DNA of 63,995 bases, filler included, from Basidiobolus ranarum (lineage: Eukaryota): NCBI GenBank assembly GCA_040143965.1. It is 3 parts of 3 records of this genome, joined end to end, with 100 filler letters (N's around TTAATTAATTAA, not from the genome) between each part and the next. Parts side by side here need not be neighbours in the genome. Positions count along the whole stretch, not along the records: positions 23,536 to 46,945 come from JASJQH010007042.1; 2 more parts are not named here. The stretch is one strand, 5' to 3'. Below are positions 1-63,995 of the stretch, in pieces; the stretch's first letter is position 1, and every line of letters begins with the position of its first letter. The translations under genes and the position numbers were made by a program. Under the pieces are notes generated by a model. The model searched no databases. It saw nothing but the letters and a program-made list of their open reading frames with translations, and had not been told where the DNA came from.

Positions 1-3000
1 GAATCTTTGGTGGAAGAAGTGCCCTCATTGCTACGTTGATTCCTAGAAGGATTTAAAGTTCAGTACTTTTCTTTGGACGATTGGAGTGGTCCTAGTGAAT
101 TACATTCTAATTCGATCCTCCACTTCTCTAGCCTTTCTTTGAGTCTCCTGACGTATCTTCAACACTTGATCGGATTCTGCGTGGATCTTACGGATATTTT
201 TTCTGCCCAGGTTAGAATTCTTAAGCTCTGCTCTGTGTCGCTTTGAATTGCTGAAGAATCTTCCACGATGACTTGAGCTCTGTGCATTAGGCAGATCGGA
301 CTTTCTTTTCCTACATGATTTAACCATTAGAAAGTTCCCAACCCAGTGGAAATAATGAATGAATTACCTCATATCGCTACTTTCACTTTCATCTTCACTA
401 CCGTCACTGCTACTGCTCAAAACAATCGGATCGGATTTCTTCTCTTGATGTCTAGACATGTATACATAGCCAGGAGGAATATCATCTGGATTGTCGTACG
501 TTTCAAGCCTGTTGGAGTTATCATTAGGAAGGCTATCGATGGAACTTAATCTACTAACTGCTGATTCTGGGACATCTTCATCCTCACTCGAAGAGATGAT
601 TGATATATCCACGATCTGGCTGTTTAACCTAAGCTTTTCCAAGTTTGTCTCTCGATTATGCAGATTGTTACGGTTAAACAGGAATGCCGGTACTCCCATT
701 TTGTTGGACATGCTAGATTTGGCTGCTAGTGGTAACTTAGCTTTCATGGAGGATCGCTCTTCTATTACATTATCTATGGTCAAAGCTCCTTGACTTTCTG
801 ACGGTGAAGGTAACGCATGTCTGTTAACTGGAGTAGTGACCGAGTTGGTGGGTGCAACACGTTCGATGGAAGATTTCTCGTTGATATGTTTGCGAGGTGG
901 TGGTGTACCAGTGGATATGGAGCTATTCCCAGGTTTATTACGGGGTGGTGGTGTATTAGTAGATATTGAGCCACTTCCTGATATCCCTTGATTCTCTTTC
1001 TTCTTGCTGCTTCCTTGTTCATTTACCTGATTACTGACGACTTCAGGCTCAGATTCAAGTAGTACCCCTTCATTTGGTAAACCATTGACCTCTGTAGACT
1101 CTGACGAATTCAACATTACTGTAGGTAGATCCTCAACTATAGGCTGATTAATTGGAAATCGTTAGGGTTTAGTATGATGATACAACTTTAGTTAATGCAA
1201 AGACATACTTCCGGCCCCTTCAGTAAAGCGATCTTCCACTCCAGCACTGACATGGAATCTAAAGTGAACCCTAATTCCTCCGAGTGCTCACAACATTTGA
1301 GTACATCTTCCTCACTGTACATTCTACCATTAGCAATCTCGAAAATTTGCTTTTCTAAACGCTAATTTGTTCAAGTACGAAAGGTTAGATCTACTGAGAC
1401 ATAAAAAGATTTCCAATTCGATTGATATATGGATGTTAATCTCTCTCACCTCCTTCAAAGATCTCAATGCCACCTCTTTAATGGGTAAAGTTCTCTTCTC
1501 TTTTTGATAAGTGTTTATCTTTTGAAGTTCAAATTCAGGAAGCCTGCGATGAAGATGTATATTAGTAAACAAGAAATTCCCTGGATTTCCCGACAAGTCA
1601 CTCACTTATTTTTCTTCCATTGAGCCACTCGTTGACTTATGTACTTTTGTATCGTTTGTTCTATGGATTCTTTAGACAAATTTGGGATTATACTGGGATT
1701 TCCATGGATTGTTGGGGTATCTTGAATTGGTGGTTCAATCATTACAAGTTCTACAATATCCACCACAATTAATAAACCGTCGAGTGACAAGCGATGATTT
1801 GAAAGTGCTTACTTTTCGATCGATTTTCTTTTCGTAGTTCTCTTTCAAGTTCAGAATCGAATTCGTAATCCTCCCAATCGGAATCCCCATAAAGCTATAA
1901 TAAATGAAGTAGAGTGAGTGCCAAGTACATTTCCCTACAAGTAACACTCTCCTTAAGCCAAAAGCTTACCGGTAACACGTCTTCTTCCTCACTCATATTA
2001 TGAACTCCATTGTTCGTTTCATTCGATACCTCTGTCATCGGTACTGAAGCAACTGCCTTGAACTTTGACATTACATCCTCGCCCGACCTGATTAGATCAT
2101 CCACATACGCTAAACGAGCTGATTAAAAAAGAACCACGTTAACTAGGTTAAACGGTAACAATGAGATTCAAAAGAAACGTACTATTGACTCCTTGGGCGT
2201 CAATACGAAATAATCTAACTGGGACTTGAGGGCTCTTGGAAAGTTGATAAGCCGTAGTAATCTCATCATTATCGAATAAGGTCATTTCACGAAGTAAGCG
2301 TTTTAAGCGTCGCTAATTAGACAACATCCATTGAAAGTTAGATTTTCATGGTTATTTAAGAATTCTTATTTCGTTTTACCTGGGCAATACTTGCTTCTCC
2401 AAGAAATTTTCGTGAACCTAAAAGAATGAAAGGATACAGTTAAAATGTGATTTCCAATATGGAGTATATTGGTAAATACCTTTCTTTCTTTTATAGACAA
2501 ATTCCACTTCCGTTTCCGTATCCTCAATACTCAGAAAAGTGGCATCACCAGCACGTCGCAACTGTAAAGGTGTGAAAAATAGATGTTCTTCTTTCAATGG
2601 ATGAAGAGGCAATCTTGGTGACTGTGATTTAGTATTGGACACTATTGAAGTCCGTTTGACTTTACTTTTGGTGGGTTTGCTAAGTTGTCCGGATATGGAG
2701 GGATCACCTAACTTGTGTGAAATCTCCATTGGTAATTCATCATCTTCATTCGTAGTTTCGCTTTCAAGTGATAATTGCGCTACAGCAACTGTCGTCTCAG
2801 GTATCTCGGTAACGTTAGGTGAATTTGTTGATATATCCGATAACGAGCGTATTTTTGGGCTTTCGCGTGGCAAACTAGAGTCACACCCTTCCTCTACATC
2901 TAGGGAATTAAATGATGGAGAGTTGACTGAAGTGAGTGTAGGAGGGGATTGATCTGAAGGGGAAATATTGTGTACGGCTTTTACAATGTTCGATCTTTTC

Positions 3001-3797
3001 AAGTGTTTGAGAGGTTTAGTGAATGCATCCTCTAGTGAAGCCTTCTTGGAATCCATCAGATTATCGAATATGTCAAGTCTTTGAATCTCATCATTCTCTT
3101 CAAAATAAGTTCCAAGTCCCGTATTTTCTGGATGTATAGTTTGAGTGGTAAATAGGTTACTAGGTTGTGAGGGTGAATGGCTCAATATACTTGAGGGTGA
3201 ATTGAAAGAGCTTTGTTGAGTTGAGTGGTTGATTTTTATATCTTCTCCAAGTGTATCTAATTAAAATATTATTTAGAAGACCGAACAAAGTAAAATATTC
3301 AACAAAAATATATAAAAAGTGTGACGAAAAGGGTTTTAGTAACAAGTAATAAGAAACAAAGAGAAAGAACTTCCTCTTACTAAACTTTTCTCTATCCATT
3401 CATGGATAAAGTTACGTTTGGAAGTTCTCCCTTTAACAAAGAAATAGAAACTCACTTGTTCTTCCATTCTTTAGTGACTCAATAGCATTCAATATTTTAC
3501 ACCGTTTCCCAAAGGATTTTATTTCCAATTCAGTTTTAAGTACCACGTCGTCAACGTTATGAAGTAAAATACTTCCATCAACGTCGTTATCTATTGAAAA
3601 GAAGGTCGGGTCAATTCCAGGTTTTCGTGTACACTTGACATTCAAACCAGTGTAACCAATTACAAGAAGAAAAATTGGAATATCTCTTTACCTAAAAACT
3701 GTTCAGCTATCTTTTCACTATTTACAAGAGAGGCTATCCACGAAGAAACCTCAGTCACTGACCAGCTCTGAGGATCGGAACCCAGAAGGTTACTCAT
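1..3797 (-). CDS. 5' part of a multi-exon gene: N-terminal SAM domain plus long low-complexity region; probably the fungal SAM-containing ATRX/RAD54L2-like SNF2 ATPase (helicase domain would lie left of the window)
   Basis: ATG at 3797 gives MSNLLGSDPQSWSVTEVSSWIASL..EQFL; GT-AG intron 3691-3591; then DNDVDGSILLHNVDDVVLKTELEIKSFGKRCKILNAIESLK, a typical SAM domain. Downstream ORF pieces (2418-3185, 1602-2104, 1330-1605, 364-1116, 100-327) are on the same strand and flanked by splice-like signals. IQKYISQRVAQWKKNK/LPEFE and RKIHAESDQVLKIRQETQRK resemble, from memory, N-terminal segments of fungal SAM-SNF2 proteins. The SNF2 assignment is inference. Confidence 0.6.
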
Positions 3798-4434
3798 GCT
3801 GGGATATTTCAAAGGTATGTACTCAAAACTACGAGATTTACTCTAAAGGAAAATGTCAACAAAAATAGTAGAAGTAACGTTTACTATTACTATCCAACAA
3901 GAATAGTAAAGGAAGGCGAAAAAGAATCGGATTTAGAATAAATAATGGAATTTTAATGATTACAATAACACCAAGACTTCGATTAAATCACATTATGGAA
4001 AGTATATCTGATGATGTTAGAAAATTCTCTTGAAGTGAATCAATGCTAGCTTTTTGATTGGTGGTCTCGACATATCTGTTTGTCAATGAAAGATGATCAT
4101 TGTTTAGCCCGCGAAATAAAGCGAAATATTGGATTGATGTATACTTTGATACGATGAAAGAATAGAGTTCGGTGGTTTACTAAAGAAATGCTACCTTGAA
4201 AAGAATCTTTATAAACAAATTACATGCAAATGTCACCAAAAGTAAAACTATGTCAATAAAAAGAAATGTCAAATCAAAAACCACTATATAATGTTGGACC
4301 AAACGAAACAGATGCAAAAGTATATGATGTATATAAAGTGCTTTCGAAAACACAAGAATAACCGACGATGTAAAGCGTAGGGATGGATGGTGCGGTGGGC
4401 AGTCGGTATTTGCGTGACTGGAGTGCTTCTACTA

Positions 4435-6790
4435 CTACTGCTTATCCGCCAGATACACCTCCATCTCTCTAGCATACCTAGCTTTATCTTCGCTGGCTTT
4501 TTGCTCCCAAGGAACTCTTTCTTCAGGGGTCATTGAGTTCCATTGATGGGCAATAATTTTGCTGATGGGCCCCACAGTGCTACCAGGATATTGCTCAGCT
4601 ACCTGTGGACGGACGGCAGAGAGATAAAACAAAAACCCAGACATTGGATGTTTGGGAGCTGTGGGATTCTTCTGCTTCTTCTTTTTACGCCCTCTAGGGT
4701 CTCGTGTGGGGGTAGAATCTTCCTCCTCATCCAAACCTCGCTTTCGTCCAGCTTCAATCTCAGCCTTGGACCGGCGAGTATATACAAAGTCAGGGTTGGT
4801 AGACAAGAAATCTTTCTTCAGACTTTGTGCCTCCGTAAAGTATTTATTACGTTCATCCTACAAAGAAAAATCAGTCGACTGAAGAATAATCCATCAAATG
4901 CTACTTCTTACCTCACTCAAGCTCTTCCATCGATCACCAATTTCCTTACTGATTTCAGCAACACTCATGTTAGGGTTGGTTTCGAGCAGTCTATGACGCA
5001 TCTCCTTGTTGAAGATCAAATAAGCATTCATAGGTCTTTTCAGCTTTGATGAACTATCATCGCCAGCTGAGCGACGACGATACTTCTTTTTGGTATTGTT
5101 AGGTCGACGGGTATAGACATAATCTGGATTTGTTTCTAAAAATTCGGTCTTCAGGGTACGAGCACGCTCGACGTATTCTAATTTACGAGACTCGTCCATC
5201 TTGGCCCACTCATCTCCCAATATCTTGCTTTGAGCGGCGGTGGTCATAGTTGGATCAGCCTGTTGAAGTTGAGGCCTGCGTTCACTAGCATAAATCAAAA
5301 AGGCATTCATTGGTCGCTTGAGCTTCTGACCAGACGGCGTTGTATTGGGTGGAGTCATCTTTAGGTTTTTCGATTTTGACTTTGGTGTTTTGGGTGATCT
5401 AGGCTTTATAGACGTGTTTTGAGTTCCGCTTCTAAATTGGGTGGATGGTGACGATAGTATCTCGCTTTCATGTATATTTTCCGGTTGGATGAGCTCCTTA
5501 GGCTTTATATTGGATGGACTACTTGCCATTTGAGATACAGAGGTTTGAGCGGACGCCAAGGCTCCGATTCCAGGGAACTGGGATTGAGAAAGTGTGGAAT
5601 GCTGGATGGAAGCCAAAGGTTGTGTGTGTTTCTCCATTCCTTGATCCATGTTCTGACCGAGGTTGTGAGGAACTCCATGGCCAATATTCTGGTTCATCCC
5701 AGGATTCAAGTTGTGGTTATTAGCATTTTGATTCACACCTGAGATACAGCAAAATGGGTTAAATTTGGGGGGGGGGTAATTTTCAAAACAAAAACAAACT
5801 AAACAAACCTGCTCCGTAACCAGTATCGATACTGTGGTCAACTTGAAGGTGGCTTTCATTAGCTACGCTATTAGCATTTCCTCCAAGGCCATGACCATTA
5901 TTATTATGATTAGTGCTATTATGACTATTATACTGAAACTCCGAATCAGCTTTTGGCTTGAGTTCCTGATTTGACTTTTGGAGACTTGGTTAGGTAGGAG
6001 CAAACAAGCATTGGTATAACCATCAAATCTTACGTTTTCACTATCAACATATTGACTCAAAGCATTCCGACCGAAGCTATCCATTCCACCAAGCTGGTTG
6101 GTATACCCTTGATTAGAATAGCCCATTCCATTAGTTAAACTTGAGGGATCAATTCCACCCATCATACTTGTATTTCCCGAGTACCTCCGGATGAATGAAG
6201 TGTCTGGTGATTGTGGTGCCATATGTGCGACAGACATTGCTTGAGATTGACCATTGGAAGAGGCAGGTGCTTGCTGATAGTTGGAATATGTTTGTTGAGA
6301 CGTAGACGCTATATAAAAGAATCCATTAAAGCTTAGCAAAAATCACCAAGTATGAATAGAGCACCAAAGCAAACTAACCTAAAGGTCCTTGATTAAAATA
6401 AGGAAGTTGTGCGTCATTGTTGTGCATCATTCGAAGTGTCTGAGGAGGATAGCCAGAAGAAGGCGGTGTGATACCTTGCATAGAAGATAGGCCAGGGTGT
6501 CCTCCATTATGTAAAAGAGAATTCTGAAGATTTGGTGATCCATCAGAATTATCCTGCTGAAATATTGAGTTGTTGTTTTTCCAAGGATCTGAAGGGTTTA
6601 AATAACCCCGACTATCAAACCCAGATGGATCAAACTGACGAGTATTGTATGGCCCTAAAGAACCTAACGGAGCAAAAGTGTTCACTGGGTTCAAGCCTTG
6701 CCCTAAATTTGGATTTAGCCCTTGGCTCTGTCTTCGATTTGGAAACATCATGTTATTCCCTGGATTGTGTTGGTTCTGGTGGAAAGCCAT
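4435..6790 (-). CDS. Transcription factor with three HMG boxes and an N/Q/G/M-rich low-complexity N-terminus
   Basis: Box 1 KLKRPMNAFLIYASERRPQL..ILGDEWAKM..NPDYVYTRR; box 2 KLKRPMNAYLIFNKEMR..EISKEIGDRWKSLSE|DER..NPDFVYTRR; box 3 APKHPMSGFLFYLSAVRPQV..ISKIIAHQWNSMTPEERVPWEQKASEDKARY. Introns at about 6378-6310, 6033-5975, about 5808-5739 and 4911-4858. Ends TAG TAG TAG (4437-4429). Confidence 0.9.
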
Positions 6791-8910
6791 ATTATCTGAG
6801 AGGGTGTGTTGTCACTTCTACGTTCAGTTTATTTCCAACTGAAAAATATATGACCAATGTTGAAGTTATTGTGGCTGTGACTTCCTAGTTCAAGTGAAAG
6901 AACAGAGAACATGGTTAAACTGAGGACTTGAAAGAGGGGAATGTAGTTGGTTCAAGATATAATATAGTATAGTTTTAGCTAAACAACAAGGTAAGCAAGA
7001 GAATAGATGAAAATTTGTTAGGGTATGAATATTGGAGGGGTAGTGATATACGATATTAAGCATAAATTAAAATAGAAGACGAAATAAGAAGCAATGGAAT
7101 ACTTACTTTAGTACGTAAAATGGGCGATATAATAAATGTATGAATAAAATAAGCTAATATGGATGGCAATAAGTAAGGGATCCGGTATTGTAATAAATAT
7201 ATATATCTATCTACCCTCGTATAAATATAGTACGTTAACTACTTTCAAAAGCCTATTAAGAGAATGGTGAAAGGGAAAGGAGGGGAATAATAAGATTGGT
7301 AATTGAATGAAAAGAATAGAAGTGGAAGACTATTTTGTTGATGATGCGTGGTCAATATAAACTAATCTCAACTGAGTCCTCCTTCTATAAATGTCTGATC
7401 ATTTATTTAAATATACACTATTTCTATTTCCTTATTATATTTCTTGCTGAAACGGGCTAAATTACTGTATGATTACTCATTAAATTTTATACAGATCTCG
7501 GAGATTGCTCGAGATCGATTCAAGTATATTTTCTCACAGACACTGAAACCATGTATGCATTTGACCTAATAAAGCCCCATAGAACAAATTACGAATGATA
7601 GAGATATATAGATTGGGCTACCCCCAAATAAGTGTCAATTTAAATATGAAGACAATGTGCGTGCCCAAATCAAGATGGCAGACAGAGTGAGACGGGTGAA
7701 TGTAATGTATATATAGGAGAGGAGATGATTCTGTCCTGACGAATAATATATCATTCACGGAACTCACCCTTGGACTATAGGGTGCTTGAGTATTCCCCCG
7801 GTGTCTCCTTAGGAGTCATTCTAACCTTACTCCCCTGCTTCACCAATGGATAGGAATCTGAGTTATGGCAATCTTTGTCCATCAACGCGTCCGTAAAAAA
7901 GGCGTAACGAAGCACTCACGTTATATACATATATCCCCACTTGGTATGACTACAAATGCCACGAAGGTTTGCAATAATAGCCGAATAAGATACCCAAGCA
8001 GTGTCAAGAGCGTGAGGGGCAGGTTGGACACGATCGCGTTGTTAAGCCAATTTATAGTAATTTCGAGTTTACTGAGGTGGATCCCACTGTAACCAACAGA
8101 CGAGTGCTTATACTGTGATACCACACTCCTTGGTGGCTTCGCATGGCATGAATAAGGATCAATATATTCTATATATACATTCGACAAGCTTACAGATAAA
8201 AATGGCAACGTGATTCCCTTACTGGCTTCATACTCCATTGCATCCTAATTCAGGAAACCTAACCCTAAGTCAAATACGGCTATCTTAAAATGGGTTGCAC
8301 GAGCTTTATCTCGTATTACTTACAAAGCTGCGCCTTAAAGGTCAGTGTGAAGTGTTCGATATCACGTTATGAGACTTTATCAATCGGTTTGGGCTATACT
8401 AAAGGCTCTACTAAAAACCGGTATGCTCACCGGGCTGATCCAATTATCATTTCCGTTCAAAATCATTTCACAGGGGATCTGTTTATGACTAATAGTCTCT
8501 ATTTGATTATACTATCTAGGATGCTATCGGTGTACAACGCTTTGGTGTACAGTACTTGGACAGAATCTCCGCCCCCACCTCCACCTCACCCTCACTCATT
8601 GATCGAGAAAACCTTTAGGCTACAGAACCAATCTATCACTACTTAACGAGCTCAAGTAAATCTCTCATCGACGATCCTATCATGTATGAAACGATCCATA
8701 AGTCAAGCGTGGACAAATATCCTGTGGTTTTGGCGTGTTGGCCTTGGTAACAAACTATAGTTACACTTGATTACATATAATAGTTGGCTTGTTTCACCAA
8801 CAAATTAGAGCTGTTACTTTGATGATGATTTATTATCAAATTTTCTATGAACATAATAAAAAGAATGAGGAGTTGTTGACATGAATCTAGTGAATGATGA
8901 AAAGATATCT

Positions 8911-11900
8911 TCAATCCGACTTCACTTTGGTTGGTGGTGCGACATAGTTTCTAGAAACATATTTCAATACTTCATCAATGATGATCACTGGGAAGGAGAT
9001 CCAGAGAACAGCCCACCATTCCTCAAGGTTGAGGGGAGTAATGGAGAATAGAGAAGTAAAGAAAGGCACATAGAGGATGACAAAGTGAAGAATCATAGAA
9101 AGAATAATGGCGAAAACGAGGTACATATTGGTCCAAAGAGGTAGTGTCAATAGAGACTCATTCTCACTCAAGGAATTCATGGCATTGAACATTTCAATGG
9201 TAACCAAGATGGACAAGGACATGGTAGTAGCACGGTGTGACATATTGTTAATAAACATCGAGCACCCGATTTCTGGGAACAACTCGGAGCATTTGTGGAA
9301 GTTACTGAGTTCATAGAAGGTGATCTGTGGCCCACCTTGATAAAACATGAACCACCAAGCATAACCAAATACTGTGGCACAACCGACATATACACCAACA
9401 ACCATGTAACGGAAGAATAACCAAGTACCAACGATGGGCTCACGAGAGCTTCTAGGAGGCTGACGCATGATATCGTGATCGGGAGGATTGAATCCAAGAG
9501 CGGTAGCGGGAAGACCATCAGTGACCAAGTTTACCCACAATAGTTGAACAGGGATAAGAGCTTCTGGCATTCCAAGAAGGACAGTCAAGAAAATACTAAC
9601 TACTTCACCAATGTTGGAACTAATCAAGTAACGAATGAACTGTTTGGTATTGTTGTAGATGGAGCGACCCTCTTCAACTGCCTTTTCAATAGTAGCAAAG
9701 TTATCATCAGCTAGGACCATGTCAGCGGCAAGCTTAGCAACATCGGTACCAGTACCCATAGCAATACCAATATCGGCCTTCTTCAGAGCAGGAGCATCGT
9801 TGACACCATCACCTGTCATGGCTACAATGTGACCACTACTTTGAAGTAAGTCAACAAGTGCTTGCTTGTGAGTGGGTTCAGTTCTTGAGAAGAGGCCAGC
9901 GCGCTCGACAGCCAACTTCTTTTGAGCAGGGGAGAGTTCATCAAATTCGCGACCAGTGTATGACTTTCCAGTCAAGTCCTCATTTTCACCAAAAATACCG
10001 ATTTGTCTACAGATGGCTTCAGCTGTATTCTTATTGTCTCCAGTAATAACAATAACTCGGATACCAGCGGTTTTACATTTCACGATTGAATCGCGAACCT
10101 CGGGTCTGGGGGGATCAATCATGGCAACAAGTCCAACAAAAGTCATGTTTTGCTCGTAGTTGATAAACTTGCTAGGGTCACGAAGATCCCAGTGTGAGCC
10201 ATCACTAGGTAAGTTGGAGATTGAGGCCAAACCAAGGCATCTTAAACTCATCTTACCACCATATTCGTTGATTTTCTTCATGATGATGTTGCGGATTTCG
10301 GGAGTAAGTTCGATCAAGGACTCAGGTGAAGATTCAGTGCGAACATGTGTACATCTCTCCAAGATTGACTCAGGAGCACCCTTAACGTAGAGAGATCCAT
10401 CCTTACCGGTGCTGGATCTAGTAGCGGGGCGGTGAGTATTGTTACGAGCAACGAGAACAGACATGGATTTACGATCACGAGAAAATTCAAAGGTGGCAAC
10501 TCTATTTGCTTGTTCCTCGATGTAGGTATTGCATGCGTTAACACGTTCTACTTTAGACATTTTGGACAACTTTTGATTGAAGCTTGCATCTTTGGTACCT
10601 AATTTCTCCACAAGAACCTTCAGAGCGGCCTCAGTGGGCTCACCTACATTGGTATAGTGATCATTGATGGGGTCATAGGCGATACGGGAATCATTGCAGA
10701 GAGCACAAATTTCAGATAGCTCCTGGATAACAGGTGATGTGACAGTTATGTCCTTGATGACTTTACCACTGGAGGTCTTTATATCACCAACGGGAGCATA
10801 ACTAGTACCGTCAACGTGGTATTCAGATAATCCACCAGAGGGATTGGCGACAGTGAGAACTCTTTGAATGGACATTTGATTGGTGGTCAATGTTCCGGTC
10901 TTATCCGAGCAAATTACACTAGTACATCCTAGAGTTTCAACCGAAGGCAGGGAACGAACAATGGCATTCTTCTGGGCCATCTTCTTAGTACCCAAGGCCA
11001 AACAAGTGGTAATTACTACAGCAAGACCTTCAGGAATTGCTGCAACAGCGAGAGCAACAGCAATCTTGAAGTAATAAATAGCTCCCTTTAACCATCCATG
11101 ATGAGAAGGATCGTTGAAGTGACGAATATTGACGACCCAAACCAAAATACAAATAACTGTGATAGCTTTGGCGAGGAAATCTCCAAAATCATCAAGCTTC
11201 TTTTTAAGGGGAGTTTTTTCGGAAATTTGGGATGTAATGCTTTGGTGAATATCACCAATGGCTGTTTGAGAACCAGTTTGAACGACTACAGCCTTAGCCT
11301 TTCCAAGAACTACGGTGGTACCGGAGAATAGGATGTTAAGTTGATCTTGCTTGACAGCTCTTTCGTCTTTGATGGCTTCAACTTGCTTATTAACGGAAAC
11401 GGATTCACCAGTGAGGATGGCTTGATCAATACGAATTGTGCTGGAAATTAGCTCGAGTACACGACAATCAGCCGGAATCTTATCACCGACAGCAATTTGA
11501 ATGATATCACCAGGAACCAATTCAATTGCGTTGATTTTAGATATCTCTCCATCGCGTAAAACTTTGGCTTCATCAGGGGAATACTCCTTCAAAGCCTCAA
11601 TGGCCTTCTCGGCGTTACTCTCTTGAATGACACCGACAGTAGCGTTGGCAATAAGAATAAGAAGGATAACGATTGGCTCCACATAGGCGGTGGCGGCATC
11701 TTCCTTACTCTCTTCCAGGAATGCAAGGACGAAAGAGATCGCGGCAGCAAAGAGAAGGATAATGACTAACTGATCTTTAAACTGCTCTAAAATAAGCTCC
11801 CACAGAGGAGTAGATTCTTCTTCGGGAAGTTCGTTCTTTCCGAATTTCTTCTGGTTAGAAGCTACCTGGTCTTTGGTCAAACCTTTATTAGGTTGAACAT

Positions 11901-11949
11901 TAAAAGCCTCAAGGACCTGTTGAGGTGTCTTTACAAAACTATCGTCCAT
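8911..11949 (-). CDS. SERCA-type (P2A) ER Ca2+-ATPase, intronless
   Basis: Single ORF of about 1012 aa from ATG 11949 with LTGES, AIPEGL, CSDKTGT phosphorylation site, [29 protein letters not shown] and [11 protein letters not shown]. The transmembrane Ca-binding signature is SERCA type. Confidence 0.97.
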
Positions 11950-12579
11950 TACCAAACGAGATATAGAACTGGGTAAGGAGGGTGGTTAAAGATGAAAAGA
12001 AGGCTCAATAAGATATAATACTTGCAATGGTTCGTGTTTATTGTGAAAAAATAACAACTGATCAATATCCACCAATGCTTTTACAAAAAAATCACTTATG
12101 AGGTAAATGCTCTTGTGCTAAATCCGTATCCTTCCAATAGTAATCCCCTGAACACCCTTAGATAACCAGTCATAGCAGGCACAGATTTGCTGGACATCTT
12201 GTAGTGGCATCAATTAAGGCCAATGAAAATCCGCCATGAGTTCCATAACGTCATGATGTAGTAAATCTTCTCCAAAAATCTGAGAGTTTCTGGCCCACAA
12301 TGTGCGATAACTAAGCGATACTCATCACGATTCTAATAACTTTCACTTATTAATAATCAACATTTGTTTGTTAGGGGCTAGTCACAATCTAGAGGTAGGG
12401 CAAGACTTGGGTGGACAGTCAGATGCAGTTGCATTAGGTTTTTGAGCAGTTACCGCGTTTTCCTACTGCGAATTAATCCAAGTCGATCAATGCTTGTAGC
12501 ACAATATTTTGTACCTTGGGTTAGGGTTAAGATGAGAAGTAAAAATAGAAAGTTTAGGTGAGTAATTTGTTAGCTTAAT

Positions 12580-12701
12580 TATGCACAAAGCCTTAGATTA
12601 TGTATAGAAATCTATGTACAAAGCCTTAGATGTTTATGCACAAAACCTTAGATTAGGCATGGATGTTTATGCACAAAACCTCACTATTTACGCATAAAAC
12701 C
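12580..12701. repeat. Degenerate short tandem repeat, about 5 copies of TATGCACAAARCCTTAGAT
   Basis: Copies start near 12580, 12613, 12635, 12668 and 12689 with irregular spacing. Confidence 0.7.
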
Positions 12702-13700
12702 GGGAAAATCACTTAGTCAATACTTTTTAGCTTAAAATCACCTTTAACAGAACTTGGGTGAAACAATATAAGCGTTGACCTAAGTGTGACCAAAAAGCCT
12801 TCATTCAGTATTGTATTATGGTATGTTACATACCCCCACACAGGTGAACTAAGTTTAGCACCAATCAAAGTTCCTGGGGATAGTACGTATTCGTTAAGTG
12901 CTCGCACATAGTGAGCTCAAAGTATGATTCAAGTCTCGGCAAATCTACGGTAAATTAGGTTCAACGAATGGCCATGGATAATGCCTGTAAAGTAGTTCCG
13001 GTGATGAGAATTATCTGGAGTACATGGAAGTGTGGGTGTTCTTTTGTTTTTTAACTTTTCCATGGTTAGCCGGCATGAATTCGCTTTGATCGCGATGTTG
13101 GTATATGGTTGATGATATCCATACTTCAACTCGATTGGACAGGTAGCTAGATACAACCCACAATAACCGTAAATATATTTCTTCGTATCAGTTCCTCGCC
13201 AAGCTAGTTAGATTAAAGTGCAAGATTTGGTCGCTCGTGATCATTACTCGCAACTGATGACGATCGGGTGTACAGCAAATGTCTTATCAATGTCTCCAAA
13301 TAACTAAAAAAGAATGAAATTCAACCGAACTGTTACATTGGTGGTGACACAATATATAGTGTTCTTTGTTGAACCAAAGTGTAAAAAAATAGTTAGTTCA
13401 CGTACCTGCGAACTGCTCCTACTGCAATAACGTAAAACTTTTAGCAATTCCGAATTTTTGTTTAGTCTTTGACGTTAAAAAATTGAGCGGTTAGAAGATA
13501 ATCCTCTTGGACCTGAGTCTCTCAGTGTGCCGAAACAAGCACCAATTTTGACAGTATCGATTTTGGTTCGTGTGACAACAGTTTGATCAAACAGGTTCGC
13601 TTAATCTTAAAGTTCATTTAATTTTGTAGTTCGCAAGTGGGGTAAATATTCTCACTACATTGAAATTTGAAACACACGCTGTTCGAAAATACACACAGTT

Positions 13701-13710
13701 TTATATAAAT
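13701..13710 (+). promoter_or_regulatory. Putative TATA box of the FNT gene
   Basis: TTATATAAAT about 100 nt upstream of ATG 13811. Confidence 0.4.
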
Positions 13711-13810
13711 AGGTAGCAGATATAGCAGTAATCCAGCATCTCAACTGTACATTCATCTCATTATCTCTATTCGGCATTCTCCTGTGTTAATACATTCTCT
13801 ACCTGCATTT

Positions 13811-14671
13811 ATGTCACTTGAATTTAGCATCAAAGATCTATCCGATGACACTACCGTTCATACTGAAGCTTTAAAACGCAGCTATAACACAGCCGCCGAA
13901 GTCGAACAGGCAATTGGTAATATAGCGATTCAGAAAGCTCAACGCCAATGGTACGATAATCTGATGAATGGTTTCATGGCTGGAGCATTTGTTGCTTTGA
14001 TCGGAACATTCGCCTATACCGCTGGAGGTGGATTGGACCCAGCATTTAACAAAGCTTTTCCTTCTGTACAGAAGATCATCTTTAGCGGATGCTTTGCCAG
14101 TGCTCTACTGTTTATTGTCCTGTTCGGTGGGGATCTCTTCACTGGTAATATCATGGTCATGTTCGTGGGAGTTATTCAGCGCAAATGCACTATACTGAAA
14201 CTCTTAGAGAATTGGGTCCTGGTTACCATTGGCAACGCAGCCGGAGCATTGTTGACCACCTACCTCTTCGCTTACCTGACTCATCAATTCGAAGCCGAAC
14301 CATGGTTAAGTTGGATCATTGGAAATGCCGAGAAGAAGGTCAGCTACTCATTCGGAGTCGCATTCTTGAAAGCTATCCCGGCAAACGCTTTCGTATGCTT
14401 TGCTGTGTATTTGGCACTTACTGCTCGCGATATAACCGGAAAGTTCATATGCTTTTGGTGGCCAGTATTTGCATTCGCCATGTGTGGATACGAGCACTCG
14501 ATCGCCAACTTGTTCTATATTCCCGTAGGGATGATGTATGGAGCCAAAGTTACCGTAGGTCAATTTATTGTCAACAATTTCATCCCAGTTGTGTTGGGAA
14601 ATATTGTTGGCGGTGCTGGCTTGGTTGGCTTGACCTCATATGTCCTGAACCCTAAAAAGAAACAATTATGA
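13811..14671 (+). CDS. Formate/nitrite transporter (FNT family channel), intronless
   Basis: 286-aa hydrophobic ORF with FNT motifs GFMAGAFVALIG, GGDLFTGN, KAIPANAFVC, GYEHSIANLFYIP and PVVLGNIVGG. Confidence 0.93.
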   Translation: MSLEFSIKDLSDDTTVHTEALKRSYNTAAEVEQAIGNIAIQKAQRQWYDNLMNGFMAGAFVALIGTFAYTAGGGLDPAFNKAFPSVQKIIFSGCFASALLFIVLFGGDLFTGNIMVMFVGVIQRKCTILKLLENWVLVTIGNAAGALLTTYLFAYLTHQFEAEPWLSWIIGNAEKKVSYSFGVAFLKAIPANAFVCFAVYLALTARDITGKFICFWWPVFAFAMCGYEHSIANLFYIPVGMMYGAKVTVGQFIVNNFIPVVLGNIVGGAGLVGLTSYVLNPKKKQL

Positions 14672-16011
14672 ATCAATGAGATCTATTCATGTGCAGTTGC
14701 TTTCTCATTCCTTCCAAATTATTCATTCAATCGTTCATGTATCTTTCGTTCATGTATCTTTGCTCAGTTAGGTTGAGATTTCCTGTGCTTGACTGGTTTT
14801 TTACTTTATCAAGGCACTAATAAAGACAACATGGATTATGTAAGTTTTCTGAATAGTTTATGAAGCAAGTATGCTTATGTGGGGTATTATAGTATGCCTC
14901 TGTAGGATATTTGTGGTGGATATTTGTCAGCATGGAGATAGGGGCTAAGGTCTAAGAATTGGTGACTTAGGATCACTTAGACTGCATCATGACCATCACT
15001 CAGTACATGTGAAAGCGATCTTCCGCAGTCCTCTTCAGTATTATTTCACAAATGAAGCGGGTGTAGACAGAAGGGGGAATGGGAGGAATAAGGCTCTAGA
15101 TTTCGCTATGCATCTTGCAATACAACTATAGGTCGAAATCATATGCTTCCGGATTGCTTGTGTCACCATCCCCACCCTCCGTCCATCTTGGGTGCAAAAA
15201 TTACAAACAGTCAATGGTATTGTCAACGGCATTGCCCAATAACATTGAATTACGGATGAATTGTTTTGCTTCAGATCCGAAACCTTGAATACCGATGCAA
15301 GAGTTCAAGTTTGGGATGTATAAACGAGCAACATGACTGATTTGTAAACAATCCCAAAAATAATATAAATAATGTACTTTTGCACGAGGCTTGAGTTGGA
15401 CTAGGATTGTAGGCCCAAGTATTGGTCGTTGCGGCTTGACAGCTCGTGAAGTAGGTGAGGTTACGACCAGAATCAGTCAAGTATGGACTCACTTTTACCC
15501 TACGAATTGTTCATTTATCTACTGACATGTCCCATCATACCTCCCATTGCTCGCTACCTGTTGCCCGCTATCGGGTCTCCTTTCCTGGTGCAGATGTAAT
15601 CATATTGGTCGGAATTGATGACATCGTGATATTCATAGATCATCAGTCATCCTTATTGCCTGGCTTTGAATCACTCTTTATATGCACCCATTTAGTGAAC
15701 CCTTTTAATATAATTTTCATATATACTAAATCCTGACATTAAATGTAAATGCTTCCTAAAACGGAAACTGGGGTTTTGCTTCTTACTCTTGCATCACTGG
15801 CCCATTCGAAAGGAGTCTCAGCGGACAATCGTATTTAAAGCAAACCTTTTTAGCCTGGTACTATATTTTTTGCTGCATAACCTTTTTTCTAATTCGTTTG
15901 TACAATTACTAATTCACTCTGCGAACTATTTTACCTTTTACCACTTAAACCCTTGTATCAGACTTTATAATACTACGCACCTCTTCAACTTTAATTTACG
16001 CCTTCGTTAAC

Positions 16012-17082
16012 ATGGGAAACATCCAAACTAAAAAGGAGAAACCTCGTATAGATGGCGGCGGCTTTACTCCGATAGGAATTTACTCGGCTGAACAGGATTT
16101 TGATGGTCGTGCTGTCCGGAAATTCATCCTTGATAGAAGAATTGCTCCTTTCTACAAAGGTTTGGCTGAAATCGATGATTCCCTTAAAGATCAATCTACC
16201 ATCAGTTTCTCTAAAAAAACTGTATCGAATGCCAAATCAACCAGATATAAAACCAAGAGCAAACTAGACGGATACAAGTTGACTCCAGCGGATCTCTACC
16301 AAAATGCTATTGAATGTCCCATTTGTTTCCTGGTTAGTTTTGACAAATACCGATCCATCAGAGATTCCTTTACTAATGCAATTTCTGTAACGTAGTACTA
16401 TCCCAAGAACATTAATTATACCCGGTGTTGCCATCAACCCATCTGTACCGAATGCTTTGTTCAAATGAAACGGCAAAATGCTACCACCTCTGCCACCTGT
16501 CCATATTGTGTAGAGTCAAATTTCGGAGTTGTTTACGAAGCTCCATGTGATGCTAACTTTTATACGAATGGATTCAAATCGACATCAATCTCTAGAGATG
16601 ACTCGAAGACACGAAGAGCATCAGTACATTACAATAGTTCTGAGGTTATCACTAGCGATGACATCCGACCTGACCATACGCATAAACCTCATATAAGCTC
16701 ACTAGCTCATCGCCGTACCACTCTCAACATCGCGCGCCGGCTGTTCCGCCTCCGCCAAAATCCTAGGCATACTGATAGTACACAATCAAATGCAGAGTTG
16801 ACTTCAAACGACACTGTTGGTCTGGCTTTGGAAGATTTGATGATCATGGAGGCTATCAGACAAAGTTTACCTCAACGAGAAATCGATGAACGAAGTATAG
16901 AAGTAATTCATCGTGACTCCAACTCAGAGGAACATTATACATTTGCTGATGCATCAAACGAGCAACATTCAACACATAACCAAGTTGAGAGTGTGGAAAC
17001 TCAAAGCGCCCCTAGCCAACCTGACAGGCCAGATCGGGATAACTTTCGGTCCCAAATTGGGGAATCGCTCCTTGTCCATTAA
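16012..17082 (+). CDS. SIP5: Sip5-like SNF1-interacting RING-type protein
   Basis: MGN start; DGGGFTPIGIY..DFD..VRKFILDRRIAPFYKGL; ECPICFL|YYPKNINYTRCCHQPICTECFVQMKR..CPYCVESNFGVVY; intron 16333-16395. Confidence 0.88.
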
Positions 17083-17931
17083 CATAATCAGCAAATCCTT
17101 TCCCGAAAGAGTAGAATGTATTGGCCTCATTCTGCTTGGGTATTCCTTCGGATTTCGGGATTAACAAATATATTGCAATGTACAATTTTCTTCATTCTAG
17201 TAAATTTATTCTCTAACTCTCACTCTGATGTACCGCATTATCCTGTGATAACCACTCGTTAGGCCAATCTTTCTTCGTGGTTTCCAAAAACATTGAAACT
17301 TATTTATATATATATACATATGCATATAATTGAGGTCTCTTGACGGATGGCTCAATTTTTTGTAATTTCTGTGGCATGTGCAAATTTTGGCAGATGCTCA
17401 ATTACCGAAATAAACATCATTTGGACTTCGTATCACCTGCGCGTCACCATCGCCTATACAACTCCAGATACCATCCAATATTTAATGAAATCCGGCAATA
17501 TTGATAGAGCAGTAACAATAACAGTAATAATGTTACCTCTATTTAGTTACAAACATCATTGGATAAAATACCCTGTTTTTGACTAAAGATAATCATAACT
17601 TATGTGAAAAATAGTATCAGAAAAAAAAATCAACTAAATCCAAACGTTTGTCGCAAGTTTTAAAAAAAAATTCGAAGAAATCTAAGCTTTTTTTCATGAA
17701 GAAGGAATATACCTAATTTTCCAGAATTTCAAGCGACCTGTCTTTTTGTATCGTCCTTGAAGAAGTTGATTTTCTTCCGGTAATCCCGCATTGAAATCTC
17801 TTACTTTTCTGGGCAATCTCAATCTTCTCTAGAATTATAGAAAATCTCTTTCCATTTTATTGTTTCCTATTCCTTCCTCTATTACATTAGTAACCATTTA
17901 GAAATACTCGACCTTTAGAAGTTAGCGTACG

Positions 17932-20900
17932 ATGTTTTCTGAAGATACCGATTCCCTTTTCGATGTTTTCTCTGCGCCTACCACTACAGAGATTTCCACC
18001 GATTTGACCAATCTTTCCACCAAAAAGAGAAAGACAGAAGAGGCTGTTCCTGACGACGTGTCCAAAGAAGTCAATGAAGTAAAGAGCGTATCCAACGACT
18101 CCCAAGAGCCCACCAGAAAGATAAAACGTGCTTTATCACCCAAAGCACTTGTTGCTGACGAGTTTTCTCAAGATTTATCTCGTGAAGTTCAAGCAGTTGG
18201 AAAGGAAGTTCAAGAAGATTATGGAGAAACTCTAGTACTTTCTCACCAAGTATGTAACACCCTTTATTAACCTTCCATATCTCTCTTCATACTGAACGTG
18301 ATTCTCTATTTTTCAGGTTCGTCACCAAGTTGCCATTCCACCTACTTATGAATATATTCCTTTATCGCAACACGTGTCTCCTCAACCACCTGCTAGAACC
18401 TATCCATTCAAGCTAGATCCTTTCCAGCTCTTAGCTACTCATTGTATTGAGCGTTCAGAGTCAGTTCTTGTCAGTGCTCACACTAGTGCTGGTAAGACCG
18501 TGGTAGCTGAGTATGCTATTGCACAAAGTTTAAGAGAGAAACAACGAGTTATCTACACTAGTCCTATCAAAGCACTTAGTAATCAGAAGTATCGTGAACT
18601 TCTTCAAGAGTTCGGAGATGTAGGATTGATGACTGGTGATGTTACTATCAATCCTAGTGCCTCTTGTTTAGTCATGACCACGGAAATTTTAAGATCTATG
18701 TTATATCGTGGTTCAGAAGTCATGAGAGAAGTTGCTTGGGTAATCTTCGATGAAGTACATTATATGAGAGATAAAGCTCGTGGTGTGGTTTGGGAAGAAA
18801 CAATCATTATGCTTCCTCATAAAGTCCACTATGTCTTTTTGTCAGCTACCATTCCCAACGCTATGGAGTTCGCTGAATGGATCTGTAAGATTCATGAACA
18901 AGTAAGTCAACGAATTCGTGAGTTTTCCAATTTCTTCATCTACCCATTACTTACATGTGTTACTTGTTTAGCCGTGCCATATTGTGTACACCGATTTCCG
19001 TCCCACACCCCTACAACATTATCTCTTCCCATCTGGTAGCGAGGGAATTCATTTGGTTGTCGATGAGAAAAGTGTTTTCCGTGAGGAGAACTTCCAGAAG
19101 GCTATTGGGGCTCTAGGAGATTCTGCTCCCGAAGAGCCTGGAGGCAGCGGAAAAGGCTCCAAGAAGAAGAGTAGAAAACCAACCACTAAAGGTAAACTAA
19201 TGATCTTCTCACCTTAATCACAAGACTCCTACTAAAGTATTCTTTCTCAGGTCCATCGGATATCTACAAGATCGTTAAGATGATCATGACCAAGAATTAT
19301 CATCCAGTGATTGTGTTTAGTTTTAGTAAGAGAGAGTGCGAATCTCTAGCGCTTCAGATGAGTAAACTCGACTTCAATGACGAATCGGAAAATGAGATGG
19401 TGGCCACCGTCTTCACCAATGCCATCAACGGCTTATCCGACGATGACAAACAACTTCCCCAGATTGAGCACCTTTTGCCTTTGTTACGTCGTGGTATCGG
19501 AATACATCATTCCGGATTACTTCCCATCTTAAAGGAAGTTATTGAAATCCTCTTCCAAGAGGGTTTACTCAAAGTGCTATTTGCCACGGAAACATTCTCT
19601 ATCGGTCTTAACATGCCTGCTAAAACGGTCGTGTTTACCAATGTGAGAAAGTTCGATGGTAAGGATTTCCGTTGGGTGTCCTCGGGTGAATATATTCAGA
19701 TGTCTGGTCGTGCGGGTAGACGTGGTCTGGATGATCGTGGTATTGTTATCATGATGGTGGATGAAAAGATGGAGCCAGCAGTGGCCAAGAATATGGTCAA
19801 AGGAGAGGCTGATGCCTTGAACTCAGCTTTCCATCTCACTTACAATATGATTCTCAATCTGATGCGTGTAGACGGAATGAGTCCTGAATTCATGTTGGAC
19901 CAATGTTTCTTCCAGTTCCAGAACAACGCCAATGTGCCCAAACTCGAGGCGGAACTTCAAGTGGTCGAGGAGGAGCGTAGATCCATTGTTGTTGAGAATG
20001 AAAAATTGGTGGAACAATACTTCAACTTGAAGCAAGAAATTGAACGTTACACCGGAGACAAATTCGACATCATGAATCATCCAACTTACTCGCTTCCATT
20101 CATTCAACCTGGTCGTGTGGTAAGAGTGGTTCATAATGGGGATGACTTCGGATGGGGTTGTGTTGTTAGTTATCAGAAGAGATCTTCCTCCAACAAAGGT
20201 CCTAACAAGGATGTTAACGATGCTGACGATGTGGATGCCGCCTCCAAATACATTGTTGATGTACTCCTCTGTTGTGCAGCTGGAACCACCGTCGCTAAAG
20301 GACCAGATGGTTTAGTGGCCGGTGTTCAGCCATGCAAAGAGAATGAAAAGGGAGAGATGGTGGTCGTTCCTGTGTTGCTTAACACTTTGAGAGGAATGAG
20401 CCACGTCCGACTTTTCCTTCCTAAAGATATTCGACCCCTCGAACCCAGAAACACAGTGCAGAAATCTATCAACGAAGTTAAAAAGAGATTCCCAGATGGA
20501 TTGCCTCTCCTTGATCCAGTCGATAACCTCGGTATCAAAGATGAGAGCTTCAAGAAACTCATCAAGAAGATTGATGTATTGCAAGCTCGTCTGGATGATA
20601 GTCCCATCAAATCTGACCCACAACTTCCTCAACTTTACGAAGAATACGCCAAGAAAATGAAGCTTGCGTTACAAGCAAAAGAACTCAAGAAACAAATTCA
20701 AACCGCTCACTCGATCATGCAACTGGACGAACTTAGATGCCGTAAACGTGTCCTTAGAAGATTGGGCTACACCAATCAAGCAGACGTTATTGAAGTCAAG
20801 GGCAGAGTCGCCTGTGAGATCAGTACTGGTGATGAGTTGCTGTTAACTGAGATGATCTTCAATGGTGTCTTCAATGACCTTACAGTGGAACAAAGTGTTG

Positions 20901-21310
20901 CCTTGCTCAGTTGTTTCGTATTCCAAGAAAAGAGTGAACAAGCACCAAAGCTTGGAGAAGAGCTTGCTGGTCCCCTTCGTATGATGCAAGAAGCAGCCAG
21001 AAGAATCGCCAAGGTTTCCCAAGAATCGAAATTGAATGTTAACGAAGAGGAGTATGTTGAGAGTTTCCGATCGGAACACATGGATGTGGTTCACGCTTGG
21101 TGTAATGGTGCGAAATTCTCACAAATCATCAAGATGACGGATACATTCGAAGGTTCCTTGATTCGTGGATTCCGAAGACTGGAAGAATTACTACGACAAA
21201 TGTGTGCAGCAGCCAAATCCATTGGTAATACTGAATTGGAGAATAAATTCGCCGATGGTATTAACAAGATTAAACGTGATATCGTTTTTGCCGCCTCACT
21301 TTATTTGTAA
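17932..21310 (+). CDS. MTR4: Mtr4/Dob1 Ski2-like DEVH-box RNA helicase (TRAMP/exosome cofactor)
   Basis: [47 protein letters not shown], arch/KOW insertion and C-terminal [12 protein letters not shown]. Introns 18250-18316, 18902-18971 and 19192-19250. Confidence 0.96.
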
Positions 21311-21865
21311 ATATATATACGTTTGGTTCCCTATCTTTCCCCACCCCTTCCCTTCATCAAGGATTCTGCTAGCTGTATCTGCTAGCTGTATGCTTCCTCT
21401 TTTATTATCAATAAACTCTTATAATTGATAGAATTGCACTAATTTCTTGATTACATTGATCCATTTCTCTCATGTTTGTCCTCGGAGGTAGTGTCACTAA
21501 ATCTTGAATTTCAGCACTTGTATTAATATGGATGCCCCAAAATGGGAATTCTCATATAGATCTGTCAGATATAGTTACCAATGTTTAGAGCATGCTATGA
21601 CATTGTGTTCCACGAATCTATCAATTTTACTCCGAGCAGGTGTCACTAATAAACAGCATTATATATCTCTTGAATATCTGAATTTCTACCCTAATCTCAT
21701 TGAAAAATAGATGATGAAACTCTTTTAATGGTGGCTCAAGATGGCTATCTAAATCACCTGGCAACTTTGATGTTAATGTGGGCTGAGCTAAGTATTTTCA
21801 TAGCACGCTTTGTTCAGAATCATGCTTGTATAGACAGAGGGCATCTTGAATTTCTTCCAAATCTT

Positions 21866-22037
21866 GGAAAGCCATCATTAAGGAGAATAGACCAATTGCT
21901 TCAGTTAAAGCGAATCCTAAAATTGTATAACTGAATAATTGAGCTTTAAGAGAAGGGTTTCTTGAAGTTAAGTTAATTAAAGCTGCGAATACTAAACCTA
22001 CTCCTACTCCTACTCCTGCTAATCCTATAGTTGCTAA
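21866..22037 (-). pseudogene. atp9: NUMT: internal fragment of mitochondrial atp9 (ATP synthase subunit c)
   Basis: Reads [57 protein letters not shown], with RNP loop and catalytic Glu. Codon usage is mitochondrial-like (TTA, GGA, GTA). The N-terminal and C-terminal residues of subunit c and any targeting peptide are missing. Confidence 0.88.
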
Positions 22038-23102
22038 GAGTATAATTAAGCCAACTATTATGTCTAAGTACTGAAATGTCACAACATCCAGCTTGTCAAT
22101 AAATGATATACAACCATCTGAAGAGAACTTTGAAAAGAAATAGTGAATGGTTTATTTGAATATCTGTGAAAGTAGCTGTAGGAAAAATATGCAAGACTTT
22201 CCAACTTGTCTCTTGGTTATTTCCATAAATAATTCTATGCATCCTGAACATATGTACAGTTTTGAACTACATATTATTTGTCCAAGTAGTATTAACTACT
22301 GTTGATGTGATGAGCTAAGTCAACAGGTATTGAAGAATAGAAGTGATAAGTATAAAAGAGATAGAAAGCTCAACATTGCAATTTAACTATTTGTCAGTAT
22401 ATCTGAATCTTGATTTTGTTTTAAATCCAGGAGTTAGGCATGCGGCAGAGATTAATTTGAATGTTGCAAGTGATTTCCTTAGATAGTATTATCTCTGAGC
22501 TGGTTAAAAATGACTTCCCTAACAAACTGGTGGTCAATGTCAATATATATATATTTTGGTGTGAAATCTACAATATCTACTATCCTGAACAATAATTATG
22601 GGTGCATTCTGCAAATTCTCAAGCTACTAGACTGTTTTGTTCACCACATTACCACCCTGGCTGTGTAACTAGATACCATCAAGCACTTCAAATACTGATG
22701 ATTTCATATTGAGTGAAGTGAGGTATCCTTTTGTCTTCTGATATCGTAAATGTGAATAATGAATGCTTACATGTTTGAACGCTCTAACTGTAGTATAATC
22801 AAGCTAACTAACAGGTTACATGTCTTTAGTAAGCCTCTATCACTTTCGCAATATCCCACTTCATTACTAAATACCTCGTAAAAATCTTTTGAGAGGATAA
22901 ATCCTTCAATGAAGTAGTCTACTTGCCTACATAACCAGCGGAACATAATAATAAAATGAGAAGGCTAAGCTGAGGATTCAACCTTTTCAGTATATAACTG
23001 TGAAGTCTTAACATAAGGCTACATTATTTACCGAGTACAGAATAAACTTTTATTATTCGATTTAGGAAACAATAAACTGTACTGCTCGATATTTTCATCA
23101 AT

Positions 23103-23435
23103 TTAATCGTATTGACCGCCATAACGAGAACGAGAATGACTTTATTGACCATTTCTGCGGGAGATTCCTCTTTCGTATTCATTGTCATACTCATCCTGGT
23201 CATACTGGCGGCCATAGCGGGAGCGAGACCAGTTTTGTTGACCATTTCTACGAGAGACACCGCGCTCATATTCGTTATCGTACTCGTCCTGCTCGTATTG
23301 ACGACCATAACGAGAGCGAGGATAGTTCTGTTGACCATTTCTGCGAGAGACACCGCGCTCGTATTCGTTATCATACTCATCTTGATCATATTGACGGCCA
23401 TAGCGAGAGCGAGGATAGTTCTGTTGACCATTTCT
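23103..23435. repeat. 93-bp tandem repeat, about 3.5 visible copies, running into the assembly gap
   Basis: Anchor TTGACCATTTCT recurs at about 23145, 23238, 23331 and 23424. Confidence 0.95.
23142..23435 (-). CDS. 3' end of a tandem-repeat protein (31-aa unit RNGQQNYPRSRYGRQYDQDEYDNEYERGVSR); 5' end is in the gap
   Basis: 93-bp period. In the frame AGA AAT GGT CAA CAG AAC TAT CCT CGC.., most differences between copies are synonymous or conservative third-position changes (CGC/CGT, GGC/GGT, TAT/TAC, CAA/CAG, GAT/GAC), which marks this as the coding frame. TAA at 23144-23142. This frame is absent from the ORF track. Confidence 0.8.
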   Translation of the reverse strand, partial: RNGQQNYPRSRYGRQYDQDEYDNEYERGVSRRNGQQNYPRSRYGRQYEQDEYDNEYERGVSRRNGQQNWSRSRYGRQYDQDEYDNEYERGISRRNGQ

Positions 23436-23535
23436 NNNNNNNNNNNNNNNNNNNNNNNNNNNNNNNNNNNNNNNNNNNNTTAATTAATTAANNNNNNNNN
23501 NNNNNNNNNNNNNNNNNNNNNNNNNNNNNNNNNNN
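23436..23535. other. Assembly gap: 100-nt placeholder with artificial six-frame stop spacer TTAATTAATTAA (23480-23491)
   Basis: N-run, TTAATTAATTAA, N-run; identical to the construct at 46946-47045. Confidence 0.97.
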
Positions 23536-24561
23536 TCACCAAAGATCATCAAGCCAAAGAACCGGGAATGCTTCAATGTACAAGGGAACAAGGTTGAACC
23601 ACTGATTATTCGAGGCCTAGTTGGAGAGCGTATTCAGCTTCATTTGCATAATGGGCTACCCAAGCAACTCGTTCCTGAACCATTTGCTGTCCCCGTTCCG
23701 GTAGATAGTACCAATCGAACTGTATCCAATAGAGTATCGATACATGCTCCGCTCATACAGCATGATGTCAGGTATGATGATGGCTCCAATGTCGGTTTTA
23801 ACGAAGATTCCACCGTCGGAGTAGGAGATACGAGAATTTATAATTGGTATGCAGACCAACATTTAGGAGCTCTTCCACTACAAGATCATGCCGATATTCG
23901 CAATCATAAGCATCATGGGTTAGTTGGAGCTTTGGTAATCTTGGGTTCTCATGAAGTTCCTGAGACATGGGTTGGTCCTGCCTCTAATGTTTACTACCGT
24001 ACCAATGTTTACAATCGCCCTTCAAAGCGTGGACGATTGCTCTATCAAGATAAAGTAATGATATTACAATCCGGCCTACGTTTGTTTGAAAACAATACTA
24101 TTGATGCACCTATTCCCTATGCAACCGGCTTCCAATTTCAAATTTTGGCCAACGCTACTACTCCTGTTCCAGGTGAAGTGGGCGTTGCTTTGCAGGATGC
24201 AGGACTTAAAGCTATGAACTATCGAAACCAACCTGCTTCTGCTCCAAACTGGTTGAAAAACAACAACCCTTCGACACAAATATTTGATGCCATTGCAAGC
24301 ACTCGACAGGTCCTATATGTTGTTAGTGGTTTAGATAAACCAAGACCACAATCATTCCATCTCCATGGCCATGCATGGATTGATCAGCTCAAGGCACCAC
24401 AACATGGCGTCTCTTCTGTCAATAATGCCATCGGTGTTGGTGCAAGTATAACGAATGAGTTTACAGCCAGCAATAGCACTGGAGATTGGGCCTACAGAGC
24501 CGGGTGGCTAAATGCAGAGTACCTGACCGAAAATTGGGGTATTTTCCGTGTGCATAAATAA
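23536..24561 (+). CDS. C-terminal part of a large MnxG-like multicopper oxidase (bacterial type); 5' end is in the gap
   Basis: Frame is open from the gap edge: ..KVEPLIIRGLVGERIQLHLHN..VSNRVSIHAPLIQHDVRYDDGSNVGFNEDSTV..YNWYAD..DHADIRNHKHHGLVGALVI..QDAGLKAMNYR..PSTQIFDA..RPQSFHLHGHAW..GDWAYRAG..NWGIFRVHK. This follows the motif order I recall for the last two cupredoxin domains of Bacillus MnxG-like proteins. No introns in 1 kb. Confidence 0.8.
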   Translation, partial: SPKIIKPKNRECFNVQGNKVEPLIIRGLVGERIQLHLHNGLPKQLVPEPFAVPVPVDSTNRTVSNRVSIHAPLIQHDVRYDDGSNVGFNEDSTVGVGDTRIYNWYADQHLGALPLQDHADIRNHKHHGLVGALVILGSHEVPETWVGPASNVYYRTNVYNRPSKRGRLLYQDKVMILQSGLRLFENNTIDAPIPYATGFQFQILANATTPVPGEVGVALQDAGLKAMNYRNQPASAPNWLKNNNPSTQIFDAIASTRQVLYVVSGLDKPRPQSFHLHGHAWIDQLKAPQHGVSSVNNAIGVGASITNEFTASNSTGDWAYRAGWLNAEYLTENWGIFRVHK

Positions 24562-25136
24562 TATGTTGTTTTGATTTCAAATTGGAGAATATGCAATTTT
24601 GTAATAAACGGGGATAATAGACCTTCTCTGTATCATATATGCCACGCGCTAGTTCATTTTGATGATATTTCATACTCTACAATGATTGTCAACTGCCAAG
24701 GATCATTTTCACTCAATAATGTAACAAATAACTTTGTCGATGAAATACTAATAATTGTTGACATGCTTTATAGCACTTTGTTTGATCTGTATATATAAAT
24801 GCGCTCTGAATACATGCACTCGATGTCTCTATAGAGCAGCTGCGCATGTAATCAAACAATACCCTTGCCAATTGTTCTTTTCGGATAGCTATGCAATGGC
24901 GATCTATGTGAACACTGATTGGCAGAACCCATTGTACCTACTGATCGAATGTGGCTTTTTCTACTTGGTTACTAGTTAATTTGCTTGAATCATTTAGGCT
25001 GATTCGAGATTCAATTTTAAGGAATATTAGTGATGATTCATTATTGAACTGATATTTGGAAATAGTGTACGCCCCGAAACCTTACCTTAGAGCTTATTTC
25101 GTGTTTTCTTTGTTCCGAACTTTCAAAGACAACATC

Positions 25137-27533
25137 ATGAACACAAGGTAGTATGTAAACCACTGTAGTTTTCTTGATAAACATTAAACTCTTCACCCAT
25201 GCTTTTTACCCGCTGACACATAAATGCCACTTTTCTAAGACCACTCACATTTATCCTTTTTTCCCAAATATATACTTTCAACGCTAGTGAACGTGAAAGA
25301 TAAACGTCATTTTAAATCTTGTAGTGATACCGATACCAGGTCATTTTGGAGACGTTCTTTAAAGAAAATGTCTGAAAAGTAGGTTTTTTATGGCCCGATC
25401 ACTTTTTTGTATAGAAGTGATGAACGAAAGTTTTCAGTATTTTCAATGATGAAAAGAGTGCCGACTTAAATAAACTAATGTTTTAAACTTGAAGGACCCC
25501 AGATCAAAACGGCCTTAATGTATTTGGAGCACAGTACTCTCACGGAACCGTCATCGCTGGTTCAGATTTGTCGTAAGTCTGCTTTATAATGTCCTTTAAT
25601 ATGATCCCTTTCCGCGAAAGCTATCCTTAATTTAAGCAAAATGAACTTAAATATCTCATTCATCTTTACTTTGGTAGAAATTCGTATCGTTCAGGAGGCA
25701 ATTCACAACGCACTAATAGATATTCCGGTCGAATCAGTCCCACTGATTTTATTGACAACATCAACCAGGATTGGGATTCAGATGTAAATGGCGAGGTGCA
25801 CTCAAGCAAAGATAGTTTGCAAGTTCCTTTCTTTAATGTTCAAAATCTGGCAGATTCAGATTGTGACATTGAGGGAGACCTTTCAGCACAGTTAACCAGA
25901 AGTCGAACTCCTCCTCCAAGTAACTATAATTTGATAAACATCCAGATATACTTGAAACGTTGCTGAAACTTGAACTTTAACTTTTTTAGAAACGTCTTGT
26001 ACAAATGTGGATTTATCAAGTTCAATGGCCAAGCCTGTATTAAAATCTAAGATGTCTGATTCGCAACTATCGAAGTACAATCGTTTGAAGAAACTACTTC
26101 AAGCCTCTAGTGTAGATTTAGGTAAGTTTAAGGTAATATCGAATCTTCAATGCAGTTGAGATCCTGATAAAAATTACTTGCTTCTTTCTTATATATCAGC
26201 TAAACTACAAGAGCTTTGTTGGAATGGTATTCCAGAGGACCTTAGACCAACAGCCTGGCAACTGATGCTCGTAGGCGCATATTATATTTATTAGCCCAGT
26301 AAATCCATTTTACTTATGATGTCAATGTTAAGGGGTATTTACCGTGTAATGCCGAACGCCGTGCTCAAACATTAGCAAGGAAGCGCAAAGAGTACGAAGA
26401 TGCTGTTGCTCAAACTTTCAGTCGTGGTGAAGCTGGCTTAGATGAAGAGATGTGGCATCAGGTAAGTCTATTTCTTTTTTACTTCATCAAGGAGCCGTAT
26501 AATAAACTCATTGAAATAGATTACAATCGATGTGCCTAGGACCAATTCAGAAGTTGCCTTATACCGCCACCCGGTAACACAAGAAGTAAGTCTTGATAGA
26601 AATGTTGATTGTGTTTGTTCATTTTCCTTAGTACCTTCACATTAGTGTCTTAAACGAATCTTATACTGCTGGGCCGTTCAACATCCAGCCAGTGGCTATG
26701 TCCAAGGTATCAACGATTTGGTGACACCCTTCTTTCAAGTGTTTTTAACTGCCTACACAGGTAATAGCATACTCTGATATAACTTCGATACGGCATATAT
26801 AAATACTTATGTTTATATAGATGAAGATCCCGAAAACTTTAATATCAGTACTCTTTCAAAGGAAACACTATCCACGCTAGAAGCTGATACTTTCTGGTGT
26901 TTGACTAAACTACTAGACGGTATTCAGGTTAGTTGACAGATAACCTGCAGCAATATATATATGTGTGTCTTACCCGTTAAATAGGATAACTACACTTTCG
27001 CTCAACCTGGCATACAGCGCCAAATCTTCAAGCTTCGAGAATTTATAGAACGAGTTGATGGTGAATTTTCAACTATGAATGGCTTGTTATTTAACTTTAT
27101 AATAATTTATTTACAACCTCGTAGCTCCGCTAGCTGCTCACCTCGCTGCCGAAGGAGTGGAATATATTCAGTTCACCTTTCGTTGGATGAATTGCTTACT
27201 TTTGCGCGAAATCCCAATGAAAGCGACAATTCGCATGTGGGATACTTATTTGGTATGTCTCTTCAAGATTTAGTAAAACTTTAGTATCAAGGCTGATTTT
27301 GAAATTAGGCCGAAGGAGAAACGGGATTTTCGGATTTTCATCTTTATATGTGCGCCGCCTTCCTTGTATACTGGTCAGAACATTTAAAGAAGTTGGAATT
27401 TCAAGATATTATCATGTTTCTTCAGTCACTCCCTACTCAGAACTGGACAGATCAAGAGATTGAGATGTTACTGTCACAAGCTTACATATGGAAAACACTA
27501 TTCCATAACGCACCGAATCATTTCGGACACTAA
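25137..27533 (+). CDS. GYP1: Rab GTPase-activating protein Gyp1/TBC1D22, multi-exon
   Basis: Spliced start ATG 25137: MNTS|DTDTRSFWRRSLKK..NVFGAQY, resembling the TBC1D22 FWKR..YGAQH N-terminus. TBC domain WNGIPEDLRPTAWQLML|GYLP, ITIDVPRT (IxxDxxR), SGYVQGINDL (YxQ), EADTFWCLTKLLDGIQ|DNYTFAQPG, FRWMNCLLLRE and RMWDTY. About 11 short introns. Confidence 0.93.
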
Positions 27534-28112
27534 CCAAGATCCACATCGACACCAACACAGAGAAATTCTACTGGATTTAGATTTATAATAACGAAATCTC
27601 TTTTGTCTAGTTTTTACCTTTCTTCAGCTTCAAACCATCCTATTAACTCATTTATCATCACGATAATCCAGATCTAGTACATAACACAACTCTGCTTAAT
27701 TCATTTTCAGAGGCATATTCATTTTTCTACATAATCCGCTCCCTTCTCCCTCACTTTACTATAAAATCAATTGGATTGTGTCTATTTTCAATTTACTTAT
27801 CTATTAAAGCATCGCAACTGATCTGGGCATTTACTCTGTAATTAATTGATGTGCCAATCCTTACTAATACAAATCTGATTATGTTGAATAACTCAATAAA
27901 CGGGGAGGTCCAGGCTCATTTCGTTAGCATGATGAGCAACTTACTAATATTACAATTACGATAAATAAATTAGAAACGCAAAATGCGTGGATTCATAGTT
28001 TAGATTATAAACTTTTATAATTTTCTATTAAAGAATACAGGTTTCATGACGCTCAATTTTCATAGCAAGAAACTAATAGGGAGTATAGGTAGTAGTAAGC
28101 TAGCTAATACAT

Positions 28113-28820
28113 TTACAAATCTTCATCTTCTTCAGGAAGAGGTTGGTTAGCAGCAGCCTCGAGCTCTCTGTTGTATTCGGCCATGAGAGCGGGGTCAACT
28201 GAGACTTCAGGAGGAGCCAAAGCTGGGGAAGCAACGAACTCGAGGTTAGGGTTACCAACCAACTTACGAGCCAACCAGAGGAAAGGCTTCTCGAAGTTGT
28301 AGTTGGACTTGGCGGAGATATCGTAGTATTGAAGGTTCTTCTTACGATGGAAAGTGATGGTCTTAGCCTTGACCTTTCTTTCTTTGATATCGACCTTGTT
28401 ACCGCAAAGAACAATAGGAATGTTCTCGCAGACACGGACTAAATCACGATGCCAGTTAGGAACGTTCTTGTAGGTAATACGGGAAGTGACATCGAACATG
28501 ATGATGGCACATTGTCCTTGGATGTAGTAACCATCACGAAGACCACCGAACTTCTCTTGACCAGCGGTATCCCAGGTGTTGAAGCAAATGGCACCAAAGT
28601 TAGTGTGGAAAGTCAAAGGATGGACTTCGACACCAAGAGTAGCGACGTACTTCTTTTCGAATTCACCAGTCAAATGGCGCTTGACGAAGGTAGTCTTACC
28701 GGTACCACCATCACCAACTGTGTAGAAATATTATTAGTCATCTAATATGAAAAACAATAACTGCATGTAAAACATTCGCTTACCAAGAACAAGTTTGAAA
28801 GTAGGAACTTCAGCGGCCAT
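28113..28820 (-). CDS. GSP1: Ran GTPase
   Basis: [66 protein letters not shown] and acidic tail PEEDEDL; intron 28783-28718. Confidence 0.98.
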
Positions 28821-29892
28821 GTTTGAATACTCTGAGAAAAAAAGACAAGAGAGACAATTCACTATTGCTTCAGATGACCTCCTTTTATTAGGAAACTTGG
28901 ATGGGGAAAACCCTTTTCTGATGGTCAGGGACCCCCTATAGAAATGATTTTTAAAATACTCAAATATACGTAATCCTAGTGGATCCCCGGGCGATACTGA
29001 CGGACTACGGACAATGATTTTAGAACATACTGAATTCTTAGATTCTTATTAAAACCCCATTTAATCCATTCACTCAGTATTGTGATAGTGACTGAATCAA
29101 ACCCCCGTCATCCAATTCCTTCGATTTGTTTCGAGAAAAAAAAAAGGAAAAACAATGCACTTTTTTTTCAATGTTTACTGCATGAATTGAATTTTAGTGT
29201 TACGAATTAAATGGATATTTATTTCGAATAGCCATTCAAAATCATGGGAGATAATAGTGATTTTGCGTGATTTTTGATGTTTATTTATTGTTATTTATCT
29301 TTGATAATTATGTTTGTTTTGGTATTTCTAGTTTGATCCCACCTTTAGAATTTTCTTTCTGACTTTCTACTGGGTAAGAAATCATTAAAGTTGATCATGA
29401 TAGATAAACTATAGTCAAGTCACAACAATATTACTCGTGATAAGTGTGATCTTTCATCGTTACTTGTTTTGGGTCAGTGTTGGCTACACTTGCCTAAATT
29501 TCAATTGACGTAAGGAATATGTCATAAAGAACACAAACCGAACACTAGGTCAAATAGTTTCATTCCTTCAACAGAAAATGAAGCGAATTTACTGCACTCA
29601 AACTTCGGTTTGCTACTTTACAACCTAATATCGGAGGTTTGAACAGTCATTTATTTATTGGACTAATTTTATCCTGAATATACAGCTTTAAACAAAGGTG
29701 CAATAAAGGTTTTGACTCCACACATATATAGAGATTTCATCGAATATACGGGTAAAACCAAAAGGATGCTGGTATAGAGTAAATGCCAATAAAGCTATAG
29801 CTGGGTATTTCTTTACGGAAAAAAATAAGTTTTTTGGAACTTCAATAGGTAGCAATTTAGTGTATTGAAGTTTAGTCAGTAAGCATTGCAAT

Positions 29893-32800
29893 TTAAATTA
29901 AAATAGAACCATCAGAATCTTCTACATCCTCATCTTCCATTTCATCCTCTATAGCTTCTAAATTCAGGTATTGTTCAGCGGTATCTTCTTCTATATCACT
30001 ATTGGATATTTGTGAATTAGATAGCTTTCTGTTATCTGGAACACCATCTATCCGTATATGCTTATTGGTTTCTTCTTCATCATCGCCTTCTGTCTCTGTG
30101 GCATTTTTGGTGTGAGTTGGAGGTATTTTGCGTTTTCTTCTAGCTTTTGCACTTTTTAGGAGAGAATGTGAGCGTGATCCAGATCCTTCAGACTCTTCAT
30201 CTTGAATATCTTCTTGCGGAATTTGCGAAGATACTTCTTCACCAGTAATGCTACGATGCTTAAGATTACCTAACCAAAAGGCACCTAAGCAGTGATTATG
30301 TTCCAAGAGGGCCTTAACTCTGAATAGTAGAGTCTCCAATGCTTTACGCATTAATGGTACGTTGGCCGTGAGTACCAAATCTTTGATTACCTTGGAGTGA
30401 GAGCATACATTTTGCAATATACGAGTAGCGTTCTGAATTTTCTTAAAAATGGATAAGATTTCGTTTCGATATGTACGAAAGTTGACATCCAAACATGGCA
30501 TGATTTTCTTTAGGAATAACTCTATGAAAACTCGACCATTTTTAAGAACAACTGTCAGTAAAGGTCGTTTTTCGCAATTCTTGGCAAATCCGACTAAGTT
30601 TTGCCAACTGATCACAATTTTAGATATGTGGAGTATCAGAGAATCACGCTCATCTAGTCGATCTTGGAATTGACCAACTACATTGATCAATTCATTGTTG
30701 ACTGTCTTGAAGAACGTCAAAAACGTATCACGAGTGAGGAGCGGGTGATCCTCTAATAGATCAGCATCACCAGAAAACAGTCCTGGAAGAATTACCGATG
30801 AATATTCCTCTATGGTGTTTAAAGAGTTCCCTGAGTGAATGATACGTTGTCGCAACAAATAAGCAAGATCATCACTCTGTGGTTGATTGCGGTAAGTTTG
30901 AAAGTTTTGAACTTTGCTTAAGAGATGATAGAAATACCTTGATAGAGAGAATATCATTCCACTGGTAGCTAAGGAGTTTCTCGGAGAATTTTCCAACTTC
31001 AGGAGAAAGCAGTTGCGCTTGTGGAGCTAGTTCCATAATCTTTACTAGTAGCTTGTGCAGTAAAATGGATAAACTCGCTGTCTGAAAGAGCTCAGAGAAT
31101 TTGTAAATATATTCAAAGGCTTCTTGTACTAATTCTTGTATCTGGTGTGTAGGGGATTCTGTCGAAAGTTTAATCCTAGAGGCCAAGCTATTCAATGTTT
31201 TCTAACAAAAGAGAATGAATATAGATCAGTATGAGGACAGGATTCACACAAACAATCATGATCAAGAATAAGTTACACACAGATAAAATCTGTTCGTTAT
31301 CTGGGCTTTGAATATCTGCCCAAGAGAAGATTATAATCAAGACATTCAGTGTCGTTTCAACACATTCAATCTCAATTCGCTAATAACAGAGTCGTTCATT
31401 TAATAAGTCAGTATTGGTGAGGGATTGAGTGTGGTAATTGTACCTCTGAGGACATGTCAACATCAGCTCCCTATGTCAAACATGTAAGTTATGATAATAT
31501 ATATAACCAACTCCTTACTGGAACAGCTATTACGTACCAAAACTTGGATCTCTTGAGCAGCATTTTCTAGATGTTTGCAAAGATATGGTAGTATTTCGTT
31601 GACCTGTCCATAAAATCAAAGTAAGTATTTGCTGCCAACGAGAGGAAGTGAAAGTTCTACCTCGGACATAACTTCCTGGGGTCCTTTACGTGCCAATATC
31701 TGAAAGCGAGACTTTTGTTCAGCGTCCTTCTTCTTTGGTCTTCCGAATGTAGTAGTGGCTATTTGGCCCAACTTAAATGCGAGCTTCTCTTTCAAATCTT
31801 TTAAAAGAAAACGCAAATCGGAGTACTATTCCCAAAAATGATGATCAATGAAAGGACGATGAATCGGAGGTTTGGTTATAACTTACACTTAAAGCAAACC
31901 TATCTTGATTCAAAATAGATTTATCGGTGGTGTCTTTAACCAGTTGCTCGCACCGAAGCAATTTGAATACGTTCATCTGTCAGATATGAGGATTCGTAAA
32001 CCAGATTAATGTGTGATGTTAACAAGGAGATGTACCTCTAGTTCTCTGAAATAAGCACGAGTGCCAGTACCACTAGCGGAACTTTGAACCTTCGGATTTG
32101 CGGAATCCTCGTCTTTGTCGGAACCTGCTTTTTCAGAATTCCTTTTTCTTGGTGTCTAAGAGTAAATTGGATGTTAATACAGAGGAAGAGCGAGGATAGA
32201 GAGTAGAGCATAGTACTTGAATTGTAATCTCCTTGTTTTGTGTAGAGCGATTTATACTATTTCCTTCCTGTGTTTCAGCAAAGTCAAGTAGAAGAAGCGA
32301 TGGTGATAATTTAGGAGAATGCGACAGGATGCTCTCCAATTCACGCTCCAAGTTTTCAATGTGGCTAAGGCGAGAAAGACATTTTCCTAGAAATGATATG
32401 GGAGTTTTAAAAAGTTGCTACTAAAGAAATCAATGTGTAAGATATACCTAGCATCTCTTCATCTTTTTGATCACTAAATGCATTCAGAAGCTCGCGAAAC
32501 CTTTGAAAAGCAACTTTAGCGAGAAATACCAACGATATATCGATGATATGCTTACCAGTTGATCGCGTAGAAAAGGGTGGAGTATGTAATGGTCTTTAGG
32601 CTCTCAGTATGATCGGACATAGCATGCTGTATAAGATGATGTCAGATATCAAGTATGTAGTCTCATAGCGGGATTAAATAGAAAAACCTCAAATTTCGCC
32701 TGAGAATACATAGCAATTCCACACCCCAAAAGAGCATCAATATCATCTAAAGATCCACTATTTAAGGCCTTGGTGCAGTTTTGCATTAGCCTGAATAGAG

Positions 32801-35637
32801 AACACATATATCGTAGATGATTTTGCGGACTAGCTCCATTGCAAAGTCCCATATTGGAGGCATTGTCTTCATCATTATAATATGCTCCACTTAACATTGG
32901 ATATATCTTAAGCGTGACTGCAGAATTCTAATTGAAGGTAAAAGGTTAGCCAGGTTGAAGAGATCTCAGAGCGGTATCTTGAATATTACCTCTCCATCAA
33001 TATCCATCCAGATTTCCGTTGGTAACAAGTTGAGAAATTTATTGCCTTCCAAACTGTATATCTCAGATTTCTCACACAGAAAGACCTCAGCGAAATTACA
33101 AGCAATATTCTCATTGATCCAATATGCTAAACGCTGATCTAGGAATTCAGATTCTACGATGGCTGATAACTCGTCGTACGCCAACGCAAGGCAGCTCTAG
33201 CATGGAGATCAATAAACACATCACCAACAAGGAAGAAGTAAATTGAGACTAACCGAAGATTTTTTGCAAGATTCCATAGTCATTTCGATCACAGATATTG
33301 CCTGACGAAGCTGCGGATTTTTTAGAGATTGAGAGATATGATCCTCTCCGTCTACATGATGTCCTACAGGTCAATAATCAAGGCTTTGAGATTAAGCGAA
33401 ACTAAAATATAAACCTGCACGACTACTTCCAGCTCCTAAGGCTACAGTATCTTTTGAGCCGATCTTCTTAACGATGGCTAAAGCGCCTACAACACCCATT
33501 TGGCGGTATTTCTCGACTGAACTGGACAGTTGTTTTCTGATAACAATGTTCAGATCATTTAAAATCCCGTCATCTCCTTTTTTCTGTCCCTAATTTGATC
33601 ATGAAAGGGTGTTAGGTTTTCACGTGAAGGTGCATGATTAACTTCAAGTTACCTCAGAGGCTAATGCACTGAAGATGTCGAATAATACTCTGATCTGGGT
33701 TATGGATAGGTTGTCAAGGTAGTCGAGAATTCCTTTGATGAATATAGAAAATGGAACAGCTTCTTTGGCGCTCGCAGTGACAATATTCAGTAAACAGTCT
33801 AGTGCCGTATCAATCTCCCAAGAAGCTCCACTTCCAATATGAGTGACTAACGAGCCAATAACCTCCTGTCGATAGTATGAATCAAACATTCGGAAGCATG
33901 ATTCGTAGATGATACTAGCAGCTCGACCAAGAATCATGTTGTTCTGACAGGCGCGTAGTAACGCTTCTGCAAGTGAGAGTAGGGAGCCAAAGTATTCTCG
34001 CAAAGCTTCATTATGATTGGTAATGGTCTCCTCAAGAAGAGCGAGAGAAAAAATACCGGAAGATATCTTCTTGCGAAATATATTTTCTGCCTTTTTCTTG
34101 ATGTTTTTCAATGAGTGCATGATAATTAATATGATGAAGTCGATAAGCTGGTAATCTTGATCATCTCCAATCTCGCTAATAACTTTGAGCCAAACGTCAC
34201 GAAGCATCTTGTTGAATTGAAGACCAGATCTTAAAGATTCTAATTATGAAGCGTTACAAATTTGAAGAGGAGAGGAGGTAAATCGCTAAATATTACCTAA
34301 AATCAAAGTTTCAGGCATCTTCCTGACTTTTTGAGTGGACCGTGTGCTTGTACTCTGTGAAAACAATCTATCATCCCGTAGGCGATAAATGGATTTCAGG
34401 TCTAGTTTGGATCTTATGCGACCAATAACCTACACAGAATGGTTAGAATCTGTAGATGGGAGGCGCTAGTCGTCTCTAAACCTACGTATTGGGCGTTATC
34501 CACGTCTACAGATTGTAACAAGAATTTGATCATAATCGGTAGATCGTCTAAGTCAGCAGATTCGAGGCGATTGATTATGGGCTCCCGTATATTGTCCTGA
34601 AGGTAGGCGGTTTGAGTAAGCAGCGTAGTTCAGGCTTGTAGACTAAATGACTTACCAGTAGATCTTTTTGCAGATTCAAGTTGGACAAAGCATCGAGGAT
34701 CGGAGCCATGAGATCAGCATTCTCCTCCATCAAAGTTTGCAACTCAACCACAACCACCTTTCATCAATTCACGTTAACAGCGCTTCGGTATGTTAGATGA
34801 AGCTTAACGAACCTTATGCTCGGAGTCATTCACTATTTCGGGGAGATTGACGATGAGTTCTCTTTGTATTTCGATGGGCGTAATTGATATTATCTAGATT
34901 TGCTCAATGTTCTCAATCAATAAATGAAGAGTCAGAATTGGATAGAACTCAAAGAGTAGTACCTCCATCATCTTTGCGGTCAATCGTTCAGGTTCAACTA
35001 TGTGATCTAGCCATCTTAATTGATGTAAAATCGATTTTGGAAAGCTTTCCAGCTCACTTTAAAAACTCTTAATTGAAATTTTGTTTAGCAGAGTTCAATT
35101 ATTGTTTACGTACGTGTCGTCTCCGGCAGAAATAAAATGCGTCAATTTTTCTAACAATAAGTCTAGTAAATCCGGTTGTATCGAGTCTATACTAAGCAGA
35201 ATTCGAACCAAGCTATCTGTGGTATAGGTTCCTTTAACTGAACCTGCAATCGAAACTGACTGTAAACAAAGCTTGAGCAGATTCAAATCGTCAACAAATG
35301 TTTCAAATTGTTGGATGAAATCCTCAACCACAGTATTTTTTGCATTTGCTTTGAGGAGCTCAAGTTGTATATTTCGACGAAATATCGATTGTTCGACAGC
35401 TTATGGTTGTTGAAGAGATATCAAGCCAAGTAAGTAAATTTTTGGAGCTGAATAGAAGCAATTCATTTAACAGACAGTACCTAATGTAAAAGCATCTTCG
35501 GCTATTCTTAGTCCCGCCTTCTCTATTATACGTTCAAAGAAAGATTTGGGATCTACAAGAGTGAAGACGAGCTGAATATTTGTAAAAGGTTCAAGATTCA
35601 GGTAGGTTTATTATTTACCCTCTTCTGAAGTCAACAT
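29893..35637 (-). CDS. FANCD2: Fanconi anaemia group D2 protein, intron-rich
   Basis: Exons read DSLVRILLSIDSIQP, ILHQLRWLD, QRELIVNLPEIVNDSEH, APILDALSNL, DDLPIMIKFLL, QEVIGSLVTHIGSG, FIKGILDYLDNL, DLNIVIRKQLSS, GSLDDIDALLGC and LQNVCSHSKVIKD..VPLMRKALETLLFRVK..AFWLGNLKHRSITGEEVSSQ, colinear with animal FANCD2. Start codon (35637) and some exon borders are approximate. Confidence 0.93.
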
Positions 35638-36677
35638 AAGAGCACAAGTAACACCAGTGTTGAGAAATATATTCGATAGAGTAGTGTCTATACTTGTTCA
35701 CAATTCAAGAATTTGTATCCTGCTGGTTTCTATTGCAGCCAAAGCTAAGGCGATTAGTTCTATGAAAACAACCTCAGTTTATTCATGAGCGAAAATCAAC
35801 ACAGCTACCAATGGTAATTGAAGAAATGAAATTGCGGCCCGAATATTAAACAAAAACAGTCACAAGATACTGTAAAAAAATCAAAGCAACTCAAATGATA
35901 GCAGATAGTGACAAATAAACATTAAGATCAACATTCAGCTTGCCATAAGGATGGCATTTCAGTGATTTTTAGTGCTTTCAGTGGTGATTTCTGATGATTG
36001 AATATCTACATAGTCCCTTTTTATGTGGTTTGAATATAACTGCTAGTTGATTCAGGTACTGGTGTAGTGATGCCTATTAGCCTTTGAAGCTGATGCTGGA
36101 AGTAACTGCATTGTCACTTTAAAATTTCAAGCTTCTTGGTTCTTCACACAAATTTGAATAACTACTTACCGAATCTAGCCAACAGTATTACACATCAATG
36201 AACAGAATTGGTGGAGGCAACCTTTAGCATCTAATGCCAAGAAAGCCAAATTATTGAGATATGATAAATAACATGGTTACTACAGTGGTTAGATTCGGTC
36301 AGTAAAAAGCAGAAATATTGTTACTTCAACATACGTAGTATAGTAGGGAAGTACTGAAAGTTGATTGCACAACAATCCAATAGTATGTCATATACAATGG
36401 ATTTAGTTGCGGTTGGGTTCGGTAATAACATGTATTGCATAATGGTGTAAACCTCCTTTTGTCACCAACGTTTATTTACATATTTAGTAGTTATTTACAA
36501 TCAAGCCTAGAATAAATAAAACGAAACTAATGCGTGTGACATTGACAGCTCCAAAAAAGTCGAAAAATTACAAAGAAATAACACCGTGCTAAGCGTAAAG
36601 AACTGAAATGAGTTTGTTCATTGGATATTATGGGATTGATAGAATCCCCTTTCTATGTGATGGACGATGTTGCTTCT

Positions 36678-37886
36678 CTAAACGTGCAGATAGTTTTTGT
36701 ATGCCAAATACCTTGGGAAGATATCATGGTAAATGATATCAAGAACCTGGTTCATTGCTCGATCAAATATATCCATTGGATATCCGTCGCTGTGAGGTTT
36801 CGTCAAAGCGAGAGTGATTTCACTATGAACATCTTCGGTGATATTGACCTCCAGTTCACTGTTAAATCGAATGAACATATCGTATATGTTGCGAACTTCT
36901 TTTTGGTTGGTGATGACAGAAGTACGTGAATTAGCTTTGAGATCCATACATTTTCGATAGAACAAGGTATTTTCAACGGCAAAGACACGCAAGGAAAATT
37001 TCTTGAAATCTTCGTATAGGATTGGATCCTTCATGATGGAGAGTAATGAACTAATATCGTAAGCGGGATGAAATGAATCGGTAACTTGAAGTGTCCGAGG
37101 CCGACGACAAAGAGGTACTATTATTACGGCAATGTGAATTAAAATGATTCGTACGGCGCAATATATCGCGTACACCTCCCAGTGATGCTTTATGTAATCG
37201 ATAGTTACACGAAGTATTAACCCGACAAAGCTGAAAAGCTCCACCATCTCTACTATTAATAGTCCAAATCGAATGTGAAAGGCGTCATCTACAAACCGCA
37301 GATACCAAACAAAGAGTGGCCATTGTATCAAAATATGAAATGAGTAACTTATAAATGTGGGTGCAAAGGCTATAGTACGGATGGAAGAAAAATCCGTCGG
37401 GAGCGAAGGTGCAGTAAAGAGTATGACTGACGTCAAGATAAGGTACAAGGTAAGCTCCACACCACACCATGTCACCCACATTTGGTTGTTGAAATAGCGC
37501 TGGTATCGATAGAAGATGTTTGCTCCAGATTTAGCCAAACTCGTTTGGGAGTTTTCGCTGCAAGCACAATCATCGCTACGACTAAGTTTAGCTTGACTAG
37601 AGTAGTATAGAAAAGTAAGTTGAATAACCTTTCCGGTGACACATATGAATAAAAGAGGGAAAAGCAGGTTGATAAAGTACAGGAACAGCCAGGGTGGAAT
37701 GAAGGGAATAAATACGACGACGGGGAGCAGGATGGCCGAAGTGACACCAATAGTGGAAGTTATTATGACGTTACGATAAGTAAAGTATGGGTCATTTCGA
37801 TAGTATACCAGAAGGCCAACTGTTATGAGAATGAAGAGGTCGTAAATTGATACGGCTACAATGAGACCGATTTCACCGGAAGTCAT
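36678..37886 (-). CDS. Seven-transmembrane protein fused to a C-terminal RGS domain (GprK/AtRGS1-like architecture), intronless
   Basis: About 7 hydrophobic segments, then an RGS box: LLSIMKDPILYEDFKKFSLRVFAVENTLFY..IYDMFI..ELEVNI..IFDRAMNQVLDIIYHDIFPRYL. First ATG at 37886. Confidence 0.88.
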   Translation of the reverse strand: MTSGEIGLIVAVSIYDLFILITVGLLVYYRNDPYFTYRNVIITSTIGVTSAILLPVVVFIPFIPPWLFLYFINLLFPLLFICVTGKVIQLTFLYYSSQAKLSRSDDCACSENSQTSLAKSGANIFYRYQRYFNNQMWVTWCGVELTLYLILTSVILFTAPSLPTDFSSIRTIAFAPTFISYSFHILIQWPLFVWYLRFVDDAFHIRFGLLIVEMVELFSFVGLILRVTIDYIKHHWEVYAIYCAVRIILIHIAVIIVPLCRRPRTLQVTDSFHPAYDISSLLSIMKDPILYEDFKKFSLRVFAVENTLFYRKCMDLKANSRTSVITNQKEVRNIYDMFIRFNSELEVNITEDVHSEITLALTKPHSDGYPMDIFDRAMNQVLDIIYHDIFPRYLAYKNYLHV

Positions 37887-39384
37887 AACACTTTCGGAAT
37901 TCAACGTTGACAATGCGTAAGATAGCCCCGAGTGAAGAGGTGCTTTTGTATAGGTCTAAAATAGTTCTTAGTGTATGTAAAGTCTAAGACAAATCCATAT
38001 GTTGAAGGAAACCGTAGAGGGAGCAATAGTGCTCAAAACTTGTGAACGAACCAAACGAAACCTCTCGAAAAAAAAGAAACATTTATATATCAAGTTGAAT
38101 GCATGAGATTAAAATCATGTAGTAGATAGTATAATAAATATAAAAGTCCCTTGATTTAGTAAAAATGTGATCGGTATTACTTACAGTATATCCAATCATA
38201 GCATCGTATCAGGAGGTCAGAAGAATGACATGATTTCCATACGCATCGACAAATCGCATCATCATTCTGATCCCACGCTGTCCGAATTCCAGAATCGTCG
38301 ACGGCTGTACTACTATTTAGATCGTGAGTGAGTGAGTGTGTGTATGTGTGTATATGTATGCGTATATTGAATGGCTTGCTATTGTAATGGGCAACCAAGA
38401 TTTGCACTGTTGTTTACCAAGAATATGGCCCAAACAACAAACAGTCGGCTATGAGGGTTAAGATTCTCGGCTTTCGGCCAGCTCTCTTTTGTTTGTTCTA
38501 TTGGCCGCTTCTATTTGCTGTCAGTGTCACATGCATTAGAGTTCGGTATAATCATGATGTAGATAGTGGCTGCTCGTCTCGGGTTGGTGGCCTAGCTTCC
38601 TATGAAATTGCGGAGCACTCCTTCAGCTTGGAGACGTTGGAAAGTATCCAATTATTTGCATATGGATCCGCCGCGGTCCTGAACAGTGAGAAAATACCTA
38701 GTGATTGGCTCAAAGAAAAGATATTAAGATACTGATTTGCTTATGGCCAGAAGTTTTATTTATGAAATGCCGGACCCAAAGCTACATGCAGTGTAGGCTT
38801 CCTTCCCTTCCGTTGAGGTTAACTTGGTGTAGTGTATGTATACATCAACTCAAAGAGAAACAAAGATATAAGCTTAAGCTCAATTAGTAGAGCAAAATTC
38901 TATCATTGGGTTGGGATACTCAACCAGAACCAAATTGTTCTTCGATAGAAGGCACCCTTTTATCATTGGTTGGTCAGAAAAAGCAACAATCACACCGCGG
39001 TAGTTGTCTTACTAATAGAAGTTGTCGCATGGTACATACACATGTATATATTAGGTCAATGATCTCTGTGGATTGTCATTGACATCGTGATGTTTGCTTA
39101 TCATGAGAAGACCTCTTTTTTTGTTAGCATATACTTTGTCTCATTTTGGAATAATATATATATGACCTTATTCGTGGATAGCATAGTCATTACTTGTTTC
39201 TTTTAACTTTCCCTACTTTACATCTCTTATCTGGTACCTTTTGATCTCACTACAAGGATATGCAATGATGAATTTATTTTTGTTGGCAAATATGGTAGCA
39301 ACAAGTAGATGGATTATGTCTTTCATTTATGTTCTCATCTTAGAAGGCAAAGTTGCAGATGGCCTTCCTTTCTCATTTTTTGGG

Positions 39385-39800
39385 CAGTACAACTGGCCTC
39401 CATTTTACTAGCACTCATATTTTCTGTTATAGGAATATTCCTCTACGGTATACCATTCAATCTATTTGCGACTCTAGACTCGGCGTATTCAGGCAAGAGA
39501 TAGAAATATCTTCGCGCGAAAAATGGAATCAGTTTTTCCTTGATTATATGCAGGAGTTTTAGCGATACAAGTTTCTTTCTCATCATTCCAACGAAGACGG
39601 TTTGGTGATTGAGTCTCGAAAACACTAGTAGGCAACAAGGGGTGCTCTGCGACATTTCATACTAAGGGGCAGTGAGATTGCATCTTGACTGAGATTACAC
39701 CCTCAGAACTTGATCAAGATAGTAGATAACTCAAGTGCGATTGTTCAATTTTGTCTTACTTTGTGTACTAGAGTTAATTGATTTGGATATGTTTAAGCTT
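39385..39800 (+). pseudogene. Possible decayed 5' end of a thiamine-regulated transporter gene hosting the riboswitch intron
   Basis: Hydrophobic remnant QLASILLALIFSVIGIFLYG and DTSFFL upstream of the intron, with stops and frameshifts; no continuing ORF downstream. The resemblance is weak. Confidence 0.25.
39632..39746 (+). ncRNA. Degenerate TPP (thiamine pyrophosphate) riboswitch-like aptamer inside an intron-like segment (GTAGGC 39628 .. TAG 39771)
   Basis: GGGGTG (39639-39644) can pair with CACCC; signature CTGAGATTACACCC (39689-39702) is followed by GAACTTGATC-AAG-ATAGTA (39706-39724); P1 AACAA/TTGTT. The 3' strand of P5/P4 (expected roughly CTT-GCG-NAAG) is not canonical. Confidence 0.6.
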
Positions 39801-40765
39801 ATCGGGTTTAGATTGGGTTAAGAATCATTTATCTTAAGTATATAACTGGGCACGTGACTAGATGATGATCTAGACTCACCTACATGACTTGACTCATCTT
39901 GCTTGGTACCATTCCACATGTTCTTTAATATCCATAAGTAAGGATGAACAGATCCACCAATTCCTATTAGAACCCGTGGACTTGTTTGAGCTCAGCTCCT
40001 ATAGACTATGCATTAATTTACATAGTCCGTGCACATGAAAACCCAGTACCAAAAAAGGAATGAAAAGAGGGTAAGGGTGCTAGCTACCAGTACCATTACC
40101 GCTACCTTAGACAATACCGATACCGCGACCAGATATACCGTAGATGTAACTTACCTTCCGATGGATCCTAGATGCAAGTGAATCAAAAAGGACCCAACGT
40201 TTAATTAACATTTCAGCCCTAAGTTTAATCTTTTCTACAATTTCGACTTACTCGAATTTACCCACACAATGACTCACATGGGTGTCACCAGTAAATGCCA
40301 GTGAAAAGTAAAATTGATTTGGGTTTAGCGTCAAATCTCTTGGTGACAGTTAGTGACCAATATAGTTTAGCCAAATGTCAATGATGAGTACTGTGTAATG
40401 TGACTTAGCAGCTGAGACCGAAACGTATCATCTCTAGTCCATTCAATTTGCTAGTTGAGAAACACACATGAGAGTATTTTGGGGGTTTATTTGAAGGATT
40501 TGGATAACGTGTTTTTGGTGTATTGAGGAGTTGTTAAGAAAAGATGGTGATTCTACTTACAGTTAAGAATAAGAAATAGAGCTTTAAACAATGGAAGTAA
40601 CTAAGTTTTGATGAGATTTATATAAAGGTGTATATCCAGAGAATGGTGTGAAGTCAAATTGCACATGTACATATGTTGGATTAGATTAAACTAAGGAGAA
40701 GACCCTAGCTCGCTAAGCTAGAAGTATGAGGGGAAGGCAAGGGAAAGGGAGGAAGAGGTGTAAGT

Positions 40766-43700
40766 TCATTCTATCTTCAACCACTTCTGGAGCATTTGAT
40801 TTAGTTCTCCAAGTTTAACCGGTTTAGCCAAAAAATCATTCATTCCAGAAGATATGCACTCATTCTGGGTACTTTCGATACAGCTAGCACTTAATGCAAC
40901 GATAGGTATGTCACAAGTTGGCGTATCAAATAGCTGTCGAACATTTCTGGTAGCCTCAAAACCATCTTTTATAGGCATAGCACAATCCATAAGAACTAAA
41001 GAAAATGTATCTCCCGGAGATTCTTTTAAAATATCAACCGCCTCTGCTCCATTTCTGGCTCCTATGGAACGATATCCAAGTCGTTTCAGTTGCCGATGGA
41101 CCACCTCCATATTGACAGGATTGTCTTCTACTACTAGAATCATGTATTTGCCGTTGATGTGTGTGATATTCTCATCAAAGTTCACTCTACTGCTTCTCTT
41201 GTTCGAATTCGTAGATATTTTTTTGATACCCTTGGATGGTGACGATTTCCGCGAGACTGTTTCGACCGGAGTGTTGTATGTAATAGGCGATAATACATCA
41301 GAGTTAAGAGATGTGGAGGATGGGAACTCAGTATATAGTGGTGGCTCTACTGACTGTTTTGGTTTCAGTTCCAAGAACTTCTTCTGGTAGAAATTAAGCA
41401 ATGCACAGGTTAACTTGAACTTGGTCACCGGCATCGACATTCCAACTACGGTTTCGTCAAAGTGACTAACAGCTGCTTGTGCCAAATGAAGAGACGATAA
41501 TGGGAATATAACCATAACATGTAGCGTTGGATCCAGAGCTTTGAGCTTGGACACATTGTCTGAGAGTGAGTTGACAGATTCGTTTCCTGTAACGTTTAGA
41601 AATACGCACTGAAAAGGATCGGATGAGGATTGCGTTTGTTTCAAGAGATCAAGTCCTTGGCTGTAAGTCTCGGCCTGAGCATGAGATCTGACTAAATCTT
41701 GAATCAACATAGCAATCGAAGTATCTTCAGCGTCACCAGCACATATCGTTAGGCATTTACGCGTATGTATAGCGTCTAAATATTTGCTTTCAATCACATG
41801 GTTGGGGTCTGCGGTAGTAAAGTGCCATGTAAACCAGAAAGAAGAGCCTTCACCAAGGGTAGACTCAACACCAATCTGGCCATCTCCAATTTCAACAAGC
41901 TCTTTGCAGATAGCCAATCCAAGACCTACCCCTTCGTACTTGCGAGTCATAGAGCCGTCGATCTGATGGAAAGAGCGAAAGAGGTGTTTGTTAATTGCTT
42001 CTTTAGCAATACCAATACCAGTATCGGTAACTTTAAACCGAAGAACAATTCTATTGGCATCTAGAATGCTAGATTCAGTTTGGGACTCTACTACTTCTAC
42101 AAGGACCGTGATTTGTCCTTGATCAGTGAATTTGAATGCGTTGCTCAGTAGATTCATGAGAACTTGTTGAACACGAGCTGAATCACCTATAACAGTATCG
42201 GGCACATTGGGCTGACAGCTGCATGTTAGCTTGAGATTCTTCTCTTCTTGTTGCTCAGAAAAGACGTCTATTGTAGATTGCAATAAAGCAGGAAGGTTAA
42301 AGTCCATAGGTTTAAGTTTGATTTTGCCTGCCTCCAGCTTAGCCATATCGAGAATATCATTGACCACTCGCAGTAGTACATCACTAGCGGTGAGCATAAT
42401 CTTCAGCATTTCCCTCTGCTCCAGTGTCAACTGAGTGTCTTCAAAAGCACTCACTAAACCAATGATGGCATTTAATGGTGTACGGATCTCTGCGATATAA
42501 GAACAACCAGTTAGATTCTGGGAAAGTTTTGTTTAGAAAAAGACAATTTACCGTGTGATGTGTTCGCGAGAATGACACTTTTGGCTCGATTCGCAGCATT
42601 GACCGCTTCAATCTGAATTTCTTGATTGATTTTCTCACTGACTAATTTGTCATGAGATAATGCTAAGCCAACTTGGGTAGCTATCTGTTCAATTAGTGCA
42701 TACTGTAATTCATTCCATAGAAGACCAGGTCTCTGACGCGCAGCCATCCAGCCCCAATGCTCATCATCCAAGATAATAGGGACACCAATAAAGTTACAAC
42801 CCTCACTGAAATCGGGAGGGAATAAGCCTGCCAAATCGACACTGCCACTAGTTACCTTTCGAAAGGCATCTACCATTTGGTCTGAGCTGTATTTAAATGT
42901 ACAATTCAAGAAAGGTCGAACCATTGAATCGGTGTGAAGCGCCTCCGCCTTGACTGTGAACTCATATTGGTTGACGTCGCTATGGCATATCAACAAACCA
43001 TCAGCATTTAACGCTGTTCTGACTTCATCAGCTGTCTCTTGCAGAATCCCTTCCATGCCAAACCTGGTCCGAATCTTTCCAGATATATTCAGCACCATCT
43101 GCTTAGATTCGGTTTGCAATTGTTGTTGAACTAGAAGATCCCGTCTCAATTTACTCAAATTAATGTTGGTACGTACACGAGCAAGCAACTCTTGTGCCGA
43201 GAATGGCTTGACGAGGTAGTCATCAGCACCTGCTTCTACACCCTCTGCAGAGGCCTCGGGACCCGCCCGGGCTGACAAAAAGATGATCGGAATTGTGGCA
43301 GTTTTGGGGTCCTCTCGACAGGCTTTCAACAGGCCTAATCCATCTAAATGTGGCATCATTACATCTGTATAAACTCCTATAGTTAGAACAAAATGTCGAA
43401 CAAAGTCAAAATATCTGTTACTTACCAGTAAGAATTAGATCTGGAATTCGAGAATTTAGTATTTCCAATGCCTCCAGCCCATTCACCGCTGGTAAAACTT
43501 CGAATTCATCCTCGAGTAAAGAGTAGATATAGCTTCGCATGTCGCAATTATCGTCAGCCAAAAGAATGCTTGATTTTTGTATCGTGGATAGATTTCCTGT
43601 TGAGGTAGTGCTACCAGTTGGGGAAACGACCTCTCTTTTAATAAGGGAAAGTTGAGATTGTACTTTCCCAGTGGTAGGGGCCCATTGCTGCATCTCGTCA

Positions 43701-45657
43701 ACGAAAAGATCAATGGTTCTTTTTGTTCTAAATTCGGGAATCATCTCAATATTCTTCAGCATATACTCTGGTAAGATATGAGAACTTCCTGTGGGAATTA
43801 GCACATTAAAAGTGGTTCCAACCGACTCTTCTGACTCTACGTTGATAACCCCCGAATGAAATTGAACCAACTCCTTGACAAGGGCGAGTCCTATGCCAGT
43901 GCCCTCGTAAGAACGCGCCTCTGCACTCCTTACACAATAAAAACGATTGAATAGATATTTGATGTCTTCTTTAGAAATACCTATTCCAGTATCTACCACT
44001 GACAAGTGAATGGCTTCCACGGCTTGGCCATTCGGTAATTCAAGGACACCGGGATGTAACCCAACAGTAACTGCACCGCTTTTAGTAAATTTGAAGGCGT
44101 TTGAAACCAGATTGAGGATTATCTTCTCCCACATATCTTGATCAACGTACACAGGTAATTCAGTGATAATATTTGGAATCTCCAAAACAAAGTCCACTTG
44201 TAGAGTTTCTGCAGTCGATTCAAAAGAAGCCACCAATTCACGAGTAAATTGGGAAATATGAGTTTGTTGAAAAGAAGCCATGCTCTTTCCTGCCTCGATT
44301 TTACTGAACTCAAGAAGAGTATTGACTAGTTTAAGTAAACGTTTAGAATTCCTTTGAACCATCAATATATCTCTTCTAACTTTCGAGGAAAGCGTTTTGT
44401 CAAGTAATACCTGCTCCAAGGGACTAAGGATTAATGTCAAAGGGGTTCGAAGTTCATGAGATATATTTTGGAAAAATGCAGTCTTGGAACTATTTAACTC
44501 TGCCAATCTTTCACTTTGATTCCTTTCCTCTTCGTAAGTGATCCCCGATTTAATTGCTGTGGTAACGTATGCGGCAAGGTGAGAAAAGAAATCTTGATAC
44601 TCCTCATCAAGAAGCCGGGAAGGATGCAATCCACATACCATCACTGCTGGAAAATGCTCCTCTGTTCCTCGAGAAATAAAAAGTGGAAGAAATACCGCCC
44701 TTGTATTGTCAGGGAGTCTGGTAAGCTCAGCCTCTCTGGAAGTAGCAACCTTCGTGACTGGCCAGTAATCTGGACACGCATCCGGGTGATCTGGGATATT
44801 TGCTAAATCTAAGGGGATGCAAGGATTCATCACACAATAGCTAGCATTCTCGCCAAAACTACTTGCAACTAGGTTCATGGTACCATTAGATTGATCGGGA
44901 TAGAATATCATCGACCAAGGTACATCAGCATCATTCTTTTTGAGTGCGGCTGTAACTAAATAGCAAGCCTCTAGGTGGCTTTGAGCTGAACGAGTGAGTT
45001 TACCAACTTCATTTAATGCATTCAGCTGTCTTTGGCCGATAAATTGTTGAGTCTGCTCATATGTTGTATTCAGTACACCAGCCACTTTTCCATTAGGATC
45101 AAAAATAGGTGAAAGTGAGAATCGAAACCAAGTTTCCTCTTCATAACCAGCTCGCTGTAATAATAGGAGATAATTCTCTAAATAGGTAGCTTCTCCAGTT
45201 TTAACGGTTCTTTGAATCATTGGCTCTATCAGATGCCAGATTTCGGCCCATACTTTATGTCCAGGCTCTCCGAAGGCTTGTGTAAAAAAGTTACTAAACA
45301 TTCAAATTTGAAAGGAGAAATAATGCCACTACCTTCGGGGTGCTTGTTCCCTAGTATCTGCGACCAAGCTTGGTTGTACACCAGCACATTGTCGTCACCA
45401 TAGTATACAGCCATTGGGAATGGAGAGTGAAGAATAAGGCTAAGAATCCATCTAAAACTTTCCGTCCAAGTTTCTTTTGGACCTAGAGAAGTTTTGGACC
45501 AATCCTTTAGCTCAACCAATTCAGAAACGGTAAGTTCGGAACTGTGCACCTGAGGAATATATTTCTCCACGTTGTTTTTATTGAACTTTAGGAAAGTCAT
45601 ATTGTTTGAAAAACTATACTCCTCTGAAGTATATTTAGAGGGTAAATTTTTCAACAT
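40766..45657 (-). CDS. Dual hybrid histidine kinase: PAS-like, GAF-like, HisKA, HATPase, REC, GAF, HisKA, HATPase, degenerate REC, REC
   Basis: H-boxes ISHELRTPL and TSH|EIRTPL; two N/G1/F/G2 sets (NLVSNAFKFT, DTGIGI, GTGIGL; NLLSNAFKFT, DTGIGI, GVGLGL); receivers LADDN..LT|DVMMP..KP and VVEDN..LMDCAMP..KP. Introns 45332-45277, 43425-43365 and 42551-42490. Confidence 0.95.
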
Positions 45658-46834
45658 TGACGTCAAAAAAAGTAGAGAACTTTAACTGTAAATTGGTTAT
45701 GTATTTTACGAAATAAAGTAGTTTCTCTAATATAAACTGCTGCTCTGTCGTAACAGAAGGTTTTACTATTTGAAAGGTTCTCACTATGAAAGGGAAATTG
45801 TTAAAGACAAATCGGTTACAAATATAATGGAAAAAAGGGAGTGCCAGCAACAATTGAAGAGGAAACAGAGATGATATAAAGAGATCGCTGATCTTCGGAG
45901 CATTGAAGTGATCAAATTTAGGAATGGGGAGGGAGTTGATGTTAACATGTGGTAATGAATAGGCGGTAACAACATTTCAGCGCGGGTAGCATACACCTGG
46001 TAACAATGATAATGAGCATGAATAACACGAATAGCACGAATAATCTAGGAAGGCCTGGGTTATTACAATCCTAACACCAGCTTGATTTGAGCAGCCACCA
46101 TCTGTACCAAATTAAAACTGAACTTCGATTCGAATAAAGATGAATATAAACTCCATACGATCGAAGATGAGTAGACAGAATCTCTTGTTGCAATTAGGGT
46201 TAGGGTTAACCAATTCAAGCTTAGTAAAGGTAGGACCAACACTGAAATCTTGATATGCGCAAAAACACAACAATAAGCCTTAGGGTTAGCCTATATAATA
46301 TATATATAATCTACACTAACAATAAATTAGTAATATAAAATCACATTATACGGTACGGTAACAACAATGTCAAATAGAAATCAATGAGCCCTTCTGAGTC
46401 TAGTCCGTCCTACACTACCTCCGCTAGGCCAAAATGTGATTTGTGACACTATGGATAACGTAAGCAAGACACGTGTGAAAGTGACTTTATAGATCGCCCA
46501 TCCCGATATAGACAAGGTAATTTACATCGAAATCAGCATCAGCCACTAGTATTTTCACTTCTCTTCATTAGAGTACGATTTAGTTTGATTAGTATGGCAA
46601 CTTCGAATACCTGCCTGTCTCTTAACATAGTTAGCTCACCCCTTTCTTCTCAACCATGTTTTACCTCAAGCTATGGGGGAAGGTAAGTTGCCGATGGTTA
46701 CCTTGGATTATCGTACATAACAACATACCTACACAGACGACGATTTCGATTTCGATTACAGATTTCTTGGATTGTACTACAATATACTACCATTTAGTAG
46801 AATGTCCAAGTATCCCATTTAACTACCATTTATC

Positions 46835-46927
46835 AGAATATCCCTTTGTTATTGGAATATAAGATAGAATATCCCTTTGTTATTGGAATATAAGATAGAA
46901 TATCCCTTTGTTATTGGAATGTAAGTT
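46835..46927. repeat. 31-bp minisatellite, 3 copies (AGAATATCCCTTTGTTATTGGAATATAAGAT)
   Basis: Copies at 46835, 46866 and 46897 (third diverges at its end), just before the second gap. Confidence 0.95.
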
Positions 46928-46945
46928 AAAATATCTCTTCACTGT

Positions 46946-47045
46946 NNNNNNNNNNNNNNNNNNNNNNNNNNNNNNNNNNNNNNNNNNNNTTAATTAATTA
47001 ANNNNNNNNNNNNNNNNNNNNNNNNNNNNNNNNNNNNNNNNNNNN
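46946..47045. other. Assembly gap: 100-nt placeholder with TTAATTAATTAA spacer
   Basis: Same artificial construct as 23436-23535. Confidence 0.97.
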
Positions 47046-50000
47046 GATGGGTGGCAGAATCAGAATGGACCATTCTCATAAATCAAGCCCGTTGTCTGCA
47101 CAAATTGACGAAAAGGAGAACCATTTTGATGGAAAGAATGGATTTTTACCGTATTATCAGGCCCTGGTACGCTCTATATCTCCCAATCTCTTATCTGTTT
47201 TAGAAAGACGCCGCTCAAAGCATTCCAACTCGAAGCATTATATCCGTGTTGCGACAATTTACGGTTGGATATCCTCTCCCCCCGATTCCCCTGTGAAAAA
47301 CACATCCAACTCTTTAAAAGGATCCACTTTAAAATCGACTCACTCCCTGCAAAGCTCGCCTGTTCCGAAAAATAAGTTGAGACGTTTGGGTTGGATTTTT
47401 GGCAATACCAGGTAAGAAATTCGGTAGCTCTATAAATATAATATTCAGTTGAAATTAGAACAACCACTAATTTTTATATCGCTAACTTTACAATTGTTGT
47501 AGACCAAAAGACGATTTAGAACTCGCTTCAGAAGTAGAATTCGGCTTGTGGGTAGATACTTTATTACCTGAGAAAATAGCACCTTTGACTAGTCTTTGTG
47601 ACAATTCCAGCACCCCAACAAAACTCAAAACTCAAACTTCCTCAAAAAAACTCTTTCTTTCAGGTTTTAAAAAAGATTTGAGTACGAAATGGGATTCGGA
47701 TTCGGAGCTTTCCAGATCTTCCACCAATGAGTCTATAGCCACTCCGACAGAGCATTCAATTAATGTAGATGACTTGAAATCACTACAACCTATGCTTCTT
47801 ATGCAAAAGGAGATTCCTTTTTGTGAGCCAGTTGAGCAAGTTGACCACGAAAATTCTGAAGTAGCCGAGCCACAAAAGATACAAAAAAACTTGAGTCAGA
47901 AAACAAATGACAAAAGCATGCCCGAACTCGAGGACGCCCCTATGTGGAAAGAAGATTCACCGGAACACGTAATTTACTCCATTAACAAGGCTAAAAGTTT
48001 CCTTTCTAAAAACGAAAAAGTTATTGTTGCTGGAACTATAGAAAAGCTAGTTGAAAAGCTCACAAGTGAAAGTGGTAATTTGGCATTTCGTTCTCTATTG
48101 AAAATACTTCATATTAACCGTTATCTTTACGAGAGTAGATTACGAATTTCTATCTGACTTTTTCATGACGTACCGTTCCTTTATGTCACCAGTTCAACTT
48201 TGTAAAACCTTGGGGGCACGTTTTAAATGGGCCATTAATAATGAAGAGAACGGGAAACTTATTCAAATTCGTACGTACTCAGCAATCCGGCATTGGCTTA
48301 CTTTTTACTTTGACTACGACTATGTACCTTCAAGAGCGCTGCGGTTTACTATGGTGAATCTTCTCAAGGACCTTCAGGATCAACCGCAGATTTTAGACTC
48401 TCAAGAAAGCCTAAAATATGTGACGGATCTTTATGAGTGTTACAAGCGGGAAAAGAAAAATTCGATGAAAAGGAACAACAGAAACTCTACATACGATCTT
48501 AGTGCAACGAAATCATTTACTTCGAATCTAGAGAATAAGATTACATCTAACTTACAGGTGAAGCTAAATACTACTGTCAAGAGTACTTCCTCCAACAGGA
48601 TCAAAAAAGTTTCGAAATCTTTTGAAAACTTGGAACAATCGTCTGTCAAAGCGATTTCATGTTCGAACGAAAAAGGAAGAGATGCTAGTTTATGGACCAT
48701 GAGAATGACCTGTGGATTAGCTAACCTCAAAGAGCGTTTACCTGAGGTCTACAACTCAATTGCATTGGGTGTTAATAGTGATTCTATAGAGGTGTATGAG
48801 AAATCAGAATTAGTAGAACGGACTTTCGCCGAGGATTTATCTCCGCTTCCCGATAGTCCAACACGACAAACTCTAGAAACGGGAGGATGCTCTCCGCGTC
48901 AATCGCAGCAGAATCTGAAATCTTTCATTCTCTCTTATTCAACAGAGACCATAGCCCAGCAATTCTGTATTATTGAGCAACGTTGTCTGTATGCTGTAGA
49001 GTGGCACGAGCTTATTGAAGTATTATGGAAAGATCGATCTGATGTTAATGCGATCAAAAGATGTAGCGGTGTCTTGGCACAGATAGATCGGTTCAACATG
49101 GTAAGTCAAAATAGATTTATTGTTGGGGAAAATCCTAATTAGACTAAGCTCTTCGAATGTTCAGATGTCACAGTGGGTCGCAACTGAGATTGTGACTTTG
49201 AAGTCAATAGAAGAAAGGGCTCGAGTAATCGAAAAGCTGATTCGTATAGCCATGGTAGTTATATGCTATCAATGTTTGCAGAAATTAACCGAAAGCTAAT
49301 CCAATTCCATTTCAAAAGAGGTGTTACCAGCATCGAAACTATAGTACCTTATTGCAGATGGTTTTAGGGCTCCAATCGTCCAACATCTCGCGATTGACCA
49401 GAACTTGGTCGAAAGTAGGCAGTCATGAGAAAAGAATGCTAGAAGAGCTGAAAGAATTCACCAGTCCCTGTAAGAACTGGAAGAACATACGTGAGGCTAT
49501 GCAGAAGGCCAGTGAAGATTACAAGTTTTTGGTTTGGAGCAAAGAGCCAGAGGAGCACCTATTGTCTAACTCTGATGGTCCAGTTGAAAATGAAAAGAAC
49601 GATTGTCAAATGGTTGGCGAGGCTTGTATTCCTTTTTTTGGTAAGTTTCCTTTGGGTATCTCAAGTGCTTAAAGCTATAGAATTCTAATCTCTTGGTTGG
49701 TTTAGGTTTGTTTCTTTCCGATTTGACCTACAATGCCGAGCTTCCGTCCAATGTTGAACGTGCTACGAAATCAAGTGATGCTACTACTGATTCAACCATG
49801 CCATCGCTTGGCCAGGATCAACCTAAACTCATTAATTTTAACAAACACAGAATAACAGGTTTGTGACAGTAACTTGAACTTGGGTAGAAAACCCTATTAA
49901 CCTTGCACTCTTTAGCCTCAATAATCAAGCGACTGCTTTCTTTTCAGTCATTGTGCCAGCGATATCCTTTTCGACCGGACGTCTCTGTATTCCCAAAATG

Positions 50001-50064
50001 CGTGTTTATAAGATACTTTGAGGATTCTGAAATTCGCCAGTTAAGTTTAGAGTGTGAAAAATAA
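47046..50064 (+). CDS. Lte1-like Ras-family GEF (REM + CDC25 domains); 5' end uncertain (possible first exon 46656-46682 before the gap)
   Basis: REM: VIVAGTIEKLVEKLT..|DYEFLSDFFMTYRSFMSP..RTYSAIRHWLTFYF. CDC25: SFILSYSTETIAQQFCIIE..DRFNM|MSQWVATEIV..RARVIEKLIRIA..HRNYSTLLQMVLGL..SRLTRTW..CIPFFG|LFLSDL..LINFNKHR. Stop TAA 50062-50064. Confidence 0.85.
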
Positions 50065-50974
50065 TATTGAATAGACTGAAGTACGCCATTGATAGCCATA
50101 ATCATCTTGGGTTTGGAAGGAATGGACACGGTACTTTTAGAGCATCAAGCATTCTATGCTTTGCAAATTGGAATCTTGCTTACTCGTAAAACCCTTCTAG
50201 CCTTTACACCTTGTATTAAGCAGAGACAACGAAACATTAGCATCACTACCATGGCTCACCCGCCAACTTTTAGAGTTTTATTTACCTTGCAACTATAGAT
50301 CCCCTTTGAGCTCCTCCAGTCAACACCATTTGATACTACAGGTGGGGACTATTTAATATGCACTTCATGTTCAATAGCTCATCGTCGCATTGGACGGCAC
50401 TCTATCGTTGATTGATTCAATAGGATATAGAGCCGGACCGTTCTCCTTTCCCTCCTAGTATAATACATAGCATGAGTACAAACATAAGATGTAAAAAGCA
50501 ATTCTTTATTTACGTGACTATGCAACAACTGAAATGCTCTTTAATATTATTGTATCTAATTTTGGATTGATTTAGTTCACTTTTACATTCCAGATATCAT
50601 TCTTTGCAGTTGAATAATCTTTTGAATATACTAGACTCTTAGAAATAAATTAGCTATTCTACCAGGTCAAGATTGAACCACTATGAACGAGTATATACCT
50701 GTGGGGCTATGCTTGACTTTATGCAAATAGTAAGGAGAGTATCTAACCCCAAAGCAATAACAATAGCAAAACCGCTTACTCTAACTTGACGACTCACCGA
50801 TGGCTTCTAGTGTGCATTATTCAGCTAGTGTGAAGAAAACTTTATAGAATGAACTCGATTGACTGGATGGTAGCTAAACGATGGGCTTTTATGGTATTAT
50901 GACTAGCATATTAAACTATAATGTGAGGATAATGGTACAAATATTTTTACCGAACTTTGCGAAGAACGTTATCC

Positions 50975-52796
50975 TTATAAGTGATATATTTCGTCCTTTT
51001 TTTCAAAGTACATTTTGCGGAAACGTTGAATGGAAGAAATACTCTCCGCAAATCGATTAAATGTGTTGATCAATGCCACAATCTCACTGCGTTGCAATAT
51101 ATTTGGATTCCCTCGAGCTCCAAACTTGTAATCATCATAAGAGAAGAGAACTTTAAGTGCAGTACCTAATCCAGTAGTTTGAATTTTACCCCATAAGCGG
51201 CATTTCTCACAGCCTACACAATCCATAATCCGAGTAACATTCCGAAAATGATCTTTGAACTCTTCTTTTAGTATCATTGACGCAGAATCACTAAACAACG
51301 CCTTTTCGTCAAATGTAGGAGGAGAAGACTTGCTGAGTTTCAGAATCCTATTGAGGATTTCCTGACAAATGACACATATCAATGTCTGGTTCACACATAA
51401 ATCATACATGTCTAGTTACCTTGATGCTGGCATCCTCGCCCGGATTACCACTGCAAAAGTCATAACGTTGGAGATAGATCGACATCTTATTCAGAGCACG
51501 TAACAAGATAGCATAGTTGAAGTAAATGTTTTCGATGCGATCTGCGTGCTTTCCAACACGTTCGTGGAAGCATTCGAAGTTAGAGCCCCACTGCCCAGTT
51601 GTCTGGTTGAAATATTCATCACATATATGAACGGAGATAGAGGCATGAAGTCCTAGCAGTGTGTTAATACTTCATTTTAGGATGCGATAACCAAATTTGA
51701 TCTTGTACCTGACATCAACCGATAAAATACTCTTTTTTCTAAACAAGTTTCGTCTTCCTCTTTTGTAGAATCCACCAATGCATTTGTCATGGGTGAAATA
51801 TGATCATTGCCATCGGATATTAATCTGATAGGAGCGAAGCAGTTCTCTTCATAAATTGCTTGCCAAATCTTATGAGCTGGAGCACCAGTGTATCCGGTAA
51901 ATCGCTCAGGATTTCTAATCAGATTAACATATACTCCGTCTAATGGGAAGAAATATTAATTTCCTTTGACCTGTTTCAATACAATGACGATGCATTGTGT
52001 ACCTTGTGAACTTTCATCCTCAAGAACGCAAAAATCCTTTTCGGTGAATTCACATTTTTTAAAAGGCTGTAACCCCTAATAATCAATAGAATAAATTCAG
52101 AATTACTGGATGAGGTTATGAATTAAGCAAATTAATTATTTACCAAACCAGCTGGTGAAAAATCGATGGCGCCGAGCTTTTTTTTCAGCTCCTCTGGCAC
52201 TTCAGCCTACAGTAAATCCTTGTAAGTTCTACGAAAAGACAGAAGATTTTCAAATGAGTAACAGACCTCATCCATAACCTCAACACTACAGTCTTCACGA
52301 TTACATAAATAGTTGTTAGGCCAAAAAGGGCATTGTTTATGAAGGTTAAGCTATATATTAGAGGAAGTATGGTGTGTTAGATAGAATAGGAAAAAGAACT
52401 TATAATAATATATACAATGAATTTACCTTATAGTAGCGAAAAAAAGGTGTTTGAACCAGTCTGTGCAATTCTGAGGAAATATCTTGGTTCACTACATTAA
52501 TGGTTTCAAACTCACAAGGAGAATCACCAATTAAACCTATAGGCTGGTAAAATAGTTCAAGCAAGCGTTGAATCACCGTTGTCATCAAATGGCCGACTTA
52601 CATTACAATAGTTCGGATCAGTCTGTATCTCTGATACACCAACAGTGGAATTTGAGAACAATAAAGAGAAGGGATTGGAATAGAAATGCCAAATTCGAGC
52701 ACACCATAAGACAAGAAGGGCAGGAATGAAGTACTTGACTAGGAGTACTTTCTTGGAACTACCAGAAGTATTGTCTAAATTTTTTGCTTCACCCAT
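50975..52796 (-). CDS. ERO1: ER oxidoreductin 1 (FAD-dependent sulfhydryl oxidase), multi-exon
   Basis: N-terminal hydrophobic anchor; FFRYYK|LNLHKQCPFWPNNYLC; YVNLIRNPERFTGY; IWQAIYEENCF; CLEKRVFYRLMS|GLHASIS; MDCVGCEKCRLWGKIQTTGLGTALK (CxxCxxC). The 3' end is slightly uncertain. Confidence 0.94.
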
Positions 52797-52880
52797 TAGT
52801 AAACTTATTTGGGGTTTGATATCAGCAAAAGATAGGGTTATATGCCCAAGCGAGAGGATTAAAACGTTCCGTACTTCTGT

Positions 52881-52889
52881 GACAGCGTG
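52881..52889. promoter_or_regulatory. UPRE-like element (GACAGCGTG) upstream of ERO1
   Basis: Exact CAGCGTG core, as in the yeast KAR2 UPRE, about 85 nt upstream of the ERO1 ATG. Confidence 0.4.
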
Positions 52890-55329
52890 ATAAGAAAGCC
52901 GTTTGGAAACTCACTACTAGAAGTTAGACTGCTTTTCATTTCTGACAATTGATCGGCTAGTAATATATGTTGGAAAGGGTTTTGCATATCTGATAATTCT
53001 CTGATTATGAACGAATCCCTAAAAAAAACTACCCAATAGCCAACAGATGAATAGTGAATTGGCAGACATAAAACTTGATGGAGCCGGACGTATTTAGCCT
53101 AATCGTTATATTTAACTATATCTGTATCATGTACGACTTGCTTCCAAGATTTGTTCCACGCAAATTACTGAGGTAGATCCAATTGACATGAGACACGACC
53201 TTAAGCCCAGCAGTTAACTGATTGCACCATTTGTTTTGTTAGAGCATTTCTCTTTATTTCAACCAGCCAAGCGAGTGTTTAATTGATTAAAAATCACATA
53301 TCATGTGTCGAATCAGTTAACCTACAAATTTAATTTCCTTTTCTATTCACCAAGCTTCTCTGATTGGTTGCAGTAAATGATTTGAATGTGTGAACTGAGC
53401 TTGTCAGGTTAACCTTATCTGAACCTCCAATGAACTCTTGTCGGGATAAATTAGCCAATATAGCCTCCAAGAACATCGTCAAAAGATCCGGGTGTATTGT
53501 CTCTTGCCTCAGACCTGAGTAATATCTTCCTAACTCGCAGGTGGAGAATACACGTATCCATTCATCACCAAGACGGCATCGCGAGTGAAATCAATGCAAC
53601 ATACTGCAATTTGATGCTACAACCAACATGCGTAAGTATGGCTGGTTGCAGTCATAACATATAGAATGCATACAGTACAAAGATTGCCTGTATTGGTTGA
53701 AGTGACCCCAGCACTGCTTTATTTTAGCTGTACTTAATTGACAAATTGCCTTGAAAGCAGCTGAAACTAATCGGAGCATATTCGATATAGCTAATCAGAA
53801 CGGCGGTAACATACTCCGCCAGCATGGTAAAACCTAGCCCCTACCAAAACTTCTATCCGAGTCCAAACTGCATCAAATAAAACTAACCTCAGACATGACA
53901 GTAAGTGTTGGCTGATTTGCTTTTTAACTGCACTTCGTAGGCTGTAAGGGGAGTCTAAGACTGCTTCCTCACCTGCGGTATGGCTTAGTCTGAAATTTGG
54001 GAAAAGCAGGGTGAAATTCATACATTAGCAATATATCTTCGTTTTCATATGTTTCATTGATAGAGTCTATGTTATATCATTATTTTGAATGTGGTTTGAA
54101 GGTTTTCTAAATTTGTAGACCTCATTGTTATTTATATCTAACTTTTGTGGAAGACCTCTTTCTTTCCACTAGAATCATAATTGCCTCACAGACTCTAGCC
54201 TTTATCAGTGGTGTGTATTTGAGATAAAATCGGCGCATTGAAGATAATTATAAATAATGTGATTCCCACTTGTGTATTTGTACTTGTTTCCAATTCAATA
54301 AAACAACGCGTAGGAAATAAAGAAAAAAGTACCAGGGGTATGTTTCTAGGGTGCTAGGGAAGTATATGAAGATTTCGGAGAGTTCTAAACTGGTTTAGTT
54401 ATTCGGTCATTTCTAAGCATCTTTGAAATGTATCAAGAAGAAATTCAAATATTAAATATACAAAACAGGAATTATGAATATTTAGGTGCTCAATTTTCAA
54501 CTTTTAATATTCTGAAGGTACTGTTGCATTAAGAAAATTCTGACTCCAATAAATCCGCAGTAAGAAAAAACTGTAGAAACTCTTAAGGACATTGATGGAT
54601 GTCTAAGAGTATTCCTCATAACATTTTGACAGCTATTCCTCCATCTAATATCTTCTGATAGATTATTTCATCGCCTATATGTATAGTTTTTGTATTGTTT
54701 TGCAACACTGTTTTGAACTTGTGTCTGTTGTTAACCTATGGTACATGATGCTTTACGTATGATCCCATATTATTGATATTATCTTGCAATAATAATTACT
54801 AACAGTCAGAAAATCTGAACAAAGGATGAGCTGATCTTCATATTGATTTCTTTTGTGTTAACAATGGCATTTTCTGTGGTATATTATTTTCTATATTGAA
54901 AGAAGTTCAATATTTTACAGACAACACATAGAATATACATAGCCATCTACAGTGGTTTTGATTGTCAACTCATGAATGATATCAGTAAAAACATTGTGTA
55001 TTTTTAGTTTGGGTACAGTGCTCTGGTCTTTATTCATCAGAAAGCATACAGTGGAATGTGGAAGGGACAGAAGTAGGTGGAATATATTCAAAAGTTAAAA
55101 TGGTAAGATACATTGTAAACTCATCTTGTGAATATGAATATCTTCCAACACTGAATAAGGGTACAAGAACTCTATAGAAGCATTATGAAAATTGAAAATA
55201 TTCATGTCTAAATTTAGTGAATCAAGCAGTGATCCGTCATTTTATTATCGCACATGGCTCCACAAAGGCATGTGCTCTGAAATCAATAAAGTTAGTGAGG
55301 TACTGAATGGGTCATGAGACGATATGCGG

Positions 55330-56940
55330 TAAGTGGATACAAGTTCATAGGTGTGTAAGAATTACGAAACTAATTGAAATGGCTATTTAATCCATGAATA
55401 TGCTAACCACACACATATAGTTTGATTGTAAAGTTTCCTCGTAAAGATCCAGATACAGAGATAAATCTCAAAGATAATCGAACAAATGGATTAAGGACTG
55501 GAACTGAGCCTTATCAAAAGACTACGCTCATACATGATATGGAAAGATCTTCCTACACTTGAGAAATCAAATCGACCAATCGATGGAATAGCCGATTTGT
55601 AACTTTGGGAACGGTTTGATACCTCTGGCATAGAACCAGCTCATGGTTTCTCAAGTAGATAAGCCAGTGTGGTATTTGTAATTCCCCAAGAGTTTCGCCA
55701 TAATAGGCATTAACTTCTACCTAAAAAATATGCTCACCATCTCGTTTGTTGACTATCTATGTGGCCTACCCTAAGCATAAGGCCATTAGCAAATATGCTT
55801 TTGAAAATGTGTAGATTCTAGATCCAAGGAATCCAAGCTAATCATGTGCCTCATCTTTCATAAACAGTCCGCGCTGGTTAAATCATAAGAAAAAAACGCA
55901 ATGGTCGGCAGCGCTAAAGGTGCCAGATTCTTGAGGGCAGAAATTGTATCCATTTATGGAAGGCAGTTACCCCTGTGGTAGCATAAATCATTGGATAGGG
56001 AAATGCCATTTTTTGGAGGAAATCGTCGTTCCTCAAATCAGACTTCAGGCATCGTTCGATATATATTCATCTTAATATATTCACTAATAAGGAAAGCAGT
56101 GGTTCAGGCCTCATTCGATAATGAGGAAAATAGTCTAAATGGTTATTTGTGCTGTATGACTTTTAAGGTTATTCTGGACATCATAATATCTCTTAGCCAA
56201 TAGACCCGCGCATGTTACAAAAAAGGAAAGCTCACGTCAACTGTAGTGATGCCAGATAGTTCAGATTGGGACTATGTATTTCAGCTGTGAGATCAGATTG
56301 ACGCCGCAAAATGAAATCAAATTCCCCAACGTAACCAACCTCACTGCGCTGTGGGAAAACCGGTTGCGATCGGATTGGGACTCGATCGAATTTTGATCGT
56401 GGTGGTGAAACTGCATTCCTACTCCCGTCTAATCGACAGACGTGAGCGAATCTCCGAGCCTGAGAAATGATGATTATTGTGGCATTCTCAAGACATCGTT
56501 AACCTGATCAACTCCATTAAATTGAGTGTTGATTCCAGTCACTTGACCAGAATAGCGTCATGATTATAGCCAGAAATTCCGATTACATCTGATCAAGTAA
56601 TGAATTTCTCGCTACTTGGAACAAGCCAATTCAAGATATATCGAACTCATTGCACTGCACTTCTCAACCAAGAACCTCAAGACTGGTTCACGGCAAGCCA
56701 GTCATCGTTACCGAACTCTTTATATGTCTATCCATCATGGATGTTCTGTTGCGCCATTCTTCTACAGAAGTTCCAAAGCAATGTTTGATACTGAGTCAGA
56801 AGGTACTCCATATTCTGCTGCCCCATTTACACAACGAAGTATGTAGAGTCACGCTCTATTACAATGGTGTTACGTCCAGAAACCAAAGCCAAGTCAAATC
56901 AAATCATCGTTCGAGCTCAATGTTTAGTAAACGGTGGTGA
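55330..56940 (+). mobile_element. Heavily decayed Ty3/Gypsy-like LTR retrotransposon remnant (gag, protease, start of RT)
   Basis: In the expected order, with stops and frameshifts: KFIGV*ELRN*L and QEFRH (gag-like); zinc knuckle SYPCGSINHWIGKC (CX2CX4HX4C with first Cys as AGT) near 55965-56006; VQASFDN and IGLGLD..YSRLID (protease-like); EVPKQ..LLPHLHNEVCRVTL (pre-RT LPPHR..I.L-like). Confidence 0.45.
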
Positions 56941-57722
56941 ATAGCTGGATTTCTTGTTACCAACTAGTTTCTAAATGAAAATAAACCGACGCTAATATCG
57001 AAACTAAATAAACATTTATGAGTTGCAGAATCACAACACTTTTTTCCCACTCTACCTATGGAACTGACGCACTCTCTCTTCCATTTGACATACTATTCAT
57101 AATGTTTATGTATAAATAAGATTTACTTTCAGCCCAAAGAGAAACCTGCACCTTCAAATGCGAGCTAACCGCTAAATGTGCCACAATCTTATATGATCTG
57201 TTCTCTGTTGCATATTGCCTTGACTAAATTTGAAGCTTGCTTTATTTATATACACTGGTGGATAGTTTATGGATCATTATAATTGATATATTCGAATACA
57301 TCTTTCAATTCCAAAGCCATTGAGGAATCAAGGTGTTGATCTAATTAGATGTAGGAATGTGACGATACGACCAATCAGGTGATGTGAGCATGCCCAAAAA
57401 CGGCCTATATTTGGTCAAATTCATGAAGTGTCATGAGTATAAGGATCTTTTGGTAACTTGCCAGAAACAGACAAAAAATTATCAAGAAACATGAGACATA
57501 AATGATTACTTTGGTGAACAAACCCGAGCTTCCTGAAGATATAAAAAGATATCGCCCGGAGAAATTGATAATCAGTTCCAACCATCCTTTTCTCAGTTCT
57601 GTTTCCTCCTTTATCGTTTTCGTCGAGCTCATTCTTTCTTACACATCTCCGAAAATCGTTGAACTCTTGGTTCACCCTTTTCACGCTTGACTAATCGCGT
57701 CTTCTTGGTTCTGAACTCCATT

Positions 57723-59018
57723 ATGTCCGAAAAAATAGCCACCCACGAGCATACCACCAACAAAGATATCCATCAGCTTGAGTTTGAAGATGGAGCAGAT
57801 CAACACAGAACTGGCTCAAGCTTTGGTGCTTACTTCAATATTGTTTGTGTAATTGCTGGCACAGGTACTCTACAACTCCCATTATCCTTGAATCAAGGTG
57901 GATGGATTTCGTTGTTTATAATTATCCTCTCCGCTTGTATTGCCACATACACTGGTCAACTCCTTATAAAGTGCCTTTACTATGACGGTGTAACTCGTCT
58001 ACCTGACTACCCCTCTATTGGAGAAGCCGCTTTCGGTAAAGCTGGCAAGATCTTTGTCAGAATTATCTACTACTCGAATCCACTCGGACCCTCCTGTATT
58101 TATATTCTATTGGCAGGTCAAAACGCCCAGACCCTTCTGAAAGGCTGGGGTGTTAATGTCAATGAGAAAGTTTGCATCATAGTGGCAGCCGTTATCGTTT
58201 GTCTCCCGTATATAGCATTGAAGACACTGAAGGAAGTTGCAATTTTAGCAATTTTTGGTGCTGTTGCTACATTAGTGGTAGTTCTTGTTGTTGTCATCGA
58301 AGGATTTATTCAGCTACCAACTTTAGCCAACAATACGGAAATCACTCATGCCTTTGTCCATGGGTCTGGTATTCCAATTGCTCTTGCATCCATTAGTTTC
58401 TCATTCGGTGGTAATGTCATCTATCCACATGTAGAGGAGGGAATGCGTCACCCTAAATCTTGGAACAAAGTACTGATTTTAGCCATTGGCACTATTACCG
58501 GAATGTATATGCTGATCAGTGTGTGTGGATATTACGTTTATGGCAGTATAACCAAATCTCCCATTTACCTAAATCTACCACAGAACGCAGGGTACTTCAT
58601 AGCGGTCATTCTGATCACGATACATGTTATCCTTGCTGCTCCCATTCTACTTACCAGTTTTGCAAATGAGATGGAAATGATTCTCAAGATCGATAGAAAG
58701 TATCACAGTGCTCCCAAAGAGCTTATGCTTCGTGCCTCTCTTCGTGCGGTAGTTATTGTAGTACTTACAATTATAGCGTTGTTCCTTCCATATGTTCCCA
58801 TTCTCATGTCGCTAATTGGTGCCTTGTCGAATTGTATCATTGTATTTGTGGCGCCTATCGTTCTTTATCTTAAGCTCTATGGATGGAGAAGTGGCAGCAA
58901 ACTAGAACTAGTATGGTGTTTCATCGTGGTAGCAATTGGCTTGTTTGGATGTGTACTCGGAGCCAAGGACGCTATTATTGAACTTGTCCAAGCAATTGAA
59001 ACATCAAATAACTCCTAG
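57723..59018 (+). CDS. Amino acid/auxin permease (AAAP/AVT, SLC32/36/38-like) transporter, intronless
   Basis: 431 aa, about 11 TM; GSSFGAYFNIVCVIAGTGTLQLP, DYPSIGEAAFG, ISFSFGGNVIYPHVEEGMRHPKSW, GYYVYG and LMSLIGA. Confidence 0.93.
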   Translation: MSEKIATHEHTTNKDIHQLEFEDGADQHRTGSSFGAYFNIVCVIAGTGTLQLPLSLNQGGWISLFIIILSACIATYTGQLLIKCLYYDGVTRLPDYPSIGEAAFGKAGKIFVRIIYYSNPLGPSCIYILLAGQNAQTLLKGWGVNVNEKVCIIVAAVIVCLPYIALKTLKEVAILAIFGAVATLVVVLVVVIEGFIQLPTLANNTEITHAFVHGSGIPIALASISFSFGGNVIYPHVEEGMRHPKSWNKVLILAIGTITGMYMLISVCGYYVYGSITKSPIYLNLPQNAGYFIAVILITIHVILAAPILLTSFANEMEMILKIDRKYHSAPKELMLRASLRAVVIVVLTIIALFLPYVPILMSLIGALSNCIIVFVAPIVLYLKLYGWRSGSKLELVWCFIVVAIGLFGCVLGAKDAIIELVQAIETSNNS

Positions 59019-60069
59019 ATTCGATTTCATCAATCCAGACTGCTGTATTCTATCTCATCACCATCATGTCAAGACACCCAAATGGGAAATAAGCTTATTC
59101 TCCATTCCATCATCACAGTACGTTATTCATATCCAAGCAGAATAAATTTTTTTGGGCAATTTCCGATACTTGGTCCGTTTCGCAATATAAATTAAGCTAT
59201 GGGCGGGGAAACTATTGTCCACCAAAACATAAGTAATTTGAGCGGATCTTCGATTTTTTGCCACGATGATGAGTCAAAGTCATTTGTGGCCCAAGTTGGA
59301 AAGTATTTGTGATTATTACCATAATAGTAGCGGAATCGATGAGTCTCCACACATATTAGGAACGTTTAACTTTGAGGGCCAATCCAATTCAATTATGGAG
59401 CAAGTGGGAAAATCGATCATGTACTACAGAACCCCCTTGGCTACTAACTTGGCCATAGAAAATGGAAATTCTGAGTGAATTATAATTATACACTACCTTG
59501 CGAGCATCTGAAACAAATTCACACCTCGTTAATAAACAGTTTTGATTCGATAAGAGGAAGATGATGATGGTAATTAGAGGTTGCTGTTCATAATATTACT
59601 CCAGACACTTGAATGATTGTCGGTCATATTGAGAAAATTCTCATCGTCTCAGTTATGTCGAGCTGAAACTTGTGCGACTTAGGAGTCTGCTCAGTCAGAA
59701 TTCTGTATTTATTGATCCTGAGCTCCACTCTAAGGATCCTCTTTGCGATTGGCGCACTGGTACAAACCAAGAGATTTTATAGTAGTGAGACACAGAGGCT
59801 TTTATTTCGTGCATGGCATACTTTTATATCAATCTTGTAGATGGCATTGAATTGATGGTATCCCCAACACTGCAAGCAGTTCAGGTAATACCAGCATTAT
59901 TTGTTGTTTATGGAGAAATTCTGATTATTTGTGCACTTGCTATTCAAAGAATCCGCTATCTCTTGTGACGATGCCGTTTGTGGCATATCTGAGGTCGAGA
60001 TATTGAGTATGGATGGTCTCGATCCCATTTACAATTAGCCATGTCTTCTAGTTGTTGAATAGGATCTTT

Positions 60070-60420
60070 TTAAACAACATTACCAGTAATCGCTTCAAAT
60101 GCAAAGGAGTAATTGGAACATCGCGCCAGAATAGGCTCATTTAAACAAAAGGAGTCGTAACGTTAAAACTTGAGTGACGAGTGAGAATAGATCACGGGGT
60201 GAGAGTATGGTGGTGGTGTACAACTGATTTTCTTTTGAAAAACATCAGATGATAATTCCCTCATGGCAAATCTAGTGCATATCTTTTGATTGATCCAGAC
60301 AGATTGGGTGCTGAGATTCCCATGAACCATTATTTCTCTGGTCCAAAGGTAGATTACCACGGTATTGATTACTGCTACTTGGTGGCGCTTACTGTTAAAG
60401 GGCGATTGGATTGAGTACAT
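60070..60420 (-). pseudogene. Possible decayed protein-kinase-like fragment
   Basis: YLWTREIMVHGNLSTQSVWIN..TPPPYSHP..*..YSFAFEAITG loosely follows kinase subdomains VIb, VIII and IX; contains in-frame stops. Confidence 0.2.
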
Positions 60421-63247
60421 TCACATTCAATCCATGTAGTCATCAATAATGAGATGGGGCTTTCTATAAAATATACAAACTGATTCTATTCTCACTTTAA
60501 TATCCCCAGGTTTTATTTCTAGAAAATCCGCCACGTCCGTGAGAACATACTTGACACTGTTTCAAGTTGGTCCTATAATTGCTTCTTGGTAAGGGTTACA
60601 AAATCTACTACTGAGACATGATCAATAGTTACCAGTGGCCGAGCTTTTTTTACTTTATTTATCTCTACAATTCCCTCAAGCCACCATGCTGCTTCTTTTC
60701 AATGTATGATCCATCCAATCTCACGAGAATCACCATAGACTATTAAGTGATTTAACTCTGCGTATTTCCAAAACCAAAGCCACTTCAATGGTCGCCAAGA
60801 CTTTGTTTAAAAATCTTTGCTGTATCACCTCTACTATTATCTTATCTTGTTTTACTGAATTCATATAGTAATGAATGATGCTTGAGTGATGAGTTTGTTG
60901 ATTTACGGTTAGGTCAATTTATTCATGGTGCAATGTAAACATTAAACCGTGATTCTCTTCGAATTCATTCCATTTATTCGTTCTACTTTGCGTATGTACG
61001 CTCTCAGTGCAGTGGTCAACTGTTGAATGTACCACTACTCTTTCTTAATAAAGTCTGATTGGTGTCGTACCATCTATGGAGAACTATGGTTGTGATTGTG
61101 ACGGCCCTCGTGCATATTGTTGGAGATACACCATAATTAGTTTATAGTAGTAATGCTATTGATTAACGTTAAACAACCATGATATGGCATTGATCTATTT
61201 CTGATTGGATGATTGAGTATAGGCGTTAATTGATCTTGTTAACCAGTGTGGGTTACTCCCACCATTCGATATTCTCTGGTAACTCGAAACGGATCAAACC
61301 TGATCTACTTTGATTCATTTGTAGATCAGTTCAAACTTCGATCTCCATGTTCAAGACCAGACTGATTGTGGTGATTTATTCATAATGAAATCATACCAGT
61401 GTAATTGAAATCAAAGAAATCCTCTTTCATTCATAACGTATAACGTTGACTATCAATGCGATATTATTCAATGCACTAGTGATGGCCCAAGTCCTCCTTT
61501 TACGAAAATTCCAATACTTACTCTTTGCTTCAGACTTTTAGAGCTTCATGCAATACACTCAATGTGTGTACTGAACTGAATCTTCTGGTTAATAATAATA
61601 AAAGTGTTGGATCTATGACCTTGGGATTTGTTAGGCAGTCATTGAAAGTAGCATAAAAATTAGAGTCAAGTACCTAAGTATTGATATACCATATTAAAAT
61701 AATTGGCAGAATATTTTTTCCAACCAACGGGTAGATAATTTTAATCATATATTTCTTCTATACTAAATTCTTCCTGCAACATGTAAGCTGGTTGACTTTA
61801 TTAATATTATCGCGTAATATCAAATTGGAACACATATCCAGTAATTATTTGAATAAAGCAAAACTACTTCCAAGCTTACCAAGGAGGCTATGTAACTTTG
61901 AAACCTATTCTAATGCTCATACTCATAACAATCTCAAAATACACTTGTAACCATTGTGAAATAAATTTATTCGCTAATGATCACAGAATATGCTAGAAGT
62001 ATCTGTACTGAAATTCAATATCACTCTGGAGAACGACCATTTGCAGCAAGTCTCCTGATCAACTGAAGACATGATAACTGACATTCAAGTAGTATAATTA
62101 TATCTAACATAGATGTATTATCCAAGAAATAGCAAGCTAACATGTTATTTTAAAGTCCTTGAACTTAGCCCCAAGTTGGCTGATGTTACTCTCACAGATA
62201 TTTCGAACGTAGCCTCATTACTTTGGTCTTCCCTTCAAAAGTATAAATCATTCAAGCATATAGTACGTTCATTTCTTAACAATAAACTACAAAACTCCAA
62301 TTATCGCAATATAATACATGCCAAAGATATTTTTAAATTTGGAATTCAATTTGTGTAATTCACTAAACATTTCCAATATTTCTAACATATATCTATATCT
62401 ATATTATAGTTAGAACTACAATATACCACTATTATCACTATACACAAATCTCTACTATCACTCTTCTTTATTTGAAGGAGAATTTAGGTTCTCCTTGTTA
62501 ATACCAGGTATTCCTACAATTTGTATCTCCCACTTCCTTTACTTCCCTCACACTTTTATAGGGCTCCAATATGTTTTCAGTTAACTTGTAACTGAGGTAA
62601 AATATTTCAACACCCTCCCTCGTATGGTAAAGGAATGACTTGATATTGAAACTTGAAAGCATCCAGAGTTCCTAAGTGTTTGACTGGAATGTAGAATAAT
62701 TTGAAATAACAATGTCGTTCACATTTAGTGATTTTATCCATCAAATTCCCACGGTGAAAAGGATCAATGATTCTTAGGTATTGAGAACCTTTATCAAAAT
62801 CTTTGCCAAACAAGTTTTAGCCGCAATACGAATAATAATATTATTAGCCAGCTAAATATTCCTGTTTATGGTCATTTACGAGAGTAAGTTCACCTTTACA
62901 CCAATGATAACCCTTAGTATGATTGTTGACTAATACTGAGTATGGTGAGCAATTTAGAATACGTGATAGAGCCATTATAATCGAAAAATTTCTTTTAAAT
63001 AGCAAAACTCAACAATTCTCTGTTTATTATGGCTCACCTTCACCTTTTGGACAGAAAGGTAGTTGCGTCGTACGTTTTGGAATAAACTAATTTGGTATTG
63101 AATGGTAATAATCAATGGAATAGTAGTAGAAGAATGTACCAAAAATGTAAAGAAATAGAAGGTATAGCTTGTGTATCCATGGTTGTCAAAGTCAATAATT
63201 AACATAACATCCACCGAGTATTGTCTAGGTTAGATAAAGATTATTGA

Positions 63248-63995
63248 TCATTGACTGTTTTGGTACTTGTATGATACTTTATCCACTTCATGGACTTCTT
63301 GCCTTCTACCATAGCTGGGAAATACAAGGGAGATAAGGAAGCCGGAGACGATCAAACCAATTCCAGAAAAGCCCAAGGCCAACAAGAATGGTGGGAAGTC
63401 ATACCCTTCAAAAAAGGTAAAGTGCATACCGTCGCTGAGATTTCCCTTCACGATAGTCCCGTAGACCATGACTGAAGCGAATCCAGAGACACATCCAATG
63501 AGGACTGATGCAGTATTGACCATATGGCGTCCTGGCCCCTCCCAGAGTCCCGAGAAAATTGGAAGAATAAAACAAGTAGTTACCAGGTTGGAAAGTAAGA
63601 ACAGGTCAATAACTTGGTACCCCTTCAAAGATATGATAACCAAGGGTACATTCACTACTACTACTAAGATCCTAGATATCCAAACGGGACGGTTCTTCAA
63701 GAACACCGAAGAAATACTATCTACCAAAGCGTTTTGCATACTATCCACAGCAGATGAGTTCATAACAACTGCAAGGATAGTAACAATGACGGTGATCCAT
63801 ATTGGTGCTTCGCCTCCATGTCCCAATAGAGTGAACAGTATTACATTTGGGTTGGATGAATCCAAGCCGGCCCAAATAGCTAAGAACCCACAAAATCCAA
63901 GTATGAAAACCACCAAAATGGTGATCACCATAGCAATTATCGCTGCTTGGTTGAGGGAGCGCGGATCCTCTGAAGCCCAAACACGTTGCCACATA
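63248..63995 (-). CDS. 3' part of a sodium:solute symporter family (Dur3/Dur31-like) transporter; 5' end is beyond the window
   Basis: WQRVWASED, ILGFCGFLAIWAG, SSAVDSMQNAL and LFLLSNLVTTCFILPIFSGLW; multiple TM helices; frame open to the window edge. Confidence 0.85.
   Translation of the reverse strand, partial: MWQRVWASEDPRSLNQAAIIAMVITILVVFILGFCGFLAIWAGLDSSNPNVILFTLLGHGGEAPIWITVIVTILAVVMNSSAVDSMQNALVDSISSVFLKNRPVWISRILVVVVNVPLVIISLKGYQVIDLFLLSNLVTTCFILPIFSGLWEGPGRHMVNTASVLIGCVSGFASVMVYGTIVKGNLSDGMHFTFFEGYDFPPFLLALGFSGIGLIVSGFLISLVFPSYGRRQEVHEVDKVSYKYQNSQ

Follow-up and report, generated by a model that had tools for sequence, protein, structure and literature searches.

Does the fungus Basidiobolus ranarum carry a manganese oxidase of bacterial type and, if so, how did the gene come to be there? 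The question is raised by a reading frame in a window of 63,995 nucleotides (assembly GCA_040143965.1), which consists of three contigs; the middle one, positions 23536 to 46945 (JASJQH010007042.1), holds the frame. Among bacterial manganese oxidases, the Bacillus-type MnxG has been studied most thoroughly. A sequence-only reading had proposed that the frame encodes a multicopper oxidase of this type acquired by horizontal transfer.

Translation of the frame revealed 340 codons before the stop, with no internal stops, no frameshifts and no gaps in the sequence (Table 1). The frame had been described as 341 residues long from 23536, at the edge of the gap; it encodes 340 residues from 23539. 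An artificial join lies directly 5' of it, which the earlier description had missed together with the resulting truncation of the gene, and a second, identical join (44 N, TTAATTAATTAA, 44 N) is found at 46946-47045. The frame is open from the very start of the middle contig, so the assembly break has removed its 5' end. The fragment corresponded to residues 1002-1341 of B. ranarum K7432_009757 (84% identity), and a single ungapped tblastn HSP spanned residues 1001-1341 of that protein, so that the absence of introns over 1 kb was borne out. The 5' part of the oxidase gene, approximately 3 kb, is cut off by the join; the complete gene encodes about 1340 amino acids, and the window holds only the last 340 residues, that is, cupredoxin domains 5 and 6, the C-terminal third. 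No further pieces of the oxidase gene were detected by tblastn with four full-length relatives in any of the three contigs of the window. What the window contains is an orthologue truncated in assembly, from a deposited "hypothetical protein/cupredoxin" family, and not a new gene. Downstream of the stop, an AATAAA hexamer in AT-rich surroundings may be a poly(A) signal, for which it is weak evidence.

Table 1. Features around the oxidase fragment in the window (positions count along the whole window).
Feature	Position	Strand	Basis
Artificial contig join, 44 N + TTAATTAATTAA + 44 N	23436-23535		Direct reading and script
MnxG-family multicopper oxidase gene, 3' end	23539-24561	+	Translation, 340 codons + TAA
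Cupredoxin domain 5 core (Cu-oxidase_3-like)	23695-23946	+	PF07732, residues 53-136, E 8e-4
Cupredoxin domain 6 core (Cu-oxidase_2-like)	24229-24378	+	PF07731, residues 231-280, E 0.017
AATAAA hexamer, possible poly(A) signal	24603-24608	+	Direct reading, 42 nt past the stop
GYP1-type RabGAP, two exons (26646-26777, 27106-27273)	26646-27273	+	Pfam RabGAP-TBC, E 3e-8 and 8e-9
Ran-type small GTPase exon	28113-28730	-	Pfam Ras, E 8e-45
FANCD2 gene, several exons	29893-34243	-	Pfam FancD2, E 4e-54

The best sequence match of the fragment was a B. ranarum protein (E 8e-217). The fragment was 84-85% identical to B. ranarum K7432_009757/009758 and 72-73% identical to two B. meristosporus proteins, and Basidiobolus contributed 7 of the 20 matches listed. 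Residues 19-340 aligned with residues 877-1205 of 9bxa_A (E 1.4e-45), which is MnxG of Bacillus sp. PL-12, the catalytic subunit of the Mnx Mn(II) oxidase complex; K7432_009757 was collinear with it over its full length (residues 71-1341 against 3-1205, E 6.6e-195). Foldseek aligned the fungal sequence and Bacillus MnxG at about 25% identity, and the Bacillus enzyme is about 25-35% identical to the fungal members. The fold agreed with the sequence comparison: the structure predicted for the fragment with AF2 (pLDDT 72, pTM 0.78) retrieved 9bxa_A first in Foldseek (TMq 0.72, E 4e-21), while the remaining matches listed, laccases and other multicopper oxidases, reached TMq 0.43-0.52. Look-alikes of the fragment in the ESM Atlas were bacterial clusters without exception. 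These results uphold the MnxG-type assignment, and the fragment is a member of the Bacillus-type MnxG family and not a laccase or Fet3.

Fungal laccases and Fet3, which are three-domain multicopper oxidases, have the cupredoxin fold and HxH-type motifs in common with the fragment. Nevertheless, fungal laccase structures among the Foldseek matches listed had TMq values of 0.46-0.52 against 0.72 for MnxG, and no laccase appeared in any sequence search result. A laccase or Fet3 identity was rejected on the absence of HCH from the 340 residues, the Pfam scores below gathering level and the fold nearer to MnxG. Pseudomonas-type MnxG/MofA proteins (NCBIfam NF041487) are likewise large multi-cupredoxin oxidases tied to manganese oxidation and are distant homologues; a passage of 10.1101/2022.11.10.515945 gives about 25% identity between BaMnxG and PpMnxG. 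The cut-off of NF041487 copper_ox_MnxG, 3100 bits, was missed by both the fragment (18.2 bits) and K7432_009757 (215 bits). Pfam and NCBIfam searches with the fragment alone stayed below threshold, and the family was revealed by the PDB and homologue searches.

All motifs quoted in the sequence-only reading were present in the translation (EPLIIRG, SNRVSIH, DV..DG, VG.N.D.T, ADIRNHKHHG, NYRN, FHLHGHAW, GDWAYRAG and WGIFRV). Domain 5 contains SIH (H69) and NHKHHG (H123/H125/H126, nt 23902-23919), and its PF07732 score was 19.9, below the gathering score of 21. Domain 6 contains QSFHLHGH (nt 24349-24372), has neither a Cys nor an HCH box, and scored 15.3 with PF07731, below the gathering score of 20.4. 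The C-terminal HCH box of laccases and Fet3 is indeed absent from the 340 residues, but the HCH/T1 site of full-length relatives is located in domain 2, upstream of the contig break, and this is why the fragment lacks it. Motif order is alike in Bacillus MnxG and the fungal orthologue, with HCH confined to domain 2 in both, and no family member displayed has a Cys ligand in domain 6. Because domains 5 and 6 normally do without HCH, its absence does not indicate a modified copper site. A Gln is found three positions before HLHGH, as had been noted (Q271, nt 24349-24351; the motif reads QSFHLHGH in the window and HTFHLHGH in Bacillus MnxG), but this position varies across the whole fungal clade.

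The family-invariant residues of domains 5 and 6 are all retained in the window copy. H123 was conserved in 101/101 bacterial or metagenomic, 6/6 chytrid and 6/7 Basidiobolus alignment rows, and H276 in 98 of 99 bacterial rows. In contrast, H274 was present in all six Basidiobolus rows and four of five chytrid rows, compared with 4 of 99 bacterial or metagenomic rows. The positions of the T1 and trinuclear-cluster ligands were invariant in 19 full-length sequences, five of them from Basidiobolus, and the His mutated in the 9bxa H340A entry is retained in K7432_009757. Judged from the motifs, HxxHxH and HCHxxxH..M of domain 2 and two HxH motifs of domain 3 would form the copper sites.

The frame lies right at one tip of its contig, adjoining an assembly break, and belongs to a mostly bacterial family, as would be expected if it were bacterial contamination or part of a chimeric contig and not fungal at all. 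However, the sequence is free of N from 23536 to 46945, and unbroken sequence joins the oxidase fragment to GYP1, Ran and FANCD2. The intron-split GYP1 reported downstream on the same contig was recovered, with RabGAP-TBC matches in two exons that lie in different frames and whose best PDB matches were yeast Gyp1p (1fkm/2g77, E 4e-16 and 2e-13). From its sequence we take the GTPase to be Ran; Ran-type small GTPases are eukaryote-only genes. FANCD2 had its best match in B. meristosporus K493DRAFT_356944 with 73% identity, equal to the 72-73% of the oxidase. FANCD2 and the two oxidase genes of B. meristosporus are each on a contig of 83466 bp, and linkage of the oxidase and FANCD2 thus appears to be kept in that species, as judged from the equal contig sizes and not from coordinates. 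Two further Basidiobolus assemblies contain orthologues with 72-85% identity, in one case on a contig equal in length to that of FANCD2, whereas the nearest bacterial proteins are less than 42% identical.

The composition of the fragment also resembled that of its neighbours. Its GC content (0.443) and GC3 (0.353) were within the range of the neighbouring genes, and its RSCU correlated with theirs at r 0.58, compared with 0.37-0.56 among the neighbours themselves. Four relatives from the clades nearest to the fungi (L001, L003, L031 and L050) had GC3 values of 0.55-0.96, while three Bacillota relatives had 0.14-0.49. With the shared contig and the neighbour-like composition, simple contamination is unlikely, as the sequence-only reading had argued, and we regard a bacterial or chimeric source of the frame as exceedingly improbable. 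That the fragment is of the MnxG family and resides in a fungal genome is, in our view, highly probable.

Homologue searches retrieved 1538 proteins at E ≤ 1e-20; the best 120 comprised six from Basidiobolus and six from chytrids, the rest being bacterial or unnamed. Among these 120, no fungi other than Basidiobolus and Spizellomycetales/Rhizophlyctidales were found, and the chytrid proteins, from Spizellomyces punctatus (SPPG_09220), Powellomyces hirtus, Fimicolochytrium jonesii, Rhizophlyctis rosea (two) and Borealophlyctis nickersoniae, were the nearest relatives outside Basidiobolus (795-1028 bits, 36-44% identity). The best bacterial protein of the same set scored 916 bits, and the nearest bacterial proteins were 36-41% identical over about 95% of the length. 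The chytrid homologues share a clade and the HxHGH feature with those of Basidiobolus, but they come from a different phylum, and some of their alignment rows have a large insertion before the EDQGQK motif; their annotations go no further than hypothetical or copper oxidase. The six-domain layout of the fungal proteins recurs in MnxG-family oxidases of Actinomycetota, Cyanobacteriota, Alphaproteobacteria, Myxococcota and Bacteroidota. The family was found at 599 or more bacterial loci, and many gut Clostridia (Lachnospiraceae, Oscillospiraceae and others) have it.

For phylogenetic analysis, 80 bacterial loci were taken, of which the 69 with a longest ORF of at least 1100 aa entered the trees and the 11 shorter or truncated ones were dropped. 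Sequences were aligned with MAFFT (FFT-NS-2 for the large set, L-INS-i for 43 rows hand-picked to represent every clade of the 120-row tree), and the main tree was calculated with IQ-TREE under LG+C20+F+G4 from 43 rows and 1162 columns and rooted with the Pseudomonas-type outgroup. Basidiobolus (100/100), the chytrids (100/100) and the two together (100/99) formed clades, as did the two together with the metagenomic protein meta_P0024 (100/99), which from its sequence looks eukaryotic to us. This group was sister to a mixed bacterial clade (100/99) and then to Actinomycetota (100/100), and Bacillota stood apart. The sister bacterial oxidases, those of the five groups named above, are uncharacterised and come from genera such as Oculatella, Belnapia, Allosphingosinicella and Geodermatophilus; they have high GC3 and H-S-F-T-x-H-G-H in domain 6, where the fungal proteins have x-S-[FLI]-H-x-H-G-H. 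HxHGH is a derived motif common to the fungal clade. A FastTree tree of 120 rows recovered an identical 13-row fungal clade. Forcing 27 bacterial rows into one clade was rejected (delta lnL 140, p-AU 3e-10) in an AU test run with LG+F+G4 and fast searches, a weaker version than the mixture-model test intended.

These results bear out a bacterial origin, since the fungal sequences are nested within bacterial diversity at three successive nodes of at least 100/99. They do not fit a simple lineage-specific transfer, which the sequence-only reading had implied, because chytrids, a sister clade, are the closest relatives outside the genus. On whether the best matches and the placement lie with eukaryotes, which had been raised as grounds against a transfer, the outcome was divided: the nearest matches outside Basidiobolus were fungal, but the clade that they form is nested in bacteria. 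A Basidiobolus and chytrid clade inside bacteria speaks for an early acquisition from bacteria, after which the gene long persisted in fungi and was duplicated. The fragment belongs to one paralogue of the oxidase. Both Basidiobolus paralogue groups contain B. ranarum and B. meristosporus members, which places the duplication before the split of the two species. In B. ranarum, the full-length gene has the 625-aa model K7432_009758 beside it, which leaves room for truncated copies in tandem.

Basidiobolus has been reported, in a passage of PMC7466969, to carry 2-5% bacterial-like genes, and this, the many gut Clostridia with the family and the intronless 1-kb stretch would agree with a recent transfer into Basidiobolus alone, from a bacterium that shares its gut habitat. 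The tree is at odds with such a transfer: Bacillota are the most distant Bacillus-type group in it, with the Bacillus/Paenibacillus-type subclade far from the fungal clade, and the chytrid proteins are the sisters. The low identity to the nearest bacterial proteins, the host-like composition and codon use and the age of the paralogue duplication also speak against it. An uninterrupted host ORF of 676 codons at 19280-21310 indicates that an intronless stretch of 1 kb is nothing out of the ordinary in this host. We consider a recent transfer very improbable.

Two transfers from a single unsampled lineage of bacteria would also make the fungal sequences monophyletic. Basidiobolus and the ancestor of Spizellomycetales/Rhizophlyctidales may each have acquired the gene in this way, or one acquisition may have been followed by fungus-to-fungus transfer, either of which would take the place of one ancient acquisition and numerous losses; Basidiobolus and these chytrids are soil or dung dwellers. 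Such a history would account for the patchy distribution, with two distant fungal groups among the best 120 of 1538 matches, and for the long stems of the two groups (0.41 and 0.47 in the IQ-TREE tree) on a short common stem (0.21). On the other hand, both groups have the derived HxHGH, both have lost the preceding His, which is kept in 7 of 12 displayed bacterial rows, and their clade is unbroken by the 107 non-fungal rows of the FastTree tree. As these points do not separate the variants, such a history overlaps with the explanation that we prefer, and we rate it as somewhat unlikely. An old bacterial origin common to Basidiobolus and the chytrids, by comparison, is quite probable. The bacterial gene would have been captured long ago and would since have acquired host composition; after the duplication that preceded the split of B. 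ranarum and B. meristosporus, its copies would have been inherited vertically within Basidiobolus.

The complete protein of about 1340 residues would be a signal-peptide-bearing, six-domain enzyme that is secreted or bound to the surface; unlike Bacillus MnxG, the fungal proteins appear to have a eukaryote-style N-terminal signal or anchor. The type-1 copper of domain 2 (HxxHxH ... HCHxxxH....M) would accept single electrons from a metal, with Mn(II) the likeliest, and hand them on to a trinuclear copper cluster; this cluster, built from domain 2 and both HxH motifs of domain 3, would reduce O2 to water. Domains 5 and 6 would have no type-1 site and would close the six-domain ring. Their His residues may be remnants of inter-domain clusters, with H69, H123, H125 and H126 facing domain 4 and H274, H276 and H278 facing domain 1, and may bind an extra metal or line a channel for substrate or product.

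The fungal enzyme probably works without the MnxE/MnxF cap subunits. Searches with jackhmmer, using Paenibacillus MnxE/F seeds verified against 9bxa_B and 9bxa_E, detected no MnxE/F in the window among six-frame ORFs of at least 50 aa. In the 80 bacterial loci, MnxE/F were present in four, all of the Paenibacillus-type subclade and adjoining the oxidase gene. To our knowledge, the Bacillus enzyme is the only characterised member of the family, and that enzyme requires MnxE/F.

That Mn(II) is the substrate is a tentative proposal, which we hold to be possible but with the balance leaning against it. The gene and its origin may be as proposed while the substrate is another (phenolics or melanin precursors, Fe(II), Cu(I)) or the copy is decaying. 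Multicopper oxidases switch substrate readily, little sequence identity is shared with the sole enzyme characterised, the window lacks MnxE/F, and most of the bacterial family is uncharacterised, its "manganese oxidase" names being automatic; against this stands the end-to-end homology with MnxG. Decay is suggested by the short tandem model K7432_009758, but the window copy keeps all the family-invariant residues of domains 5 and 6 and runs through 340 codons with neither a stop nor a frameshift. We give another substrate or a decaying copy a chance just under even. The explanation as a whole, with the functional part read as a proposal, we regard as likely.

A literature search retrieved no paper that describes eukaryotic members of the Bacillus-type MnxG family. 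Copper, cupredoxin, manganese and MnxG are unmentioned in papers on horizontal transfer in Basidiobolus and early fungi, whose supplements may list B. meristosporus genes. An undescribed eukaryotic MnxG-type clade of Basidiobolus, Spizellomycetales/Rhizophlyctidales and at least one unsampled eukaryote, founded by one deep bacterial capture and consisting of stand-alone secreted Mn(II) oxidases without MnxE/F, is conceivable, although we think this combination as a whole decidedly unlikely.

For annotation, the deposited "hypothetical protein/cupredoxin" family can receive a name. If the proposed clade is real, bacterial-style biomineralisation of manganese oxide would take place in these fungi by a route distinct from the laccases and peroxidases of Dikarya. 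Should the fungal enzymes prove to oxidise Mn(II) with no MnxE/F, they would offer a simpler model of MnO2 formation and would suggest that early-diverging fungi of soil and gut have an overlooked part in manganese cycling.

The window is divided by two identical artificial linkers and is therefore three contigs rather than one chromosome stretch, so that inferring linkage across the joins is unsafe. The frame of the MnxG-type multicopper oxidase opens at base 1 after the first join and therefore represents the end of a gene whose 5' part is cut off at the margin of the middle contig. A tblastn search with four full-length relatives as queries revealed no other pieces of the oxidase gene anywhere in the window.

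Coordinates of the oxidase frame, the contig joins and other features of the window
Feature	Position	Strand	Remarks
Putative Ski2/Mtr4-type RNA helicase, C-terminal part	19280-21310	+	676-codon uninterrupted ORF; assigned from reading of the translation
ATP synthase subunit c ORF	21798-22082	-	Pfam ATP-synt_C, E 1.4e-10
93-bp tandem repeat, 3.5 copies	23106-23435	-	reaches the gap where the first contig ends
Artificial contig join	23436-23535		44 N, TTAATTAATTAA, 44 N
MnxG-type oxidase frame	23539-24561	+	stop-free translation, 340 residues, TAA end
Artificial contig join	46946-47045		identical to the first join

With the fragment alone, Pfam matches to Cu-oxidase_3 (residues 53-136) and Cu-oxidase_2 (residues 231-280) were both sub-threshold, and the NCBIfam MnxG model scored 18 bits vs a cut-off of 3100. 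A homologue search for longer proteins gave 20 matches, of which 7 were from Basidiobolus and 13 were bacterial or unnamed, with 26-37% identity. The fragment was 84% identical to B. ranarum K7432_009757 (1341 aa), 85% identical to its contig neighbour K7432_009758 (625 aa), and 73% and 72% identical to two B. meristosporus proteins. It is an assembly-truncated orthologue of deposited Basidiobolus proteins. One ungapped tblastn HSP with residues 1001-1341 of K7432_009757 indicates that the fragment represents the C-terminal quarter to third of a protein of about 1340 residues and that this stretch contains no intron, in line with the sequence-only reading, which had described it as intronless over 1 kb. 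K7432_009757 and K7432_009758, the latter with a mid-domain start, lie on the same 11.3-kb contig, and the two B. meristosporus copies are also on one contig. Tandem duplicates of the gene may have caused the assembly break just upstream of the fragment.

K7432_009757 aligned end to end with MnxG of Bacillus sp. PL-12 (PDB 9bxa chain A; E 6.6e-195), and the fragment covered MnxG residues 877-1205 (E 1.4e-45). In a structural search with the AlphaFold model of the fragment (pLDDT 72, pTM 0.78), 9bxa chain A was by far the best match (TMq 0.72); the other matches listed were two- and three-domain laccases and other multicopper oxidases (TMq 0.43-0.52). The recognition of an MnxG-type enzyme from its motifs, every one of which is present in the translated frame, was thus correct by both sequence and predicted fold.

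Full-length relatives carry HVFHLHGH and HCHLYVHF..GMW around residues 384-449 in cupredoxin domain 2 and both complete HxH motifs (HVHLVKFD and FFHDHLF) in domain 3, at positions invariant in 19 of 19 full-length sequences. The His that H340A replaces in the 9bxa entry pairs with a His of the fungal protein in the alignment. The lack of an HCH box in the fragment had been observed correctly; it arises because the box belongs to domain 2 and the window holds domains 5-6, where a Cys ligand was seen in none of the 27 displayed rows. These motif patterns suggest a single catalytic type-1/trinuclear centre at the domain 2/3 interface, and, by analogy with trimers of two-domain laccases, the protein may be read as three fused two-domain units. 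Within the fragment, H123 was kept in all 101 bacterial/metagenomic rows and H276 in 98 of 99. The reported Gln in place of His is real (Q271); Basidiobolus sequences carry Q, L or V at this site, chytrid sequences carry I, and 7 of the 12 bacterial rows displayed carry His. What the fungal clade has instead is an additional His placed two residues ahead of the invariant one, giving HxHGH (6/6 Basidiobolus and 4/5 chytrid rows vs 4/99 bacterial/metagenomic rows). Directly before the domain 6 EDQGQK motif, about 100 extra residues are inserted in the Rhizophlyctis proteins (two of P0169, P0170 and P0172) and fewer in the Borealophlyctis protein; Basidiobolus and bacteria lack this insertion.

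The middle contig is free of N from 23536 to 46945. Besides the oxidase it carries an intron-split GYP1-type RabGAP, whose exons match TBC with yeast Gyp1p as the best structures, a Ran-type GTPase and FANCD2; the claim that the oxidase and an intron-rich GYP1 share a contig was thereby borne out. The GC content (0.443) and GC3 (0.353) of the oxidase lay inside the range of neighbouring genes, and its codon usage correlated with that of the neighbours as well as they did among themselves. GC3 was 0.55-0.96 in four relatives from the clades nearest to fungi and 0.14-0.49 in three Bacillota relatives. Bacterial contamination is very unlikely, given the unbroken contig with GYP1, Ran and FANCD2 and the host-like GC, GC3 and codon usage. 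The FANCD2 exon shared 73% identity with B. meristosporus K493DRAFT_356944, a divergence from B. meristosporus matched by that of the oxidase. K493DRAFT_356944 lies on an 83466-bp contig and the contig of the two B. meristosporus oxidase genes is likewise given as 83466 bp, an equality from which alone the oxidase-FANCD2 linkage appears to be conserved.

On the first contig, the uninterrupted putative helicase ORF indicates that stretches of kilobase scale without introns are nothing unusual in this genome. The ATP synthase subunit c ORF, which lies next to this putative nuclear-type helicase gene, could be either a nuclear copy of atp9 or an insert of mitochondrial DNA. In the tandem repeat, a 31-residue hydrophilic unit, RNGQQNYPRSRYGRQYDQDEYDNEYERGVSR, occurs three times before a stop ends a partial fourth copy. 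The repeat resembles the 3' end of a gene, which would encode a repeat-rich protein of Arg/Gly/Gln/Tyr/acidic composition.

The family was confirmed at no fewer than 599 bacterial loci in species-representative genomes, and a 50%-identity library contained 468 representatives at E<=1e-3. The best 80 of these at least 599 loci were from gut and soil Clostridia, Actinomycetota, Roseomonas/Belnapia, Allosphingosinicella, Archangium and Oculatella. The family is widespread in gut Clostridia (loci L004-L072: Lachnospiraceae, Oscillospiraceae, Peptostreptococcaceae and one Clostridium perfringens strain), mostly anaerobic bacteria that carry this putatively O2-dependent oxidase. Among the matches listed for the full-length orthologue, six Basidiobolus proteins came first, followed by chytrid fungi: Borealophlyctis nickersoniae, Rhizophlyctis rosea (two), Powellomyces hirtus and Spizellomyces punctatus SPPG_09220, with Fimicolochytrium jonesii lower (795 bits). 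The top five chytrid proteins scored 925-1028 bits vs 916 for the best bacterial protein listed, and several of these proteins are encoded on contigs of 0.46-1.47 Mb. The chytrid species are Rhizophlyctidales and Spizellomycetales, and their phylum is not that of Basidiobolus.

In a FastTree phylogeny of 120 rows, the fungal clade comprised exactly 13 rows. IQ-TREE was run on 43 hand-picked rows and 1162 columns (LG+C20+F+G4), rooted on Pseudomonas-type relatives. UFBoot/SH-aLRT support was 100/99 for the window fragment with K7432_009757, 100/100 for Basidiobolus, 100/100 for chytrids and 100/99 for both together; it was 100/99 on addition of the metagenomic protein P0024, 100/99 with a mixed bacterial clade and 100/100 with Actinomycetota. 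Within the chytrids, Spizellomycetales were well supported and Rhizophlyctidales weakly (69/22). Bacillota, with Paenibacillus-type relatives, stood apart from the fungal side. A single clade of 27 bacterial rows was rejected in an AU test (LG+F+G4, fast searches; 140 lnL units worse, p-AU 3e-10). Both Basidiobolus paralogue groups hold B. ranarum and B. meristosporus members, and the duplication is therefore older than these species. In P0024 a signal peptide and a Cys-rich N-terminal region are combined with linkers rich in Ser, Thr and Pro and with a hydrophobic tail at the C-terminus resembling a GPI or membrane anchor, features that suggest a surface-anchored version of the enzyme from an unsampled eukaryote.

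Horizontal transfer had been proposed for this gene, and its bacterial direction stands, the fungal clade being nested in bacteria; its age and exclusivity do not, as chytrids share the gene. Best hits in a eukaryotic clade had been named as a refutation of transfer; such a clade exists, but bacterial sequences surround it in turn. The ancestry of the gene is thus bacterial, the transfer being old and not confined to this fungus. Three histories would account for this, and the shared HxHGH change is compatible with each of them: a single capture near the base of fungi with many later losses, a single capture with later transfer between fungi, or two captures whose donor was one unsampled bacterial lineage.

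Among the papers listed on MnxG in fungi, chytrids or Zoopagomycota and on multicopper oxidases in Basidiobolus or Spizellomyces, none describes a fungal MnxG-type oxidase. The words copper, cupredoxin, manganese and MnxG are absent from the main texts of Tabima et al. 2020, Ciach et al. 2024 and a 2025 Basidiobolus genomes preprint. Tabima et al. 2020 report 806 candidates for HGT in B. meristosporus CBS 931.73, genes with a median intron number of zero and a codon usage like that of the host; the oxidase genes may already be in the supplementary HGT gene lists of those papers. A survey of bacterial Mn oxidases covered bacterial genomes only.

In Bacillus, according to a 2026 review (PMC13689576), an MnxE3F3 ring caps MnxG, and Mn(II) oxidation proceeds along a tunnel and ends in MnO2. 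Upstream of the oxidase in Paenibacillus locus L079, two small ORFs match MnxE and MnxF of 9bxa. An iterative search of all six-frame ORFs at the best 80 of the at least 599 loci detected mnxE/F-like genes at 4, all of the Paenibacillus-type subclade, and none nearby elsewhere among these 80; the same search of the window detected none. This confinement suggests that the bacterial branch behind the fungal genes lacks MnxE/F. The fungal enzymes have a predicted N-terminal signal or anchor and, unlike the capped MnxG of Bacillus, probably act alone. Membership of the family at low identity makes Mn(II) a possible but rather doubtful substrate, the main alternative being another metal or a phenolic compound. 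What merits follow-up is the existence of a clade of MnxG-type oxidases in fungi, hitherto undescribed, whose members would work without MnxE/F.
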